Source: Lama guanicoe
Lineage: Eukaryota
Length of the DNA stretch: 62,889 nucleotides
Direction: 5' to 3'
Assembly: GCA_013239625.1 (NCBI GenBank)
Contig: MU053783.1
Location: 1 to 62,889 of the forward strand
This document shows positions 1 through 62,889 of the stretch, piece by piece. Position 1 is the stretch's first letter. Every line of letters begins with the position of its first letter. The translations under genes were made by a program, and so were the position numbers. The notes below the pieces were generated by a model. The model made no database searches and had not been told where the DNA came from. It worked only from the letters and a program-made list of their open reading frames with translations.

Positions 1-2519
1 GCTGAGTGGCCTTGGAAGGATTATAATAGGGGCTTAAATTTTCTCAGCTTGCAGAAGAACTTCATTGGTCTTGCCTTGCTTTCTCTTGCCCTTGCACCCT
101 TATGCTGCTCACAAAAGAACCCACAGTTTCCTGATCATACCGTTTCACCAGACTCTTTGGTCCCAACCAAATGCTGGCCTCAGCCAATTTCAACAAAAGT
201 AGAACATACATTCATAGTATCCCTGCTTCTTACCCTTTTCCATCTGGCAGGTCTTAGAAAATAACCACCTGCCTCCACTGGGAATATGAGTGTTCAGGGA
301 AGATTGCTGGGTCCCCATAGTAATTATCCTAACCTCTGCACAAAATTGAGTCTGTGGCAGTTAGTCCTTCCTTGAACAATACATCAAAGTGAGCAGCTTT
401 GTCAGTGTCCTGTTCAACTCACCCTTCTCACACCCACAATGCCTCTCCCCTGAAGATCCTCAATATGAAAAAGCCCAGCTTTGAATCTAGCCATCCTATA
501 CTGGCAGTAGAGAAGAACTTGTTCCACATGTGTGAATTGGAATGACTTGTGAAGGTTGAGTTCAACAAGCATACAGTTTATAATGGGCCTACTAGGCATC
601 AGGTTTACCGGTTACACAGATGAATAGGTAGTGACTGGTCTTGATGAGCAGGAAAACTCAAGAAAGAGCCATACCCATAGTTACTGTACATACACTGCAG
701 TAAATAGAGGTGAGAGTCTACGCAGTGTGTCATGGAGTGTGTTATATCCTTAGCTTTTGGATGCTTTCAGTAAGTTTTGTGGAAACACACAAGTTGGGTC
801 ATGAAAACTAAGTAAAAGCTAGCTGAATAAGGAAAGTTGGAATGAATTTTTTCAATTGAGGCAATAGCATTGACTATAAATTGGGCAAAAACTACAATCA
901 GGCTGTTATTCATGAAGTCTATGCAGAATGACTGGGAACTTAGCTCATTGCATCTTGGAGGGAGTTTATGCTAATGTTAAAGCATTTGAACTTTATTCTC
1001 CAAGTTATAAGAGGGCCCTTGAAGCATTTTAAGCTGAGAAGTAATCTACCTTCACAAATTCTGCGTATTTTTACATATGTCTTGAAATTGTTGTTTGGGT
1101 AAACCTCTGCTTCTAATTTGCTATTTACATTTGCACATCAAGAGATTTTCTATAGAAAAGCACATGCAAATTATACAATACCACTGCTATAAATGCAACT
1201 GCTCTGGAAACATTTTGCAAAAACTGCTGTGGAATATTTTAAAGCATATACGTTTATTTTGAAATCCAGATTCCTGAATGCTAACCTCTTTCTGAATGTT
1301 TGCAGTGACCCTGTTCTTGGCAAACACATAGCTTACTTACTAAGGCTTGCATTTTACTGACACTGGCTTAACAAAGCACTTAAGGCTTTCATTTACATTT
1401 CTCACTACAACGCCATTAGAATTATGCAGATCTGTTCTGTCACTGACATTGCTCTACCTAATTATTTTTATTTTATTTTGCATATTCATTTGAGCATTTG
1501 ATCCATTTTCTTCAGCCTATTCTCTGACATTGAAGTGTTTGGCAGTCCCTTCACACATTTTTGATATTTCTTCCCTGACTAGATTCTAAAATATAGCAGT
1601 TGGCTATCTTTGATAGAGTGGTTTGGAAGTTTTTTATCCTCTGCCTTTGTAGGTTGAAGTGATGGCATCTCAATATCTTCTCAGGTGTGTTAACAGGAAG
1701 AGGATTATAAAAGTCTAGTTCTTCCTCCCCAGTTCATTTCACTGTTTTGTTTTTTTTTTAATCCCTGCCAGCCCCTTTCCCATGTCCTTTTGAATAGTGT
1801 AAAAAGAAGACTGAGCTAAATTCTTTCCTCCATTCCATCTCCACACACATTCTGCAGTTTGTCCCCATGCCACTTAGGGTAATCCCATCCGAGGAAAGAG
1901 CTATTTTGACTGACCTCCAACACTGAAAGAATGGCAAGCCACAAATATTTCACTCTTGTAAGCCACAGCTTCAGAACAAGATCTGAATAATATAATAATA
2001 ATGATGATGATAATGAAAATAACAGTAACACCTACCAGAGATTGAGCAGATGGTTATGACTTGCATAAACGATCTCTTAATTTTTGCAACAGTCTTACAA
2101 AGTTGTCATTAAGGCTATATCAAATATGCAGAAGGGTAAGCTATGTTTATTCACATTAAATAATGTTTCCCACATCAGAAAACTAGTAAGTAGAAGTGCT
2201 AGTATTCATCCCCAGTCTCTCTGACTTTAAAGCCTGTTTGGTTAGCCCCAACCTAGGTCTGCTCTGCAATCCATACCTTCAGATGTTCATTGATTCTTTC
2301 AGCGGGTAGCAGATAGCCTACCACTCGGGGAGTTAGAAACTGCAAAGGATGCAAAGAAAGTAACACCTGCGTTCTGCTCTCAGGAGTCATACAGTTCAGC
2401 AAATAAGCACCATACAAGACAGAAAAAGAAGCACTAAGTCAGCAAATGTAGAATATCTGTTGCCAGAGGTCCAAGGAAGAGATTCCCCAGCTGGGTGCCT
2501 AGAAGGGCTCTTAGCTTTG

Positions 2520-3800
2520 CTGCTTCATTAATACTCAGAGAAATCTGAACTGAAACTACAAGTAAATGTCCCTACACATCAATCAGATTGGCAAAGATTT
2601 TAAAGTCAACTACTATGATGTGTCAAAGATGTGGTGTAAAATGAGTTTTGCAGAATCAATTTTCCATAATATAGAAAAGTTGAAGAGGCATATACCTTAG
2701 GATGCAACAGTTCTTCTCCTAGGATATCCCAGAGATACTCTTGCAAAACTCTATTAAGAGAAACATACAAGTATGTTCACAGGAGTGTTAGGTGGTTAGA
2801 GAAGTGGGCTCACCAGGCAGACAAGTGGAGGAAAGGGAGGATGGTCTGGAAGATGGCAGTATGCCCACCTTCAGCATGAGGGGCTTTACTTCCTCTAACT
2901 GAGTGCTAGCAAAATACTGGTTAGAACCCAATAGTCATGACAGCACAGTAGCAACAGGGACCTAACTGGACATGGCCCAATGCTCATTGTAATAAAATTA
3001 GCATTGTAGTTTAGCTCCCTCCTCGCCAAACATGGCGTTTTCTGTGTGTATCATAGGTAAGGCCATGCACAAATGGGGGTTTTTATGACTAAGTGCTCAA
3101 GGGGCAAGAGCCATAAATCAATCAGGAGACCACCTCAAAGCAAGGGTATAAGAGAAAGGGACAAAGACCATTGCTACCCTCCCTAGGATCAGCCCTCCTT
3201 CGACTCCTGGAGCTGTACTTTCACTTTGCTAATAAAATCTTTAAAATCTTTCACTAGACAATACTTTCATCTCCTGTCTGACTTCTTCTCTTTTGAGGAA
3301 GACAAGAACTGAGGCTTTTGCCTTTCCCCTTTTGGGATAACAGAAGTATTATTTGCAATAAGCCAAAAATTGGACAACATAAATATCCACCAGGAACAGA
3401 CTTGATAAAGACAAAAAAAGTGTGATACATTTCTGCAATGGATTTAACTTTAGTAATTAAAATGAATGCACCCTAACTAGTGCCTTGTCATCAGTGCATT
3501 TCACAAACAATAGTAAATGAAAGAAGCAGATCACAAAGTAACCCAGGTAAAATCAAGCTATTTTCTTAAGGATGCATGCATACGTGGTAAAACTGGTTCT
3601 CATAAATGTCAAGCAATTGAAGATCTCTATTACAAAGGCAGAATGAAGTGCACAGAAACTTTGTGTACAACGGATGGTATACAATCTCTTAAGATAGGTG
3701 GTAGATGCACAAGTGATTTCCAATTAGTTTTTATGCTTCATAATTGTCTTTTAAATTATCTTCATGTGACAAATGTCAATCTATGTGCAAAGGATTTTTC
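2520..3800 (+). mobile_element. Old L1 (L1M-type) 3' fragment, interrupted by a solo LTR
   Basis: Degenerate L1 3'-region motifs (cagattggcaaagattt, gtatgttcacag / gtattatttgcaataagccaaaaattggacaac) continue on both sides of the LTR at 2786-3342. Boundaries are approximate. Confidence 0.6.
2786..3342 (+). mobile_element. Solo LTR (ERV1-like)
   Basis: TGTTA...TAACA termini, TATA-like tataag near 3147, AATAAA near 3231, and near-duplicated 4-bp flanks (ggag/gaag). Confidence 0.75.
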
Positions 3801-6800
3801 AAATACACCCAATTTTTTTTTTAAAGACAGCTAAGAGTTTGTAGTGGGACTACAATTTATGTAAGCACCAGAAGACAAGAATTTGGCATTACAGAGAAGG
3901 GTAAAAAGGTGCCCTAGCCAAAAGTTCTGTGCAACTACTGCTACTACTAATTTAGGTTGTGGTTGTTATAAAATATGGGATGAATAATCAGAATCATTGT
4001 GGAAATGAAGCCCCTGAATAATTAATATGGGTGTGAATGGGACTTAGTGGAGAGGTAACATAGGCCAGAACATAACCCGATGTGAATAATAGTTCCAGGA
4101 GATGATTGTGGGCAGGCTGAGGAAGAAACTAAAATCAACAACATCAAATGTTTTTGCAATAATATCTGCCCAGTGGAAGAAGTTCTAAGAATGTGCCTGT
4201 TATAAAGTAACATCCATTTTACAAAGAGAGCAGTGGGCGATGTGGTAGACGTGAGTCCATTTGAGGATCGTAGCCTTGAAAATGTGTTAACAATCTCAAA
4301 GCATATGTCATGTCAATATTTAGTAAATGAAAGCAGAGGTGGTTATGTAGCATCATGAGAACAAATGAGGTCAATATTATGATACAGAGAGTATAGGCCT
4401 TCTGAGAAAATAATACCCAATAAAGCCAAAAAAAGGAGAACAAAGGGTGTTTTCAGACATTTAAAGTTAAAATATAGAAATGGTGGGAAGTAGAAGTAGC
4501 AGGGACCAAAACTCATGAAGTTCCCATGGCTGCAAAGAAACAACGCCAGCAGCAGCCTGGAGCTCATGAATCTTAAATGTTTCCAAGGGTCAGGGAAAGA
4601 GCACTGGTAGGAAGTATAATTAAAAAGGATATAGGTACTCAGAATCACATTTTGTGAATGAGTAGCTCAGATATGCCTCCTGAAGTCAGCCTTCAAGATG
4701 TGACTCAGACCACCAGACTGGGACTCCTGATGGCCAACTGCTTTGGGTGAGGCAAAGGGAACTGCTGGCTGTCCTCTGGCCAAGAGATGGCCTCACATGA
4801 CGTTAAAAGCCTTGGTCTTCATCCTTACTGCTCAGCATCCTTTCAGTTTTGGTATCATATTAGCCCTTTCTCAGTGTGATGTCATGAACCGTGAGTGGTA
4901 GGGCATGGAGCACACAGTGATTTCTCCTGTCTGTCCCTGAGTGTGGTGGAATTTAGGCTTTCATTTTGAAAGTAGTATCATTTCATTTCAAAGGCACACA
5001 AACCTGAATTAACACACAGGTGTGGATTTTAAAATCTCATGAAATAAGTGAAGTCATTGTATTCAGTGAGTTCTCAATGTTTTCATGAAGCATATTAACA
5101 AAAATTATGTTTCAAAATCATCACACAGAGCTATTACTCTATGTTACACTGCAGTATCACTGGATCTGAAGGAAAACTCCTAATAAAATTATGTTATGTT
5201 AATATTATCAATAATGACATAATTACTGTGACAGTCATGACAATATGAGGGAATTCATTCTAAAATGTCACTACACGGTCGAACAAGTTGATTGTAAATA
5301 AAAAGCCATCATTTGTAGCCTATGAGCAGTTCTCTGCTTAATTTTTCTTACTGCAATTTGCAGTAAAAATGACAATAGTGAGACTCATATTTTACTTGAC
5401 AAGAGGAAAGCTGAACTTTCTCTATTATCTGTCACTGAATCTACCTATTTGCTTAGCATCTGCTATTTAAGTGGAGAGTTGCACTAAGTGGTGATCAAAA
5501 CTTACCACTTATTTGTTCATCTTTTTGCCTCCAAATGGTATCCAGAAGCCTAGTAAGACATTGTGTCCTCTATTTATGCAGGCTCAAGCAGAACACCATC
5601 TCTCCTTTGATGGACATCTGGCTACACAATGACTGAACCAAAGCTTTGTCATGACTGCTATTCTATACTTAGTCAACCTCAGTGCTGAGAGTGTCCCAGT
5701 CATATCCTTAAATAAATCATTATTGCCTCCTTTTTAAATATATGAGCCACTTAAAAAATAAGCAAATTTGGGAGAATGGTAATAATGAATCCTATTCATT
5801 CAGTGTGTACCTATCACCCAGCATAAACAATTAGCAGCATGTATCTGACCTCCCTCCTCTGTAATCCTCTCCACCCTGTTCTCTCACTTAACAGCTGCAA
5901 CAAACCTGTGGGCTAGAGTCCATCATTACCTCAGTTTTACAAAGTAATTGATGCTTTCAAAGGTTAAATAATTTGGTGGAGGTCACACCTAGTGAGTGTT
6001 AGACTGGGGATCAAAGACAGTTTTTGTCTGTTCCAGAGTCTTTCCTCTGGTCTGCTTTTTATTGAGTTCCATGAAAATTAGTGGTATCCAGAGCCTTATG
6101 AATTGCCATATTAGTCACAGCACTGTCATAAAATAGATAGTGTACTTAAATTGGGTGATTTGAGGAAAGGTTAATAAAGTGACTATTTTCAAAGGACTAA
6201 TGAAGTTCCAGGAGTTAGTAAAATCAGGATGCAGTGCCACTAACTCTAGGCCCAGACAGGAAGGAGAGTGAGTGGTTACAAGAACCCAGGTTCACAAATG
6301 GCTGTGTTTTCAGTCACTTGATAGGAGCCCCTTCATTCAGTTAAGGGACATGGTCACTGTGGATGAGTCCAGAGAGAGTGGCCCAGGCTATCTCACACTC
6401 CCTTCCTTTATTTCCTTACTTATGAAGTGGAAACACAATCAATCAACAGAGGTCAAGGGAGCCCACTGATAGAGCCCACACACATCAGCCTCACAGGGCA
6501 CAGGGCACAGAGTTCAAAGGGCCAAAGAAGATGCCCAGCCCAATTGTTTATCTATAGTCAGGGAAGATGTGGTGGGTTAATGTAACCATCTCCTTACCAG
6601 AAATTTAGGAATCTTGGTAAAGAAAAAAATGATGGTTATCCTTCATTTAAAAAAAAACTGTATTATTTATTACATTGATAAAGTGGACAAAATTTTCAAT
6701 AATTTCTACTAATCATTAAATCAAAATCCAAGTCAGCTAGTGACACATGACACTTGACACTTCAAGCAGCAGTAAGTACCTACAGAGTATACAACACATT

Positions 6801-8149
6801 ATGCATCCTTAGTAAATGTTTGTTGAATACATGTTAATATAGAATAGTCCAGCTGGATTTGAAAGACCATGCTCACGACATCAGGAAGGAATGGAAACAG
6901 AATGCAATAGCCCCGTTCCTTTTGGATTCCATCAGTGAGCCCTTGGCAGACGTTTATTACAGGGGCTTCATCCCAGCTGCCTTTCAGAATTCCTGGGGGG
7001 GATGTAAACACATGAAGATGTTTAAATCCACCCAGCCACACCCACTCAGTCAGAATCAACAGACAGAGGGCGTGGTATCTATACTTATTAAAGCCCGAGA
7101 GGGGATTATCAAGCTTAACTAGAGTGAAGAAGCCCTGATTTTGCCTTGAACCTCTTGATAATGAACACATGATTATCTAAGGGTCTGAATATAGTGAGAA
7201 AGAGGAACTCCCAGATGACTTTTCCGGATTGTCATCTCTCTGAAGGTAGAGCCCTGTGCCTCTTTCGTTCACTTATATATTCCGAATACCTAGAACAGTG
7301 CCCGCAATGGATATCCGATAATACTCCATAGAGTGAATGCAATGGTTTAATTCCAACATGAGCTAACGCATACAAGTAACTTAGCACAATCACCACCAAA
7401 TTATGGCTTAATGACAATTTAATCCCTTATTCTTCTAATTAATTGATTACACATCAATCTGTCATTACTAATAAATCATTCACACTCTCCCTTTTGGCAT
7501 TTCTTAGTCCAGTGACATATCCAAACACGAGGCAGGGAGAGAGGAATGAAGAATCGTGTAACTACCACTGATTCTCACAGCTGTCTGTCATTTGTATAGT
7601 CCTTTACAGTCAGTGGAATGGATACTGCTTGTCCATCTCCAGGTAATGTGCTTGCTGGTCCAAGTTTGTGCACTATGCACAAAAATTCCTCTTTATCTGT
7701 TTCCTATATTGCATATTCTTAAGCCTGTCAAAGCTTTACTTATACCTGCACAGCCAGGTCATAAGGAGCATCAATGCTTCACTTAAAAGAGCCCTTCCTC
7801 ATGAAAGGCTGGCACTCTGTGTGGCTCCTATGGCACCAGCTCAGATGCTTCTTTCCCATCTTTTTACCACTTGCTTAGTAATTTCTTCAGAAAAGTTCAT
7901 TTAGATCCCTGTTTCCTCTCATCTCTCCCCTCCTACAAAGAGCTGTCTTTCATATGATCCAGAGGCAAAAATAATTTGAAATATCTGCTGTTGGCTATTA
8001 CCTAACAGTTTAAGTCTCTAACATACGCTGGAAAGTATTATTTAGTGAATGCTGACTACACATCAGATGTTAGGCACCCTAAGGTAGTGTTTATAAAAAC
8101 GTGTATTGTCTGTCACTATTTTGAAAGGCTTAAGCTTGTGCTCAGATTC

Positions 8150-8465
8150 CCTGATCCACACACTGTATGGTTCTATTTGTATGATCGGTCCAGAAGAAGC
8201 AAATCGATAAAGACGGAAGATAGATTAGTGGTTGCCAGAGGAGATGAGGACACTGGCTGGAGAGGGAGGGGGTTGGTGGGTAGGGGGATGGTAGGTGATG
8301 GCTAATTGTTGTGGGGTTTCTTTTTGGGATAATGAAAATGCTCTAGCATCTAATTGTGGTGATGGGTGCACATCTTGTAAATATGCTAAAAGCTGGTGAA
8401 TTTAAATCAGCTAATTGTATGGTATGTGAATTATATCTCAAAAATGATGTTATATAAATAGAAAG
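8150..8465 (+). mobile_element. Old L1 (L1MB/ME-like) 3' end fragment
   Basis: Typical L1 3'UTR motifs: agattagtggttgccagag, ggggtttcttttgggataatgaaaatg, gtatgtgaattatatctc. Confidence 0.65.
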
Positions 8466-10139
8466 AATTCCCTAATAAGCTTGGAGGCACTCATACTAAA
8501 ACACGTTGCCATAATAAAAGTTCTGAGAAACCCAACAGTGAAATATAAACAACCATGGTTAAATTTACCTGCACATGGCCCGACTTCTTGTTTATTTTTC
8601 TTTACTATAGTCACTAAAATACTTGACATTTCCCACCTAGCATTTTCCTAAACACCAGTTTGGGAAGTACTAGACGTATTTGACAGGAACACATTTAATT
8701 TTTACAACAGTTCTTCATAAAAGAAGTTATTCCTATCTTAACAGGAAAAGTAACAGAAACTCAGAGAGGTTAATCAATTTGCCCAAAACATCAGAGAGTA
8801 TCAAATGAAGATAAGATGTGACCCCAGGTTCCCACACACATCTATGTGATGGAATGCGAAGCAGACATTAAAAATATGATGCAATGCTATGTTTTAGTGT
8901 GGAAAGAGATCTACAATAAAGCTTAGGGAGGCAGTAGGCAATCATATTGCTTATATATTATATATTTTTCAAAAAGTATATATTTAGATGTGTAAATGTC
9001 TATGGGTATTTGTGTGTGTGTATGAATATGTACTAACGAGGTGGTGGTGTTACAGACTATTTTCAATTTAGGAGTATATTCTAATTTTTCAACAAAATGC
9101 ATGCATTAATTGTAAACAAAGAATGAGACTAAACAATCCTCTCCTCCTACCTCCCACCCCCATCTTCTATTTCCTATAAGGACAAAAAGCATCTTGAAAA
9201 TGTTTTACGTGTTAGAGATGCAGCTAGGAATCCAGAATGTTATTTTTCAGGAATATGAGAATTTTAAGGTCTCCATCTTATATCTCAGATTGACCCTGAT
9301 TTTGATACTTTTGTTTTTAACTAAAATTCTGCTTCCTCCTCCACAGAGATAATGAAACATAGAATCTTTATTTTCTTCTAATAGTTGATAAGTTGCAGCA
9401 ATATAAAAAGCACAAAGAAAATCAGAGTCAGAGAGACCATAAGTGAGAAGCAAGTCAAGCCTTTTCATTTTAGAGATGAGGACGATAGAAGTCCAGAGAG
9501 GTTAAATAATTTGTCCAATCTCACACAGCTTGCTGGGAGAATGAAAGCTAATCTTCACATCTCTCAGTTCCCAGCCCAGCCCTTTCTCCTAAGTAACATT
9601 ACTGCCCAAGAAAACTTGATTTGCCGCAGAGTCCCACACTAAGTAAAGGCATTCACACTTCCTCTTTACGTGGGCAAAACCTTGTCAGATGGTACCCAGC
9701 AGGGACCTCAAGACTAAGGCTTCCAGAGTGGCAGGAATGGATGCTTTTAGTTGTCCCTCTATCCCAGTAAACAACAGAACAAGTGTTTTCAATATTGGTT
9801 TTGTGGTGGAACATTCCAATAGCGTCGCATTGTGCCTGCCAAGGAGAGATTTTTGGACCCCTGTTCCAATCCTGGACACTGGGTGATGTGATTTAGAGCT
9901 GGGTTGCAAAACCTCCCTCCTATAATTTGTTGCCTCCTTAAGATTTTCCTTCATATAATTATGTGATTGGTTTTGTTCTTCATCAGAGAAATGCAGGGAG
10001 CTCAGGAAAGCTGAAAACTATAATGCCTGTGAGTTAAGGGATTTTACTTTTTGCATTATAGCCATCAAGTTTTGATTCAAGATCCAGAACCACTGAATAG
10101 CTAGATAGATAGATGACAGATACATAGAATGCAGCTTGA

Positions 10140-10625
10140 CTTTTTGGAACTGATCTGACAGTCACAGATGGCTAAGCCTCAGTCTTATTACAAACTGACC
10201 TGATGTTTATAAAAAAAAAACTCATATCAGTTCCCTATCAGGCATAATCTCACAAAACACCTACTTCAAACAAGGTCATTGTGCAACACAAAATATCAAA
10301 CATTTCCCTCATTAAATGAGTTACTACTGCTTAAGTTTAATTTCTGCTTTTTTATTCCATCCTTATAGATAAGATTTATTAAAAATTTCCAATCATAGAA
10401 TTGCCTTTCCTTTCCAATAACTCAATTTATATCTAACCTCTACTTCCTGAGGCTCTCCTCAAAATTATTCAACCAAAGCCCAAATCCTTTCACAGAGCTT
10501 TCTAATATCCTCTCATTGAGATACCCCACATTTCTCCATGGTATGTATATACTCTCTCAGTGCCGTGAATAAAAACACAACTTCTTCAACTTCAGGTGTT
10601 CCTGTGGGCTTGGCTGAAGAGCACA
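10140..10625 (+). mobile_element. Degenerate solo LTR (MER34-like, ERV1)
   Basis: LTR-like R/U5 region (gagataccccac...aataaaaacacaac...ggcttggctgaag). The family name is from memory only. Confidence 0.5.
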
Positions 10626-10659
10626 GATTTTGCGTATACTGTCTCTCTACGTAGATGTA

Positions 10660-10859
10660 TAATTGACTCTTGAACAATGCAGGTTTGAGCTGCACAAGTC
10701 TACTCACAGGTGGGTTGCTTTCAATAAATATGTGCTACAGTACTGCGTGATCCAAGGTTGATTGGATCTGCAGATGCAGAACCACGGATACAGGGAGAGG
10801 ATATTCAGCTGCACTGAGGGTCGATGCCCCGAGCTCCTGCATTGTTCAAGGGTCAACTG
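10660..10859. mobile_element. Tigger2-type MITE (TcMar DNA transposon)
   Basis: Terminal inverted repeats taattgactcttgaacaatgcagg ... cctgcattgttcaagggtcaactg. TA on the left flank, TG on the right. Confidence 0.8.
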
Positions 10860-10883
10860 TGTATGTTTCCATATATAAAGATT

Positions 10884-10884
<1 letters not shown>

Positions 10885-10982
<98 letters not shown>

Positions 10983-10990
10983 CAGACAGA
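10885..10990. repeat. (AGAT)n tetranucleotide microsatellite
   Basis: Directly visible imperfect AGAT/AGAC array. Confidence 0.95.
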
Positions 10991-11199
10991 TTGATATAAA
11001 GGTAGACAGATTTATTTTTGTTACAGAGATTTGACCTTGCACAATCATGAAAAGCTGGTTTAATAGTCTCTGTAACGTGGTTCTCAGCCCACCTGTTGCT
11101 GGATCTTGAAGGGCACAGGACAGGCAGTTGGGAAAGAAAGGGGAATACAAAGTGGGTGACAGCAAGAACAAACTGGATCTTTGGGGACAGCGATACAAA

Positions 11200-12388
11200 C
11201 TCATGCTTAGCTTAATATAGATACAGATGGTCTCCTACAGAAATATGCATATATGTATCTCTATCCACTGGTTAGTACACACACAAATATCCTCTGGCCC
11301 ATCAGCTGTGAGAGCCAAGAAGCAAACATTCCTCAGTAGCAAAGAGGACACCTAGTGTCCAGATCTTGGTTTGTAATGCCACTTTCTAGCACAAGGAACC
11401 AAAAGTCCTTGGAGAAGCGATTTGTTCTAGGACTGGGGCAGAAATATACAGTATGAGCCTGGGGCTTCTTTTCACTCTAGAAAAACAAGAAAGTGCTCCA
11501 GAAATCACTCTGATGGGGATATGTCAGCGACACCTTAGCCACTGAAAGAACTCCTAACAGCCAACTCTGGCAACAAAATCAAGTGGTATTGAATTATAAC
11601 ACAAAGAATGAAGTAAATATGTATGAGTCCATACTAATACAAGTTAAATGAACAAAAAACATGGGGAAGAACAGGTAAATCTCTCATGCAGAAGGATTCT
11701 TAATAATGGATGTAACTATTTTGAATTTTAGGAGGTAGACTTAGCTCTCACTCCCAAGTGTGAGCTGAGCATGGTGGCTGCCTTTCAAAGCATCCAGTAT
11801 AGATGGCAGAGGAAAAAAAAAAGTACTTTCACAGTGATTAAGCCTGCCAAATATGACCTCAACCCAGATAATAAAAGCTAACAGCTGTGATGTCATATTA
11901 ATAGTGTATATACTTGAAATTATGTGATGAGAATGCTAATTTACCTCGATGTTCTTCCTCCCCCAAACCCATGGCTCTAGAATAATTATGGAAAAGAAAA
12001 ATTAGAAAACCCCAAGAGAAGAAACAGTCTACAAAATGCTTGACCAGTACTCCCCAAAACTGTCACAGTTACCAAAAACAAGAAAAAATGAGGAACTGTT
12101 CTAACCCAGAGGAGCCTGAGGAGTTATTATTACTAAGTGTATTGATTATGGTATTCTGGATGGGGCCAGGAAGCAAAAAGAGAATGTTAGGGGAAAAAAG
12201 TGAGGAAATCTGAATAAAGTATGGAATTCAATTAATATAATGTATCCATATTAGTTTATTAGCTCTATCGAATATACTGTACTAATGTAAGATGTTAACA
12301 CGAGGGAAAATTGGGTGTGTGGTATATAGAAATCCTATCTTCACAATGATTTTGTAAATCTGAAACTGTCCTAAAATTAGAAATGTAT
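11200..12388 (+). mobile_element. Old L1 (L1MC-like) 3' region
   Basis: Motifs such as tgaccagtactccccaaaactgtc, gaggaaatctgaataaagtatgga and tgtaaatctgaaactgtcctaaaa, followed by an A-rich tail. Confidence 0.65.
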
Positions 12389-12390
12389 GA

Positions 12391-12446
<56 letters not shown>

Positions 12447-12490
12447 GAAAAAAAGAAAGGAAGAAAGGAAGGAAGGAAGGAAGAAAGAAA
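12389..12490. repeat. (GAAA)n/(GAAG)n microsatellite
   Basis: Directly visible; lies at the tail of the preceding L1 fragment. Confidence 0.95.
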
Positions 12491-13578
12491 GGCATGAGGT
12501 AGAACTCACAGCCTGAGCTGTGGCCCACGAAGACGAACTGGGATTTGTGTCAGTTCTTCTTACCATTGACCTTGATGGTATGTGTGTCCAGGCCATGTGT
12601 GCTCAGGTCTTCACCGTGGAGCTACACGCACATTCAGGGGTCGGAGAGGCTGGGGGCAGATCTGAGGAAGGCGGGGCAGTGGCAGGCCCTTCTGCCACTG
12701 TGTTATTGAGGTGAGCCTGTAGGAAAGTGACAACAGAGGTGAGCTACCATATGGTCGCTGCTCCACTCCTGCCCCGCAGACCTCGTACAAGAATCTCCCC
12801 TGCAAGTGGTCTGCCCTAAACAAGAGCATACATGGAAGGAAATTCTGGAAAGCATAACCAGGTTAACACACTTCAGATCTACAATACAGAAGATCATTAC
12901 ATCCTGACACTAGTTCAGTGGGGGCAGAGATGTCACAGTGCAAACTAAATATAACCCCAAGGAAGGCAGAGCTGACATAATGCACATGAAAGTATTTATT
13001 ATAAATGTTCATCAGTTCTTTGGAAAAGATTTTGATAGAAAGAAGGCAGCCAGAGACAGTGTGAATTTAAGGGCCCCTGAGAGTGTGGGGGAAGAAGGAA
13101 CAGAACGAGAAAGCAGACCTGAGAGAAGACAGTCTTCCGCCAGCAGCCAGGGCCCTGCACTATTCCACAGACAAACAGAATTCTCCTCTCATGGATGAAA
13201 CTGTTTACTTTAACCTAATAAATATTGATATTCTTATTTGTTAAGGCTCTCACTCAAGTGTGACCATTATGTTTTAAGAGTTAACATAAAATTTAATGAT
13301 AATTTGGCTCTTTTCCAAAAGCAACTCACAAGTAGGAATTCATCTATTTGATTCAATCAAAGCAAGTATTAAATTTTAATTCTGCATCTTGACCTAAAAT
13401 ACATAAAAGGTGTCCTGAAGTTGCCTCCTTGCAGTTTTCTTCATCACTGAGAACTTAGGAGCTTACTGAGTCTTTTAAGTTGTGAATTTGTCAGATTTGG
13501 ACTGGTCTCTGTACAATTTTTGAGAAGAGGAATCATACACAGCTTTTTGGTGCTTTTGTGTGTGTGTGTGTGTGTGTG

Positions 13579-13710
13579 GAGAGAAAGGTAATTAGGTTTA
13601 CTTACTTATTTATTTAAAAATTTTTGTTTATAAATAGAGGTGCTGGGGATTGAACCCAAGACCTCTTGCATGCTAAGCACGCACTCTACTGCTGAGCTGT
13701 ACCCTCCCAC
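13579..13710 (-). mobile_element. tRNA-derived SINE, camelid Vic-1 type
   Basis: The reverse complement reads gggagggtacagctcagcagtagagtgcgtgcttagcatgcaagaggtcttgggttcaatcccc (A and B boxes). An adjacent (TG)n tract lies at 13557-13578. Confidence 0.85.
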
Positions 13711-16700
13711 AACACACACTTTGTTTTAATCACTTCATCCTCAGCAACTTGCAGACTTCCCAGCATGCAGGAGGCCCTCGTAAATGCTTGAATGAATGAT
13801 ATAACAGAGTGAGTGAATTTGCAAATAAAAATATTAAGACTACTGTAGTAATAGTGTGATTTCATGGAAAGATCATGAGATTCAGAGTCAGACAACTTCA
13901 TCACTTGGGGCCAGAACAAGTCATTTAACTTCTAAACTGAAAGCACAAATGCATTGGTGACTCTACTTTTATACATTTAACCCAAACTGCTTCTCTGAAC
14001 TACAACACTTTGCAAATCACTCTTTGGCTGGGTGAACACTCAGTACATCTTGTTAAGTTCCAATATTTATTTTTTAAAAATCAGCTATTCCTTCAATCAT
14101 GCTTTATACAACAAATGGCAAAATATATTTGATTCATATCTGAATAATATCATGACCAGCTAGCAATAAAGAAGATAGATTTAAGTAATGCCTTTGTTTT
14201 CTTCCTGAGGAGTTTTTCAAAGATGGAAGCGAGTGGAAGTTTTTGTTGCTACCATTGCTTTTGAAGCTTATCTGTTTGTTTGTTTTTAAATTCCCCTTTG
14301 TGTTCAGGCTTCAGAGCTGGAAAATAAATCTGACACCAGCTTTATTCTGTTGTATAAACAGTGAGCTTGAGAAATGGAATCTCTTTATACTTTTACCATA
14401 GATTTACTTAAAACAAGGGTAAGAGGGAGAATTTATGTCCCTATGACTTAGGGTTATATTTTGGGATATGTTGGGATATTTCAATTAATATGATTTGAAG
14501 AAAGCTCCCTGATCATTTGACTCATCAGTGGTGGACCACCATCGTGTCTCACCAAACAGAAGTCCTTTAGATCACTTTCCTGGCCTGATGGCTTCCTGGG
14601 CAGGCCAGTGTTCCCTCTCATGCAGCTATACAAACTTCTCAGGCTTTTTTCAGTGGCCTCCAAAGACCCAGAGCCTTGAATTGGAAGGGATTTTTCCCAC
14701 ATCCTCTTTCTCCTCTTGTATTATTTCACCAAGCTTCCCACATTCAGAAACCTTAAGTCAAAACTAGCCATGTGTGTGCCAGTAAGCCCCTTAGTGCAGA
14801 GTCTGCACATCAAAACATTTCATGTTTATGAACCATGTCTTTCTCTCTCTCCACAGACTATAAGTTTCAGGAGTGCACAAATTTGTCTTTTAAAACCTTT
14901 TTCCTAGATGTATCCATCCTATCTAGAACAGTGAATGCAGAATGAATGTGTGAATCATTTCCCATATATAACATGTGGGATCCATGCAATGTTAATACCT
15001 ATCATTTTGCTCATGCTGAACATGCGACAAGTCCAAGAAATGCTCTTGACTTGAAGATCTGAAAAACCTTGCCATGGTCATGTGTGTGGGTACTGGATGA
15101 TACACAATGCCAAAGCCTTGCAAGAGAAAAAATAAAGAAAACTAGAAAGAATAATGATCACCATGGGCTTACACAAATTATCTTGTAGTTACAGTATCCG
15201 ACTTTAAAACTGATAGCAGTTTAATTCCACTTGCATACAAAACTCTGCACTTTTCCTTCTCCCCTCTCAATATACCACAGTTTATATCTAGTTATTTTGC
15301 ATATTCATGAAAACTAACTATAATTTTTAGTTATAGCTATTCTTAAAACTTTTATCTTTTAACTTTGATACTAGAATTAAAAGTTATATACCTAGTACCA
15401 TTATAGTAGCATCCTATTCTGTATTTGCCCATATATTTACCTTGATCAGTGAGCTTTATGTTTTCTTATGCTGTCACAGCAGGAGATCATGGCTCTGGGC
15501 TGCTGAAGTTTGACCATCACACTAGTGAGCAAACACAACACAGCTACCTTTTTCTCACAACAGGAAATAGGAAAGTAGCCAGAAAGGTGTATTTGATAAT
15601 GAAAAGCACAAAAATACAGCTCCAGGAACATGAATGGAGAGAGATGGGGTACTTAGACATGCACTGATGACATAATTACAACAATGTAACAACCTCTCTT
15701 CTCCCCATTAGTCTAAATTCTCACCAATGAATCACTATACATCACATGGCCAGATGAATTTTATAGTACATTTTCCTATTCTTTTTTTTTAATTGAGGTA
15801 TACTTGATGTACAATATTATATATTTCTGGTGTCCCACACTGTGATTCACAATTTTAAAGGTTACCATTTACAGTTATTACATTGAAAAACAAAATTATT
15901 TATATAGACAAGAACCCACAGAAATATTTGTTCAAGGTCAGCACATCCTGGATGGTCCCTGCCTATATTAGTCACAAATTATAATCATAGTGTACAAATA
16001 ATTGTGTCTCCTGCTATACCATAAATGTTAATTTTGTCATGCAGAGGCTTCATAACATTTTTTTAATGATGGCTTCATACTAGTACAGGAATTGGATATA
16101 TCACAATTTGTGTACTAATCCTCATAATATTCAGCATTTTATTTGGTCATGCACTCATTTTTTGTTTGACCTTTTCATTTTTCCCTCATTAGTTTGGCTG
16201 TGCCTTGAAAGTTATTTTCCTCCCCTCATTTATCTTTTGATTTTTTTCTACTCTTTTTTTAATTCCTTGTGTAAGTTTTGCTCCTTCATTAATGACTGGT
16301 TATTCATAGTCAGTATTTTATTTCAGTCTTTGTCTATACATATGTAAATTTATCTTCACATCATAAACTGACAGACCAATCCTGCCCTGGCTTCCAGAAG
16401 GAAAGCAATCCTTCTCTCCTATAAGATATCCATTGGCTTTTTCTTTCTTTTTCTATTTTTTTTCCTGGTTTTAATACCAGTTTGCACCAGCTCTACCTCT
16501 GCCACATTTTGAACTTTTGAGAAATGAATTTTGGTTATCACTATAGTGCTATCTGTATTTTATTCTATGCTGAAATTGTAATTTCTTGCCCTCAACTCAC
16601 TCAGAGTTAGAAAGCCCTTCTAAGCCTTGACTATAGGAAATTCTTACTCATTTTTAAAACTTATGCTTAGATATCACTTCTATGAGGCCTTTCTTGTCCT

Positions 16701-17060
16701 TACTCTCCTGACTCTCAGGCAAAATTATTCCCTCCAATGCCTATGGTTTATAAGGATCTATTTTACTGTGTTTGTCTCCCTCAAGCTCTAGTTGGAGCTT
16801 TGAGTGTAGCAGTCTGGTTCTGCTGGCTGTTGTATCTCTCACACTCAGCACAACTCATTGTGCTTCATAGCTGATCAATGGATGCCTCGCTGTATAACTG
16901 TTTATCATAAGAAACACAAAAATTCAAATCTGTTTTCCATCCCAATTACTGTTTCATTTTGTTTAATATTTTTATTTTAACTCTAAATTATTTTAATTAG
17001 GCACAAAGGTACAGAAAACAATGCCACAATCATTCATGCATCTACCTCTGAGATTAAAGA

Positions 17061-17188
17061 GTTTTTTTTTAGTATGAAAGGAAGTAATTAGGTTTACTTA
17101 CTTATTTTTGGAAGAGGTACTGGGGATTGAACCCAGGACCTTGTGTATGCTAAGCCAGCAATCTACCACTGGAGCTATACCTCCCCCC
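17061..17188 (-). mobile_element. tRNA-derived SINE, camelid Vic-1 type
   Basis: Same family as 13579-13710. Flanked by an 11-bp TSD GAGATTAAAGA at 17050-17060 and 17189-17199. Confidence 0.9.
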
Positions 17189-17374
17189 GAGATTAAAGAT
17201 ATTTTAATAGTTTCCACTGTTTGCTTTTCACATCTTCCTATTTTAAAATAAACAAAACATTACAAATATCACTAAAGCCTGAATATCCCTCAGGTCTCCT
17301 CTCCTCCTTCCCCCCCTTTCCAGGGCTAGTGCCCTGAAGTTGGTGTATATCATTCTCATGCAGGCTTTTTAACT

Positions 17375-17770
17375 TAACATATAGTAAGGAATTGGCTCAC
17401 TGTTTATGGAAGCTGGCAAGTCCAAAATCCACAGAATGGGCCAGCAGGCTGAAAATCCAGGAAAGCTGATGTTCCAGTCTGTTTCTGAAGGTTGTCTGCT
17501 GTAGAACCAAGAGGAACAGATTTTGCAAACCAAATCTGAAGGCAGTCTGCAGGAGAATTCTCTTTTCCTTTGGGAAAGTCAATCTTTTTGTTCTATTGGC
17601 ACCTTCAACTAATTGGATGAGGTCCACCCACATTCTGGGGTGGGGCATAGACTTTACTAAACCTACACAAATGTAAATGTTAATCTCACCTAAAATCACT
17701 CACAGTAATGTTTGAGCCATATCTAGGTACCCCATGGCCCAGCCAAGTTGACCCACAAATGAACCATTAG
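17375..17770 (-). mobile_element. MLT2-like LTR fragment (ERVL)
   Basis: aaggaattggctcac...gcaagtccaaaatc...gattggatgaggtccacccacat-like...cagccaagttgacccacaaatgaaccat. Confidence 0.7.
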
Positions 17771-19804
17771 ATTTCTCGGAATCTATTTTCCCGGTTTCAG
17801 GTAAGTCTTTGAACACCACCTGTCATGTTCAGGAGAGACATGCTGTGACTGAAACATATTTCTTATCACATGTCTTTTGTAAGATAATCATAGCGTCATA
17901 TCTCGTCATGACCCTCCCTGAATTGTAGTCTTGATCCCTCCCCCTCCTTGGTCTCACACCTTTCCATGTACATTATGAGTTATGAACAAGTCCATCCCAA
18001 TATGTCTTTCTTCATTTAACTAATAGGAATGATTAAAACCCAATCTTTTTATATGAAATAATTACCTTTCCTCAAATTGGTCTTTGTTTCTCATGTGAAT
18101 GTTCCTCCTGGTTCTTTTTGGCCAATGCTCCTTAAGCTAAAGCCCTTGCCTGCTACAGCCTTGTACCCTCTGCCATTCATTCCTAATTGCAGTTATGTTT
18201 AACCCAGTTTGTGAGATTTTAATTAATCCTTCAAGCCTTCCTTCAAGCAAACATTCCTACTTGAAATATTAATTTACTTGTGTTTGTAAGATTTTAATTA
18301 GATCTCCAGTGTCACTTCTTTTGAACTTTCTCTTTGACTTCTTGTTCTGCTGCCATTTTTCTTAGATTCTAAGACGCCCTCAACTGTAAGATGCACTGTA
18401 AAAAGAAAAAAAAAACTTTTTTATGTGGGAGATGGACAGGATTGAATTAAATGTCTATATTTCCTTTTATAAAATAAATGCACTGCCAAAATAATGTATT
18501 TATCCTTATAATTACATAGCACTTTCTTTTTTAATATGACAATTAAAATTTTGATAAGAAAATCTTTTCTTTAGACAGAATCCAAAAAGTCTTTTCAGTT
18601 TCTTTTAGTCACTGAGAGTTAGGAATAGCATCAGAGTAACAAGATAATATTCATAACCTGTGCTTATGTCAGTTTGGAAACTTCTTTGCTCTGATCATCT
18701 GTATGTATTCTGTTCATGTTTGAGTTTGGTGTGCATGTGATAAAATGTGCAATAAATAAATTTTGGAAATGTTACTTCTTTTCCTATGCTCTGAAATCAT
18801 TTCATCACAAAAACAATTTCTTGCAGATTCCATGGAAAAACACCAATAACATTTTGTAGAGTGATGTCTAGTAGTAGAAATTTTCAGTTTTGTTTTCTGG
18901 TTATTTATTAATCATATGTCTAGTATTTTTGTTCCATTGTTTTTCTTAAAATGGGTCATTAAATCTAGGTGTCTAGATTTGTTGATGCAAATTCATAAAA
19001 GTAGTATCTTATCCTCTTGTTGCCAGGCCAGCACTTCATTTTATTTTTCAAGTGTATTTTCACTTTTTTGCCTACAATATTATGTTTTTTCCCCTTTATC
19101 AATTCATTCCTTCTACTCCTTTTCATATTCTCTCTTTACCTTATTTCACTGTATACTTAGCTTATTTATTTTAAGCTAATTTTTTGTTTGCTAATGTGGT
19201 GGGAGAAATTTGCAATATTTTTTACATGTGCATGCACTTACGTGTTTTTGCACATACACATACACACTTCATTCATCAGAATGGGACTGCTCAATTTAAA
19301 AGCTAAATCAAGACTGACACACATCCATGGAAATAACAAGAACAAATATTACAAAGCTAATGAAATTTGTTATTATTTAAACTTGATCTAATTTAAGCAG
19401 ATAAGAAATCAGAGACACCACAACATAGCAATGAGGATCCACAGACTCTTAAGTTCTTAGTAGGTTTCACCTAATAAACAAAATACTATTTTCTCAGTAT
19501 GGATGCTACCTAAAAAATCTTGCACATTAATTGGAGCCCATCCTCATCTTCATCCACCTCCAAAATGGGTTCAACTGGGGGTATAAAGCATCACTGTTTG
19601 TCCCACAAAAGCTGGACACCCTTCTAGGCTACAAGAATTCACCACGTGGAGCGAAGAATGGCACACATACAACCACTTCACCTTAAAAGAGTAAAGTTTT
19701 CCTACAGGAGACACATGGACTTTGGCAATGAAATAAATTAGAGAAAGACAAAAGTTCTGTGATCTCACTTATATGTGAAATCTAAAATTAAAACTACAAT
19801 TACA

Positions 19805-20040
19805 CGAAACTGAATTTTACCAACACTCTGAATGAGTTTGGAAGCAGATTCTTTCCAGAGCCTTTAGATATGAATCCAGGAAGGCAACCCTTTAATTTTG
19901 GCTTTGTGAAACTCAGAGCAGAGAAACCAGTCAAGCCTACTGGACTTCTCACTTACAGAACTATGAGAAAATAAATGTATGTTGCTCAGAGCAGCTAAGT
20001 TTATGCTAATTTGTTACAACAGCAATAGAGAATTAACATA
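19805..20040 (+). mobile_element. MLT1 (MaLR) LTR 3' fragment
   Basis: ctgaatgagtttggaagcagattc...ggacttctcacttacagaactatgag...aatttgttacaacagcaatagag. Confidence 0.7.
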
Positions 20041-20244
20041 GGCACTAACTTTTTTTGAAAATTTACTTATGCAGCAAGTATTTTCTGTATATTATCTCAT
20101 TTAATACAAACAACCTTCTGGAGTAACAGCTAGCTTTATTTCAATTCTGCGAAAGAAGTTAATTAGCTTAACTACTGTTGCACAGCTAGTAAGTGGCAAA
20201 ACCAGGATTCAAACCCAGGAAGCACAACTCTAAGATGCCTCTTT

Positions 20245-21588
20245 TGGAATAAAGACAGTCTCTTCAGCAAATAGTGCTGGGAAAACTGGACAGTAGCATG
20301 CAAAGCAATTAAGCTAGGACACTCCCTTACACCATACACAAAAATAAACTCAAAATGGATCAAAGACTTAAACATAAGACAAGATGCAATAAACCTCCTA
20401 GAAGAAAATATAGGCAAAACATTATCTGACATACATCTAAAAATGTTCTCCTAGAACAGTCTACCCAAGCAATAGAAATAAAAGCAAGAATAAACAAATG
20501 GGACCTAATGAAACTTACAAGCTTCTGCACAGCAAAGGAAACCATAAGTAAAACAAAAAGACAACCTACAGATTGGGAGAAATTTTTTGCAAATGAAACC
20601 AACAAATATATAGGCAGCTCATATGACTTAATAAGAAACAACCAAACAACCCAGTCCAAAAATGGGCAGAAGATCTAAACAAGCAATTCTCCAAGGAAGA
20701 AATACAAATGATCAATAGGCACATGAAAAAATGCTCAATATCATTAATTATCAGAGAAATGCAAATCAAAACTACAATGAGGTATCACCTCACACCAGTC
20801 AGAATGGCCATCATTCAAAAGTCCACAAATGACAAATGCGGAAGAGGCTGTGGAGAAAAGGGAACCATCCTACACTACTGGTGGGAATGCAGTTTGGTGC
20901 ATCCACTGTGGAAAACAGTATGGAGATTCCTCAAAATACTAGGAATAGACTTACCGTATGTCCCAGGAATCCCACTCCTGGGCATATATCCAGAAGGAAC
21001 CCTTCTTCAAAATGACACCTGCACCCCAATGTTCATAGTGCCACTATTTACAATAGCCAAGACATAGAGACAGCCTAAATGTCCATCAGCAGATGACTGG
21101 ATAAAGAAGAAGTAGTATATTTATACAATGAACTACTATTCAGCCATAAAAACTGACAACATATTGCCATTTGCAGCAACATGGACGTTGCTGGAGAATG
21201 TCATTCTAAGTGAAGTAAGCCAGAAAGTGAAAGAAAAATACCATATGAGATCACTTCTATGTGGAGTCTAAAAAGACCCAAAACATAAATACAAAACAGA
21301 AACTGACTCATAGACATAGAATACAAACTTGTGGTTGCAAAGGGAGTGGGGGTTGGGAAGGGACAGACTGGGATTTCAAAATTAGAATAGATAAACAAGA
21401 TTATATTGTATAGCACAGGGAATCATATACAAGATCTCAGGGTAGCTCACAGCAAAAAAAAGTGACAATGAATATATATATGTTCATGTATAACTAAAAA
21501 ATTGTGCTCTTCACTGGAATTTGACACAACATTGTAAAATGACTGTAACTCAATAAAAACAATGTTAAAAAATAAATTAAATTAAGTT
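20245..21588 (+). mobile_element. 5'-truncated camelid-type L1 (disrupted ORF2 C-terminus, 3'UTR, A-rich tail)
   Basis: ORF 20708-21067 ([30 protein letters not shown]...C...H..W) is the L1 ORF2 C-terminal Cys-rich domain, with frameshifts and stops. AATAAA near 21552. Confidence 0.95.
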
Positions 21589-21629
21589 AAATTAAAACAA
21601 CCAACCAAATAATGACAACAACAACAAAA

Positions 21630-21975
21630 TAAAACATAACTCATAGAAATAGAGTGTAGAATGGTAGTTTCCAGGGACTGGGGTGGGAAAAATAAGGAGA
21701 TATTAGTCAAAGAGTACAAACTTTCAGTTACAAGTTAAATACCTTCTGAGAATCTAAGTTAAAGCATGTTGACTATAGTTAATAATACCACTCTTGAATG
21801 ATACTAAAGGAGTAGTTTTAAGAGCTTACTACACATTCACAAAAACTATGTAAGGTGGTGTTAATTGACCTTATTGTGGGAATCATTTAGTAATGGATAC
21901 GTGTATCAAATCATCATGTTGTACATCTTAAATTTACACAATGTTATATGTTAATTATATCTCAGAAAAGCTAAG
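21630..21975 (+). mobile_element. Older L1 (L1MA-like) 3' end, continuing the piece at ~19715-19790
   Basis: gatctcacttatatgtgaaatctaaaa (19761-19787) normally joins aactcatagaa...agaatggtagtttccaggg (from 21638). Ends ttatatctcagaaaagct. Confidence 0.75.
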
Positions 21976-22499
21976 GGAAACAAAATCAACTAAAAAAAGC
22001 TAGATGTAAAAAAGAGAGTACCTTGGGTTTCACTTTCAGGTGTTAGGTTAGGGGTGAAATGTACTGAAAGGATACATACTCCCAGTCTCTAAGTGCTTTT
22101 CTGTTGAGTTTCAAGGAAAATAACCCTAGTTACATATTTTTTTCATCATCAGACAGTACCTCCAGAAATACATGTGTGTGTTAATATTGGTACCTTGGGG
22201 CTTAATAAAAGTATCTTAAAGACAATGACATGGAGGCTGAGTCTTGAAAAAGTTGTGAGTTTTACCGATGTGGATGAGGAAGAAAAGGCCTAGGAAGAGG
22301 AAAATTACAAACAAAGGTGCTTTCATCCACTCTGAATACAAATTCGACTTGGAGACAGCAGATGGAGCCAGAAATAACATCTTTATTCTGATGGGAGTGA
22401 TGTAGGTGAGGTATGTGACCATGAAACACCCTCTAGTGCTCTCATTGGGCAGACAGCTTCTGACGTGGCTCCCAGTGGTGCTGGCATACATCCCGTGTG

Positions 22500-22990
22500 C
22501 TCCTGGTATTCTTGCCCTTGTGTACTTCCCTGCTTTGAGGGTAGCCTGGACAAGTAGCCTGCCTCTAGTAAATGGAGTCCAGCAACAATTAGATGTCACT
22601 TCAACTGAGTTGTAAGGAAGCTCTGACTCTCATATGCTTTTATTCTCCCCTTTTTTTCCTGGCTCTTCTCTGCTTGCTCGCTCTGTTGGAAGAAGCTGCC
22701 TTGTTGAGCGCTGTCCTATGGAGAGACACACATGGGAAGGACTTGACAGCAACTTCTGGCCAACAGCTGGCAATGGCATGATTAAGCTAGGGAAGGAATC
22801 CTTCCCCAATCAGCTTGGAGATGACTGTAGCCCTGGCTAATACATTATCTTCAACCCCTGAGAGAGAGAGTGAAGTAGAGGATAAGCCAGACGTGGATTA
22901 CTGAGCTCCACAAAACTTTTAGATGGTGAATGTTGTTTCATCGCTAAGCTATAGGCTAGTTTATTAGGCAGGAATCCACAGCTAATGAAA
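22500..22990 (+). mobile_element. MLT1-like MaLR LTR
   Basis: Motifs gcttggagatgactgtagccctggct and gttgtttcatcgctaagc. Confidence 0.55.
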
Positions 22991-25900
22991 TTCTAGAGAG
23001 CACAGTCTCACCCTGAAAATAAAGTTTATGTACAAGGCGAGAATCCCTATTACCAAGGTGAGACCGGGTCTGTTGGGGAAACAAAACAAAATGACTTAGA
23101 AAAACAAACAAAAAACAGAACACGTCAAGCCAGGTTCCTACTTCCCAAATTCACCAATTAGGTAAATATTGCCTTATCCTCCAGGAAATCTTATTCAAGG
23201 AGTAGAATTGCCCAAACATGACCCTACGTTGCTTGGACAAGAGGCCAGCTAGAATTTGGGAGCTCACCTTTCTCCCAGCTAAAAGGGAAACCTCCAAGTT
23301 TAAATTTCTAAGAGATCGGGACCATTCTCTTCATGGTCTAAGAGACAGCAACACCCCACTGACCTCAAGATCTAGGTGCAGGGTAGCTGGCTTTTCTACA
23401 CAATATTGTAAACATCAAGCACTACAAATCTAGCATGCATACTGCTAAGTAATGTGTGCATTTTTCCACTGACATTGCCATTATTGCTTTCTTGTCCTAT
23501 GAGAAGAGGCATTCCTGGGGTTGGCGGCATGGTTCTCCTGAAGCAGGACTCATTCAGGGTTTAGTAGATGTCCAGGCTGACAGGCTTCTTACTGGGATAA
23601 TGAAAACTTCATACAAAACTCTGTCTTTTTGTCCCTGGCTTATGAGCTGTCCTTTTTCCTAATAGAGTCTATTCCACAATTTATGCTGTGTTAAGTTACA
23701 GAATTCTTCCAACCAGTTGGATAACTCCCTCCTCACTCTCAGCAAGACAGAGAGGAGTAAGAGATGAAGATATGTCAGAAGTGCTTCTTCTGTATTTTTC
23801 CACCTATTAGAGTAGAAGTGTGAGGAGAGATAATGAAGTACCCCTTCCCCACCTCCCACAAACATGCATATGTGCATGAACACTGTATTTCCACCTACAC
23901 ACATCAATGGAAAGTAGGGAAATATGAAAAATAGGACAGATTTGGGAGATGCAGGTGGGTCTGCAGGATAAGATGAAAGGTTAAGTTCAAGGATGTGGTG
24001 TGGTAGAGTGCCAAAAGGCCACATTAATAGGGCCAACCTGTTGCAAAATTCCATGTTGCCCACTCCAGTAGGAGTGGTGCCCCTCGAGCTGTACAATGCG
24101 GTGGCCTTACTGAACCCTTCAATGATATCAGTCACTTATAACTCCTTCTCTTTTGACCTGTCTTATTATAGGGGGTGGCAGTTTATAGGCACAACTGAAA
24201 CAAACAAAACAAGTCAAACACAAAAAGTCTAAATAAGTCCAAGACCTGCCACCATGGCACTGAGTTGCCTCTCACCTTCCTGTTGTATTTGTGGGCTGCC
24301 CAAAATAAGCATCAGAATGATTCATCACTGCCTCTGGGAGCTGTCTGACAGTGCTCTTTTCTGGTGTCTGACTGAAGCCACTTATGTCATGTGTCACTTT
24401 CTGAAGTGACTCAGCTTCAAGCAAAGATGAATGCAGTTGGAGCATTTTGCAGAAATAGTAAATCACCCCTGCAGCTGATTGCCACCTCAGAGTGGCCTAG
24501 CCTGTGAGTCATTCAGGGGGCTCTCCAACATTGCCTTCATAAACAGATATTGTTTCACTGATTGCTAATTATTCCTTTGGAAGTTAGAACAGGCCCAAGA
24601 CCAGGCAAATAACAAGGTTTTATCCAAAGGAGCTAAAACTTTTCAAGATGCACAAAATGTCAAGCTGTTCCCGGTGCCAGACATTTTCATACAATGATGA
24701 ACACCGAATGTATAATTAGGAACTTTGTATTTAAAGCCACTATCTATCTAACTCATCTGAGCAGTCATTTTTGGTAATCAATTGATTAAATTATTTAATT
24801 TTTCATGTCTCTCTTTTACCATGTTGGCTGAATTTAGCAGTGATATCTTCCTGTGTCCAAATAAATGATAGCCACACAAGGAAACATCATAAGGAGATTT
24901 ACCAGGAAGACTAATCTCTCTTCACTTCTCTTATTACTTATTCCCAGAAGATGATGCTTCTATAAAAAAAATTAATTTATAATAACACAATCAAAGCTTT
25001 GCCTGTTTGTTTGGTTTTTTAACCATTAAAGATCTTTTAACCAAAAGCCCTTTTAGAAAAGTGTGCAGTACATAGGGGAGCTCAAAAGGTCTACTGAATA
25101 GTTGGCTTCAGCAGTCCAGCAGGACCACATGACTTTGAACTTTTCAAGGATGCTGATTTAGAGGTGAGAAACTTTACCTAATGGTAATAGATAAAGAAGT
25201 CATTTCACCTAAATCCCTCATCACTCTCACTCCTGGACCAAGACTATTTCGAGTTCCAGCTTATTTATTAGATTCAGTGCTCCCAAGAAAATTTGTATTT
25301 CAAGTGCTCAACCAATCTCTGAAACAAAGTTGAGAGGAATCATCCTTGCAAATATCAACCTAAAAACTGGCCACATCAGACACCCTTTCTTGCTTGGTTT
25401 AGCACAGCCAAGATATTAATGAATCAGTCCCAGTCAGGCGAAAAGTCTTGAGCATCTCCTTCTCTTGCTTGATGTCTCAAGAGGCTCAGTGGCTAACTGT
25501 CTAGTTGAAAAGGGGCATGACTAGACAGGTGAAGGGAGAAGAGCTGCCCTGGTAAACCACAGGCAAAAGACTTCAGAGAAATATTCATGTCCATCAGCTA
25601 CCATAGGTTACATCCATAATGTCTAAGTTTGCTTCCGTTGTTGTCATTCCGTCTTCTCCAACATCAAGTCTTCTGTCTTTTCTTCTCCATAGTTGCAGTT
25701 TGAATTATGTGCCCCATCCCTCTTCCCTGTAAAGTGGGGGCTGACAGAAGTGTGGACAAGGCTGGGGCACATTACATAATGGGTCCAGCAGGCTTAAGGG
25801 GGTCTGCCTCTTCTTCTAAATTATCAAATTCAATTTAAGACACGTAGCCTTAAAACTGTCAAGTTCAACTGGCAAAACACAAATTCCCTTGCCAGTGCAA

Positions 25901-26054
25901 AGGACCTGAACAGATCAGAGGAACTGATGCACGGGACTGAGATATTTGAAGAGCTTAGGGGCAGGGTGGCTAAGTGAGCAAATGGAGAGTCACGTGAAAT
26001 GATTCCAGAAGTATGCCAGACACTCCCTGAAGGTTTCTGTGCTGTAATCTGTTT

Positions 26055-26420
26055 GCTATAGACTGAATGTCTGCATCCCTCCAAAATTCATATGTTGAAA
26101 CGCTAATTCCCAGTGTGATAGCATTTAGAAATGGGACTTTGGCAGGTAATTAGATCATGAGGGTGAAGTTCTCATTATGATTTTACTGCCCTTATAGGAA
26201 GAGACACAACAGAGCTTGCTTTCATCCTCTGCTGTCCACCACGTGACGGTACAAGGAGAAAACAGGCAAACCAGGACGCCAGCCCTCACCAGTGGATCTG
26301 CTGGCATTGGTGCCTTGATCTTAGACTTCTCAAGGTCCAGACCTCTGAGAAATAAATAAATGTTGTTTCAGTCACCCCATCTAATGTGATTCATTATAGC
26401 AGCCTGAATTGACTAAGATA
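26055..26420 (+). mobile_element. MST/MLT1A-like MaLR LTR
   Basis: tgctatagactgaatgtctgcatccctccaaaattcatatgttgaaa...gccttgatcttagacttc...ttatagcagcctgaattgactaagata. Confidence 0.8.
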
Positions 26421-26794
26421 CCATTGGAGTCCATTGCTTGGTTGGTCTCATTTAAAGGACATGCTAAAAAAGCATTTATCATTACAGATAAATCAGTCTA
26501 TGGTGTCATATAACTTACATTTTAATCATTCTTATTTTATGTATCTAATACAGAAAGAGGAAAGCAGTCTTTATATCACATTAGTCTTTGTTTCTTGTTT
26601 GTTTGAGTTTTTTAACTTGGAGCAGTAAAGATGGAACAGACTTGCCCTTGAAAACTAAGGCAGAATAATTTGTAAGTAGCACCTCTACTTTTGTACTGTA
26701 TGAGAATGAACCATGGCTTCAATATTGTACGCGAATGATCACCAGGAAGCTAATGTACTTACTGCATAAAACTTAAACAACCTGACAACCTGTA

Positions 26795-26980
26795 GCAGCA
26801 CTGTTCAATATAACTTTCTGCAATGTGGGGAACAGTCTATATCTGCAGTGCCCAATGTACAACTATTAAGCATTTGAAATATGGCTAGTGTAGCTGAGGA
26901 AATGAGCTTTAAAGTGTACTTAATTTCAGTGAATTTAAATTTCAACATCTACTTGCCTAGGATATATTGGACAGTGGCAG
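26795..26980. mobile_element. MER3-like hAT MITE
   Basis: cagcactgttcaatataactttctgcaatg ... atattggacagtg with inverted termini. Confidence 0.6.
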
Positions 26981-29900
26981 GTCTATGGTTTCAGTATTGT
27001 CTTTTGAATTATTCAAGCCATGCAAAGTATCTGTTAGGCCAGTTCTTCACCATTGTGCTGGCTGATGAACCCAATTAAGATACCAGATTTATTCTACCTT
27101 TGACTCTCATTTGAAACATATTTACCTTATACACACGTATATGCATGAGCACGCACACACACACACACACCCTTCCATCTTACTTCCCAACATGTTTATA
27201 TAAAAAACACACAGTCTTACTGTTTAATGTTGAAAGAAAAATATCCATAAACTTCAAAGGAGATCTTAGAGTATCTAGGCAGCTAGAGCTTTCACTCCTG
27301 TTTATTTTGAAAAAAAGCTATTATTGTCAAGACCAACTTTTATTCAGTAAATTTATCTTCTAAAATAGCTATAAATACTAGCAAATCATATGGGAAATTG
27401 AGTTTGTTAAGAAAGCTACAGTAGAAAAAGTGAGAAACGAGGCTTTGTAAAAAGTATATATGTATTGTGGTTCCTTGTGGAAGTACCTGTGGAGAGCCAT
27501 CGTGGCTCAGAGAATCAGTGCACCCCCTCCTCAGGAGCATGACAGTCTGCATTCCAGCCCAATTCTACCACCTATGATGTGTGTGATGACATTGGCCAAG
27601 TTAACGAACTTCTCTGAGTCTGAGATTTCTTATCCATACAAAACGATATTAGTTCTGACTCTTAAAATCATTAGAAACTTTAAATGAGATAATATACGCA
27701 AATATCTTCATATCGAGTAGACTTTAAGTATAGTCATTCCTTGCATTTCTATTTAAGGCAAATATTTTGAAACATCTGAAGATTAATTGAAGTGATGTTC
27801 GTTCCAGAAATATCCAATCAGTCAGACATTTCTGTGAAATAAAAGTTCAGTGTGACTTTGCAAGTAGGCTCTATAAAATCAGAATATCTCCAGACAGGCA
27901 AATGATTCTGAGGGTGAGAAAAAAGCTGCTTTTTCAGAAAATCCTTTTTGGTTGGTTCCTGCATTATGATTTGGCAAAATGCCACCTACAACAGATGGAC
28001 ATGAATGCAGACAACCAAAGAGGCTTTGCTTGCTCTGCAAGTCTTAGCATATGGCAAGGATTCTCTCTTCAGGCTGTCAAAACAGCTGTTGTCCATTCTC
28101 CCCACATGCAGTTACAAAGCTCTGCCAAGAGCATCCCAGCTTGGAGAAGAACCTGCCATTAGGAGGGTCTCCTGGATTAGAAGCCGTACCTGTTGCCTCT
28201 TGAGCCCTTTTCAAATTTTTCTTTACACTCTTTGGGAATGAAGGGATATTTAATCATACAGGTACATCTATCCTTTCATTAATACTAACTACTATGAATA
28301 AACAACAAGTATAGCACAGGGAACTCTATTCAATAGCAGCAACCTGAAAAAGAATATGAAAACAAATATATGTGTATGCATGACTAAACTATATGCGATA
28401 CACCAGAAATTGACACATCATTATAAACTGACTATACTTCAATTAAAAAAAAGGAAAAGAAATAACATTGAGGAGGCAAGTCTTGGTAGAAAAAAAAAAG
28501 TGGACAGAGAGGCATTCAAATCACAACCAACAATTTATTTGCAGTTCAATAAAGTTGTTTAACATCTTTGATCTGCAGTTGTCTCCTTTTCAAGTGGAAA
28601 TAAACAATACTTGATGGAAGGGTAGTGATGATTTGGAATACTGATGCAGAGGAAAGTCATGGTGGTCACAGAGCAACAGTAGTGGTTACAGTTGCAATAG
28701 CTAACATTTGCTGACTGTTTATTATATGTGAGATATGGTTCTAAATGTCTTACAAATGTTCGTCATCCTTTTGGCCCCCTTACAAACAGATGAATTGATA
28801 AAGAAATAGATGAAGAAACTTAGACAGAAGGAGTTTAATAACATGTTCAAGACTATAAAGCTAGAAAAGAATAGAACGGGGATTGAAACCCAGGCAGGCT
28901 GGCTCCACAGGCTGCACACTTACACACTTACACACTGCAGGTGTAAAGGGAATGGTAACTATTCTTACGGGAAGGGAAAAGATTCACAGGAAATTGAATA
29001 TGTTAATGAAATCTCCATTGGTGAAAAGCAAATGACAGCTATAGAGTCTGTGAATGATTTCTAACTGGTACTTCTTGCTTAGGCAGGAAAATCCACTAAG
29101 AGAAGAATAATTCAAAGTCACTCCTTTTTATGAGAAGCCAGAATTAGTGCTACAAAAGTCAGAACCTTAACAGGCATATTACAAAGAAGTAGTGTAATTT
29201 AAGCAATTGAGCAAATCCCCAAAGAGTTGTTTTTATATTTTAATTGCTCACAGGATAAATTTAGTTAATGGGTTTTATATTTTTAAATGTACATTTGATA
29301 TTAATGCTACTCTGTATTTATATGTAATTTTACATACAGCACATTAAACACAGCCTGATCAGATGAAACTGATTTTATTTAATCTGGTAAAAATTAACCA
29401 CTTGTTGAAACCAGATTGATCTCACATGTATATGTGAAATGCTTTTTTAACCATGTAGATTTCTTTCTTTCTTTTTTTTTTTTCTTTTATCAGGGACCAT
29501 AGACCTAAGGGCAGAAATATCAATTGAGAGCTAAAACAAAGTTAAAAGCAGATATATTTAGACATTTTTAAGCCTACAGAAATAAAATCTTCACTGTGCT
29601 ACTTTGAATATTTAGATAATGCAATGCATCCTTTATGTTATAAATGCAACAAGTCTTAAAATACATACTTTGGTGCATATAAGCCCTGTTATGAGAATGT
29701 TAGGTAACTGGAGATAGATTGAGATAGAAACCCATACAAGTAGGCAAAGGGACCTTAAGAGATAAAGGGAACAGATGAAAGAAAGAAGATAAAGATGCAA
29801 CACAGAAGAAAAAGACCTCAACCTCTCCAATTTCTGTTCTCTCTTTGTTCAGTTCAGATCTGCTTGAGTTCTCCCTCCCTCTGCCTCTGTCCAGAAAGTA

Positions 29901-30054
29901 CATCTAAGCAGAGACCTAAGGCAATTGTAGGGTCACCTTCTATGAAACAAGACCTCACTCAGAGGTCTCAGTTCTGCCTTGCCTCTCTCATAGTGTCTGC
30001 ATGTTGCTGGATCATACACTTTACATAGGTTCGTAGCTATTTATGCTGAAAGGT

Positions 30055-30470
30055 GTGATAAGCCAAAGATGTCTGTGTCCTAACTCTGAGGACTTTGACT
30101 GTATTACCTCAAGTGACAAAAGGAAAATTGCACATGTGAATAAATGAATGATCTGGAGATAGGGAGATTATCCTGCATTATCTGTGGGCCCAGTTCAGGA
30201 TCTTCATGAGAAAACAAAGGAAGGTCAGATTCAGAGAGACAGAAATGTGACAAAGGATGCAGAGGCCATGAGCCAAGGAGTATGGGCTACCACTAGGAGA
30301 TCAAAGAAGGCAAGGGGACAGATTCCTGTGCAGAGCCTTCAGAATACGTGTGGGCTTACTGACCCATTTTGGACTTCTCACCCTCAGGATGATAAAATAA
30401 TACATTTGTGTTATTTTAAGTCACCTAAGTTTGTGGTAATTTATTATAGAAGCAAGAGGAAATTCATTAA
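30055..30470 (+). mobile_element. MLT1-like MaLR LTR
   Basis: ggagatagggagattatcctg...gagccaagga...tgttattttaagtcacctaagtttgtggtaatttatta. Confidence 0.7.
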
Positions 30471-30534
30471 GAAGGGCTAATGCATGATCAATTCTCCATC
30501 ACTACAAAATGTGGAAATCTCTGCTGATAGAATT

Positions 30535-30860
30535 GTATTTGTATTGAAGTACAGTCAGCTACAATGTGTCCATTTCTGGTGTACAGTGCAATGTTGCAGT
30601 CATGCATATACACACATATATTCATTTTCATATTATGTTTCATTAAAGATCATTACAGGTTATTGAATATAGCTCCTTGTGCTATACAGAATAAATTTTT
30701 AAACCTATTTTTATATATAAGTGGCTAAAATTTGCAAATCTCAGACTCCCAAATTCGCCCCTTCCCACTCCTTTTCCTCCCATAACCATAGGATTGTTTA
30801 CTATGTCTGCAAGTCTATTTCTATTTTGTAGATGAGTTCATTAGTGTCCTCTTTTTATAT
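30535..30860 (-). mobile_element. Short L1 3' end
   Basis: ttgaagtacagtc...tctggtgtacag...ttgaatatagctccttgtgctatacag is the reverse complement of an L1 3'UTR. Confidence 0.75.
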
Positions 30861-33374
30861 GAAACAATAGATGTCAATTGTTCAATAAATCAGTAACAGT
30901 CTTTCTTCATCTCAATCACAAAAAGAATCCTAGCTCATAAGAAAAAAAATGGATACCTGCCGAAGGAGGTTTTGCAAGTGATACATCCATCCTGGGGAAT
31001 CTCTGATAACACAATAGTAAAATCATTACTGAGACCATCATCTGTTATTTCAAGGACTCAAATATTGGGCTCATTATAGATAAAGTTTCAGAGGATTTGG
31101 TAGAAAAATGTCAGGTGTTGGAGTCTGTTGGCTCTTTCCTGTGTCCTTTGGTATGGGGAAGACAGGTTAGCACTACTGACTGCAGACAGAAAAGAGCAGG
31201 AGAACCAATCTGCTCACTTTTCAGGCTACAGTCAATGATCCCTGACCACCTAGAATCACAGAACTTTGTGTCTGTTAAATTGCACATGCCGAGTTCTCTT
31301 CTACATTCTAAATGGGTGTGCTACCCAGAAACGTAGTTACCAAAAGAGCCAGAGGAATTGGCAAAGCCTGATCTCAGCAGACATCTACCAAGCAACCCCT
31401 GCCAGGCAGAGGCAATAATGCCTGGCTGCGCATTGCACTGAGAGAGCTGGGTGCCGCCTAGGGGCAGAGCGCAGGTTAGCTCTGTGCCAGTATCCCAGTC
31501 AAGGCACAAACAGAGGCTGAGGCACAGAGAAACACTGTTAGGACAAGGCTGCAAGGACACAGGCATGTTCCTGGGGCTGTTACTATTTCAAAGAGTTAGT
31601 GAGGTAAATTGAATCGGGATGAAAGATTATGGTTAAGTAATAATTGGTAATTTGTCATCTGCCAATTGAAACTCATACGTTGAAGTCATCTCACATTTAA
31701 GTTGGGTTTGAGATGGTTGGATTGCCAGCAAACCTCAGACTTGCCAAGACACGTGTATGATTGCTCTCCTGGCCCAAGGCAATCCCCAGACTTTTCTCTG
31801 CTCATTGAAGGAGTGAGGCTGATGAATCCAAAAGCAAGGCTCTGGGACTGCACTACTGATATGGCAGCTAAGAGCCACTTGCGGGTATTAAATTTATTAT
31901 TTTTTAGTTTTAAATATTAAAGAATCCATTCCTCAGTTACACTAGTCACACTTCAAGTACACGTGACTAGCGGCTAACACATCNNNNNNNNNNNNNNNNN
32001 NNNNNNNNNNNNNNNNNNNNNNNNNNNNNNNNNNNNNNNNNNNNNNNNNNNNNNNNNNNNNNNNNNNNNNNNNNNNNNNNNNNNNNNNNNNNNNNNNNNN
32101 NNNNNNNNNNNNNNNNNNNNNNNNNNNNNNNNNNNNNNNNNNNNNNNNNNNNNNNNNNNNNNNNNNNNNNNNNNNNNNNNNNNNNNNNNNNNNNNNNNNN
32201 NNNNNNNNNNNNNNNNNNNNNNNNNNNNNNNNNNNNNNNNNNNNNNNNNNNNNNNNNNNNNNNNNNNNNNNNNNNNNNNNNNNNNNNNNNNNNNNNNNNN
32301 NNNNNNNNNNNNNNNNNNNNNNNNNNNNNNNNNNNNNNNNNNNNNNNNNNNNNNNNNNNNNNNNNNNNNNNNNNNNNNNNNNNNNNNNNNNNNNNNNNNN
32401 NNNNNNNNNNNNNNNNNNNNNNNNNNNGATAAGTAGATCTCAGTGAGCAGCAGTTATGAATGAGCCCAGCTGTTAGAGAAAGGAAATTCAAATGCAATCA
32501 ATATGTAGAAAGATAAAGCTCCTGGAGAAAACAGAGAGAAACTGGAACAAAGAAACACAAAAGGAAAGACAAGACGAGACCACTTACAGTGACTCAATCA
32601 GAGCATAAAATATTTTTCTGGAAATATATAGTTATATGTTTATCATTTAAAAGATAGTTGATAATACAAAGGAGAGAATATCCACCAAGACCTGAGTTAG
32701 TGTCCTGCAAGATAAAGCAGAAAAAATATTTCAAAGAAGGTAGCATGAATTCAAAGTAATGGGAATAATAAGGGGAAAGAATCAGATACCTGAATGCATT
32801 TGATCAAAACCTAACTGATCAAAAAAAAAGGATTGCAGAAGAATAAAAAGAATAAAAAGGAACTGATGGGTAACAGAATATTATTAAACAAGTATAAGAA
32901 GGAAACATCTCTAAGTTGAGGAAAGATATGCATCTACAGTTTTAAAGGATACAATAAATTCTGGGCAGATTTGAAGAGGGGAAAAACCCTACACAGCTGG
33001 GTAAAATTCCTGAATTCCAACATAAAGGAAAATTCTAATAGTTTTGAGAGGAAAAGCACAAAGTATTTATGAAAAAAAGTAATTCTGGTACCAAATTTTA
33101 TAAATCAAAAATATATACTTTTATTTATTTATTCTTATTTTTTACAAAACCTTATTCAGTCACCTTTTTCAAAAATGTTCCATACAGGTCAACTTTCTGG
33201 CTTCTAATGTCTAAGGTTTTGTGTGTTTTTTGCTTTTTTTTTTGGCTATTCCACTTGAGATCCAGTTTGGGTGCTTATATAATTTGAGGTACAAATGATT
33301 TTTCTTATTCCTTTTAAGGTTATATCTCCACTATCTCCTAGCTTTCCTTTTACTTAGAATGCAACTTACAGGAG

Positions 33375-36300
33375 TGATGTCACCAAGATGATGGAGTAGG
33401 ACATCCCAGTCTCTGTCCCCTGACAAAGAAAATCACATAGACAGCTATCCACATACAGCAACAGCTCCAGAAGCACTCTGGAGTCCCCTTAATAAGCTTC
33501 TGCAACACAGTGGAGCAAAAGCAAACAAAAAAACAAACAAACAAAATAAAAATGAGAACAAAACTCTTGTGAATAATTACATAAAGACTGTAGGAAGGAT
33601 AGTTCTTTTTGCATCCTGTCATCCCCAGGCAGGCAGTACTGTGTGACAAGATGGAAATTTTTCTCACTAGGAAAAGGAAAACAGGGTGAGCAAACAGCTT
33701 TCTCAGCCTTCTGGGGCACTGCACCAAGGACCTGCCTCAGCTTCCCACCACCCAGAGACCAGCTAAGATGCCTAGTGACTCACAGGGACAAGGAAGAAAG
33801 ACAGGGACTGTGAGTATCAGGCATGTGGTGGAGTGGTCATGGTTCCCAGTGGCCTGCTCAGCAGAAGACCACAGCATCCTTTGCTGCTGAGGATCTTGGT
33901 AGCCTGTGTGGGTGGTGTGGACTCCCACAGCTTACACAGTGGGGACCCTGTTGTGGAACCCAGTGTACTGTTCTGCAGAGGGCCCAAGCAGCCTTTGCCA
34001 CTGAGGAAACCAATGGCCAGCACAGCTGCTCCAGATACCCTGAACATTTCTCCACTGCGGGCCCCACAGGTTTCTGTGTTCACAGACTCCACCTGTTTGA
34101 GTCCATCCCCACCCTGCCAGCCAGAGCTACTCCAGACAGCAGTGCCATGAATGTCCTGGGCCCTGGAGTTCATGTCTGAAGATATTCCTGGCCTCTGTGG
34201 CTACACAAGTGCACAATGCTAGCTCAGGCCTCTGTGGGGAACCCCCACTGCCATGCATGCATGCACCTGCAGCTAGCCCTGCAGTCACAGGTGTGCACAC
34301 CAATAGCCCAGGCCCCTGAAGCTGCTCAAGCACCCAGGGCCAGCCCCGGCTTCTGTCATTGGCTTTCACCATATGGCACACCTGCATGTCAACAGCCCAG
34401 ACCCTCGTCACCAGCCTCCCACTGCTAGGCACATGCTTGTGAGTAGCCCCTGCAGGCACATGAGTGCATGCTGACAGCCAACTCACCGACAGCCGCTCAT
34501 GTACCAGGAGATGGTCCCAGTCACTTTCTAGACCTACACCAGCATGCATGCCTCCAGATAGCACCTGCTGCTGCACAAGTGCACACCAATGGCTTGGGTC
34601 TCCACAGCTGCTCATGCACCTACAGTTAGCCTGACCTCCATAACTGGTCCTGACACTCACTACAACACATGCTCATGCAACTGGTCCTTGCTGCCATGTG
34701 GGAACCCACAGCCAGACTCCACAGTCAAGTGTATGCACACCACCAGTTCCAGCCACCACTGCCACCTGCCGTGTTCCCTGGCCACTGAGACTGGAGGTGA
34801 CACCAAGGGCTTCAAAAGCCCTCACCATGGACCTGCTGCATCTCTCACCACTAAGGACCATGCAGTTACTGATGTCATGGGCCCCAGCTGTCTTAGCCAA
34901 CAAGGCACTATGCCATCTCAGACCTAGAGCCGACATTTGCCCCTATGCATGGCATACCACACGATGAAGTCCAGGACAACAGTACACTCCAGCATTCACC
35001 CACTCACAGGTAAGTATCTTTGCCTATCAAAGTCAGTCCATAAAACCTGGAAGAGGCGACTGCTTCTTCAAATATACAGACAACTGCACAAGGCAATGGA
35101 GGCCACAAAGAATCAGGCAAACATGATAACACCAAAGGAACACAGTAAGCTTCCAGGAACTGACCCCAAAGAAATGGAGATCTATGCATTGCCTGACAAA
35201 TAATTCAAAATAACTGGCTAAAAGAAGCTCAAAGAGCTCCAAGAGAACACAGATAAATAATCTAACAAAATCAGGAAAACCGTACAAGAACAAAAAAGTT
35301 CAACAAAGAAATAGAAAACATAAAAAAGAACCAAAGAAATTTTGGAGCTGAAAATCATGAGTAATTTAAAAAAGGCAATAAAATACTTCAGCAGAAGACT
35401 CAATCAAGCAGAAGAAAGAATCACTGAACTCAATAATAAGTCATTTGTAATTATCCAGTCATAGGAAAAAAAAACGTGAAAAGAAATAAGAAAGACTATG
35501 GGTCTTAAAGGACTTCATCAAATGAAATCATATTTGCATTATGGGAGTCCCAGAAAGAGAAGAGAGAAAGACAGAAAGTTGATTTCAAGCCACACTGGCT
35601 GAAAACTTTCCTAATTCAGGGAAAGATATGAACACCCAGGTACATGAAGTTCAAAAGTCCCCAGTCAGCTTCAACCCAAAGGAGATTTTACTGAGACATA
35701 TTTCGATAACTTTGATTCAAAAATCAAAGACAATGAGAGAATCTTGAAAGCAGCAAGAGAAAAAAAAAAGGCTCATCACATACAAAGGAATCCCTCCCCC
35801 TACCCAAGGATATCTGTAGATTTCTCAGCAGAAACCTTGCAGATCAGGGAAGAGTGGGATGATATATTCAAAGCACTGAAAGAAAAAAAATGTCAACCAA
35901 GAATACCTTCAACAACAAAGCTATCCCTTTAAATTGAAGGAGAGAGAAACACATTTCCAGACAAGCCAAAGCTGAAGGACTTCATCATCACTACACCTGC
36001 CTTATAAGAAATGCTAAAGGGAGTTCTTTAAGCTAAAAAAAAAAAAAAGGTTGCTAACTAGTAACTGAAATCATATGAAAATATAAAACTCATTGCTAAG
36101 GTAAATATATAGTCACATTCAGAAGACCCTAAGATTGTAACAATGGTGTGTAAGTCACTTACAATTGTAGTACATAGATTAAACAATAAAAGAATTTAAA
36201 ATAACTATAGCAAGAGAAATTTGTTAATGGATGCACAATGTAAAAATATATAAATTGTGATATCAAAAACATAAATATTGGGTGGGTAAAGATATAGAGC

Positions 36301-36570
36301 TTTTGTATGCAAACAAAGTTAAATTGTTATCAGCTTAAACTAGACTATTAGAAGTATGACATATTTTATGCAAGCGTCATGTAAACACAATGCAAAACCC
36401 TATAGCAGATACAGTATATACTATGGTGTATTTCCTCTGAGAAAGGAATCAAAGCATACCATTATAGAAGACCAACAAATTATAAAACAAGACAGCAAGA
36501 GAGGAGAAAGGATCAAAAAGCTACAAAACACTTGGAAAACAATGAACAAAATGTCAATGAGTTCCTACCT
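33375..36570 (+). mobile_element. L1 5' portion (5'UTR, degenerate ORF1, inter-ORF), truncated at the ORF2 start
   Basis: caagatgatggagtagga start and a GC-richer 5'UTR. ORF1-like peptides (TDPKEMEIYALPDK; LKAAREK...ISVDFSAETLQIREEWDDIFKALKEKKCQPRI). Homology ends at aacaatgaacaaaatgtcaatgagttcctacct. Confidence 0.85.
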
Positions 36571-37009
36571 TCTGCAAAGCCTGAAATCAGTTTCCTTCCC
36601 CATCTTCTTTGTCCACAGTTGTCACGATGTTTCTTAAAACTTGCTTTAATCTCTGTTTCCAGCCCAAAGTCATACTAAATCAGGATACTGTGGGAGAGTG
36701 GCCCATGTGACCAAGATGTTCAGCATGCTTTCCTTTAATTATGGAAATGTTGAAAGAATGAACTCAGTGATTTATGTTTTCAAATGTCCCCTCTGTGACC
36801 AATGGTAACACTTCGTAGTTCTTTCATTAACATTCTATGGATTATAGCTCCGTGGTGTTCACCAAGTTCTATGACAATTGCCCAGAAACTGCCTCCTACT
36901 TTGAGTATTTGTAGATCCTTTGAGGAAAGTTAGTCCTTCTTTCCTATATATGTTTGAGTTTGGATTTTTCTCTACCCTTATTTATCCATTAATCCATTCT
37001 TATTTACTT

Positions 37010-37099
37010 TTCTTTTAATCAAACATGGTCATTTTACAATGTTGTGTTAATTTCTGGTGTACAGTATAGTGATTCAGTTACACACACACAAACACACAT

Positions 37100-37135
<36 letters not shown>

Positions 37136-37378
37136 GCATTCCTTTTCATATTCTTTTTCATTATGAGGTATTGAATGTAGTTTCCTATGTTATACAGAAG
37201 GATCTTGTTGTTTATTTATTTTATATATAGTAATTTGTATCTGCAAATCCCAAACTCCTAATTTATTCCTTCAACCCTATCTTTCCCCATATTAATCATA
37301 AATTTGTTTTCTATGTCTGTGAACCTGCTTTGATTTTGTAAATAAATTCATTTGTGTCATTGTTTTAGATTCCACATT
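37010..37378 (-). mobile_element. Short L1 3' end with an internal (CA)n(TA)n microsatellite
   Basis: tttacaatgttgtgttaatttctggtgtacag...ttttagattccacat; microsatellite at 37079-37135. Confidence 0.8.
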
Positions 37379-39600
37379 CTCCCTTACTTTTTATCTTTCA
37401 GGAATTTTCAAAATATATGCACCATTGATCATGTCTTTTCTCATTTTCTACTGCTATTACATCTTATCCTTTTAAATTTCTTTTTTGTATCATATAATTT
37501 TGCAGGGAAGAAACATAGTTGTAGATGTTTAATTTGGAATCATTTAATTTTTAGTGCTTCTTTTGGAATGAAAATATGCCTCAAAGCTATTTTCATTTTG
37601 AAAAGGGAAATGGGGAAAAGTTGTGCGCTTGGTGGTGTTCCCAGATTTGCAACATAGTGGCTTCTCTCTCAAATGCTCTTCATGGCAAAGATGACACGGG
37701 CACCTATCAGTAAAATTTGCTTGGTGGCTAGGTAAAGCAACAGATAATAAAAAGTGCCCTCCAGCTTGGAGCTCTCCTCATGCACAAAGCATCCAAAGGA
37801 CTCTGTGCTGAGGAGAATCCTCTTGGTCCATGGCTCTTCCTCTGTGGCTCAGCTCTCTGTCTCCTTGGTTACTCTCTGATTCTGGCATCTAATCCTCCAT
37901 CTGAACTGGGAGAATAAGAGTGTCAGAAGCAGAGTGAATACACCCATTCTCTTTTTAATCAAAAATTATTAAGAAGTAAGAGAAACAAAGAAAAATAGGG
38001 AAAAGTCACTGATATTTATATTAAAAACATAAGAATGGCCCCAGACATATGAAAATATATTCAAACTCACTCATATTCAGAGAAATTCAAATTTTTAAAA
38101 AAACATAAATTCTCACATATCAGACTAGGAAAACGTTTTTAAAATATATAACAATATGTTCTGTGGGTGAAAATGTTGGAAAACATGCACCCTTAAGTGG
38201 GAAATGCATCACCCTTTTGTAGGAAACTCATCAGTAACTAATAAAATTACATAAGCCCCAACGTTTGATTCAGCAGCCTCACATTTAGGAATCTACCTTC
38301 AAACTAAACCTCCAACACTATAAAAACACACATGCTCTAGGTTATGTATCAAAGCATTGCTTGTAAATGTAAAACACTGGATATAATCTAAATGTGTGTG
38401 TATGAATAAGATACACCCGCACAGTGTGAGCTATACAGCTGTGAAAAAATAATAAGAAAGATCTCTATGAATTGATATGGGGTAATTTATAGGACATTCT
38501 GTTAAATGAAAAAACAAAGCATAAAAAATTATTATAGCATGTTATTTTTGTGTAAGAAAAGAAGGGGCATAAAATGATACCCCCAAGTACCTGTTTACTT
38601 TGAAAAAACAAATACAGGAAGGATATAGCCAGAAACTACAGAGACTATTTATCAGTAGGGGTAGGTAGGAAAGGAGAACTGGGGAGTGGATATAAATATA
38701 TATACATATATTTTTCCACATTAAAAAAAAAGGTTATTTCTGAAAGTCTTAGCAGCAAGAAGAGTAACAAAAGGAGAGATGGACCAACAAAACAGAAGGA
38801 GGTTGTGTCCTGTAGGACTTGACTTCATTCTTCAATCAAGTTCTTTATAAGAGTGAGCAAACATGACTGTTCACACAGTGGCTCAGTGAGTCTCTGTCTC
38901 ATGGGGTTCCTCCTGGTCCAGCCTGCAGCCTCCACTGAAGCCAATCCAGGATGGCCACAAGGTGTGCCTCCTTTCTCCAGCCAGTCATGTGCATTTTGTA
39001 TAGCTGTGACTTGGAACAACAGTCATGTTTCATAGACCGTTCATATATCTTAAAATATAAATAATCTAAACCAACTGGGATGTGGAGATTATAATCTCTC
39101 TCCCCAAACTAAGAAGGAATTGGGCCAAGCAAATCTTTTGTCAATAAAGAATGAAAAGTTAAGTAAACATTAAGCAAATAATTGGTCCTATTTAAAAAGT
39201 CAATAGCTTTTAAGAATAAAATTAATTCATGGGTTTTTGAAGAAGTTTTAAAAGTCTGTTTCTAAATCCTGCATGCCACAAGAGACTGGAATAAAACTTA
39301 CACAACATCTTTTTTTCCCTTTTGAAGGAATATTTAATTCAACAAAGGAAAAACAACATGGATTCTCTAAAATAAGTAGGAAACATGGAATGGTCATACA
39401 ATAGAGAGATATGGAAGGTTTACAGATTATTTTAAAAAAGCAAAAAAAAAAAGTGCCATATTAGAACTCCAAATGACATTCTAAAGCACTACATGTAAAT
39501 CACATCAATATTTGAAATATAAAAAAGAAAAAACTGCAACCTGATGAGAGAGTTAAATTTACAGATTGAAAGACTCGGTGTAAAAGGTAATGTTACCAGA

Positions 39601-40710
39601 ACTAAAACAAGAAGACAATCTACGGAATGGGAGAAAATTTTTGCAAATGAAACCGACAAAGGTTTGATCTCCAGAATATATAAGCAGCTCATACGACTCA
39701 ATAATAAAAAAAATAAACAACCCAATTCAAAAATGGGCAGAAGACCTAAACAAGCAATTCTCCAAGGAAGACATACAAATGATCAAAAAGCACAAGAAAA
39801 AATGCTCAATATCACTAATTATCAGAGAAACGCAAATCAAAACTACAATGAGTTATCATCTCACACGAGTCAGAATGGCTGTCATTCAAAAATCCACAAA
39901 TGACAAATGCTGGAGAGGCTGTGGAGAAAGGGGAACCCTCCTACTCTGCTGGTGGGAATGCAGTTTGGTGCAGCCACTGTGGAAAACAGTGTGGAGATTC
40001 CTCAAAAGACTAGGAATAGACTTAACATATGTCCCAGGAATCCCGCTCCTGGGCACATATCCAGAAATAATCCTACTTCAAAATGACACCTGCACCCCAA
40101 TGTTCATAGCAGCATTATTTACAATAGCCAAGACACGGAAACAGCCCCAAAGTCCATGAACAGATGACTGGATAAAGAAGAGGTGGTATATTTATACAAT
40201 GGAATACTATTCAGCAATAAGAAACAACAACATAATGCCATTTGCAGCAATATGGATGTTCCTGGAGAATGTCATTCTACGTGAAGTAAGCCAGAAAGAG
40301 AAAGAAAAATACCATATGAGATCGTTCATACGTGGAATCTAAAAAANNNNNNNNNNNNNNNNNNNNNNNNNNNNNNNNNNNNNNNNNNNNNNNNNNNNNN
40401 NNNNNNNNNNNNNNNNNNNNNNNNNNNNNNNNNNNGAGAATACAGTGGTTACCAGGGGGGTGGAGGGTGGGAAGGGATAGACTGGGATTTTAAAAGTGTA
40501 GAATAGATAAACAAGATTACACTGTATAGCACAGGGAAATATACACAAAATGTTATGTTAACTCACAGAGAAAAAAAGGTGACAATGAGTGTGTATATGT
40601 CCATGAATGACTGAAAAATTGTGCTGAACACTGGAATTTGACACAACATTGTAAAGTGGCTATAAATCAATAAAAAATGGTAAAAAAATCTATGTTTACA
40701 AAAAAAAGCA
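39601..40710 (+). mobile_element. 5'-truncated camelid-type L1 (contains a gap)
   Basis: ORFs 39544-39903 and 39779-40159 match the L1 ORF2 C-terminus (EWEKIFAN...[19 protein letters not shown]). The 3'UTR resembles the 20245 and 52571 copies. Confidence 0.95.
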
Positions 40711-43700
40711 ACATTAATTAATACTAGCATCTGAAACAGAATAAATTTACTGGGGTCATATGTCACGCTTAGAAGCTTAAAGGAATTGCCATAAAGCATC
40801 TTTTGATTCAACACTGATGCTGAATCACAGTCAGTTTATCCAACAAGATAGCTGCTTAAAAAGGAAAAGCTGGTGTTTCTCAACAAAATCAGTGTGATGA
40901 AATGCTACTTTGTTAATTACAGAAGTTAACACTTCACACTACCAACCATTAGGCAAACGTGATCATTTTTTTCAAGAATATCTTATTTTGAATTATTCCA
41001 CTCTTATGTTAAAGCAATTTTATTACCAAAATTTGGACTCATTTATTTAGCTGCTTTTAATTTAGACATACACCAAAGGTAATATGTTTATATGTCTTTT
41101 CTGACATTTTGATTACTTACCTCTAAAAAAAAAACTGTTTGTTGTATTTCACAGGAACTCTTTAATTCAAACATAACATCCTTTATTGTAAGTTATTTTA
41201 ATTCTAACATTGCTCAAAAATTAAAAGCAATAATCACATGCATGGTAATTTATCCAAGCTATATTAAATTAAAAGCCACTTATGCCAGGCTGTGAGGTTT
41301 TGAAAACTGGATAGTTAGAAAACTGAACTGGGCTTGGGCTTATCATTTAAGCCAATTTCCAGAGGGTGTTTTATTTTATTTTTACACTTCTTTTAATTTA
41401 CAAAAGCAGGACACTCAGATTCAATGTCTAGTCCCATCAGACAGGCATGCCTTGGATATGACATTAATGTGAACCAGTAAAAGAAAAACAAAAGTTTGAA
41501 AGATCTTGATTGATCACATCAAAGTCCAAGTATCTTTGTGATAAAGTCAATTGAAGCTATACTAGAAATTCGAAATTACGCTTCACTTCAAAGTTAATGG
41601 CATTAACTTGGTGATGAGCTTAATGAGTTACTAAGTGACAATGTCAACAAATCAGTTATGGCAAATTTAACTCTTGTAAAGCCATACCATGCAACAAAGA
41701 TAATAATTTCGGACCAACAAGTGTCTCAAAAGGAATTTTCACAGTGATAATCAGATCTTGTGCATTTGTCCTGTGCATTCATAGCAATTGCTTTTCAATG
41801 GCTCTCCCTAACTCCAGCCTCCTTCTCCTTACTGTCTGCATCTTGTGATGAGTAATGAATGTATAGGAAATATTTGGTGAGCTAGTGCTTCCTCTCGAAT
41901 TTTTAAGAAATATTTGGCAAATACTGGTGTTATCCTATAGCAGAGAGGTTATTTTTCATCAAAGAAAGGCCAAATGCTTTAGAGTTTACTTTTTTCCTTT
42001 CTTACATATACCAGAAATTAAGCTTCAGATTATTTACTTTTATTACTCAGATAAATAATTGAGAATTTCAAATGTGGGTGTTTCTATTTTGATTAGGCCA
42101 GGTCTGATCTGACATGTCCAAGATTTCAGTCTTCAAGCCAGCCAGTATTATGGGACACTCCCACAGCATAATGACACTGTATTTGCTCCTCAAGAGTTAA
42201 TATAACAAGATCTGTACATGCTAAAAAAAAAATCATTTTAAAGGAAAAAATGCTGAAGAGCTCTAGCTCACAGCCTCTTTGTTTGGAGTTTATACTACCT
42301 TGTTATCCAAGTTTGCATTCTGAGAATAGGAAAAAAATTACTCTCTAAAGTTCTAAACTAAATTAAAAAAGAAAAAAACTTGTCCTGTATGTGATTATTG
42401 AACTTACTGCAATTTAATTAGGAGAGTTACAGCTTGATGCCACATTTGTCCCATATCTTCTGCTCCGAGTAAGTAATAAGTGGGTCATATCATTTAATTC
42501 TCACCCTAGACCCCAATTCAAACCAGTAGCTTGTCTACCCACACAAAGCCAGGCACCACTCTGAGAACAGAAATCTCTGTGTTCATACTGCATCACAAAA
42601 TGATACTTACAAACTTGAGTTTCGGAACCATTCAGATATTTCAAACAACTCCAACCTTAGCTTACATGGAGAGCTAGAACAATGGAAATAACATCTAAAT
42701 ACCTCTTAATCTTTTATTACATTGAAAATGTGATAAAGAAACAAAAATTTTGGCTGGTCCTGCTCTCTTGATATCCTGCAACTCTGGAAACTTCTGTCTC
42801 AATCAGATGAAAGCTAGCCTAGGTCTGAGGGACAACTCTGATTTCAATGGGGATTCCAACAGGGTCCTGTGTGTGTGGGCGTTATCCACAGACAAACTGT
42901 AGTGCATCATCTAAGCTTTTATAGCTTCTCTAAGTCAGCAATTTTACAAATGCCCTCTTTTGGGTGAGAGGACCATGATAATGAAGATGAACTTGATCCA
43001 TGGACATTGCTGCATGCATTCCCCTAATACAGAGAATATACTAAGTTCCCTAATGGTGGTGACAGTGGAGACAACAGAGGTCCTTGCAGTCTGAATAGGA
43101 CTCAGAAACACAGAGAGACACTGAGTAATAGAGAGACTCAACTCTAAAGCACTATTCTATTTGTCTTAAAGTTAAGATTAACAGTTATTTGGATTACTGA
43201 TCTAGGGACACAGATGCCCAGTGTCCAATCTAAGTGTGTAACAATATTTATTACAGTGCCTTAGGTACCTAAGCCATGTCAGCCTATAGCCTACTTAGCC
43301 CTATATGGCCTAAATCTTAGCCTCTTTTATCTACAACAGAAAGTTGACTGAGGCAATAGCCTAAGTACACATACATTGTTCACTCACATTTGCAGTGAGG
43401 CATTTAATAGGTCAGCAGCAGTCCTGGAGCCCAAGACCAGCATCTCAAGACTATGGGCATATTTTACTAAAGGATTTTTTTTTTTTAGTGATCTTACTTA
43501 TTTCATATGCTCTCCCCATATTTGCTCAATCTAAGTTACCAATGGTCATTCTTAGTTACCTGGTGCAACAGTGATACAGAGTTCTGCAGGAAAGAGGAAA
43601 TAATGGATAATCTAAATATATTAATATTTGCCAATAGAGTAAGTTTTTTTATAGAAATATCAAATCATTTTATAGAAAAAGCAAGTATTCTTCCTTATTT

Positions 43701-45110
43701 TTATTAATTCATAATTGAATTAGCTTTGAAGTTTTGGACTAAAAAAAGTTCTAAATAACATGCCTGAATACTTCTAGGACATAAAAATTTAATAAATACA
43801 GGGATAAGGTGACTATAAATCATTCTTAAAATGACAAATTCTTAATTTAGTACTCTTTAAAATGCTTATGTTAATGTCAGAGGTAACCATTTTAGAGCCC
43901 TGTGCAGTGTGAAATTCTTAGCTTATTCTCGGATCACCTTATTTTAGAAATGCAGGCAACATGGATGGTCTAGTCCAGGCTTTCTCAAAGTATGTTCCAC
44001 AGTCCCTTGTAATATCTCTGTGAAAAATGTCCACTGGTTAATAGCTTTAAGAAACCTTGCATAGGATTCTTTTCTCGTCATAGATTTATACAGTAGTAAG
44101 TATATTAAAGGAATGGGAAATCTTGTAATGAGGAAATCTTTAACCTTGAAAGGAAATACAGCATAATAGTTTAAAACACCATGGATTCTGGAACTAAATT
44201 GCATGGGGGAAGCCCAGCTTTGTCTTCTCAGTGGTTTTGCAAACTTGAGGTAGCTGCTTGACCTTTCTGTGTCTGCTTCCTGAAATAAAGATTATAGTAA
44301 TATCTACTTGAAATACTGTTCATGTGAGAATTTAAAGGAGTTAATATATATGGAAACATGTTTACTATCTGACACATCGTAAACATCATAGAACATTTTA
44401 GTTGTCATTTCTCAGATTTAACTGACCCTGTATGTGTGTGTCTTAATGGCCCAAAGAACATGAACTTGTCCAAGATCATTTTTAAAAAGGGAAAACCACA
44501 TTCACACACACACACACACACACACAAATCTTATTACAGGGATTCCCAAGGAGTAGCTGACAGACGGTAGTAGGGCTCAGACCTCCTTCATCTCTATCCA
44601 GTCCTAGTGCATGGTGTCATTTCCAATTTTCAGCTCGCTGTCTTCTAGACTAAAGCACCTTCCACCTTATATGTTCCCATTCCTTACAGGGAGTTAATTG
44701 ATCTGTATGAACTTCATCTTCCCTGAAATTTCAAAACCCCAACATTTTTGAAATTTATGGGCAATATCTTGAAGTTTCAGAAAGGGTTCAAAATCTTCCC
44801 TAACCCTGAAATTGATAAATTGATATTGTTCAGTATTGGAGAAAAAAATGTATGTCTAAGCTTTGCAGAATTTTCTAGTGTTTATATTATAAATATATTT
44901 GGAGGAAAATGAAATCTATTTTTTTTCTGTGAAGATTTTTCTTTTAATAGAAGGGCCATTAAAGAAATGGTTTTGGTTTCATTTTGTTTTTCACAAGTTT
45001 CCTCAAAGTCTAGTTGCTTTCTTTTCTTTCTGATATTGTTCCTGCCCCTCCTGTACCAGAGACCCAGGCTTCAAATAGCACTGCAGCTTTAAATGAAAAC
45101 AACAGGAGTC

Positions 45111-45124
45111 GTTGCCCTGGCAAC
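45111..45124. promoter_or_regulatory. RFX X-box motif
   Basis: GTTGCCCTGGCAAC matches the palindromic RFX consensus GTTGCCATGGCAAC at 13 of 14 positions and is flanked by retained CpGs. Confidence 0.5.
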
Positions 45125-45821
45125 GGAACCTCATAAAGTCCCCACACAGCACTTCTAATTCCACAAGGCTTGAAACTCAATAGCATGAAGGTTGGAGCTC
45201 TGGCCTTGGACTATTTCAGTAAAAGAATTCATTGAAATTGCTATTACAATTAGGCTGTTTCACGTGAGAGCAGAGTGTGGGAACCTCAGATGTCTACTGT
45301 GAATGTGACAAATGTAGATTTGTGCAAATGAATCACATTTTGTCACATGACCAACTCTAGGTAAACATCTGCTCTTTACATGTTTTAATGGAAACTGAGT
45401 TTGAGGAAGCCTCACACTTTAGGCTGTAAGGAATAAAATCTGTGATACTGGAAAACTCACCATATGTCTTCCACTCCTAGGCATCTTTCTTTTTTTTTTT
45501 TTTTTACTTTAGTTCTCAAACTTCCTCTCTTAGGGCATATGACAGAAAATACACAAATTGTAAAAACTTCTTTAGTAGAAGGAACATGAAAGTGTTAGTT
45601 CAAATCCCCATTCCTTTTATTATTCAGTATTGTGCATTATCACATAAATTGGAAGTTGAAATTTGGAATTGCATCCATGTAGTAGTTACTTCCTCATTCC
45701 ACAGTCAATCCTACACCAGTGGCTGGAGTTCATTCATTCACTGAGTCATTTGTGCATGAAAATTAAGTGAAGCAGGTGAGCCTGTTGTGTTTGCTGCATT
45801 AGAGGTTCAACATGATGGAAC

Positions 45822-46439
45822 TGATACAGGGATATGGGATGCGAGAGGAGAGCTGTGTCCCAGAACTCAGGTGAGTACCTGGAACACGCCCCATCAGGTG
45901 AGGGTCCTTGGCTTTGCACAGGAAAGAATTCAAGTGTGAGTCATGGTAGAGTGAAGGTAGATTTGTTCGGAGGGATACATACTCCATAGACAGAGTGTGA
46001 GCTGTCTCAGAAGCCCAGAGAGGCCAAGAGCCATGGGGATGGGTGTTTAGTTTAAAGTAAAAGTGGATACACACTCTAGATAGAACCCAGGCCATCTCAG
46101 AAGGTAAGAGAGCAACCACAAGGTGTGGGGTTGTCAGTTTTCATGGGCTCCATGACTTCATGAGCTGACAAGTGGGAGGATTATTCCAGCTGCCTTGGGG
46201 AAGGGGATGGGGATTCCCAATTCAAATTAGGGCATCACCCACTATTTGACCTTTTATGATCAGCCTCAGAACTTTCCTGGTGCCTGTGGGAGTGCCATTT
46301 AGTGTCCTAATATGTTACAATGAGTGTACAATGAGGCTCAAGGTTTACTGGGAGTTGAATCTTCTACCCTCTTGGGCCTCAAGTTCTACTGAAGTTGAAT
46401 CTTTAATGGTTGTGCCCTGACCCCTTCCCTCCTGTCACA
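45822..46439 (-). mobile_element. Solo LTR (ERV1-like)
   Basis: The minus strand begins TGTGACAGGAGGGAAGGGG and ends ...TATCA. It has internal duplicated U3 blocks and a U5-like gaattctttcctgtgcaaagccaaggaccc. Confidence 0.75.
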
Positions 46440-47321
46440 GAGTTGTTAATGCATGGTAATGGTTGTATTATAACATTCTTTTGAGGATTTTAGCAAAAAA
46501 ATATGCAAATGAATATAAATAAAACCCCCATTCTCCCTCCTCCCTTCCTAACATACTTGAGATCCCTTTGCTACAAATTAAGCTTGGCCTATGAGTGAGG
46601 GAGGGAAAAAAATTCTTTGAAGGCAATCAGGGAGTTTTTTTTTTTTTCCTTCAGATGAAAGCTGTGTTATGAAATTGTTAGCATGAATGAAATTCAAAGG
46701 TGAATTAATTAATGTTGATATTCACATAGCACAGGTAATATTTTCACTTTAATTGATCTAGCTTTAATGGAAATTATATGGTTTTGCTGCACTGCAGTCC
46801 AAGTCTTGGTTGGAATAGAAATACAAAATTTATAAGCATTCTGGTAAGAAAAGGGAAAAAATTTCCAGCATGAATTATATGTCTCTTTCTCAGTTCCAAC
46901 TGTGAGAGATGATGATATGACTAGAAAATATGGATAGAAGCAAGCAGAAAACATGAATTAGGGTAGACGTCCAATGTGTAGGAACCAGCAGACTTTAAAG
47001 GTATAAAGATCTAACCCTAACCCCCACCCTGCCCCATCCTAAGATCATTTAAGTTGAATGTTGTCTATTCTGAAAAAAAAAAATTAGTTCAAACATATGT
47101 AGGTACTGTTATGGAACCACTGGTAAAAACTGACCCCCAAAGTCTAAAAGCCCTCCTCTCTACTCCACCTGCCACAAACCTTCAGACATGCTGAAGTAGG
47201 AGTGTCTCACATTTCTCCTGCAATTAGGGAATTAGATCAGACTTAGCCAACAGAAGGATCTCACCTTTCTTTTCTCTTTGGTAACTCTTCCTCCTGTTAA
47301 TGTTTGGTCTGCCTTTGCTTG

Positions 47322-47765
47322 GTGTATTAGTGTCCTGTGGCTGCTGTAATTAATTGCAAACCAGGTGGGCTAAAAAACAATGTATTCTCCCTCCTACGGT
47401 TCTGGAAATCAAATCTCCAAATCACAGTATCAGCAGGTGATACTCCTATAGGTCTAGAGAAAACTCTGTTCCTTGTCTCTCCTTAGCTGTTGGTCCATTC
47501 AGGTGTCTCTGAGTCTATGATGACATCACCTCAGTCTCTGCCTCGATGTTCATGTCACGTCCTTCTCTCTTCTCTTCTGCCTCTGTCTTACAAAGATGCA
47601 TGGGATTGCATTCAGGATCATTAGAGCTGCTTTTCTCAAAATCCTTACCTTAATTACACCTTTTGCCATTGTAAGGTAATATTTATTCTTTGGCCATATA
47701 AGGGTCATGGGTTCTGGGGATTAGGGCATGGATATATCCTTTTTGGAAGCCACCATCCAACCAAC
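47322..47765 (-). mobile_element. MLT1-like MaLR LTR
   Basis: tgtattagtgtcctgtggctgctgtaa...gttctggggattagggcatggatatatc. Confidence 0.7.
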
Positions 47766-50700
47766 TATTCTTGGATAGGTTGCTAGAGTGGAAAAATTAA
47801 GATTGCTTCCAACGGAGCACATTGTGTCTTCATACCCCACACGGTGAAGAGCACGTCATGGTTTCTGGGCTGCAGTGCTGGACAGTAGCCACAATAGCTT
47901 TCTTTGACCACTGGCCCCTTGGAAGCCTGAATGGACAGTGTATCAGGTGCTAAAGTAATTAAAACTGCCTAGAATAATCATTCATGTTGAGGACCCCTCT
48001 CTTGTTCTTACATCCCCCTAAAACTGAGTACTAATTCTGTATTTGCTGGGTTTTATGTATTGTATCCCCCACATTAAATGTCTGCAGGGCAAGAATTATG
48101 CCTTCTTCATATTGATATAACTTGTGCCCCAACACATTAGCTGATTTTTAGTAAATGTGTGTTGAACTGAACTGAAATCAAAATTAGCAACTAGTCTTTT
48201 GAAAGAAGTACGGCAACTGTGAAGATGACACAGAAGAACCTTTTGTCCTTTTAGTCCACAATATAAGAGTGTCTTTCTTCTCTTCCTAGGATACACATGG
48301 CATTAGAGATCTCCTTGTCTTTCTGTGTTTTTGCATTTGTTGAGACTTATTGATTGCCAGTCATTCCTAAATTATATGTTTCTATTTCTTATCAAACAAA
48401 ATCAGTACAGACACTCATGTAAATTACCAAGGAGTTTATTGATTTTGTGTTTTCAATATCCTGGGCTGTTCCCTTTAAGTCACTTGGAGGAGTGCCCTTA
48501 TTGAATGCTTGATAGTAAAGTGATGTAAACAGGCAGCCAAAGCTATCAGACAGCGCTCCCACCTCCTGCAATCAGCCACAATACAAATGCCTATAGTTTC
48601 TTTAAAAGATGGTAAGGTTTGGGCAGACAAAAGGAATGGACACCAGCTTCCACACAGGGGAAAGAAATCTCGGGGTATTTTCATTCTTTTTTTTTTTCAA
48701 ATTTTAGATTTATTTTTTACTGAGATAAAATTGGTTTATAACATTATATTTCATGTGTACAGCATTTTATTTCTACTTCTGTATACCCGACAGTGTGTTC
48801 ACCACCACAATTTTAGTTTCCATTTGTCACCATTGAGCTAATCCCCTTTACCCCCAACCCCATCCTCTGTGGTAAACTCTATTCTGCCCTCTGTATTTAT
48901 ATGTTTGTTTGGTTTGGTTTTGTATAACCATTTTTGTATATAAAGGATAAAATACTTCAGCTAAAAAGGTCTGTCCCTTTTTATTTTTTCCCTCTGCTAC
49001 TTATTTTAGTGTGCTATTAGGCTCAGCCATCTAATTGGGTAGATTTAATTCAAAAGGAACTGAACAAACAGCATAGCAAGAATTTGAAGTTATTCTTGCT
49101 AAAAATAAGTATTTAGAGGCCCTGGATACCTCAAAACATACAATTAGCACTCAGAATAATTATACAATATGCTTGATTTGTGTTTTGCACGGAATGAAGC
49201 ACTGTAGTTTATTTGAGCTTCAAAAAAAAAGTACACTGACATATTTATTTTTTATTCAATACATTATGCAAACTGCTTTATTGTCCTAAGTGTTTGCTTA
49301 GAATGATCCTGTCCTCAACAGAAACGCCATCACCAGAAAAGAGTAATGGATTAAGAAAGCCTGCAGCCCTCACCTCCTCAGCACATCTCGTTTTTATGTC
49401 CACACAAAGCTGCAGGCATTTTAACAACTGGGGAGCTCAGGAAATTCTGTTAGGTGATGCCAGTCATTTCTAGGAAGCTTTCCTCATTCATCCATCTCCT
49501 CAATTTAAGTTTTTATCATGTGGCATTAAAGACACCTCCTTCGTGCTTTATCTACCTGGAAGACCAGGCTTAGGTGGAATGGTCAGGATGGAGATGAGAG
49601 AAGAAAAACAAAGATGGAAAGTGTACAGGCAAGAGTTTGGACGCTAAGAGATTGCAGACAGGAATCCAAAACTTAATTCACATGACAAAAGTAGAACTGT
49701 GGATTTACATGGGACAATGGTTGTTCCAGAGAGGACAACAGGGTGTAACTGAAATACGCAGGCAACATTGGATAAAGCCAACAGCAGCTCACAAGAGACT
49801 GACATGGTAGCTAGGACTGGGAAGCAATGAATGTATCTAGTAGACCTAGGTTTACCCTGAGCAAACAAATAAGGAAGCACAATTTGGGAAACTTTCTCTG
49901 TGCTTGTGTGTATTGCTGCTCATGACCCCCAAATCACAAACCAGCCATCACCAGTTCACAGAATTTCATAACAGGTGTTACAGCTTAAACAGAGCAGTTA
50001 GATTCAAAAGCTCCAAAACTCCTGTTTCATTCCCCACTTCCACCACCCTGAGACCAGACATTTCACCATTGCAAATCCTTGTTTTCAGACAAACTCAAAT
50101 TACCCTTTTGAGGAAGCTTTAATAATTCAACCATTTCTTCTCTGAGCCTGACCTTTCCCTGTCTCAGCCAATAAAAGACTTTTTGGCTTTGCAATTCAAA
50201 TAAATCACCCAGAACATAATTGATAAAGAATTGTTAACTGTGGTTCATTAAGGGGTAAATTTTTACTCCTTCTTTAGGGTGATTTTCAACTATAGCTTTA
50301 TTATGCTGATTTTTGTTAAAGAAATTGTTGACCAATTAGCTCAATATTTTAATGGTAGTGAATCTAGAATATAGTATTTCTTCTGGAGAGCTGTTTTTCA
50401 AGACCTGAGGCGATTCCAAATACCTCTTTCTCAAAAGCTCAAGGCCCACAGAAACAGACTGAAACCGTAGTCAAGATCTACAAGAGAACTTGGTTTCTTT
50501 TTGTTTAAAAATAGAATTCTAGCAGATAAGTGATTTTCAATGACATCAAAGTGAAATTTACCTATGAACAACCCAGTAATGTCTTATACATGGTGACATT
50601 TTCACCAAATATTTGACACTTTGTCCTCTAGTTAAATAGTTGGACTTTGGTAACAAGAAATATGCTTTGCTAAAACATACTGTAAGAGCCAAGGCAATGA

Positions 50701-50926
50701 CAGATCATTTGAAGGTCTTGAGGTAATCAAGAAAAAGAATGCTTTGTCAAAGAAAATAAAAAAGAAAAAGAAAGGAAGGAAGGAAGAAAGGAAGGAAGAA
50801 AGGAAAAAAAGCCCTTGGAATAGATAAACTACATTGCAAAGAATTGGAATTGGCTATAAGTTTTACCCAGTTTTTAATCAGTTTTATAGAAGCTTTAAAT
50901 GTTCAAGTTTCTTCTCCTCCACCTTT

Positions 50927-50932
<6 letters not shown>

Positions 50933-50965
<33 letters not shown>
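50933..50965. repeat. (TG)n microsatellite
   Basis: Directly visible. Confidence 0.95.
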
Positions 50966-50966
<1 letters not shown>

Positions 50967-52243
50967 AATCTGATTTTGATGAGAATGCAAAGATGGATCT
51001 TAAGAGGAAATGTATTACTTTTTCATATTGTACCTGGACCAATGAATCTGAAAACTCCTGGAAACCTATGAAATTGTTGGGTTGACCTTGCAAGTAAATT
51101 AAAAAATATCTATCAGCGAGCAAATGTACTTCCATGATATTACCAGTTTCGAAACCAAATTGAGCATGATGCAGGGAATCCTAGTAGCCAAAAAATATTG
51201 AAAGTCAATACCGAGGCTTAGATTCAACCTTCTCTTTTTCTGTCATCTGTCAAACACGTGAATATTTCCTTCATGATTTTTGTCAACCATCCTTATGATT
51301 CACCAGCCTCTTTATGCTTGAGGGGAAAAAAAAAAAAGAAAAGACAAACAGCTATAGATTCTTATGTGGACACTAAGATTCTTAAATGCCAACAACCACC
51401 ATTTGGGTCATTATAGTACAAACTGCTACAGCAATTGCTGTTCAGTACAACAAATGCCATGTTTGCCTTATACATTATGTTAAGCTCAAGGATGAGCATC
51501 ATCACGTACCATTTTTCTTGGCCATAACACAAAACACATTACTCATTTCTTAGTGCAATGAGATGACTCCTTTTCATTTAAAAGAAAATTTAAGTGGTTC
51601 TGTAGCAGATATTTTAACAACTTATGATTAAAGGTTCATTAGCAGTTAAAACTAAATGAAATTAATATATTTTTCTGTGAAAAGCAAATCAGCCTTAAGT
51701 CTGAAATAGCATTACAGTTAACATGGGAAACATTTTACCTTCATAGATTAAACATTTTCACTTTCAATCATCTGACCGATTAATTATCATAACTCTCTTA
51801 GTCACAAGAACCCACAGTAGGACTTTTGATCATAAGGATATCTCAAAAACTTTGTAAATACATAAAACATAATTCCCCCATTAGCATAAGCCACGTATAC
51901 CTGTATTCACATATACATATCCCTGGTCACTCTCAAAATTTTGGATGCATCAGTAAAAATTAATATGTAGGTCTTGGGCTAGTGAAAATAAGAGAAAAAG
52001 CACAAAAAGGCAGCAGTGACATTTTGCATTCTTTTCAAATTACAGACTCTTAAAATAATTCAAGAATTTAAGAAGCAGGGCTTAATCTTTACTTCCTAAC
52101 CAAAATATGTAATGATCACATTACAAAAATTAAATAAAAATGGGACAGATGGCCTGGTAATGCAACACAGGCAAAAGATCAAGGATATGTGCAAGGACTT
52201 GTTATTTTGATCCAATTACTAGGCTTTGCAATTAAAAACAAAA

Positions 52244-52246
<3 letters not shown>

Positions 52247-52293
<47 letters not shown>
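52247..52293. repeat. (AC)n microsatellite
   Basis: Directly visible. Confidence 0.95.
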
Positions 52294-52296
<3 letters not shown>

Positions 52297-52570
52297 TCCT
52301 TACTCCTTGCCTCTTATATTTCAATACATTCTTTCTTTTCTGACTTCAATATTGAGTTTTTAATTATTTATGGTCCACTTTACACTCAGGTCTACCCATC
52401 CAAAGCAGAGCTCCTTAAACCAGTGGTTTTCAGATTTGGGCTTATCTGCATCATCTTGTTAAAACACAAATTTCTGGGCCTATCCTAGACACTCTAGATC
52501 AGAAATTTGCATCTCTAACAGGTTCCCAGTGATGCCAGTTCTGCTGGTCCACAGACCACACTTGAAGAAC

Positions 52571-53745
52571 CATTGTCTGACACACATCTCAAAAACGTTC
52601 TCCTAGGACAGTCTACCCAAGCAATAGAAATAAAAGCAAGAATAAACAAATGGGACCTAATTAAACTTACAAGCTTCTGCACAGCAAAGGAACCATAAGT
52701 AAAACAAAAAGACAACCTACAGATTGGGAGAAAATTTTTGCAAATGAAACCAACAAATATATAGGCAGCTCATATGACTTAATAAGAAACAACCAAACAG
52801 CCCAGTCCAAAAATGGGCAGAAGATCTAAACAAGCAATTCTCCAAGGAAGAAATACAAATGATCAATAGGCACATGAAAAAATGCTCAATATCATTAATT
52901 ATCAGAAAAATGCAAATCAAAACTACAATGGCCATCATTCAAAAATACACAAATGACAAATGCTGGAGAGGCTGTGGAGAAAAGGGAAGCCTCCTACACT
53001 GCTGGTGGAAATGCAGTTTGATACAGCCACTGTGGAAAACAGTATGGAGATTCCTCAAAAGACTAGGAATAGACTTACCATATGACCCACTAACCCCGCT
53101 CCTGGGCATGTATCCAGAAGGAACCCTACTTCAAAAAGACACCTGCACCCCAAAGTTCATAGCAGCACTATTTACAATAACCAAGACATTGAAACAGCTA
53201 AATGTTCATCAACAGATGACTGGATAAAAAATAAGTGGTATATTTATACAATGGACTACTATTCAGCTATAAAAACTGACAACATAATGCCATTTGCAGC
53301 AACATGGACGTTGCTGGAGAATGTCATTCTAAGTGAAGTAAGCCAGAAAGAGAAAGAAAAATACAATATGAGATGCTCATATGTGGAATCTAAAAAAAAA
53401 AAAAAGAAGGAAAGGAAGAAAGAACAAATAAATACAAATCAGAAACAGACTCACAGACATAGAATACAAACTTGTGGTTGCCAGGGGGTGGGAAGGGGCA
53501 GATTGTGATTTCAAAATGTAGAATAGATAAACAAGATTATACTGTATAGCACAGGGAAATATATACAAGATCTTATGGTAACTCACAGAAAAAAAATGTG
53601 ACAATGAATACATGTATGTTCATGTATAACTGAAAAGTTGTGCTCTTCACTGGGATTTGACACAACATTGTAAAGTGATTATAACTCAATAAAAAATGTT
53701 TTTAAAAAATAAATAAAGTGGGGGTCATAATTAAAAAAGAAAAAA
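52571..53745 (+). mobile_element. 5'-truncated camelid-type L1
   Basis: L1 ORF2 C-terminal peptides (ORFs 52859-53227 and 53251-53508), 3'UTR and A-rich tail. Imperfect TSD aagaacCatt / aagaacTatt. Inserted at the end of a MER5-like element (~52420-52570). Confidence 0.95.
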
Positions 53746-54228
53746 GAAAGAACTATTCTCCTATACTCACATTGACTATCCTGGGTTTGGGGAGACAGAC
53801 CTGATTCCAAAAATTCTCTCCACATTACCTTCCAAGATTATTGTTTCTTATCAGATTTAAAAATGTTGGGGTAAAGTGGGGAATTCATAAAATAAAGATA
53901 GGACATACATACTTGAACAAATCTGCTTTCCTTCTCATTCCTCCTGTCTTCCCCTCCTCTCCTCACAGAGGATGGCTAATCTCATCAAGCTGATGAAGAA
54001 AATGTGATCTAAATTATACAATTCACACTACCATTCAAATGGCTGGCTTGGAATTGTATTAAGTCAGCTAATCATATTCCCTTGTTAAAAGCAGCTTGTT
54101 AAATTAAATGAATGGATACTTTAAACAAAAGCATTTCAGCCAAGTAGATTATCAGAACTGGGAGGCCTGACACAAGTCCAGACTTGTTCTGCTCACCATA
54201 TAACAGGTCAATAAATCAAGAAACAAGC

Positions 54229-54653
54229 TGTTGAAGCACGGAGTCACAGAAAGCCAGAAGACCAAGAAAATGTTGGACTCATGTCCTAGAGAACCATCTT
54301 ACCAAAGTCAGAATTCAGGTTCCTTTTATATTAAGAGAGGAGGGGGTGTAGTTGGTTGTTACAAATTTCTTGGTGTCAGAATCGTTTGATCTTGCAGCTG
54401 TCCAGATAGGTAAGGTCACAATGTTTCTGTAAACCTCCAACAAGACAGATCTTATTCTGTGTTCTGCAACTTTTTGTCTCTATATGAATGGGAAAATGTT
54501 ATATCCTTGAAGGTCAGAGCCCTGAGAATGGGCTATCTTGTATATATTTCCTTATATGTTTCCAAGTTGGTTCCATTAAGCATGACTAAGTACAGGTAAC
54601 AGAGCAAAAGGAACATCTCTAATATGGAGTCAGATTCATTCTTCCCTATTTCA
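54229..54653 (-). mobile_element. 3' LTR of a class I (gamma-like) ERV
   Basis: On the minus strand a purine-rich tract agtgggggac precedes TGAAATAGGGAAGAATGAATCTGACTCCAT. TATAAAAGG near 54322-54330; ends GCTTCAACA. Confidence 0.8.
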
Positions 54654-56365
54654 AGTCCCCACTGTCAATGTCCATTCCACAATCTTGTGGAAAAAGGGGT
54701 GATGACTATTCTGGCTACTTCCTTCTGAACAGGAGTAAGGAGGGGGTGATCATGGGATGGAGTTGATCAGCCTTGGAAAGAAAATATTCCTTAGAATCTT
54801 TAGTCACTAGTGAAATCTTCTTTGCTTCTTCATCTACAACTACTTGAACCTGATAAAACCACTTAGTACTTTGTTTAACTTGGGGTTTTGGTTCCAGTTC
54901 CCAATACAAATCTATTAATTTTACCTTTCTGACTGTGCCATAATTACAATAGATTCCTCTGTTATTTATTTGGAAAAGGTTAAATGAATAGTTTAACCCT
55001 TTTCCAGCTATAAAAAAATTATTTAAGGAGGACATTACCACTCTGGTGGGTTTTTTTTGCTGGGGTGAGATATGGGTCTGCCCATCCTGAAAAAGACTCC
55101 ACAAACACTAGCAGGTACATGAAACTTCCTGCAGCTTGAGGCATTTGAGCCCTCTGTGGGGCAGGTTCCTCTGTGTTGAGTCCCCATTGTGGGAGGTCTG
55201 ACAGCAATCTTTAGGTTATTTTTAGCACAAATCATGCAATTCTGGGTCATTTGCTGAAAGATTTTTTTATAGGTTAGGCCCCTCTTCCATAATTTTGATA
55301 CCATTACAAGGTGGCATCTCTCCCATAATGAGTACTATTATGAATGCGCCATAGTATAGTTTCCAGAAATGTCTCAGGGATCAAGACAATTCCTTGTGCA
55401 CTACATGGCCAGCCAGGCAAGGCGTGATCAAGAGTGAAACCCCACTCTTTGGCCTTCTCTGTCCTTTTTCTGAATATGCTGCCTTACATTTTGACAGGTC
55501 ATTCTGTGGGAGAAGGGATTCTAACATAGCTTGATAGTTGCCTTAGCAAATCACCCACATGTTGGAGTAAAATCCATCGTACAATATTAAGTTTCTTAGG
55601 TTCCCTAGCCAACATTTCCCTAAAAAGGATAGGGAACTTCTTAAATTCTTGAGGTAGGGCTGTCCAGCAATCCTGTTGGACTACTTGTGTTTTGGGGTCC
55701 TGCCACTCAGAAGCAAATAAGAATGCAGGAAAAAAAGATCTTTCTAGTCCCAAACTGAGAACCAGCCGTGTTCTACTGGAATAGTTGTGAGCAGGGTGGA
55801 AGGATGAGGCACCACAGGGTGTAAGTCTTGGACCACTTCATCAACAGCCCTCAAGTCTTGGACAAAGTGATACTCTGCAGAGTTTGGTTTTCTGACTGGG
55901 AGAATAGGGATGTTGTAGGGGGACCTGCAGGTTGAATCAGTCTTGTTTTTGAAAACTTTTCTAGAATTGGCTGAATTCCCTTTTGGACCTCTTGCCTCTG
56001 ACGATATTGATTTATATTGGGTGTCCAACCCTCCCTTTTTAGTGGGATCTGCACTGGCCATGTGGTTTTGGCTTTCCCAGGGGTTCTGTCAGCCTACACT
56101 TCTGGACTTACCCTGTCATACACCCCAAGGGGAAAGAGCTCTGTCTCCTCCTCTGGGGCTTTCATGAGTGCCATCTGTGGACTTAAAGCACGTTCTGGTG
56201 GAACTGTGATGTTAAGCTGTTCTGGTGAAAATGTTACTTAAGCATTTTATTTACAAAGGAGCTCTCGGCCCAGAGAGGGACTGGATATTCTGGCACATAT
56301 TAGAAACTATGATTCAGGGTGAGGTCTCCTTGTTGGCATTCTGGAGGTTGTTAAGAATGAACAAT
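54654..56365 (-). mobile_element. Internally deleted class I ERV: protease C-terminus, RT and integrase remnants
   Basis: PR: HSF*YVPEYPVPL.GRELLCK (~56230-56340). RT: CRSPYNIPILPVRKPNSAEYHFVQDLRAV...HPVVPHPSTLL and LFASEWQDP...WTALPQEFK...LLQHVGDLL (degenerate YVDD). IN: CMICAKNN and YLLVFVESFSGW. Many stops and frameshifts; no RNase H, env, gag or 5' LTR seen. Confidence 0.9.
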
Positions 56366-57350
56366 TTTGTAATTCTCAATAGAATAGTATATGTACTTAC
56401 AACTTTATACTGTGAACTTAATTGTTTAATATCTACCTTCATGCATGGAAGAGTTTTTATGTTATTATAAAGTATACTTTAATAAGTGTGATAAAGGAGA
56501 ATTACATGATGTTAAGGAATTATGTTAATGTAATGGGCTTTATGAATTCACAAATTAGCTAAGCACTGAGAGTGATTGGAATTAGATAGGCAAGTCTCTT
56601 GAGGGGAGTAGGGGATTGATGTGTAAAAGATTATTTCTAAGAGTGAGAATAGCATGTGTATGCCCCTGTAGCATGAGGGAACATAGTTAAGTACGAGGAT
56701 TGTCAGAAGTATATCTATGATAATGATCCTGAAGGTGAACAAGGAGTGATTTGAGGCTACTAACAAGGGTAAGGCCAAATATGTAACAGTCAGCATATTA
56801 TAGCAGGCTGTCCAGCGAGCCGGCCCTCCGCAGGCGCCACGGGGTGGGCAAGCTCCCCGCGGGGGTCTCGGGCTCCAAGCCCACTGCCCCGCCTCCCTGC
56901 CACATGCTATGCATCGTCCGGGGACGCCACTCGCCGAGAGAGACCCTCAAACACAAGTCACCCGCCCTCCCCACCCTCCTCGCCTTGCCTTGCAACCCCG
57001 CCCCAGAACCGCCCTCCCGATCCCCGTGCAGTAACCCCCGCCCCTCGCCGGGAAGAACTGGCAGTGACTCCAGCAGCCTTGGCGGCTCTTTGAGCCCAAG
57101 GAGCAAGCGAGGCAGCCATTGGCGGAGGCCGCTGCCTCCGGCTGTGAATCCCGTGGCCCCGCCCCGCCCCACCGGCTGAGCCTGGCAGGACAGGGCCGCG
57201 GGGACAGTCGGGACGCCTCCAAGATGGCGGGGCGCTTGGGGTCCGCACCTGCTGGCGGCCCCGAGCCCCGTTCACTGCCACCACTGCTGATCGGAGCCGC
57301 TGGTCGGCCTGGCGAGTCTGGGGGCTGTCCCCGCGTGGCAGGAGGCCGCC

Positions 57351-57803
57351 ATGGCGACCCTGGAAAAGCTGACGAAGGCCATCGAGTCCCTCAAGTACTT
57401 CCAGCAGCCTCAACCGCCACAGCAGCCCGCCCAGCCCCCTCAGCCGGCACCGCAGCTGCCGCCGCCTCGGCCCCCTCAGCCGGTACCGCCTCTGCTGCCT
57501 GCTCAGACTCCTCAGTCGGGACCGCAGCCGCCGCCGCTTCAGCCCTTTCAGCCAGCACCACAGCCGCCGCCTCCTCGGCCCCTTCAGCCGACACCGCAGC
57601 CTCAACCGCCACCGCTGGCCGCCCAGCCCCTCAGCCGGCACAGCCGCCTCAGCCGGTACCGCAGCCGCTGCCGCCTCAGCCCCTTCAGCCGGCACCGCAG
57701 CCTCTACCGCCACTGCCGCCCGCCCAGCCCCCTCAGCCGGCACCGCCGCCTCAACCGCCACCGCCACCCTCCCAGCTGTGTGTCACTAGCCGCTGCACAG
57801 ACG
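57351..57803 (+). pseudogene. HTT: Huntingtin exon 1-like paralogous copy (divergent N17, Pro/Gln-rich minisatellite, degenerate exon end)
   Basis: gccgccATGGCGACCCTGGAAAAGCTG...; MATLEKLTKAIESLKYFQQPQPP matches HTT N17 at 14/17 residues. The 5'UTR matches HTT. The exon end GCTGTG..TAGCCGCTGCACAGACG|gt corresponds to GCTGTG..GAGCCGCTGCACCGACC|gt. One 1-nt deletion near 57630, a second near 57770, and TAG at 57787-57789 in the ancestral frame. Confidence 0.9.
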
Positions 57804-57950
57804 GTGGTCCCTGCGGGCCCCTCCCCAACCCTGCGCGGTCTCCATCCCTCCCTCGGCCTCCCACGAAGGCCCCGGAGGCGGTCCGGGCCCCACGCCTCTG
57901 CTTTCCCGGCTACGAAACTTGGGAAGGAACGGGGCTGTGTTGTGATCTGA
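57351..57950 (+). CDS. Possible single-exon 199-aa HTT-N17/Pro-rich protein (as assembled, frameshifted after ~57630)
   Basis: Open frame from a perfect Kozak ATG. No expression evidence, and GC-rich repeats stay open by chance. Confidence 0.3.
   Translation: MATLEKLTKAIESLKYFQQPQPPQQPAQPPQPAPQLPPPRPPQPVPPLLPAQTPQSGPQPPPLQPFQPAPQPPPPRPLQPTPQPQPPPLAAQPLSRHSRLSRYRSRCRLSPFSRHRSLYRHCRPPSPLSRHRRLNRHRHPPSCVSLAAAQTVVPAGPSPTLRGLHPSLGLPRRPRRRSGPHASAFPATKLGKERGCVVI
57402..57775 (+). repeat. Degenerate 36/48-bp minisatellite encoding (QPPQPAPQPPPP)n
   Basis: The anchor CCC CYT CAG CCG RCA CCG recurs at 57435, 57471, 57507, 57543, 57579, 57627, 57644, 57680 and 57728. Confidence 0.9.
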
Positions 57951-59178
57951 GGCCGCGCGTCCCGTTCGGCTTCCTCTGGGCCACTCCCCACCCCTCTCCT
58001 CTTCCGGGCCAGGTGTAACATTTTGTCTTCCCTTTTCAACTGACTGTTTAAAACAGTGTTTCAGATAACTGTCAAAACACTGTATATGCAAAATACTAGG
58101 TTAACTTAAGGGAAGGAGTAGGAAAGAAGGGGGAAAGGAGCGAAGTTCACCGGTCACTTCTGTGGGGGTGGGTTAGGTGGTCACAGTGGTGAACGCGTAA
58201 CTGCTACATGGCCCCGTCCGCTTACCATCATAGTCGTTACTGTTACTAACCCCGGACAGCCCTGGTATTAAGGAGGCATGACCACAGAACATGTGCTCTT
58301 TGAGCTTAATTTTACACAAACAGTAAGATTTCCACGGAATCAAGACAGGCAGTAAACTCCAGCTGCAGGGGACAGCTTGTGCAGGGCTGGGAAACAGCAT
58401 GGCATGATCAGAACTTTAGTTTGACTGGCTTGAAATTTAGAGGGAAAGGGAAACTTCACACTGATGAATCAGAGAGGAGATAGCTGTTTTTTATTAAACT
58501 AAAATGGTTGAATGAGCCTTGTTGGTTAATGATTTGCCTTAGCAATGTGAATTTGGATTCTGCAAGTATTTTATAAGTTCTGTAAGAAGCTTGTTTTAAA
58601 ATTTCAGAACTCTTAAGGTATTAGAAGTTNNNNNNNNNNNNNNNNNNNNNNNNNNNNNNNNNNNNNNNNNNNNNNNNNNNNNNNNNNNNNNNNNNNNNNN
58701 NNNNNNNNNNNNNNNNNNNNNNNNNNNNNNNNNNNNNNNNNNNNNNNNNNNNNNNNNNNNNNNNNNNNNNNNNNNNNNNNNNNNNNNNNNNNNNNNNNNN
58801 NNNNNNNNNNNNNNNNNNNNNNNNNNNNNNNNNNNNNNNNNNNNNNNNNTTTTATGTTGAGAAAAAAATTTTGGATTTTAAAAAAAACCCAAAAAAGGGC
58901 TATGAGGGGGAGAAAAAACAAAAAACTGATTTTTTTTTTTAATTCACCGTAAGGTGCATTCTTAAATACATAGGAGAGAACTGTCATGATTTGCGCAACT
59001 CGCTTGCAAATAGTTCAACAGTATTAACAATGATTGAATTTAGGTGGTGGGCATATGGGAATTTATCATCCTATTAAACAGTTTTCTGTACTTCTGAGAC
59101 TTATGATAAAACATTGGAAGGAGTCTGTTAGACATAATGCTCTATGTGAAGTAATTTGTTCCCTTTGTGAAATTCTAG

Positions 59179-59264
59179 GAAGGTTAAAATGCATGTTCAT
59201 AACATCAAGAAAATCACAAGCATTTATGATGTAATCAGAACTACCTGAGGATCTGTGAAACTTG
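59179..59264 (+). pseudogene. NAALAD2: NAALAD2-like exon (~exon 9)
   Basis: ag|G AAG GTT AAA ATG CAT...CTT G|gtgagt. KVKMHVHNIKKITSIYDVIRTT*GSVKL versus [28 protein letters not shown]. TGA at 59246-59248. Confidence 0.9.
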
Positions 59265-59545
59265 GTGAGTTGGTGAATTTTTTAAAATGTCTTAAAACAT
59301 TTTGTTTTTACAAAGATTACAGGAGTAAGAGAAGGTAAATCTTAATCAACTCTTAATATTTTTTTCCTGGTTGATGTGATATAATTAAATGTGGGGAAAA
59401 AAAGGTAAATTCTAAAAGGAGACACTACCTTGATGGTTTTCTATGGAGGAAACTCAAGCAGGAGGAAGTTTAATTTAAAAACATAAATTACTGCTCTTTA
59501 TAATACATTCTAAGTTGTCATTCTTTTGAATGCCTTCCTTTCCAG

Positions 59546-59665
59546 ACAGATGTGTTATTCTGGGAGATCATCAGGACTTCTGGGTATTTGGAGGTATTGA
59601 CCTAACCAGTGGAACTGCTGATTTATAAGAAGTTGTCCAGAATTTTGGAAAACTGATTAGTAGAG
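59546..59665 (+). pseudogene. NAALAD2: NAALAD2-like exon (~exon 10)
   Basis: ttccag|...|gtaaat. [40 protein letters not shown] versus [41 protein letters not shown]. TAA at 59626-59628. Confidence 0.92.
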
Positions 59666-59770
59666 GTAAATAATGTTTCCATGGCAAGTGATGACAGAAA
59701 GTGACTTCAGTGAATTTTCCTTTGTTTTTAGGCAGATGTACCTAACCATGTATGTTAACAATGATTTCAA

Positions 59771-59852
59771 GCTGGAGACTGAGAAGAACAGAACTGCCAT
59801 CCAGCTGGGATGCAGAAAAATTTGGACTTCTGGGTTCCACAAATGGGCTGAG
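59771..59852 (+). pseudogene. NAALAD2: NAALAD2-like exon (~exon 11)
   Basis: GWRLRRTELPSSWDAEKFGLLGST-(1-nt deletion)-WAE|gtaact versus [28 protein letters not shown]. The acceptor is damaged or shifted by one base. Confidence 0.9.
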
Positions 59853-62011
59853 GTAACTAAGACAGTAAACATATCTTCTTGGTCAACATGTATCTCAGGG
59901 TAATCACAGAACAGATCCATTACCTGATACTGTTTTAAATTGGATAAAAACAAGAAAATTTAAGAAATAGAGTTTGTTTTTGCTTTTACATCAGTTTGGC
60001 AAAACAGAACAACCTCTTAATTACTAAGCACAAACCAATTTTTTCATTATTTTTAAAATATTTTAGTTTCTATTTATATTGGTTTTGTGATAAGTAAGTA
60101 AAATCTGTAAGCTCAGAAAATAGTCAAACCTAGGAAGCTACTTCTGACAAGTGAATTAGCCTATTGAAAATCTGATTTAGATCCTTGGCATTAATTTTCA
60201 AGTTTTTACAGTTTCCTTGGATTTCTTCTATCCAGGAAAACAACATGCTCTTTTTAGATGACTATACTCTGATTATAGTCTCTCCTTTATGGATTCAACA
60301 CTAAATTGTAACCATAGGTATATTTTACCATTTACAAAAGTGCCTGGTTGGGAAGTGTAATACAATGATTTTGTAAATTGAATTACTCTAAAATTTCAAG
60401 GATTTATTTTTAATTCAATTATGATTAATTTTCATTTGTCACTGGCTCTTAATGCTTTATTTTAAAGTGTCTCTCATAGACCCCCTTCTTTCATCTTCTT
60501 CCCTTATGCTCTCTGTCCAGTAACTCTAAGTTCTTACATGTTCAAGGTAGGCTTGTGTATTTTTTTAAAGGCAGGCGCACCAAAAAGCACTTTCCTGTGA
60601 CTATCCTCTGTTTTGTTCATTTATGAGTCCAAATTTTATAGAATTGATTTAAAGAATGTCATATCTTTCTTATTATTGTGAATGGTTTTTAAAATGCTTT
60701 CCTTCTGACTCATTTCTGCATACTTTAAAATAATAATATGAATCAAATAAGTATGGGAATAAAATCACATTTACTTGTATCACATTTGATTCCATTTATA
60801 TGGCAAAGTCTTATTATTATGTTGTTGTTATGAACATGCATTTCATAATACACTTATTTAGATGAATCAGAGCTTATTCATTAAGGTCATTTACTTTTAG
60901 AAATATGTAATTTCTTGTGAACACATGTATATAGAAATACATGTGTCTTTTTATAATTTAAGCAGCTTAAAATACAGATAAAATAAATCCAAGATACAAG
61001 ATAATATGCCTTGCATTAATTTAAATTCATGTGAGTTAAAAGACAATTTGAATATTGTTTCCCATTTTCTACTAGCTTCTTGATCATATTCAGCAGCACA
61101 TTTACCTTTACATATAATTAAGGAATCTTTTTTATTTCTACTGTAGCTCTGTCATAATGGATACTCTGCCGCAGAATCAGCTGTCATCTATCCCATGTGG
61201 TCAAGTGCAGAGGTGAGAATTCTCATTTGTGGGATGACCACTCACAGCTTTAAATGTTTTTACTGTAACTGCTTTTATAAGGTAGCAAGCTAGAGAGAGA
61301 GAGAGAAACAGAGAGAAGAAAAGAGTTCTCTCTGCATATTCCCATGTTGTGTGATGGCATTAGTCTTCTTCTGCTGTATTTTTCTAGAATGTGTGTGCGT
61401 GTGTGCATGTATGTGTGAGAAATGTCTTGTCTTTGTCCTAATAGCCACTCTTCTCTCCCTCGAGTTTTTTTCTCTATCCTCCCCTCCTATATTTTTCTTT
61501 TTCATCAATATCTTCTCTTTCAAAAAATTCTTGATAAATCAAATTTCCAACTTCCTCACTTTTAATATGGTAAAGTTACTTGGATCCCCAACATCAAGGG
61601 ATCTCATACTTTAATGTCTGTAAGGATTTCCAGAGACACCTTTTAAAAATACAGATTTCCAGGCCTTACTTTGAGCAGTCCTCTTCCAGTAGATCCAGGG
61701 TGAGGCTGAGCATCTCCGAGCCTTCCCCCTTCATATTATGGTGCAGGGGATCAGGGGCAGTTTTCCTCTGGGTCTCCCTGCTGTTGCTATGAACAGTGGC
61801 TACAGCATCACTAATATTTTTCTTTCTTGTTTTAATTGCATTAATATTATCAACCAGTTAATAGCATTTTCTTAAAATTATGGTCAAAAGCATAGGTGTT
61901 TGATTTATAATGGTATCTGCAAACCACTCTTTTACTGAATTAATTTGTTTTGCTTGTATTTCCAAAATTGTAAATGCTGTGAGTTAAATGACTGCTTTGC
62001 TTCAACTACAG

Positions 62012-62075
62012 GAGAATGTGAAAACACTCCAGGAGAGAGAGGTTGCATATATCAATGCAGACTCATACACAGAAG
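62012..62075 (+). pseudogene. NAALAD2: NAALAD2-like exon (~exon 12)
   Basis: ctacag|GAG AAT GTG AAA...GAA G|gtaaat. ENVKTLQEREVAYINADSYTEG versus [22 protein letters not shown]. Confidence 0.92.
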
Positions 62076-62889
62076 GTAAATTTTATTTCAGATTGTCATT
62101 AAATAGTATACCAGTATTTAAGTCTATCAACTCCTACCCATAAACTAGGATTATCCTCTTTCTATGAGATGCCTCAATAATACCTCCATTTCTCCATTTT
62201 ACCAGAGAGAACATTATTATGATTCAAATGAATCAATATGATTCATAACTAAGCTATTGATCCTAATTTCTTTAGTCTATTTACCATTTGCCTATCTTGG
62301 ATTACTACTTAAAACTTTAGTACTTTTGACATTCTTCCTGTGGAGCTATTTTTAAAATTTGGGCTAAAATATTTCATGCAGAAATAGTTCCTGTATGTAT
62401 CGGAACAACTCTGAAATAAGCACCCACTACAGACTTCCTTTTGACCCTGACATGTGGCATGTGCATCTGTAGGCTTTCATCGTATTATGGTTATTTCTAG
62501 GTAAGTGTCACAGGACACATGTTAGTTACTGACATGCTCTAGTCTAAAGTCTTGATATTGAATTGAATGAATGAATAAAAACATGAACATTATGGCCTTA
62601 CCACTTCCTTTGCCAAAGACCCCTAGGTACTGCTGCCGTAATGAGCAATGACCCTTACTATTACTGCAGGAGCTGCAGCCTTAGCAGCAGAGTCTGCCTC
62701 TGCAGTCTCCTATCCTGAGTGTGCGCTGCAGCCTCTTTGGCTCCTGAAGAGTTATTTCCACCTTGCGTTTTAGTTTTAGCCAGACTGTCTGCCTGTCTAT
62801 TTATCTCCCTACCTATCTATTCTAAAATTTTATTTATTTATTTTTACTGAAGTACATTTGATTTGTAATATTAGTTTCAGGTGTACAGC

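Follow-up and report, generated by a model that had tools for sequence, protein, structure and literature searches.

HTT is regarded as strictly single-copy, and its exon 1 is the disease-relevant part. The window analysed here, a 62,889-nt stretch of Lama guanicoe DNA, carries an HTT-like promoter and exon 1 next to NAALAD2-like exons, raising the question of what this locus is, how it arose and whether it is active. A sequence-only reading had proposed one second HTT exon 1 locus, probably camelid. We consider it likely that positions 56803-58015 belong to one member of a multi-copy chimeric HTT/NAALAD2 duplicon of camelids, a proposal that takes in its origin, its spread and its role as promoter and first exon. 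The anatomy of the family, its parents, junctions, copy number and relative ages were established as set out below.

The HTT-derived block and its copies

Positions 56803-58015 stand out by composition as a sharp block of 1213 nt with a GC content of 0.723 and a CpG observed/expected ratio (o/e) of 0.73, whereas its flanks have values of 0.347 and 0.16, respectively. Length, GC content and o/e all exceed the limits by which CpG islands are recognized (>500 nt, >55% and >0.65). Both borders are set by homology: the canonical HTT locus, on contig C9121, aligns to 56803-58001, and the canonical NAALAD2 intron aligns, independently of the HTT side, from 58010-58016 rightward. The block is a DNA-level copy of the HTT 5' end: it runs from the promoter through the 5'UTR, with its upstream ORF (uORF), the N17-like start, the Pro-rich region and the exon-1 donor to about 210 nt into intron 1. 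A second GC-rich stretch, at 34001-35000, was considered as another captured island and set aside, as by eye it reads as an L1 5' end.

All parts of the block lie on the forward (+) strand. The HTT-derived core promoter and CpG island (56803-57223) aligns to DNA upstream of canonical HTT on C9121 and holds a CCAAT box at 57116 and six CCGCCC boxes. In alignment to C9121, the promoters of all copies lack stretches of about 35 and 10 nt that HTT has, and the CCAAT-box block, AGCCATTGGCGGAGGCCGCTGCCTC, is nearly invariant among them. The 5'UTR (57224-57350), delimited by aligning the copies to C9121, begins with the uORF start ATG at 57224. At 57345, a Kozak-type GCCGCCATGG leads into the N17-like start MATLEKLTKAIESLKYF, which with only two Gln codons occupies 57351-57407 (direct reading of ORFs). 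As seen from reading frames and repeat analysis, an expanded Pro-rich region followed by the exon-1 end spans 57408-57803, including an array with a period of 36 nt at 57427-57702, and the first ~210 nt of HTT intron 1 (57804-58015) open with GT at 57804-57805. The promoter motifs, 5'UTR, Kozak ATG, N17, Pro-rich region and GT named in the sequence-only reading are thus all present. Its further statements, that no KKELSATKK, poly(A) or target-site duplication (TSD) follows and that the block was copied as DNA and is no retrocopy, also stand: promoter and intron sequence are included, no poly(A) or TSD flanks 56803-58015, and KKELSATKK, from HTT exon 2, is absent from the window and the paralogous loci and found only in contig C9121.

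A search of the guanaco genome with the block gave 24 matches, which are spread over 18 contigs and have identities of 69-100%. An N17-type start was present in 10 of 15 paralogous contigs, a set that includes the window, so at least 10 N17-bearing copies exist beside canonical HTT, and the proposed single second locus gives way to a family. Many copies sit at contig ends in this fragmented assembly of 55231 contigs. Canonical HTT was recognized on C9121 by 12 of 15 Htt_N-HEAT (PF12372) exon matches above cut-off and by the sole KKELSATKK exon; PF12372 exons were found on C9121 and a small contig, C48386, and in neither the window nor the copies. Since HTT exon 2 and the HEAT-repeat exons lie on a contig other than its own, the window copy is ectopic, as had been claimed. 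The copies have 2-4 Gln codons versus 16 in the assembled canonical exon. We also observed that a tract of 291 nt in canonical exon 1 on C9121 is identical to copy C7381; it has the look of a local mis-join, with gene conversion as an alternative.

The other parent, canonical NAALAD2, lies on C5646, where most matched exons are 97-100% identical to dromedary NAALAD2 and three are 79-91% identical, in line with the camelid assignment made before. The Peptidase_M28 and TFR_dimer exons of NAALAD2 were also located on C5646. Searches of the genome with the Peptidase_M28 and TFR_dimer profiles found these canonical exons and missed the degenerate NAALAD2 copies, which were detected only by tblastn with the full-length protein.

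NAALAD2-derived exons, chimeric models and decay

The NAALAD2-like exons, which had been taken for mere surroundings, turned out to be fused with the HTT block as one duplicated unit. An internal NAALAD2 gene fragment occupies 58016-62889, starting in the intron after the exon for amino acids (aa) 298-330 and running off the window end, with an assembly gap at 58630-58849. The fragment has 79-83% identity to canonical NAALAD2 (C5646, 10153395 down to 10146068) and 90-96% identity to the paralogous copies. Its exons, identified by tblastn with dromedary NAALAD2 (P0088), lie downstream of the HTT block on the same (+) strand, as do all exons described below. The first two, for aa 330-357 (59177-59260) and aa 358-399 (59542-59667), are pseudo-exons with in-frame stops that camelid gene models skip.

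RefSeq models of dromedary, wild Bactrian camel and alpaca join an HTT-like exon 1 to NAALAD2-derived exons and map onto the window exon by exon, with canonical AG/GT at exons 2-5 except for the lost original acceptor of exon 2. Model exon 2 (59732-59852) is the NAALAD2 exon for aa 399-422, extended 5'; its upstream acceptor (TTTTTAG|GCAG) is intact and its donor reads GTAACT, and its original acceptor was lost by a change of CAG to CAA near 59769-59771. Exon 3 (60468-60546) is an exonised intron segment with alternative AG acceptors (starts at 60468 and 60480) and a GTAGGC donor. Another such segment, LCHNGYSAAESAVIYPMWSSAE, forms exon 4 (61147-61212), which matches the alpaca model P0129 identically over that exon, and exon 5 (62012-62075) is the NAALAD2 exon for aa 426-448; both have a canonical AG acceptor and GT donor. 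Several isoforms with shared exon boundaries are modelled in the three species, and chimeric protein models were found only from Camelus and Vicugna. Isoforms X2, X3 and X5 of dromedary LOC116151677 open with MATLEKLLKALESLKF followed by a 24-letter protein stretch, and the C. ferus and V. pacos models start in the uORF frame (MAGRLGS/MAARLGS). Their names are uncharacterised or wrong ('EspK-like', 'FAM71B-like', 'NAALAD2-like'). The models are automated predictions whose frames are mutually inconsistent, which fits non-coding loci as well as real proteins.

Because these models splice the HTT-like exon 1 to NAALAD2 exons, the block is probably the promoter and first exon of chimeric transcripts. 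Words sampled from 56803-62889 are present at 21-30% in four RNA-seq runs from three studies, shares that intronic RNA, carried-over DNA or reads from paralogues could explain. We infer promoter activity and splicing in Lama guanicoe: the HTT-derived CpG island would act as promoter and first exon, and the exon-1 donor would be joined to NAALAD2-derived and newly exonised exons, yielding chimeric RNAs. Titles and abstract openings in the literature yielded no description of an HTT/NAALAD2 fusion family, as the sequence-only reading had supposed; the family is nevertheless not wholly undescribed, since its chimeric products are already in the automated RefSeq annotation of three camelids.

The window copy itself has no intact HTT exon 1 reading frame, because a frameshift near 57620-57640, inside the Pro-rich region, displaces the N17 frame. 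The PLHRR words near the exon end belong to a third frame, not that of N17, and stand immediately behind a stop (AVCH*PLHRR); the exon end reported earlier is thus there in its letters but not as part of an intact frame. In alignment against C9121, a 1-nt insertion common to the copies covering that site removes the uORF stop, so that the uORF frame runs on into exon 1 (ORF 57224-58018, opening at the upstream ATG). The exon-1 donor reads GTGGTC in the window copy and GTGAGT in C9121, C7381 and C7697. With the retained upstream acceptor of exon 2, both start frames stop 3-8 codons past the exon 1/2 joint; if splicing used the shifted acceptor next to the lost one, the N17 frame would reach a stop after 23-45 codons and the uORF frame after 2. 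N17 differs from that of canonical HTT by three nonsynonymous and no synonymous changes, and a summed pN/pS of 0.82, drawn from 57 nt and few, non-independent comparisons, gives no clear sign of purifying selection. All long copies carry stops or frameshifts, and an open frame is not conserved across copies. The window copy is hence a decaying member, with a weakened donor, one acceptor lost and no frame of more than about 45 codons beyond the joint. As every frame stops soon after that joint, it is most likely a transcribed pseudogene. The family as a whole would consist mainly of transcribed pseudogenes or non-coding RNA genes, because reading frames are not the same from copy to copy or from species to species and contain stops.

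Such decay invites the thought that the copies are entirely inert: segmental duplications would have carried the HTT block along as a dead passenger, without promoter activity, and the RefSeq models would be annotation noise. Stops and frameshifts in every copy examined in the guanaco genome would then be expected, as would the weak donor and lost acceptor of the window copy, the pN/pS of about 0.8 and the inconsistent frames and names of the models. The sequence of the block, however, argues otherwise. The CpG o/e is 0.73 in the block compared with 0.16 in the flanks, at a K2P distance of about 0.15 from the parent, and the CpG-island character is retained even though divergence of the HTT block is about three times as fast as that of its flanks. 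Roughly half of the CpGs of the parent survive: in six copies spanning the whole aligned promoter, 39-50 of 76-77 comparable CpGs were kept and 15-21 had turned into TG/CA. The near-invariance of the CCAAT-box block, the exon boundaries common to isoforms in three species and the words found in RNA runs likewise speak against inert copies, which we regard as unlikely.

Junctions, flanks and relative ages

The junction between HTT intron 1 and the NAALAD2 intron is identical and in the same orientation in 5/5 long copies aligned, with at most 1-3 nt of microhomology, and three short contigs also cross it. Together with the indels relative to HTT that all copies have in common, this junction indicates that the HTT/NAALAD2 fusion arose once. 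Canonical NAALAD2 on C5646 matches only to the right of 58010-58016 and has a normal NAALAD2 intron and exon to the left; we therefore rejected an insertion of the block into NAALAD2 in favour of a breakpoint junction. The copy on C7697 is without the NAALAD2 part, its HTT block ending 40 nt short of the junction. The length of HTT promoter upstream of the uORF start varies from 420 to 660 nt among copies, and two older copies extend 243 nt further into the promoter than 56803, indicating that the 56803 border is secondary and later than the original fusion.

To the left of the block, 56386-56802 (+) is the left-flank duplicon of subfamily A, 95-98% identical in C4139, C7381, C7697 and C1620, with a diverged parent-like single locus at C3323:892945-893366 (87%). 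The left flank of subfamily B has a diverged parent-like single locus on C2563 (92%), and a distal piece one on C973 (86-87%). The copies share low-copy DNA that keeps non-coding parental sequence, and over 4 to 20 kb or more their flanks show 90-96% identity. The fusion lies in a mosaic segmental duplication drawn from at least four donor loci and split into two subfamilies. Two features of a segmental-duplication chimera were found: low-copy duplicates of more than 1 kb that retain non-coding DNA, and a shared junction of unrelated loci. For a third, a spliced RNA with exons of both parents, the RefSeq models and the RNA-seq words are indirect signs. Over 4 kb of NAALAD2-derived intron DNA, K2P to the parent was 0.144-0.158; between subfamilies it was 0.077-0.081, and inside each subfamily 0.035-0.039, with support of 100/100 for each of the two subfamily clades. 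These distances predict that the family arose before camels and llamas separated. Further left in the window, 55900-56385 is an unrelated ERV-like repeat with about 17 dispersed matches (69-97%).

Based on these results, we suggest that in an ancestor non-homologous end joining linked an HTT 5' fragment of at least 1.45 kb to an intron of a duplicated internal NAALAD2 piece. The HTT fragment would have contained the CpG-island promoter, the 5'UTR with its uORF, exon 1 and some 210 nt of intron 1. The NAALAD2 piece would have brought the exons for aa 330-473, head to tail and on the same strand as the HTT part. The fusion, with pieces of at least two further loci, would then have been copied by segmental duplication to at least 10 places in two subfamilies, and a later rearrangement would have trimmed 243 nt of promoter to give the 56803 border.

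Capture and spread by a mobile element, be it Helitron-type, L1 3' transduction or SVA-type 5' exon capture, might also produce many copies with common borders, and the ERV-like repeat does abut the unit at 56385/56386 in the window. That repeat is, however, private to the window copy; TSD and poly(A) are absent, the copies share 12-20 kb or more of low-copy DNA, and their flanks are low-copy pieces without ORFs that trace to single parent-like loci (C3323, C2563, C5646 and C973) and not to a repeat family, all of which makes element capture very improbable. The same joints bear on the single second locus, placed near NAALAD2-like exons by chance. Although the block is indeed ectopic, DNA-level and camelid, we hold such a locus to be extremely unlikely, given the at least 10 N17-bearing copies and a NAALAD2 fragment joined at one identical point in the 5/5 long copies aligned.

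It is just as hard to sustain that the copy is an assembly error, arising from a chimeric contig or from wrong scaffolding of the true HTT exon 1, despite the fragmented assembly, the many copies at contig ends and the tract in C9121 exon 1 that matches C7381. The 56803 junction is shared by four other contigs and the 58015/58016 junction by seven, each carrying private substitutions, and these contigs differ among themselves by 5-20%. Moreover, DNA runs under five organism labels contain about 55% of the sampled words, the assemblies of three other camelid species give the same chimeric models, and canonical HTT exists elsewhere. The window thus does not hold a sole, mis-scaffolded HTT exon 1, which bears out the earlier reading on this point. 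A retrocopy of an HTT1a-type transcript, which like the block would end within intron 1, is scarcely conceivable with 420-660 nt of promoter carried upstream of the uORF start, poly(A) and TSD absent, and a 3' end that meets the NAALAD2 intron by a blunt or microhomology joint.

Relation to known systems and significance

The copies resemble the canonical HTT 5' end in their homologous promoter with CCAAT and GC boxes, uORF start, Kozak ATG, N17, Pro-rich region, exon-1 donor and start of intron 1. They differ in lacking exon 2 and the remaining gene, in the loss of the uORF stop, in expanded and frameshifted Pro-rich repeats, in having 2-4 Gln instead of 16, and in lying elsewhere in the genome in at least 10 copies. 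HTT1a is the exon 1-intron 1 read-through transcript of HTT; the copied segment likewise consists of exon 1 and the start of intron 1, but HTT1a is an RNA isoform that the normal locus makes, whereas the copies are genomic DNA with a promoter and no poly(A).

CHRFAM7A and USP6 are primate chimeric genes born from mosaic segmental duplications. As in these genes, pieces of unrelated genes were juxtaposed as DNA with introns kept and copied within larger low-copy repeats, the first exon coming from one parent and internal exons from the other. The camelid family differs in its parents, HTT and NAALAD2, its higher copy number and its non-primate lineage, as well as in the donated part, a whole CpG-island promoter with exon 1, and in its doubtful coding function. 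FOLH1B, or PSMA-like, is a truncated human duplicate of the NAALAD2 paralogue FOLH1. Both are partial duplicates of the glutamate carboxypeptidase II family without 5' exons that have a foreign start for expression, but in the camelid copies only the exons for aa 330-473 remain, with stops inside, and these copies gained the identifiable promoter of another gene, in an independent event in another lineage.

The family amounts to a natural experiment, a mammalian lineage in which the HTT promoter and exon 1 occur in at least 10 additional copies, showing how the promoter, uORF and N17/polyproline module behave outside their own gene and how fast they decay. It also provides an example of exon shuffling outside primates, in which a housekeeping CpG-island promoter and first exon were grafted onto the internal exons of another gene by mosaic segmental duplication and then amplified. 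In practical terms, the paralogues disturb the assembly of camelid HTT, as the tract in the canonical exon 1 illustrates, as well as annotation, through misnamed chimeric loci, and HTT exon 1 typing in camelids by PCR or reads must allow for them.

A bolder idea, which we consider quite improbable, is that this is an expressed camelid gene family driven by the HTT promoter, of which at least one better-preserved member, such as dromedary LOC116151677, makes a small protein of N17, polyproline and NAALAD2 remnant with almost no polyglutamine. Such proteins, or the RNAs, might compete with huntingtin for N17/polyproline partners or for HTT-promoter factors, and they could also influence how far llamas and alpacas tolerate N17 epitopes. 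Llamas and alpacas are used to raise nanobodies against the huntingtin N17 region, and the raising of antibodies against N17 in camelids must likewise reckon with the copies.

An ectopic HTT-derived island

The HTT-derived block at window 56803–58015, which comprises promoter, 5'UTR with an upstream open reading frame (uORF), exon 1 and ~210 nt of intron 1, spans 1213 nt with sharp borders on direct reading and has a GC content of 0.723 and a CpG observed/expected ratio of 0.73; the corresponding values for the surrounding DNA are 0.347 and 0.16. It contains a CCAAT box (57116), six CCGCCC boxes, an upstream ATG (57224), GCCGCCATGG at 57345, a start of the huntingtin N-terminal (N17) type, MATLEKLTKAIESLKYF, followed by QQ, a Pro-rich array with a 36-nt period (57427–57702), PLHRR words close to the exon end and a GT at 57804–57805. 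The sequence-only reading had listed these features correctly, but the reading frame running through them is broken: the N17 frame shifts within the Pro-rich region, and PLHRR lies in the third frame, immediately after a stop.

The block is real and ectopic, as had been proposed, with canonical HTT residing elsewhere, on the minus strand of contig C9121. There, the exon 1 ATG (2236550) opens MATLEKLMKAFESLKSF followed by 16 Q, the KKELSATKK exon has its sole occurrence (2221731), and 12 Htt_N-HEAT exon matches above cut-off fall within 2158988–2186646. Canonical HTT aligns with window 56803–58001 and not beyond. Membership tests excluded the canonical HTT locus as the identity of the block, and likewise a processed retrocopy; neither a poly(A) nor a flanking direct repeat was found around the block. 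A very small contig (C48386:271–592) duplicates the first Htt_N-HEAT exon matches of C9121 and is probably an unplaced duplicate or haplotype fragment of canonical HTT.

A family of HTT-start/NAALAD2 fusions

With the block as query, a search of the assembly that contains the window (2.05 Gb, 55231 contigs) yielded 24 matches on 18 contigs at 69–100% identity, from which we inspected 15 paralogous contigs (window included) and the canonical locus. An N17-type start is present in 10 of these 15, the other five being fragments that end short of it. The ATG is retained in all ten, with only 2–4 Gln codons, and the Pro-rich repeats are expanded or frameshifted in most. The earlier proposal of a lone second HTT exon 1 locus is not upheld; the block belongs to an old HTT-start/NAALAD2 fusion family that has been amplified.

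Right of 58016, the window matches contig C5646 with 79–83% identity. C5646 is canonical NAALAD2: most of the exons matched to the dromedary NAALAD2 protein are 97–100% identical (three are 79–91%), and Peptidase_M28 and TFR_dimer exons were detected. The breakpoint lies ~230 nt inside the intron after the exon for aa 298–330. In an alignment of canonical HTT, canonical NAALAD2 and five long copies, HTT intron 1 switches to the NAALAD2 intron at the identical point (window 58015/58016) in all five copies, with microhomology of at most 1–3 nt, and the short contigs C6226, C5904 and C40988 also cross this point. Another long copy (C7697:86000–86340, locus L002) is a separately rearranged member, as its HTT block breaks off 40 nt short of the usual junction and unrelated DNA follows.

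The left border at 56803 and the flank 56386–56802 are common to C4139, C7381, C7697 and C1620, and the copies sharing them with the window define subfamily A. The older copies of subfamily B (C4396, C7365) carry 243 nt of extra HTT promoter and a left flank of their own. Compared with HTT, all copies have deletions of ~35 and ~10 nt in common, and a 1-nt insertion that deletes the uORF stop is present in all 11 copies covering the uORF end; canonical uORF reads MAGRLGSAPARGPDPHSLPRC and then stops, and in these 11 copies its frame runs on into exon 1 (window 57224–57300), a frame used by some RefSeq models. The shared junction, borders, deletions and insertion speak for a single founding event with rearrangements thereafter.

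The duplicated unit is a mosaic. In subfamily A, the DNA common to the copies extends at least 7.5 kb leftward and at least 14 kb rightward. The NAALAD2-derived piece, whose counterpart on C5646 runs from 10153395 down to about 10144065, contains the exons for aa 330–473, all with stops in this genome. Past it lies a further shared piece with a parent-like locus on C973 (86–87%), and the left flanks have parent-like loci on C3323 (subfamily A, 87%) and C2563 (subfamily B, 92%). An ERV-like repeat left of 56386, absent from the other copies and with ~17 dispersed matches, stops exactly at the duplicon start (56385/56386). By eye, retroviral pol-like, reverse-transcriptase-like open frames are recognizable on the minus strand at 54715–56385. 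A mobile element carrying the block was rejected in membership tests, as the flanks and mosaic pieces are unlike such an element. Elsewhere in the window (33600–35400 and 52778–53508), a moderately GC-rich stretch (0.56) leads into an apparent L1 ORF1 start, and an L1 ORF2 C-terminal fragment follows further on, both again recognized by eye. Assembly gaps (N runs) occupy 31984–32427, 40347–40435 and 58630–58849, the last in the NAALAD2-derived intron directly right of the block.

Over 4 kb of intron DNA derived from NAALAD2, the copies lie at K2P distances of 0.144–0.158 from the NAALAD2 parent, with 0.077–0.081 between subfamilies and 0.035–0.039 within them; both subfamily clades receive 100/100 support. 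Chimeric models are known from Camelus and Vicugna alike. From these distances and models, we infer that the founding event most likely predates the camel/llama split. Within subfamily A (window, C4139, C7381), the block has diverged by 10–12% versus 3.5–3.9% for the flank (56803–58015 versus 58016–62889), i.e. about threefold faster; CpG transitions make up only about a fifth of the block differences, and GC and CpG contents are still high.

Canonical exon 1 itself is anomalous in this assembly. At C9121:2236140–2236440 (locus L006), N17 and 16 Q are followed by a second 5'UTR end, ATG and N17-like unit. A 291-nt tract behind the polyQ, starting 18 nt upstream of the second ATG, is 100% identical to copy C7381. 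Given the tandem layout, a local mis-join or filled gap is the more probable origin of the tract, and gene conversion a possible one. A mis-join would mean that this assembly may lack the genuine Pro-rich end of camelid HTT exon 1.

Probable chimeric transcripts and coding value

The window's N17 ORF, used as a protein query, returned a single match, the dromedary "uncharacterized protein LOC116151677 isoform X3", in which an HTT-type exon 1 (N17, Pro-rich, ...RSRCTD) is followed by a NAALAD2 exon, two new exons, two more NAALAD2 exons and a new terminal exon; isoforms X2 and X5 resemble it. For C. ferus ("EspK-like") and V. pacos ("FAM71B-like", "uncharacterized"), the modelled proteins combine the same set of exons but begin at the uORF ATG, in a different frame. 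Exon by exon, all of these models correspond to the window, with canonical AG/GT borders at 59732–59852, 60468 or 60480 to 60546, 61147–61212 (exon 4) and 62012–62075; over exon 4, the alpaca chimeric model P0129 and the window are identical. Automated annotation already models these loci, under wrong names.

In the six copies spanning the whole aligned promoter, 39–50 of 76–77 comparable parental CpGs are kept and only 15–21 are now TG/CA; the flanks are CpG-depleted, whereas the block retains its CpG-island state. Moreover, the stretch with the CCAAT box is almost invariant among copies, and 21–30% of words sampled from 56803–62889 are present in four RNA-seq runs from three studies. The HTT-derived island probably supplies chimeric RNAs with both their promoter and their first exon.

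The frames of the chimeric models conflict between species and between copies, and the long copies in this genome contain stops or frameshifts. The window copy shows signs of decay in its splice sites and frames: GTGGTC replaces the donor GTGAGT, and exon 2 has lost its original acceptor. If the retained upstream acceptor is used, the conceptual transcript stops 3 codons past the exon 1/2 joint in the uORF frame (197 aa) and 8 codons past it in the N17 frame (159 aa); if the shifted acceptor adjoining the lost one is used, it stops after 2 codons in the uORF frame (196 aa) and after 23–45 codons in the N17 frame (181–203 aa). Compared with the parent, N17 has a summed pN/pS of 0.82, from changes that are few and not independent.

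A full-text literature search, at the level of its listings, returned no published description of this camelid family. In primates, chimeric genes have been born from mosaic segmental duplications, and humans carry a truncated FOLH1 duplicate; by analogy, the HTT-start/NAALAD2 family would work like the former and parallel the latter. The family appears to behave like transcribed pseudogenes. The window copy is most likely a pseudogene in decay that may still be transcribed, and a coding member of the family may exist in some species.

Follow-up and report, generated by a model that had tools for sequence, protein, structure and literature searches.

An HTT-NAALAD2 chimera in the guanaco genome

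The guanaco (Lama guanicoe) contig analyzed here carries a copy of the CpG island, promoter, and first exon of HTT, the gene for huntingtin, placed upstream of four NAALAD2-like exons, and we judge it probable that this locus is a decaying chimeric duplicate in which a triplet-built repeat expands without constraint. The window, i.e., the whole contig MU053783.1 of assembly GCA_013239625.1, is 62,889 nt long. Judged by sequence comparison, the HTT-NAALAD2 chimera is a multi-copy camelid family, with four camel RefSeq models each splicing an HTT-exon-1-like segment to the NAALAD2-like exons seen here. The original prediction had described a natural HTT exon 1 variant in which polyQ is lost and the proline-rich domain (PRD) amplified. 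Its reading of the array as an amplified HTT PRD with polyQ nearly gone holds; the exon, by comparison, belongs to a paralogous chimeric duplicate whose frame is broken as assembled.

HTT-like CpG island, N17, and exon end

At ~56,750 to 56,800, GC content climbs from ~0.37 to 0.77, and the number of CpG per 100 nt goes from 0 to 9. The resulting CpG island spans ~56,800 to ~58,250, with CpG observed/expected of 0.69 to 0.87 over 56,901 to 58,100, in a window of ~36% GC with L1 remnants. Its first part (56,800 to 57,350, plus strand; left edge approximate) is assigned to an HTT-type CpG island with promoter and 5' leader, all copied, and we take the island to be the HTT promoter, judging by its position and by the human sequence. 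Matches of camel models to the window begin at 56,915 (XP_074220927.1) and 57,224 (XP_064350340.1). An island still CpG-rich in such surroundings, together with a donor and acceptors common to the copies, could mean that RNA or promoter is what has been retained, the HTT CpG island driving a non-coding transcript or acting on a neighbor while the repeat is a passenger. CpG retention also follows, however, from germ-line hypomethylation without function, and no intact neighboring gene was recognized among the 29 ORFs scanned; retention of this kind is in our estimation quite unlikely.

The N17-like segment (57,351 to 57,401, plus strand) starts at the ATG at 57,351 and matches huntingtin (PDB 6n8c; E = 5.6e-4). 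Three of its 17 residues differ from HTT (M8T, F11I, and S16Y), so N17 is not conserved. It is followed by a remnant polyQ of two CAG codons (57,402 to 57,407, plus strand), just as originally predicted and below the four Gln of native HTT. At its other end, the exon closes with a degenerate exon 1 end (57,776 to 57,803, plus strand) and a GT donor directly after 57,803. The native-equivalent frame is shifted there and meets a TAG at 57,787 to 57,789. The in-frame EEPLHRP ending of exon 1, present in the HTT reference and in mammalian alignment rows, is absent, and the exon-end frame common to the window and three camel models ends S-R/C-C-T-D. The ATG frame of the window as assembled exits the exon in phase 0, while the three camel models and the second Pro register of the window exit in phase 1 (a common 1-nt shift).

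An upstream ATG (57,224 to 57,226, plus strand), 127 nt before the HTT ATG and in a different frame, is the start codon of XP_064350340.1. Its frame is open for 580 nt (57,224 to 57,803) to the donor and exits in phase 1. It owes its exit in the frame of the three camel models to the 1-nt loss described below for the array, and the match may be a one-in-three coincidence.

Structure and reading frame of the PRD minisatellite

The PRD minisatellite (57,402 to 57,775, plus strand) consists of a partial B unit, four A units (36 nt each), a B unit (47 nt), an 18-nt stub, an A unit (36 nt), and two B units (48 nt each). Tandem Repeats Finder, the check suggested with the original prediction, confirms the tandem array, reporting periods of 36, 48, and 18 nt and a higher-order period of 101 nt (scores 95 to 329). 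Nine unit anchors are spaced 36, 36, 36, 36, 47, 18, 36, and 48 nt apart. This agrees with the nine units proposed earlier; a predicted pair of spacings of 48 and 17 nt, against 47 and 18 nt here, is the same 65 nt placed differently. Units diverge 4 to 19% from their consensus. Tandem units thus come with length variation of the kind expected of a coding variable-number repeat, the variation being seen between copies of the chimera.

The single non-triplet spacing had been noticed correctly, but it marks a frameshift. At a run of four C (57,627 to 57,630, plus strand), which is five C in two sister units, the ATG frame leaves the Pro/Gln register, and the array as assembled does not keep its frame. 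A single-frame Pro/Gln reading of ~125 codons had been proposed; with this 1-nt loss it ends after 76 codons. Pro+Gln content in the ATG frame is 74% over those 76 codons and 13% over the next 47, whereas the Pro/Gln register beyond the C run sits in another frame (79% Pro+Gln). Read unspliced, the ATG frame comprises 199 codons and stops at 57,948. The shorter C run could be either a real mutation or a homopolymer error; 454 data were included in some alpaca assemblies (PMC6598621, in excerpt). A Pfam search with the ATG-frame product gave nothing at E = 0.01 and only a sub-threshold Ndc1 match; the product is low-complexity.

The absence of stop codons, correctly observed in the original prediction, does not serve as a signal of coding. 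No stop triplet occurs in any of the three plus-strand frames of the 374-nt array, and 963 of 2,000 dinucleotide shuffles of it are also stop-free in one frame, so that an open frame here is uninformative. The phasing of the repeat is equally explicable from its composition. CCN or CAR accounts for 94 of the 124 array triplets, and the autocorrelation of the array reaches 0.47 at lag 3 and, at lag 36, 0.67, compared with 0.24 to 0.30 at lags 1, 2, 4, and 5. Because the substrate is itself built of CCN/CAR triplets, steps in multiples of three follow from it, and we reject selection on codon phasing. The suggestion that phasing reflects a retained protein is set aside on these grounds and because substitutions among the units are neutral (see below).

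NAALAD2-like exons and the identity of the locus

Four NAALAD2-like exons, co-oriented with the HTT-like exon and with intact GT donors, lie 1.4 kb downstream of it. The intervening intron (57,804 to 59,178, plus strand; 1,375 nt) contains a 220-N gap (58,630 to 58,849) and the point at which HTT and NAALAD2 DNA meet. We number the four exons, presumably correctly, 9 to 12. Exon 9 (59,179 to 59,264, plus strand) has a TGA at 59,246 in the peptidase frame; an alternative frame of it ends XP_074217408.1 and XP_064350340.1, with 16/16 and 17/18 residues identical. Exon 10 (59,546 to 59,665, plus strand), the splice target of XP_074220927.1 and XP_074210891.1, has a TAA at 59,626, and its best PDB match is GCPIII (3fec; E = 9.9e-11), ahead of GCPII (5.4e-9). 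It has tandem acceptors 4 nt apart, at 59,546 and 59,550, and two camel models use one each. Exon 11 (~59,772 to 59,852, plus strand) has a frameshift near its 3' end, an altered acceptor, and a Lys at the position aligned to E425 of GCPII, which is a zinc ligand in that enzyme; its best PDB match is marginally GCPII. Exon 12 (62,012 to 62,075, plus strand) is open, with GCPIII again the best PDB match (3fec; E = 0.0058), making GCPIII (NAALAD2) the best match for two of the three exons searched. A search for upstream NAALAD2 exons with 13 short motifs, a weak test, gave nothing convincing in the window.

No splice route through these exons gives a peptidase: all nine combinations of phase and acceptor stop in the first NAALAD2-like exon after 2 to 27 residues. 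An active M28B peptidase (NAALAD2/GCPIII) is excluded by the TGA at 59,246, the TAA at 59,626, the exon 11 frameshift, and the Lys at the E425 equivalent. A functional fused frame of the USP6 type was likewise rejected, with all nine routes stopping early and an array pN/pS of 1.41.

The two co-oriented, intron-containing parts derive from two unrelated genes, as expected of a chimera. Given that NAALAD2-like exons follow, that HTT exon 2 has no match, and that neither poly(A) nor a convincing target-site duplication is found, the HTT-like part appears to be a DNA-level copy, neither a retrocopy nor the native gene. An HTT exon 2 query gave a best E of 0.83 in the window, which holds only 5 kb downstream of the exon, a space that the NAALAD2-like exons occupy. 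A processed pseudogene was rejected: exon 1 is not joined to exon 2, and a GT donor and GC-rich non-exonic DNA follow it. The search for insertion marks found no A run of at least 7 nt before the gap and a single 8-mer common to the two boundary zones, a weak test given that the right boundary is unmapped.

The N17-like start, CpG island, and donor do stand in the order expected of a working camelid HTT exon 1, one naturally lacking polyQ and with an expanded PRD, and no camelid HTT row occurs in the 12 of 25 exon-1 alignment files searched (Iennaco supplements). We nevertheless hold this reading to be extremely unlikely. The exon has three N17 changes, frameshifts, and a stop; NAALAD2-like exons lie downstream of it, with no exon 2 match in the window; and camel genomes carry several copies each. 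Across vertebrates, purifying selection acts on N17 and on four Gln, and pig, cattle, and dog have an unchanged N17, long Gln runs, and ~30 to 33 PRD codons, as counted by eye (PMC8817008 and its supplement, in excerpt). A search with residues 1 to 40 against proteins of 350 to 2,000 aa, a range that leaves out full-length HTT, scored 0 of 224 candidates.

A camelid family of chimeric copies

The four camel models are predictions, and the spliced chimeric transcript is accordingly a predicted one. Three are from Camelus bactrianus: XP_074210891.1 (LOC141575487; 98 aa, 2 Gln, spliced to exon 10, on a 25.1-Mb contig), XP_074217408.1 (LOC141577167; 86 aa, 0 Gln, to exon 9, on a 164.1-Mb contig), and XP_074220927.1 (LOC141577846; 265 aa in a shifted frame, with the acceptor 4 nt into exon 10, on a 113.8-Mb contig). 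The fourth, XP_064350340.1 (also XP_064350341.1), is from Camelus dromedarius, with 134 aa, 4 Gln, the upstream ATG, and splicing to exon 9. The copies are dispersed, since the three C. bactrianus loci lie on three different contigs. They were retrieved in three ways: the exon at 59,546 as query gave two C. bactrianus chimeras among 3 candidates, a full-library search with one C. bactrianus model gave the third among 29 matches, and a profile of two models gave the dromedary chimera (4 matches among 8,000 scored). Two of the 29 library matches were chimeras (XP_074210891.1 and XP_074217408.1), and 13 of the other 27, which were inspected, were M28 fragments or unrelated proteins; the unrelated library proteins matched mostly via proline-rich stretches.

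Identity between the window and the camel models is 92 to 100% in the NAALAD2-like exons. Closest to the window is XP_074220927.1, with 25 of 26 exon 10 residues identical, the same end point, and a long array. Window and camel models share the HTT-exon-1-like segment and the NAALAD2-like exons to which it is spliced; they differ from each other in arrays, Gln counts, starts, and acceptors, and the likeness is one of sequence rather than demonstrated orthology. After N17 there are 4, 2, and 0 Gln in three camel models and 2 in the window, and probably ~1 in XP_074220927.1, as decoded from its shifted frame. N17 to exon end covers ~42 to 54 codons in three camel models, which approaches the 30 to 33 PRD codons of pig, cattle, and dog once flanks are added. 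XP_074220927.1 has a ~136-codon array with the same blocks as the window in a different order and without an internal frameshift. The PRD is therefore near normal in three of the five copies and expanded in two (the window, ~fourfold, and XP_074220927.1). With three copies near normal and XP_074220927.1 sharing exon 10 and carrying reordered blocks, the expansion appears to have arisen on one branch and to have kept turning over.

The 220-N gap between the two parts, and the difficulty of assembling GC-rich arrays, might suggest that assembly has artificially produced the array or the join of HTT to NAALAD2. The same join in four models from two camel species indicates that scaffolding did not create the join across the gap, the 4 to 19% divergence of the units from their consensus is unlike artificial copies, and an array of comparable length exists in a camel copy; we consider an artefact very unlikely. 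A search of sequencing runs returned 14 rows (shares 0.21 to 0.46; 6 studies, 4 species labels), which is not evidence of presence, and the 6 rows for RNA runs (shares 0.06 to 0.12) are not evidence of expression. A metagenome scan with a 27-nt exon pattern gave 0 matches. We found no description of an HTT-NAALAD2 chimera in the titles and abstract starts of open-license PMC and bioRxiv articles.

Decay versus constraint

Eight array units, compared with the unit consensus, carry 25 non-synonymous and 7 synonymous changes (pN/pS = 1.41; binomial P = 0.56 against neutrality), as if the array were unconstrained. This test rests on 32 changes, is consensus-based, includes slippage events, and covers neither the partial first unit nor the 18-nt stub. 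Within N17, 4 of 17 residues differ between window and dromedary copy, compared with 7 of 37 in the read-through 5' leader and 1 of 18 in the AT-rich exon tail. Faster change over the whole GC-rich part than in the AT-rich tail would explain this pattern.

Several observations run against decay: the 18-residue out-of-frame tail differs at only 1 to 2 of 18 positions, the N17-PRD frame is open to the splice in three camel models (protein databases do favor open copies), and the 136-codon camel array has no internal frameshift. N17 changes are also clustered: 5 of 16 codons (residues 7, 8, 11, 16, and 17) account for at least 9 events. The probability of 5 or fewer codons being hit is ~0.06. Met8 is replaced in all five copies, the fifth decoded by eye from the shifted frame of XP_074220927.1. 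Four different residues occur there across copies (P = ~0.03 for at least 4 on one codon, a post hoc value obtained without a tree from copies that are not independent).

It is conceivable, then, that the family encodes retained and diversified polyQ-free HTT-exon-1-like small proteins with an altered N17 helix, a PRD, and a short tail, acting as decoys or adaptors for partners of N17 and the PRD, and that the frameshift in the window is an assembly error or marks a dead allele. Open N17-PRD-tail ORFs of 86, 98, and 134 aa at three camel loci fit this, as do the 11 of 16 N17 codons that are unchanged in the four copies with readable N17, changes being confined to the five residues listed above and always including Met8. 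The CRM1 export signal of N17 comprises L4, L7, F11, L14, and S16 (PMC3596850, in excerpt); the changes F11I/L and S16Y keep or add hydrophobicity at this signal, and the N17 changes, mostly conservative, fall on the face and export signal set out in that paper. Moreover, the frame is broken by one base only, within a run of C, and the upstream-ATG frame is open in the window and ends in the family's tail frame. On the other side, array substitutions are neutral, N17 divergence is not below that of the leader, the models differ in starts, frames, and acceptors, their stops lie upstream of further exons, and the dromedary change L7P would be expected to disrupt the helix. Weighing these, we think such proteins unlikely. 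Camelids would in that case have an unrecognized HTT-exon-1-derived small-gene family with an HTT promoter, repeated loss of Met8 and polyQ, and a PRD of ~30 to ~130 codons, which could titrate N17/PRD partners or huntingtin itself; we regard this with comparable, marginally greater doubt. Should the short ORFs prove to be translated and under constraint, no earlier natural huntingtin exon-1 proteins free of polyQ were met in the searches, and these would be the first; the evidence leans to decay.

Proposed origin of the chimera

A decaying chimeric duplicate could have arisen as follows. In a camelid ancestor, a DNA-level copy would have been made of HTT exon 1 together with its CpG island and promoter, and the block would have come to lie upstream of a NAALAD2 copy's 3' half. 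The chimeric block then may have been duplicated to several places; the copies are multiple, and the order of events is our suggestion. The native-equivalent frame exits exon 1 in phase 2, which fits the peptidase frame of the first NAALAD2-like exon, so that the chimera may have begun as an in-frame fusion. The 1-nt loss near the exon-1 end, found in four of five copies, and the stops in the peptidase frame probably ended the fusion early: the phases are observed, and the timing is conjectural. The borrowed promoter probably still drives spliced RNAs, as the predicted models suggest, with short ORFs stopping in the first NAALAD2-like exon. A stop upstream of further exons predicts nonsense-mediated decay, which such RNAs would thus be expected to undergo. 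With the purifying selection on native exon 1 lifted, the CAG run would have eroded, while slippage and unequal exchange would have lengthened the proline-rich segment of CCN/CAR triplets, each step being a multiple of three because the substrate is. Of the two expanded copies, the window would then hold one, whose assembled array carries an additional frameshift.

Comparison with known systems

HTT is, to our knowledge, treated as a single-copy gene. In the literature searched, the only other mammalian HTT copy was a marmoset retrocopy. This copy (pHTT) comprises exons 1 to 9 in a CNTNAP3 intron, and its disrupted CAG tract and many PRD indels have been read as loss of selection (PMC8817008, in excerpt). 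The camelid locus is likewise an extra HTT copy with decay of the CAG tract and PRD. Unlike marmoset pHTT, it appears to have been copied at the DNA level, with promoter and donor, is fused to another gene, exists in multiple copies, and has a fourfold PRD.

Hominoid USP6/Tre2 and the core duplicons are chimeric genes and pseudogenes from mosaic segmental duplications. The camelid copies resemble such chimeras in that one gene supplies the promoter and first exon, another the 3' exons behind them, with amplification following. USP6 keeps a functional fused enzyme, whereas at least three exons of the peptidase half are disrupted here. A product of the camelid locus would also resemble HTT1a, the huntingtin exon-1 fragment, in comprising N17 and PRD without the rest of huntingtin. 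It would differ in having loci of its own, a polyQ that is short or absent, changed N17 residues, and a tail of foreign origin, and it is known here as predicted ORFs. The locus thus works like a mosaic-duplication chimera in decay, of note for the involvement of HTT and for the replicated loss of polyQ.

At least five camelid copies amount to a replicated natural experiment on HTT exon 1 without selection, in which the CAG run shrinks (4, 2, 2, ~1, and 0 Gln) while the proline-rich repeat can quadruple. The copies bear on why the native CAG and PRD tracts sit where they do. They can also confound PCR or short-read genotyping of camelid HTT exon 1. Four RefSeq proteins are named uninformatively or wrongly. 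The names of the camel models mention neither HTT nor NAALAD2, and XP_064350340.1 and XP_064350341.1 are misnamed "submaxillary gland androgen-regulated protein 3B" (SMR3B), probably from proline richness.

Other repeats in the window

Directly upstream of the CpG island is a decayed gammaretrovirus-like pol (54,715 to 56,300, minus strand) that matches MMLV reverse transcriptase (E = 9e-17), with an integrase-like stretch near 55,035 to 55,334 recognized by eye. Three L1 3' fragments on the plus strand (20,439 to 21,581, 39,489 to 40,688, and 52,591 to 53,717) are ~81 to 97% alike over aligned pieces, and an older L1 5' remnant lies near 34,900 to 36,000 (Pfam PF17490). Four loosely similar 38-nt GC-rich copies (34,195 to 34,602, plus strand; 61 to 71% identity) lie in a local GC peak and are possibly an L1 5' UTR repeat. 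The only Rfam match, a marginal tRNA-like one at 13,635 to 13,706 on the minus strand (30.2 bits against a cutoff of 29), is probably the head of a tRNA-derived SINE; ARAGORN finds no tRNA. The window also has two long microsatellites, ATAG repeated 32 times at 10,884 to 11,011 and GAAA repeated 26 times at 12,389 to 12,491.
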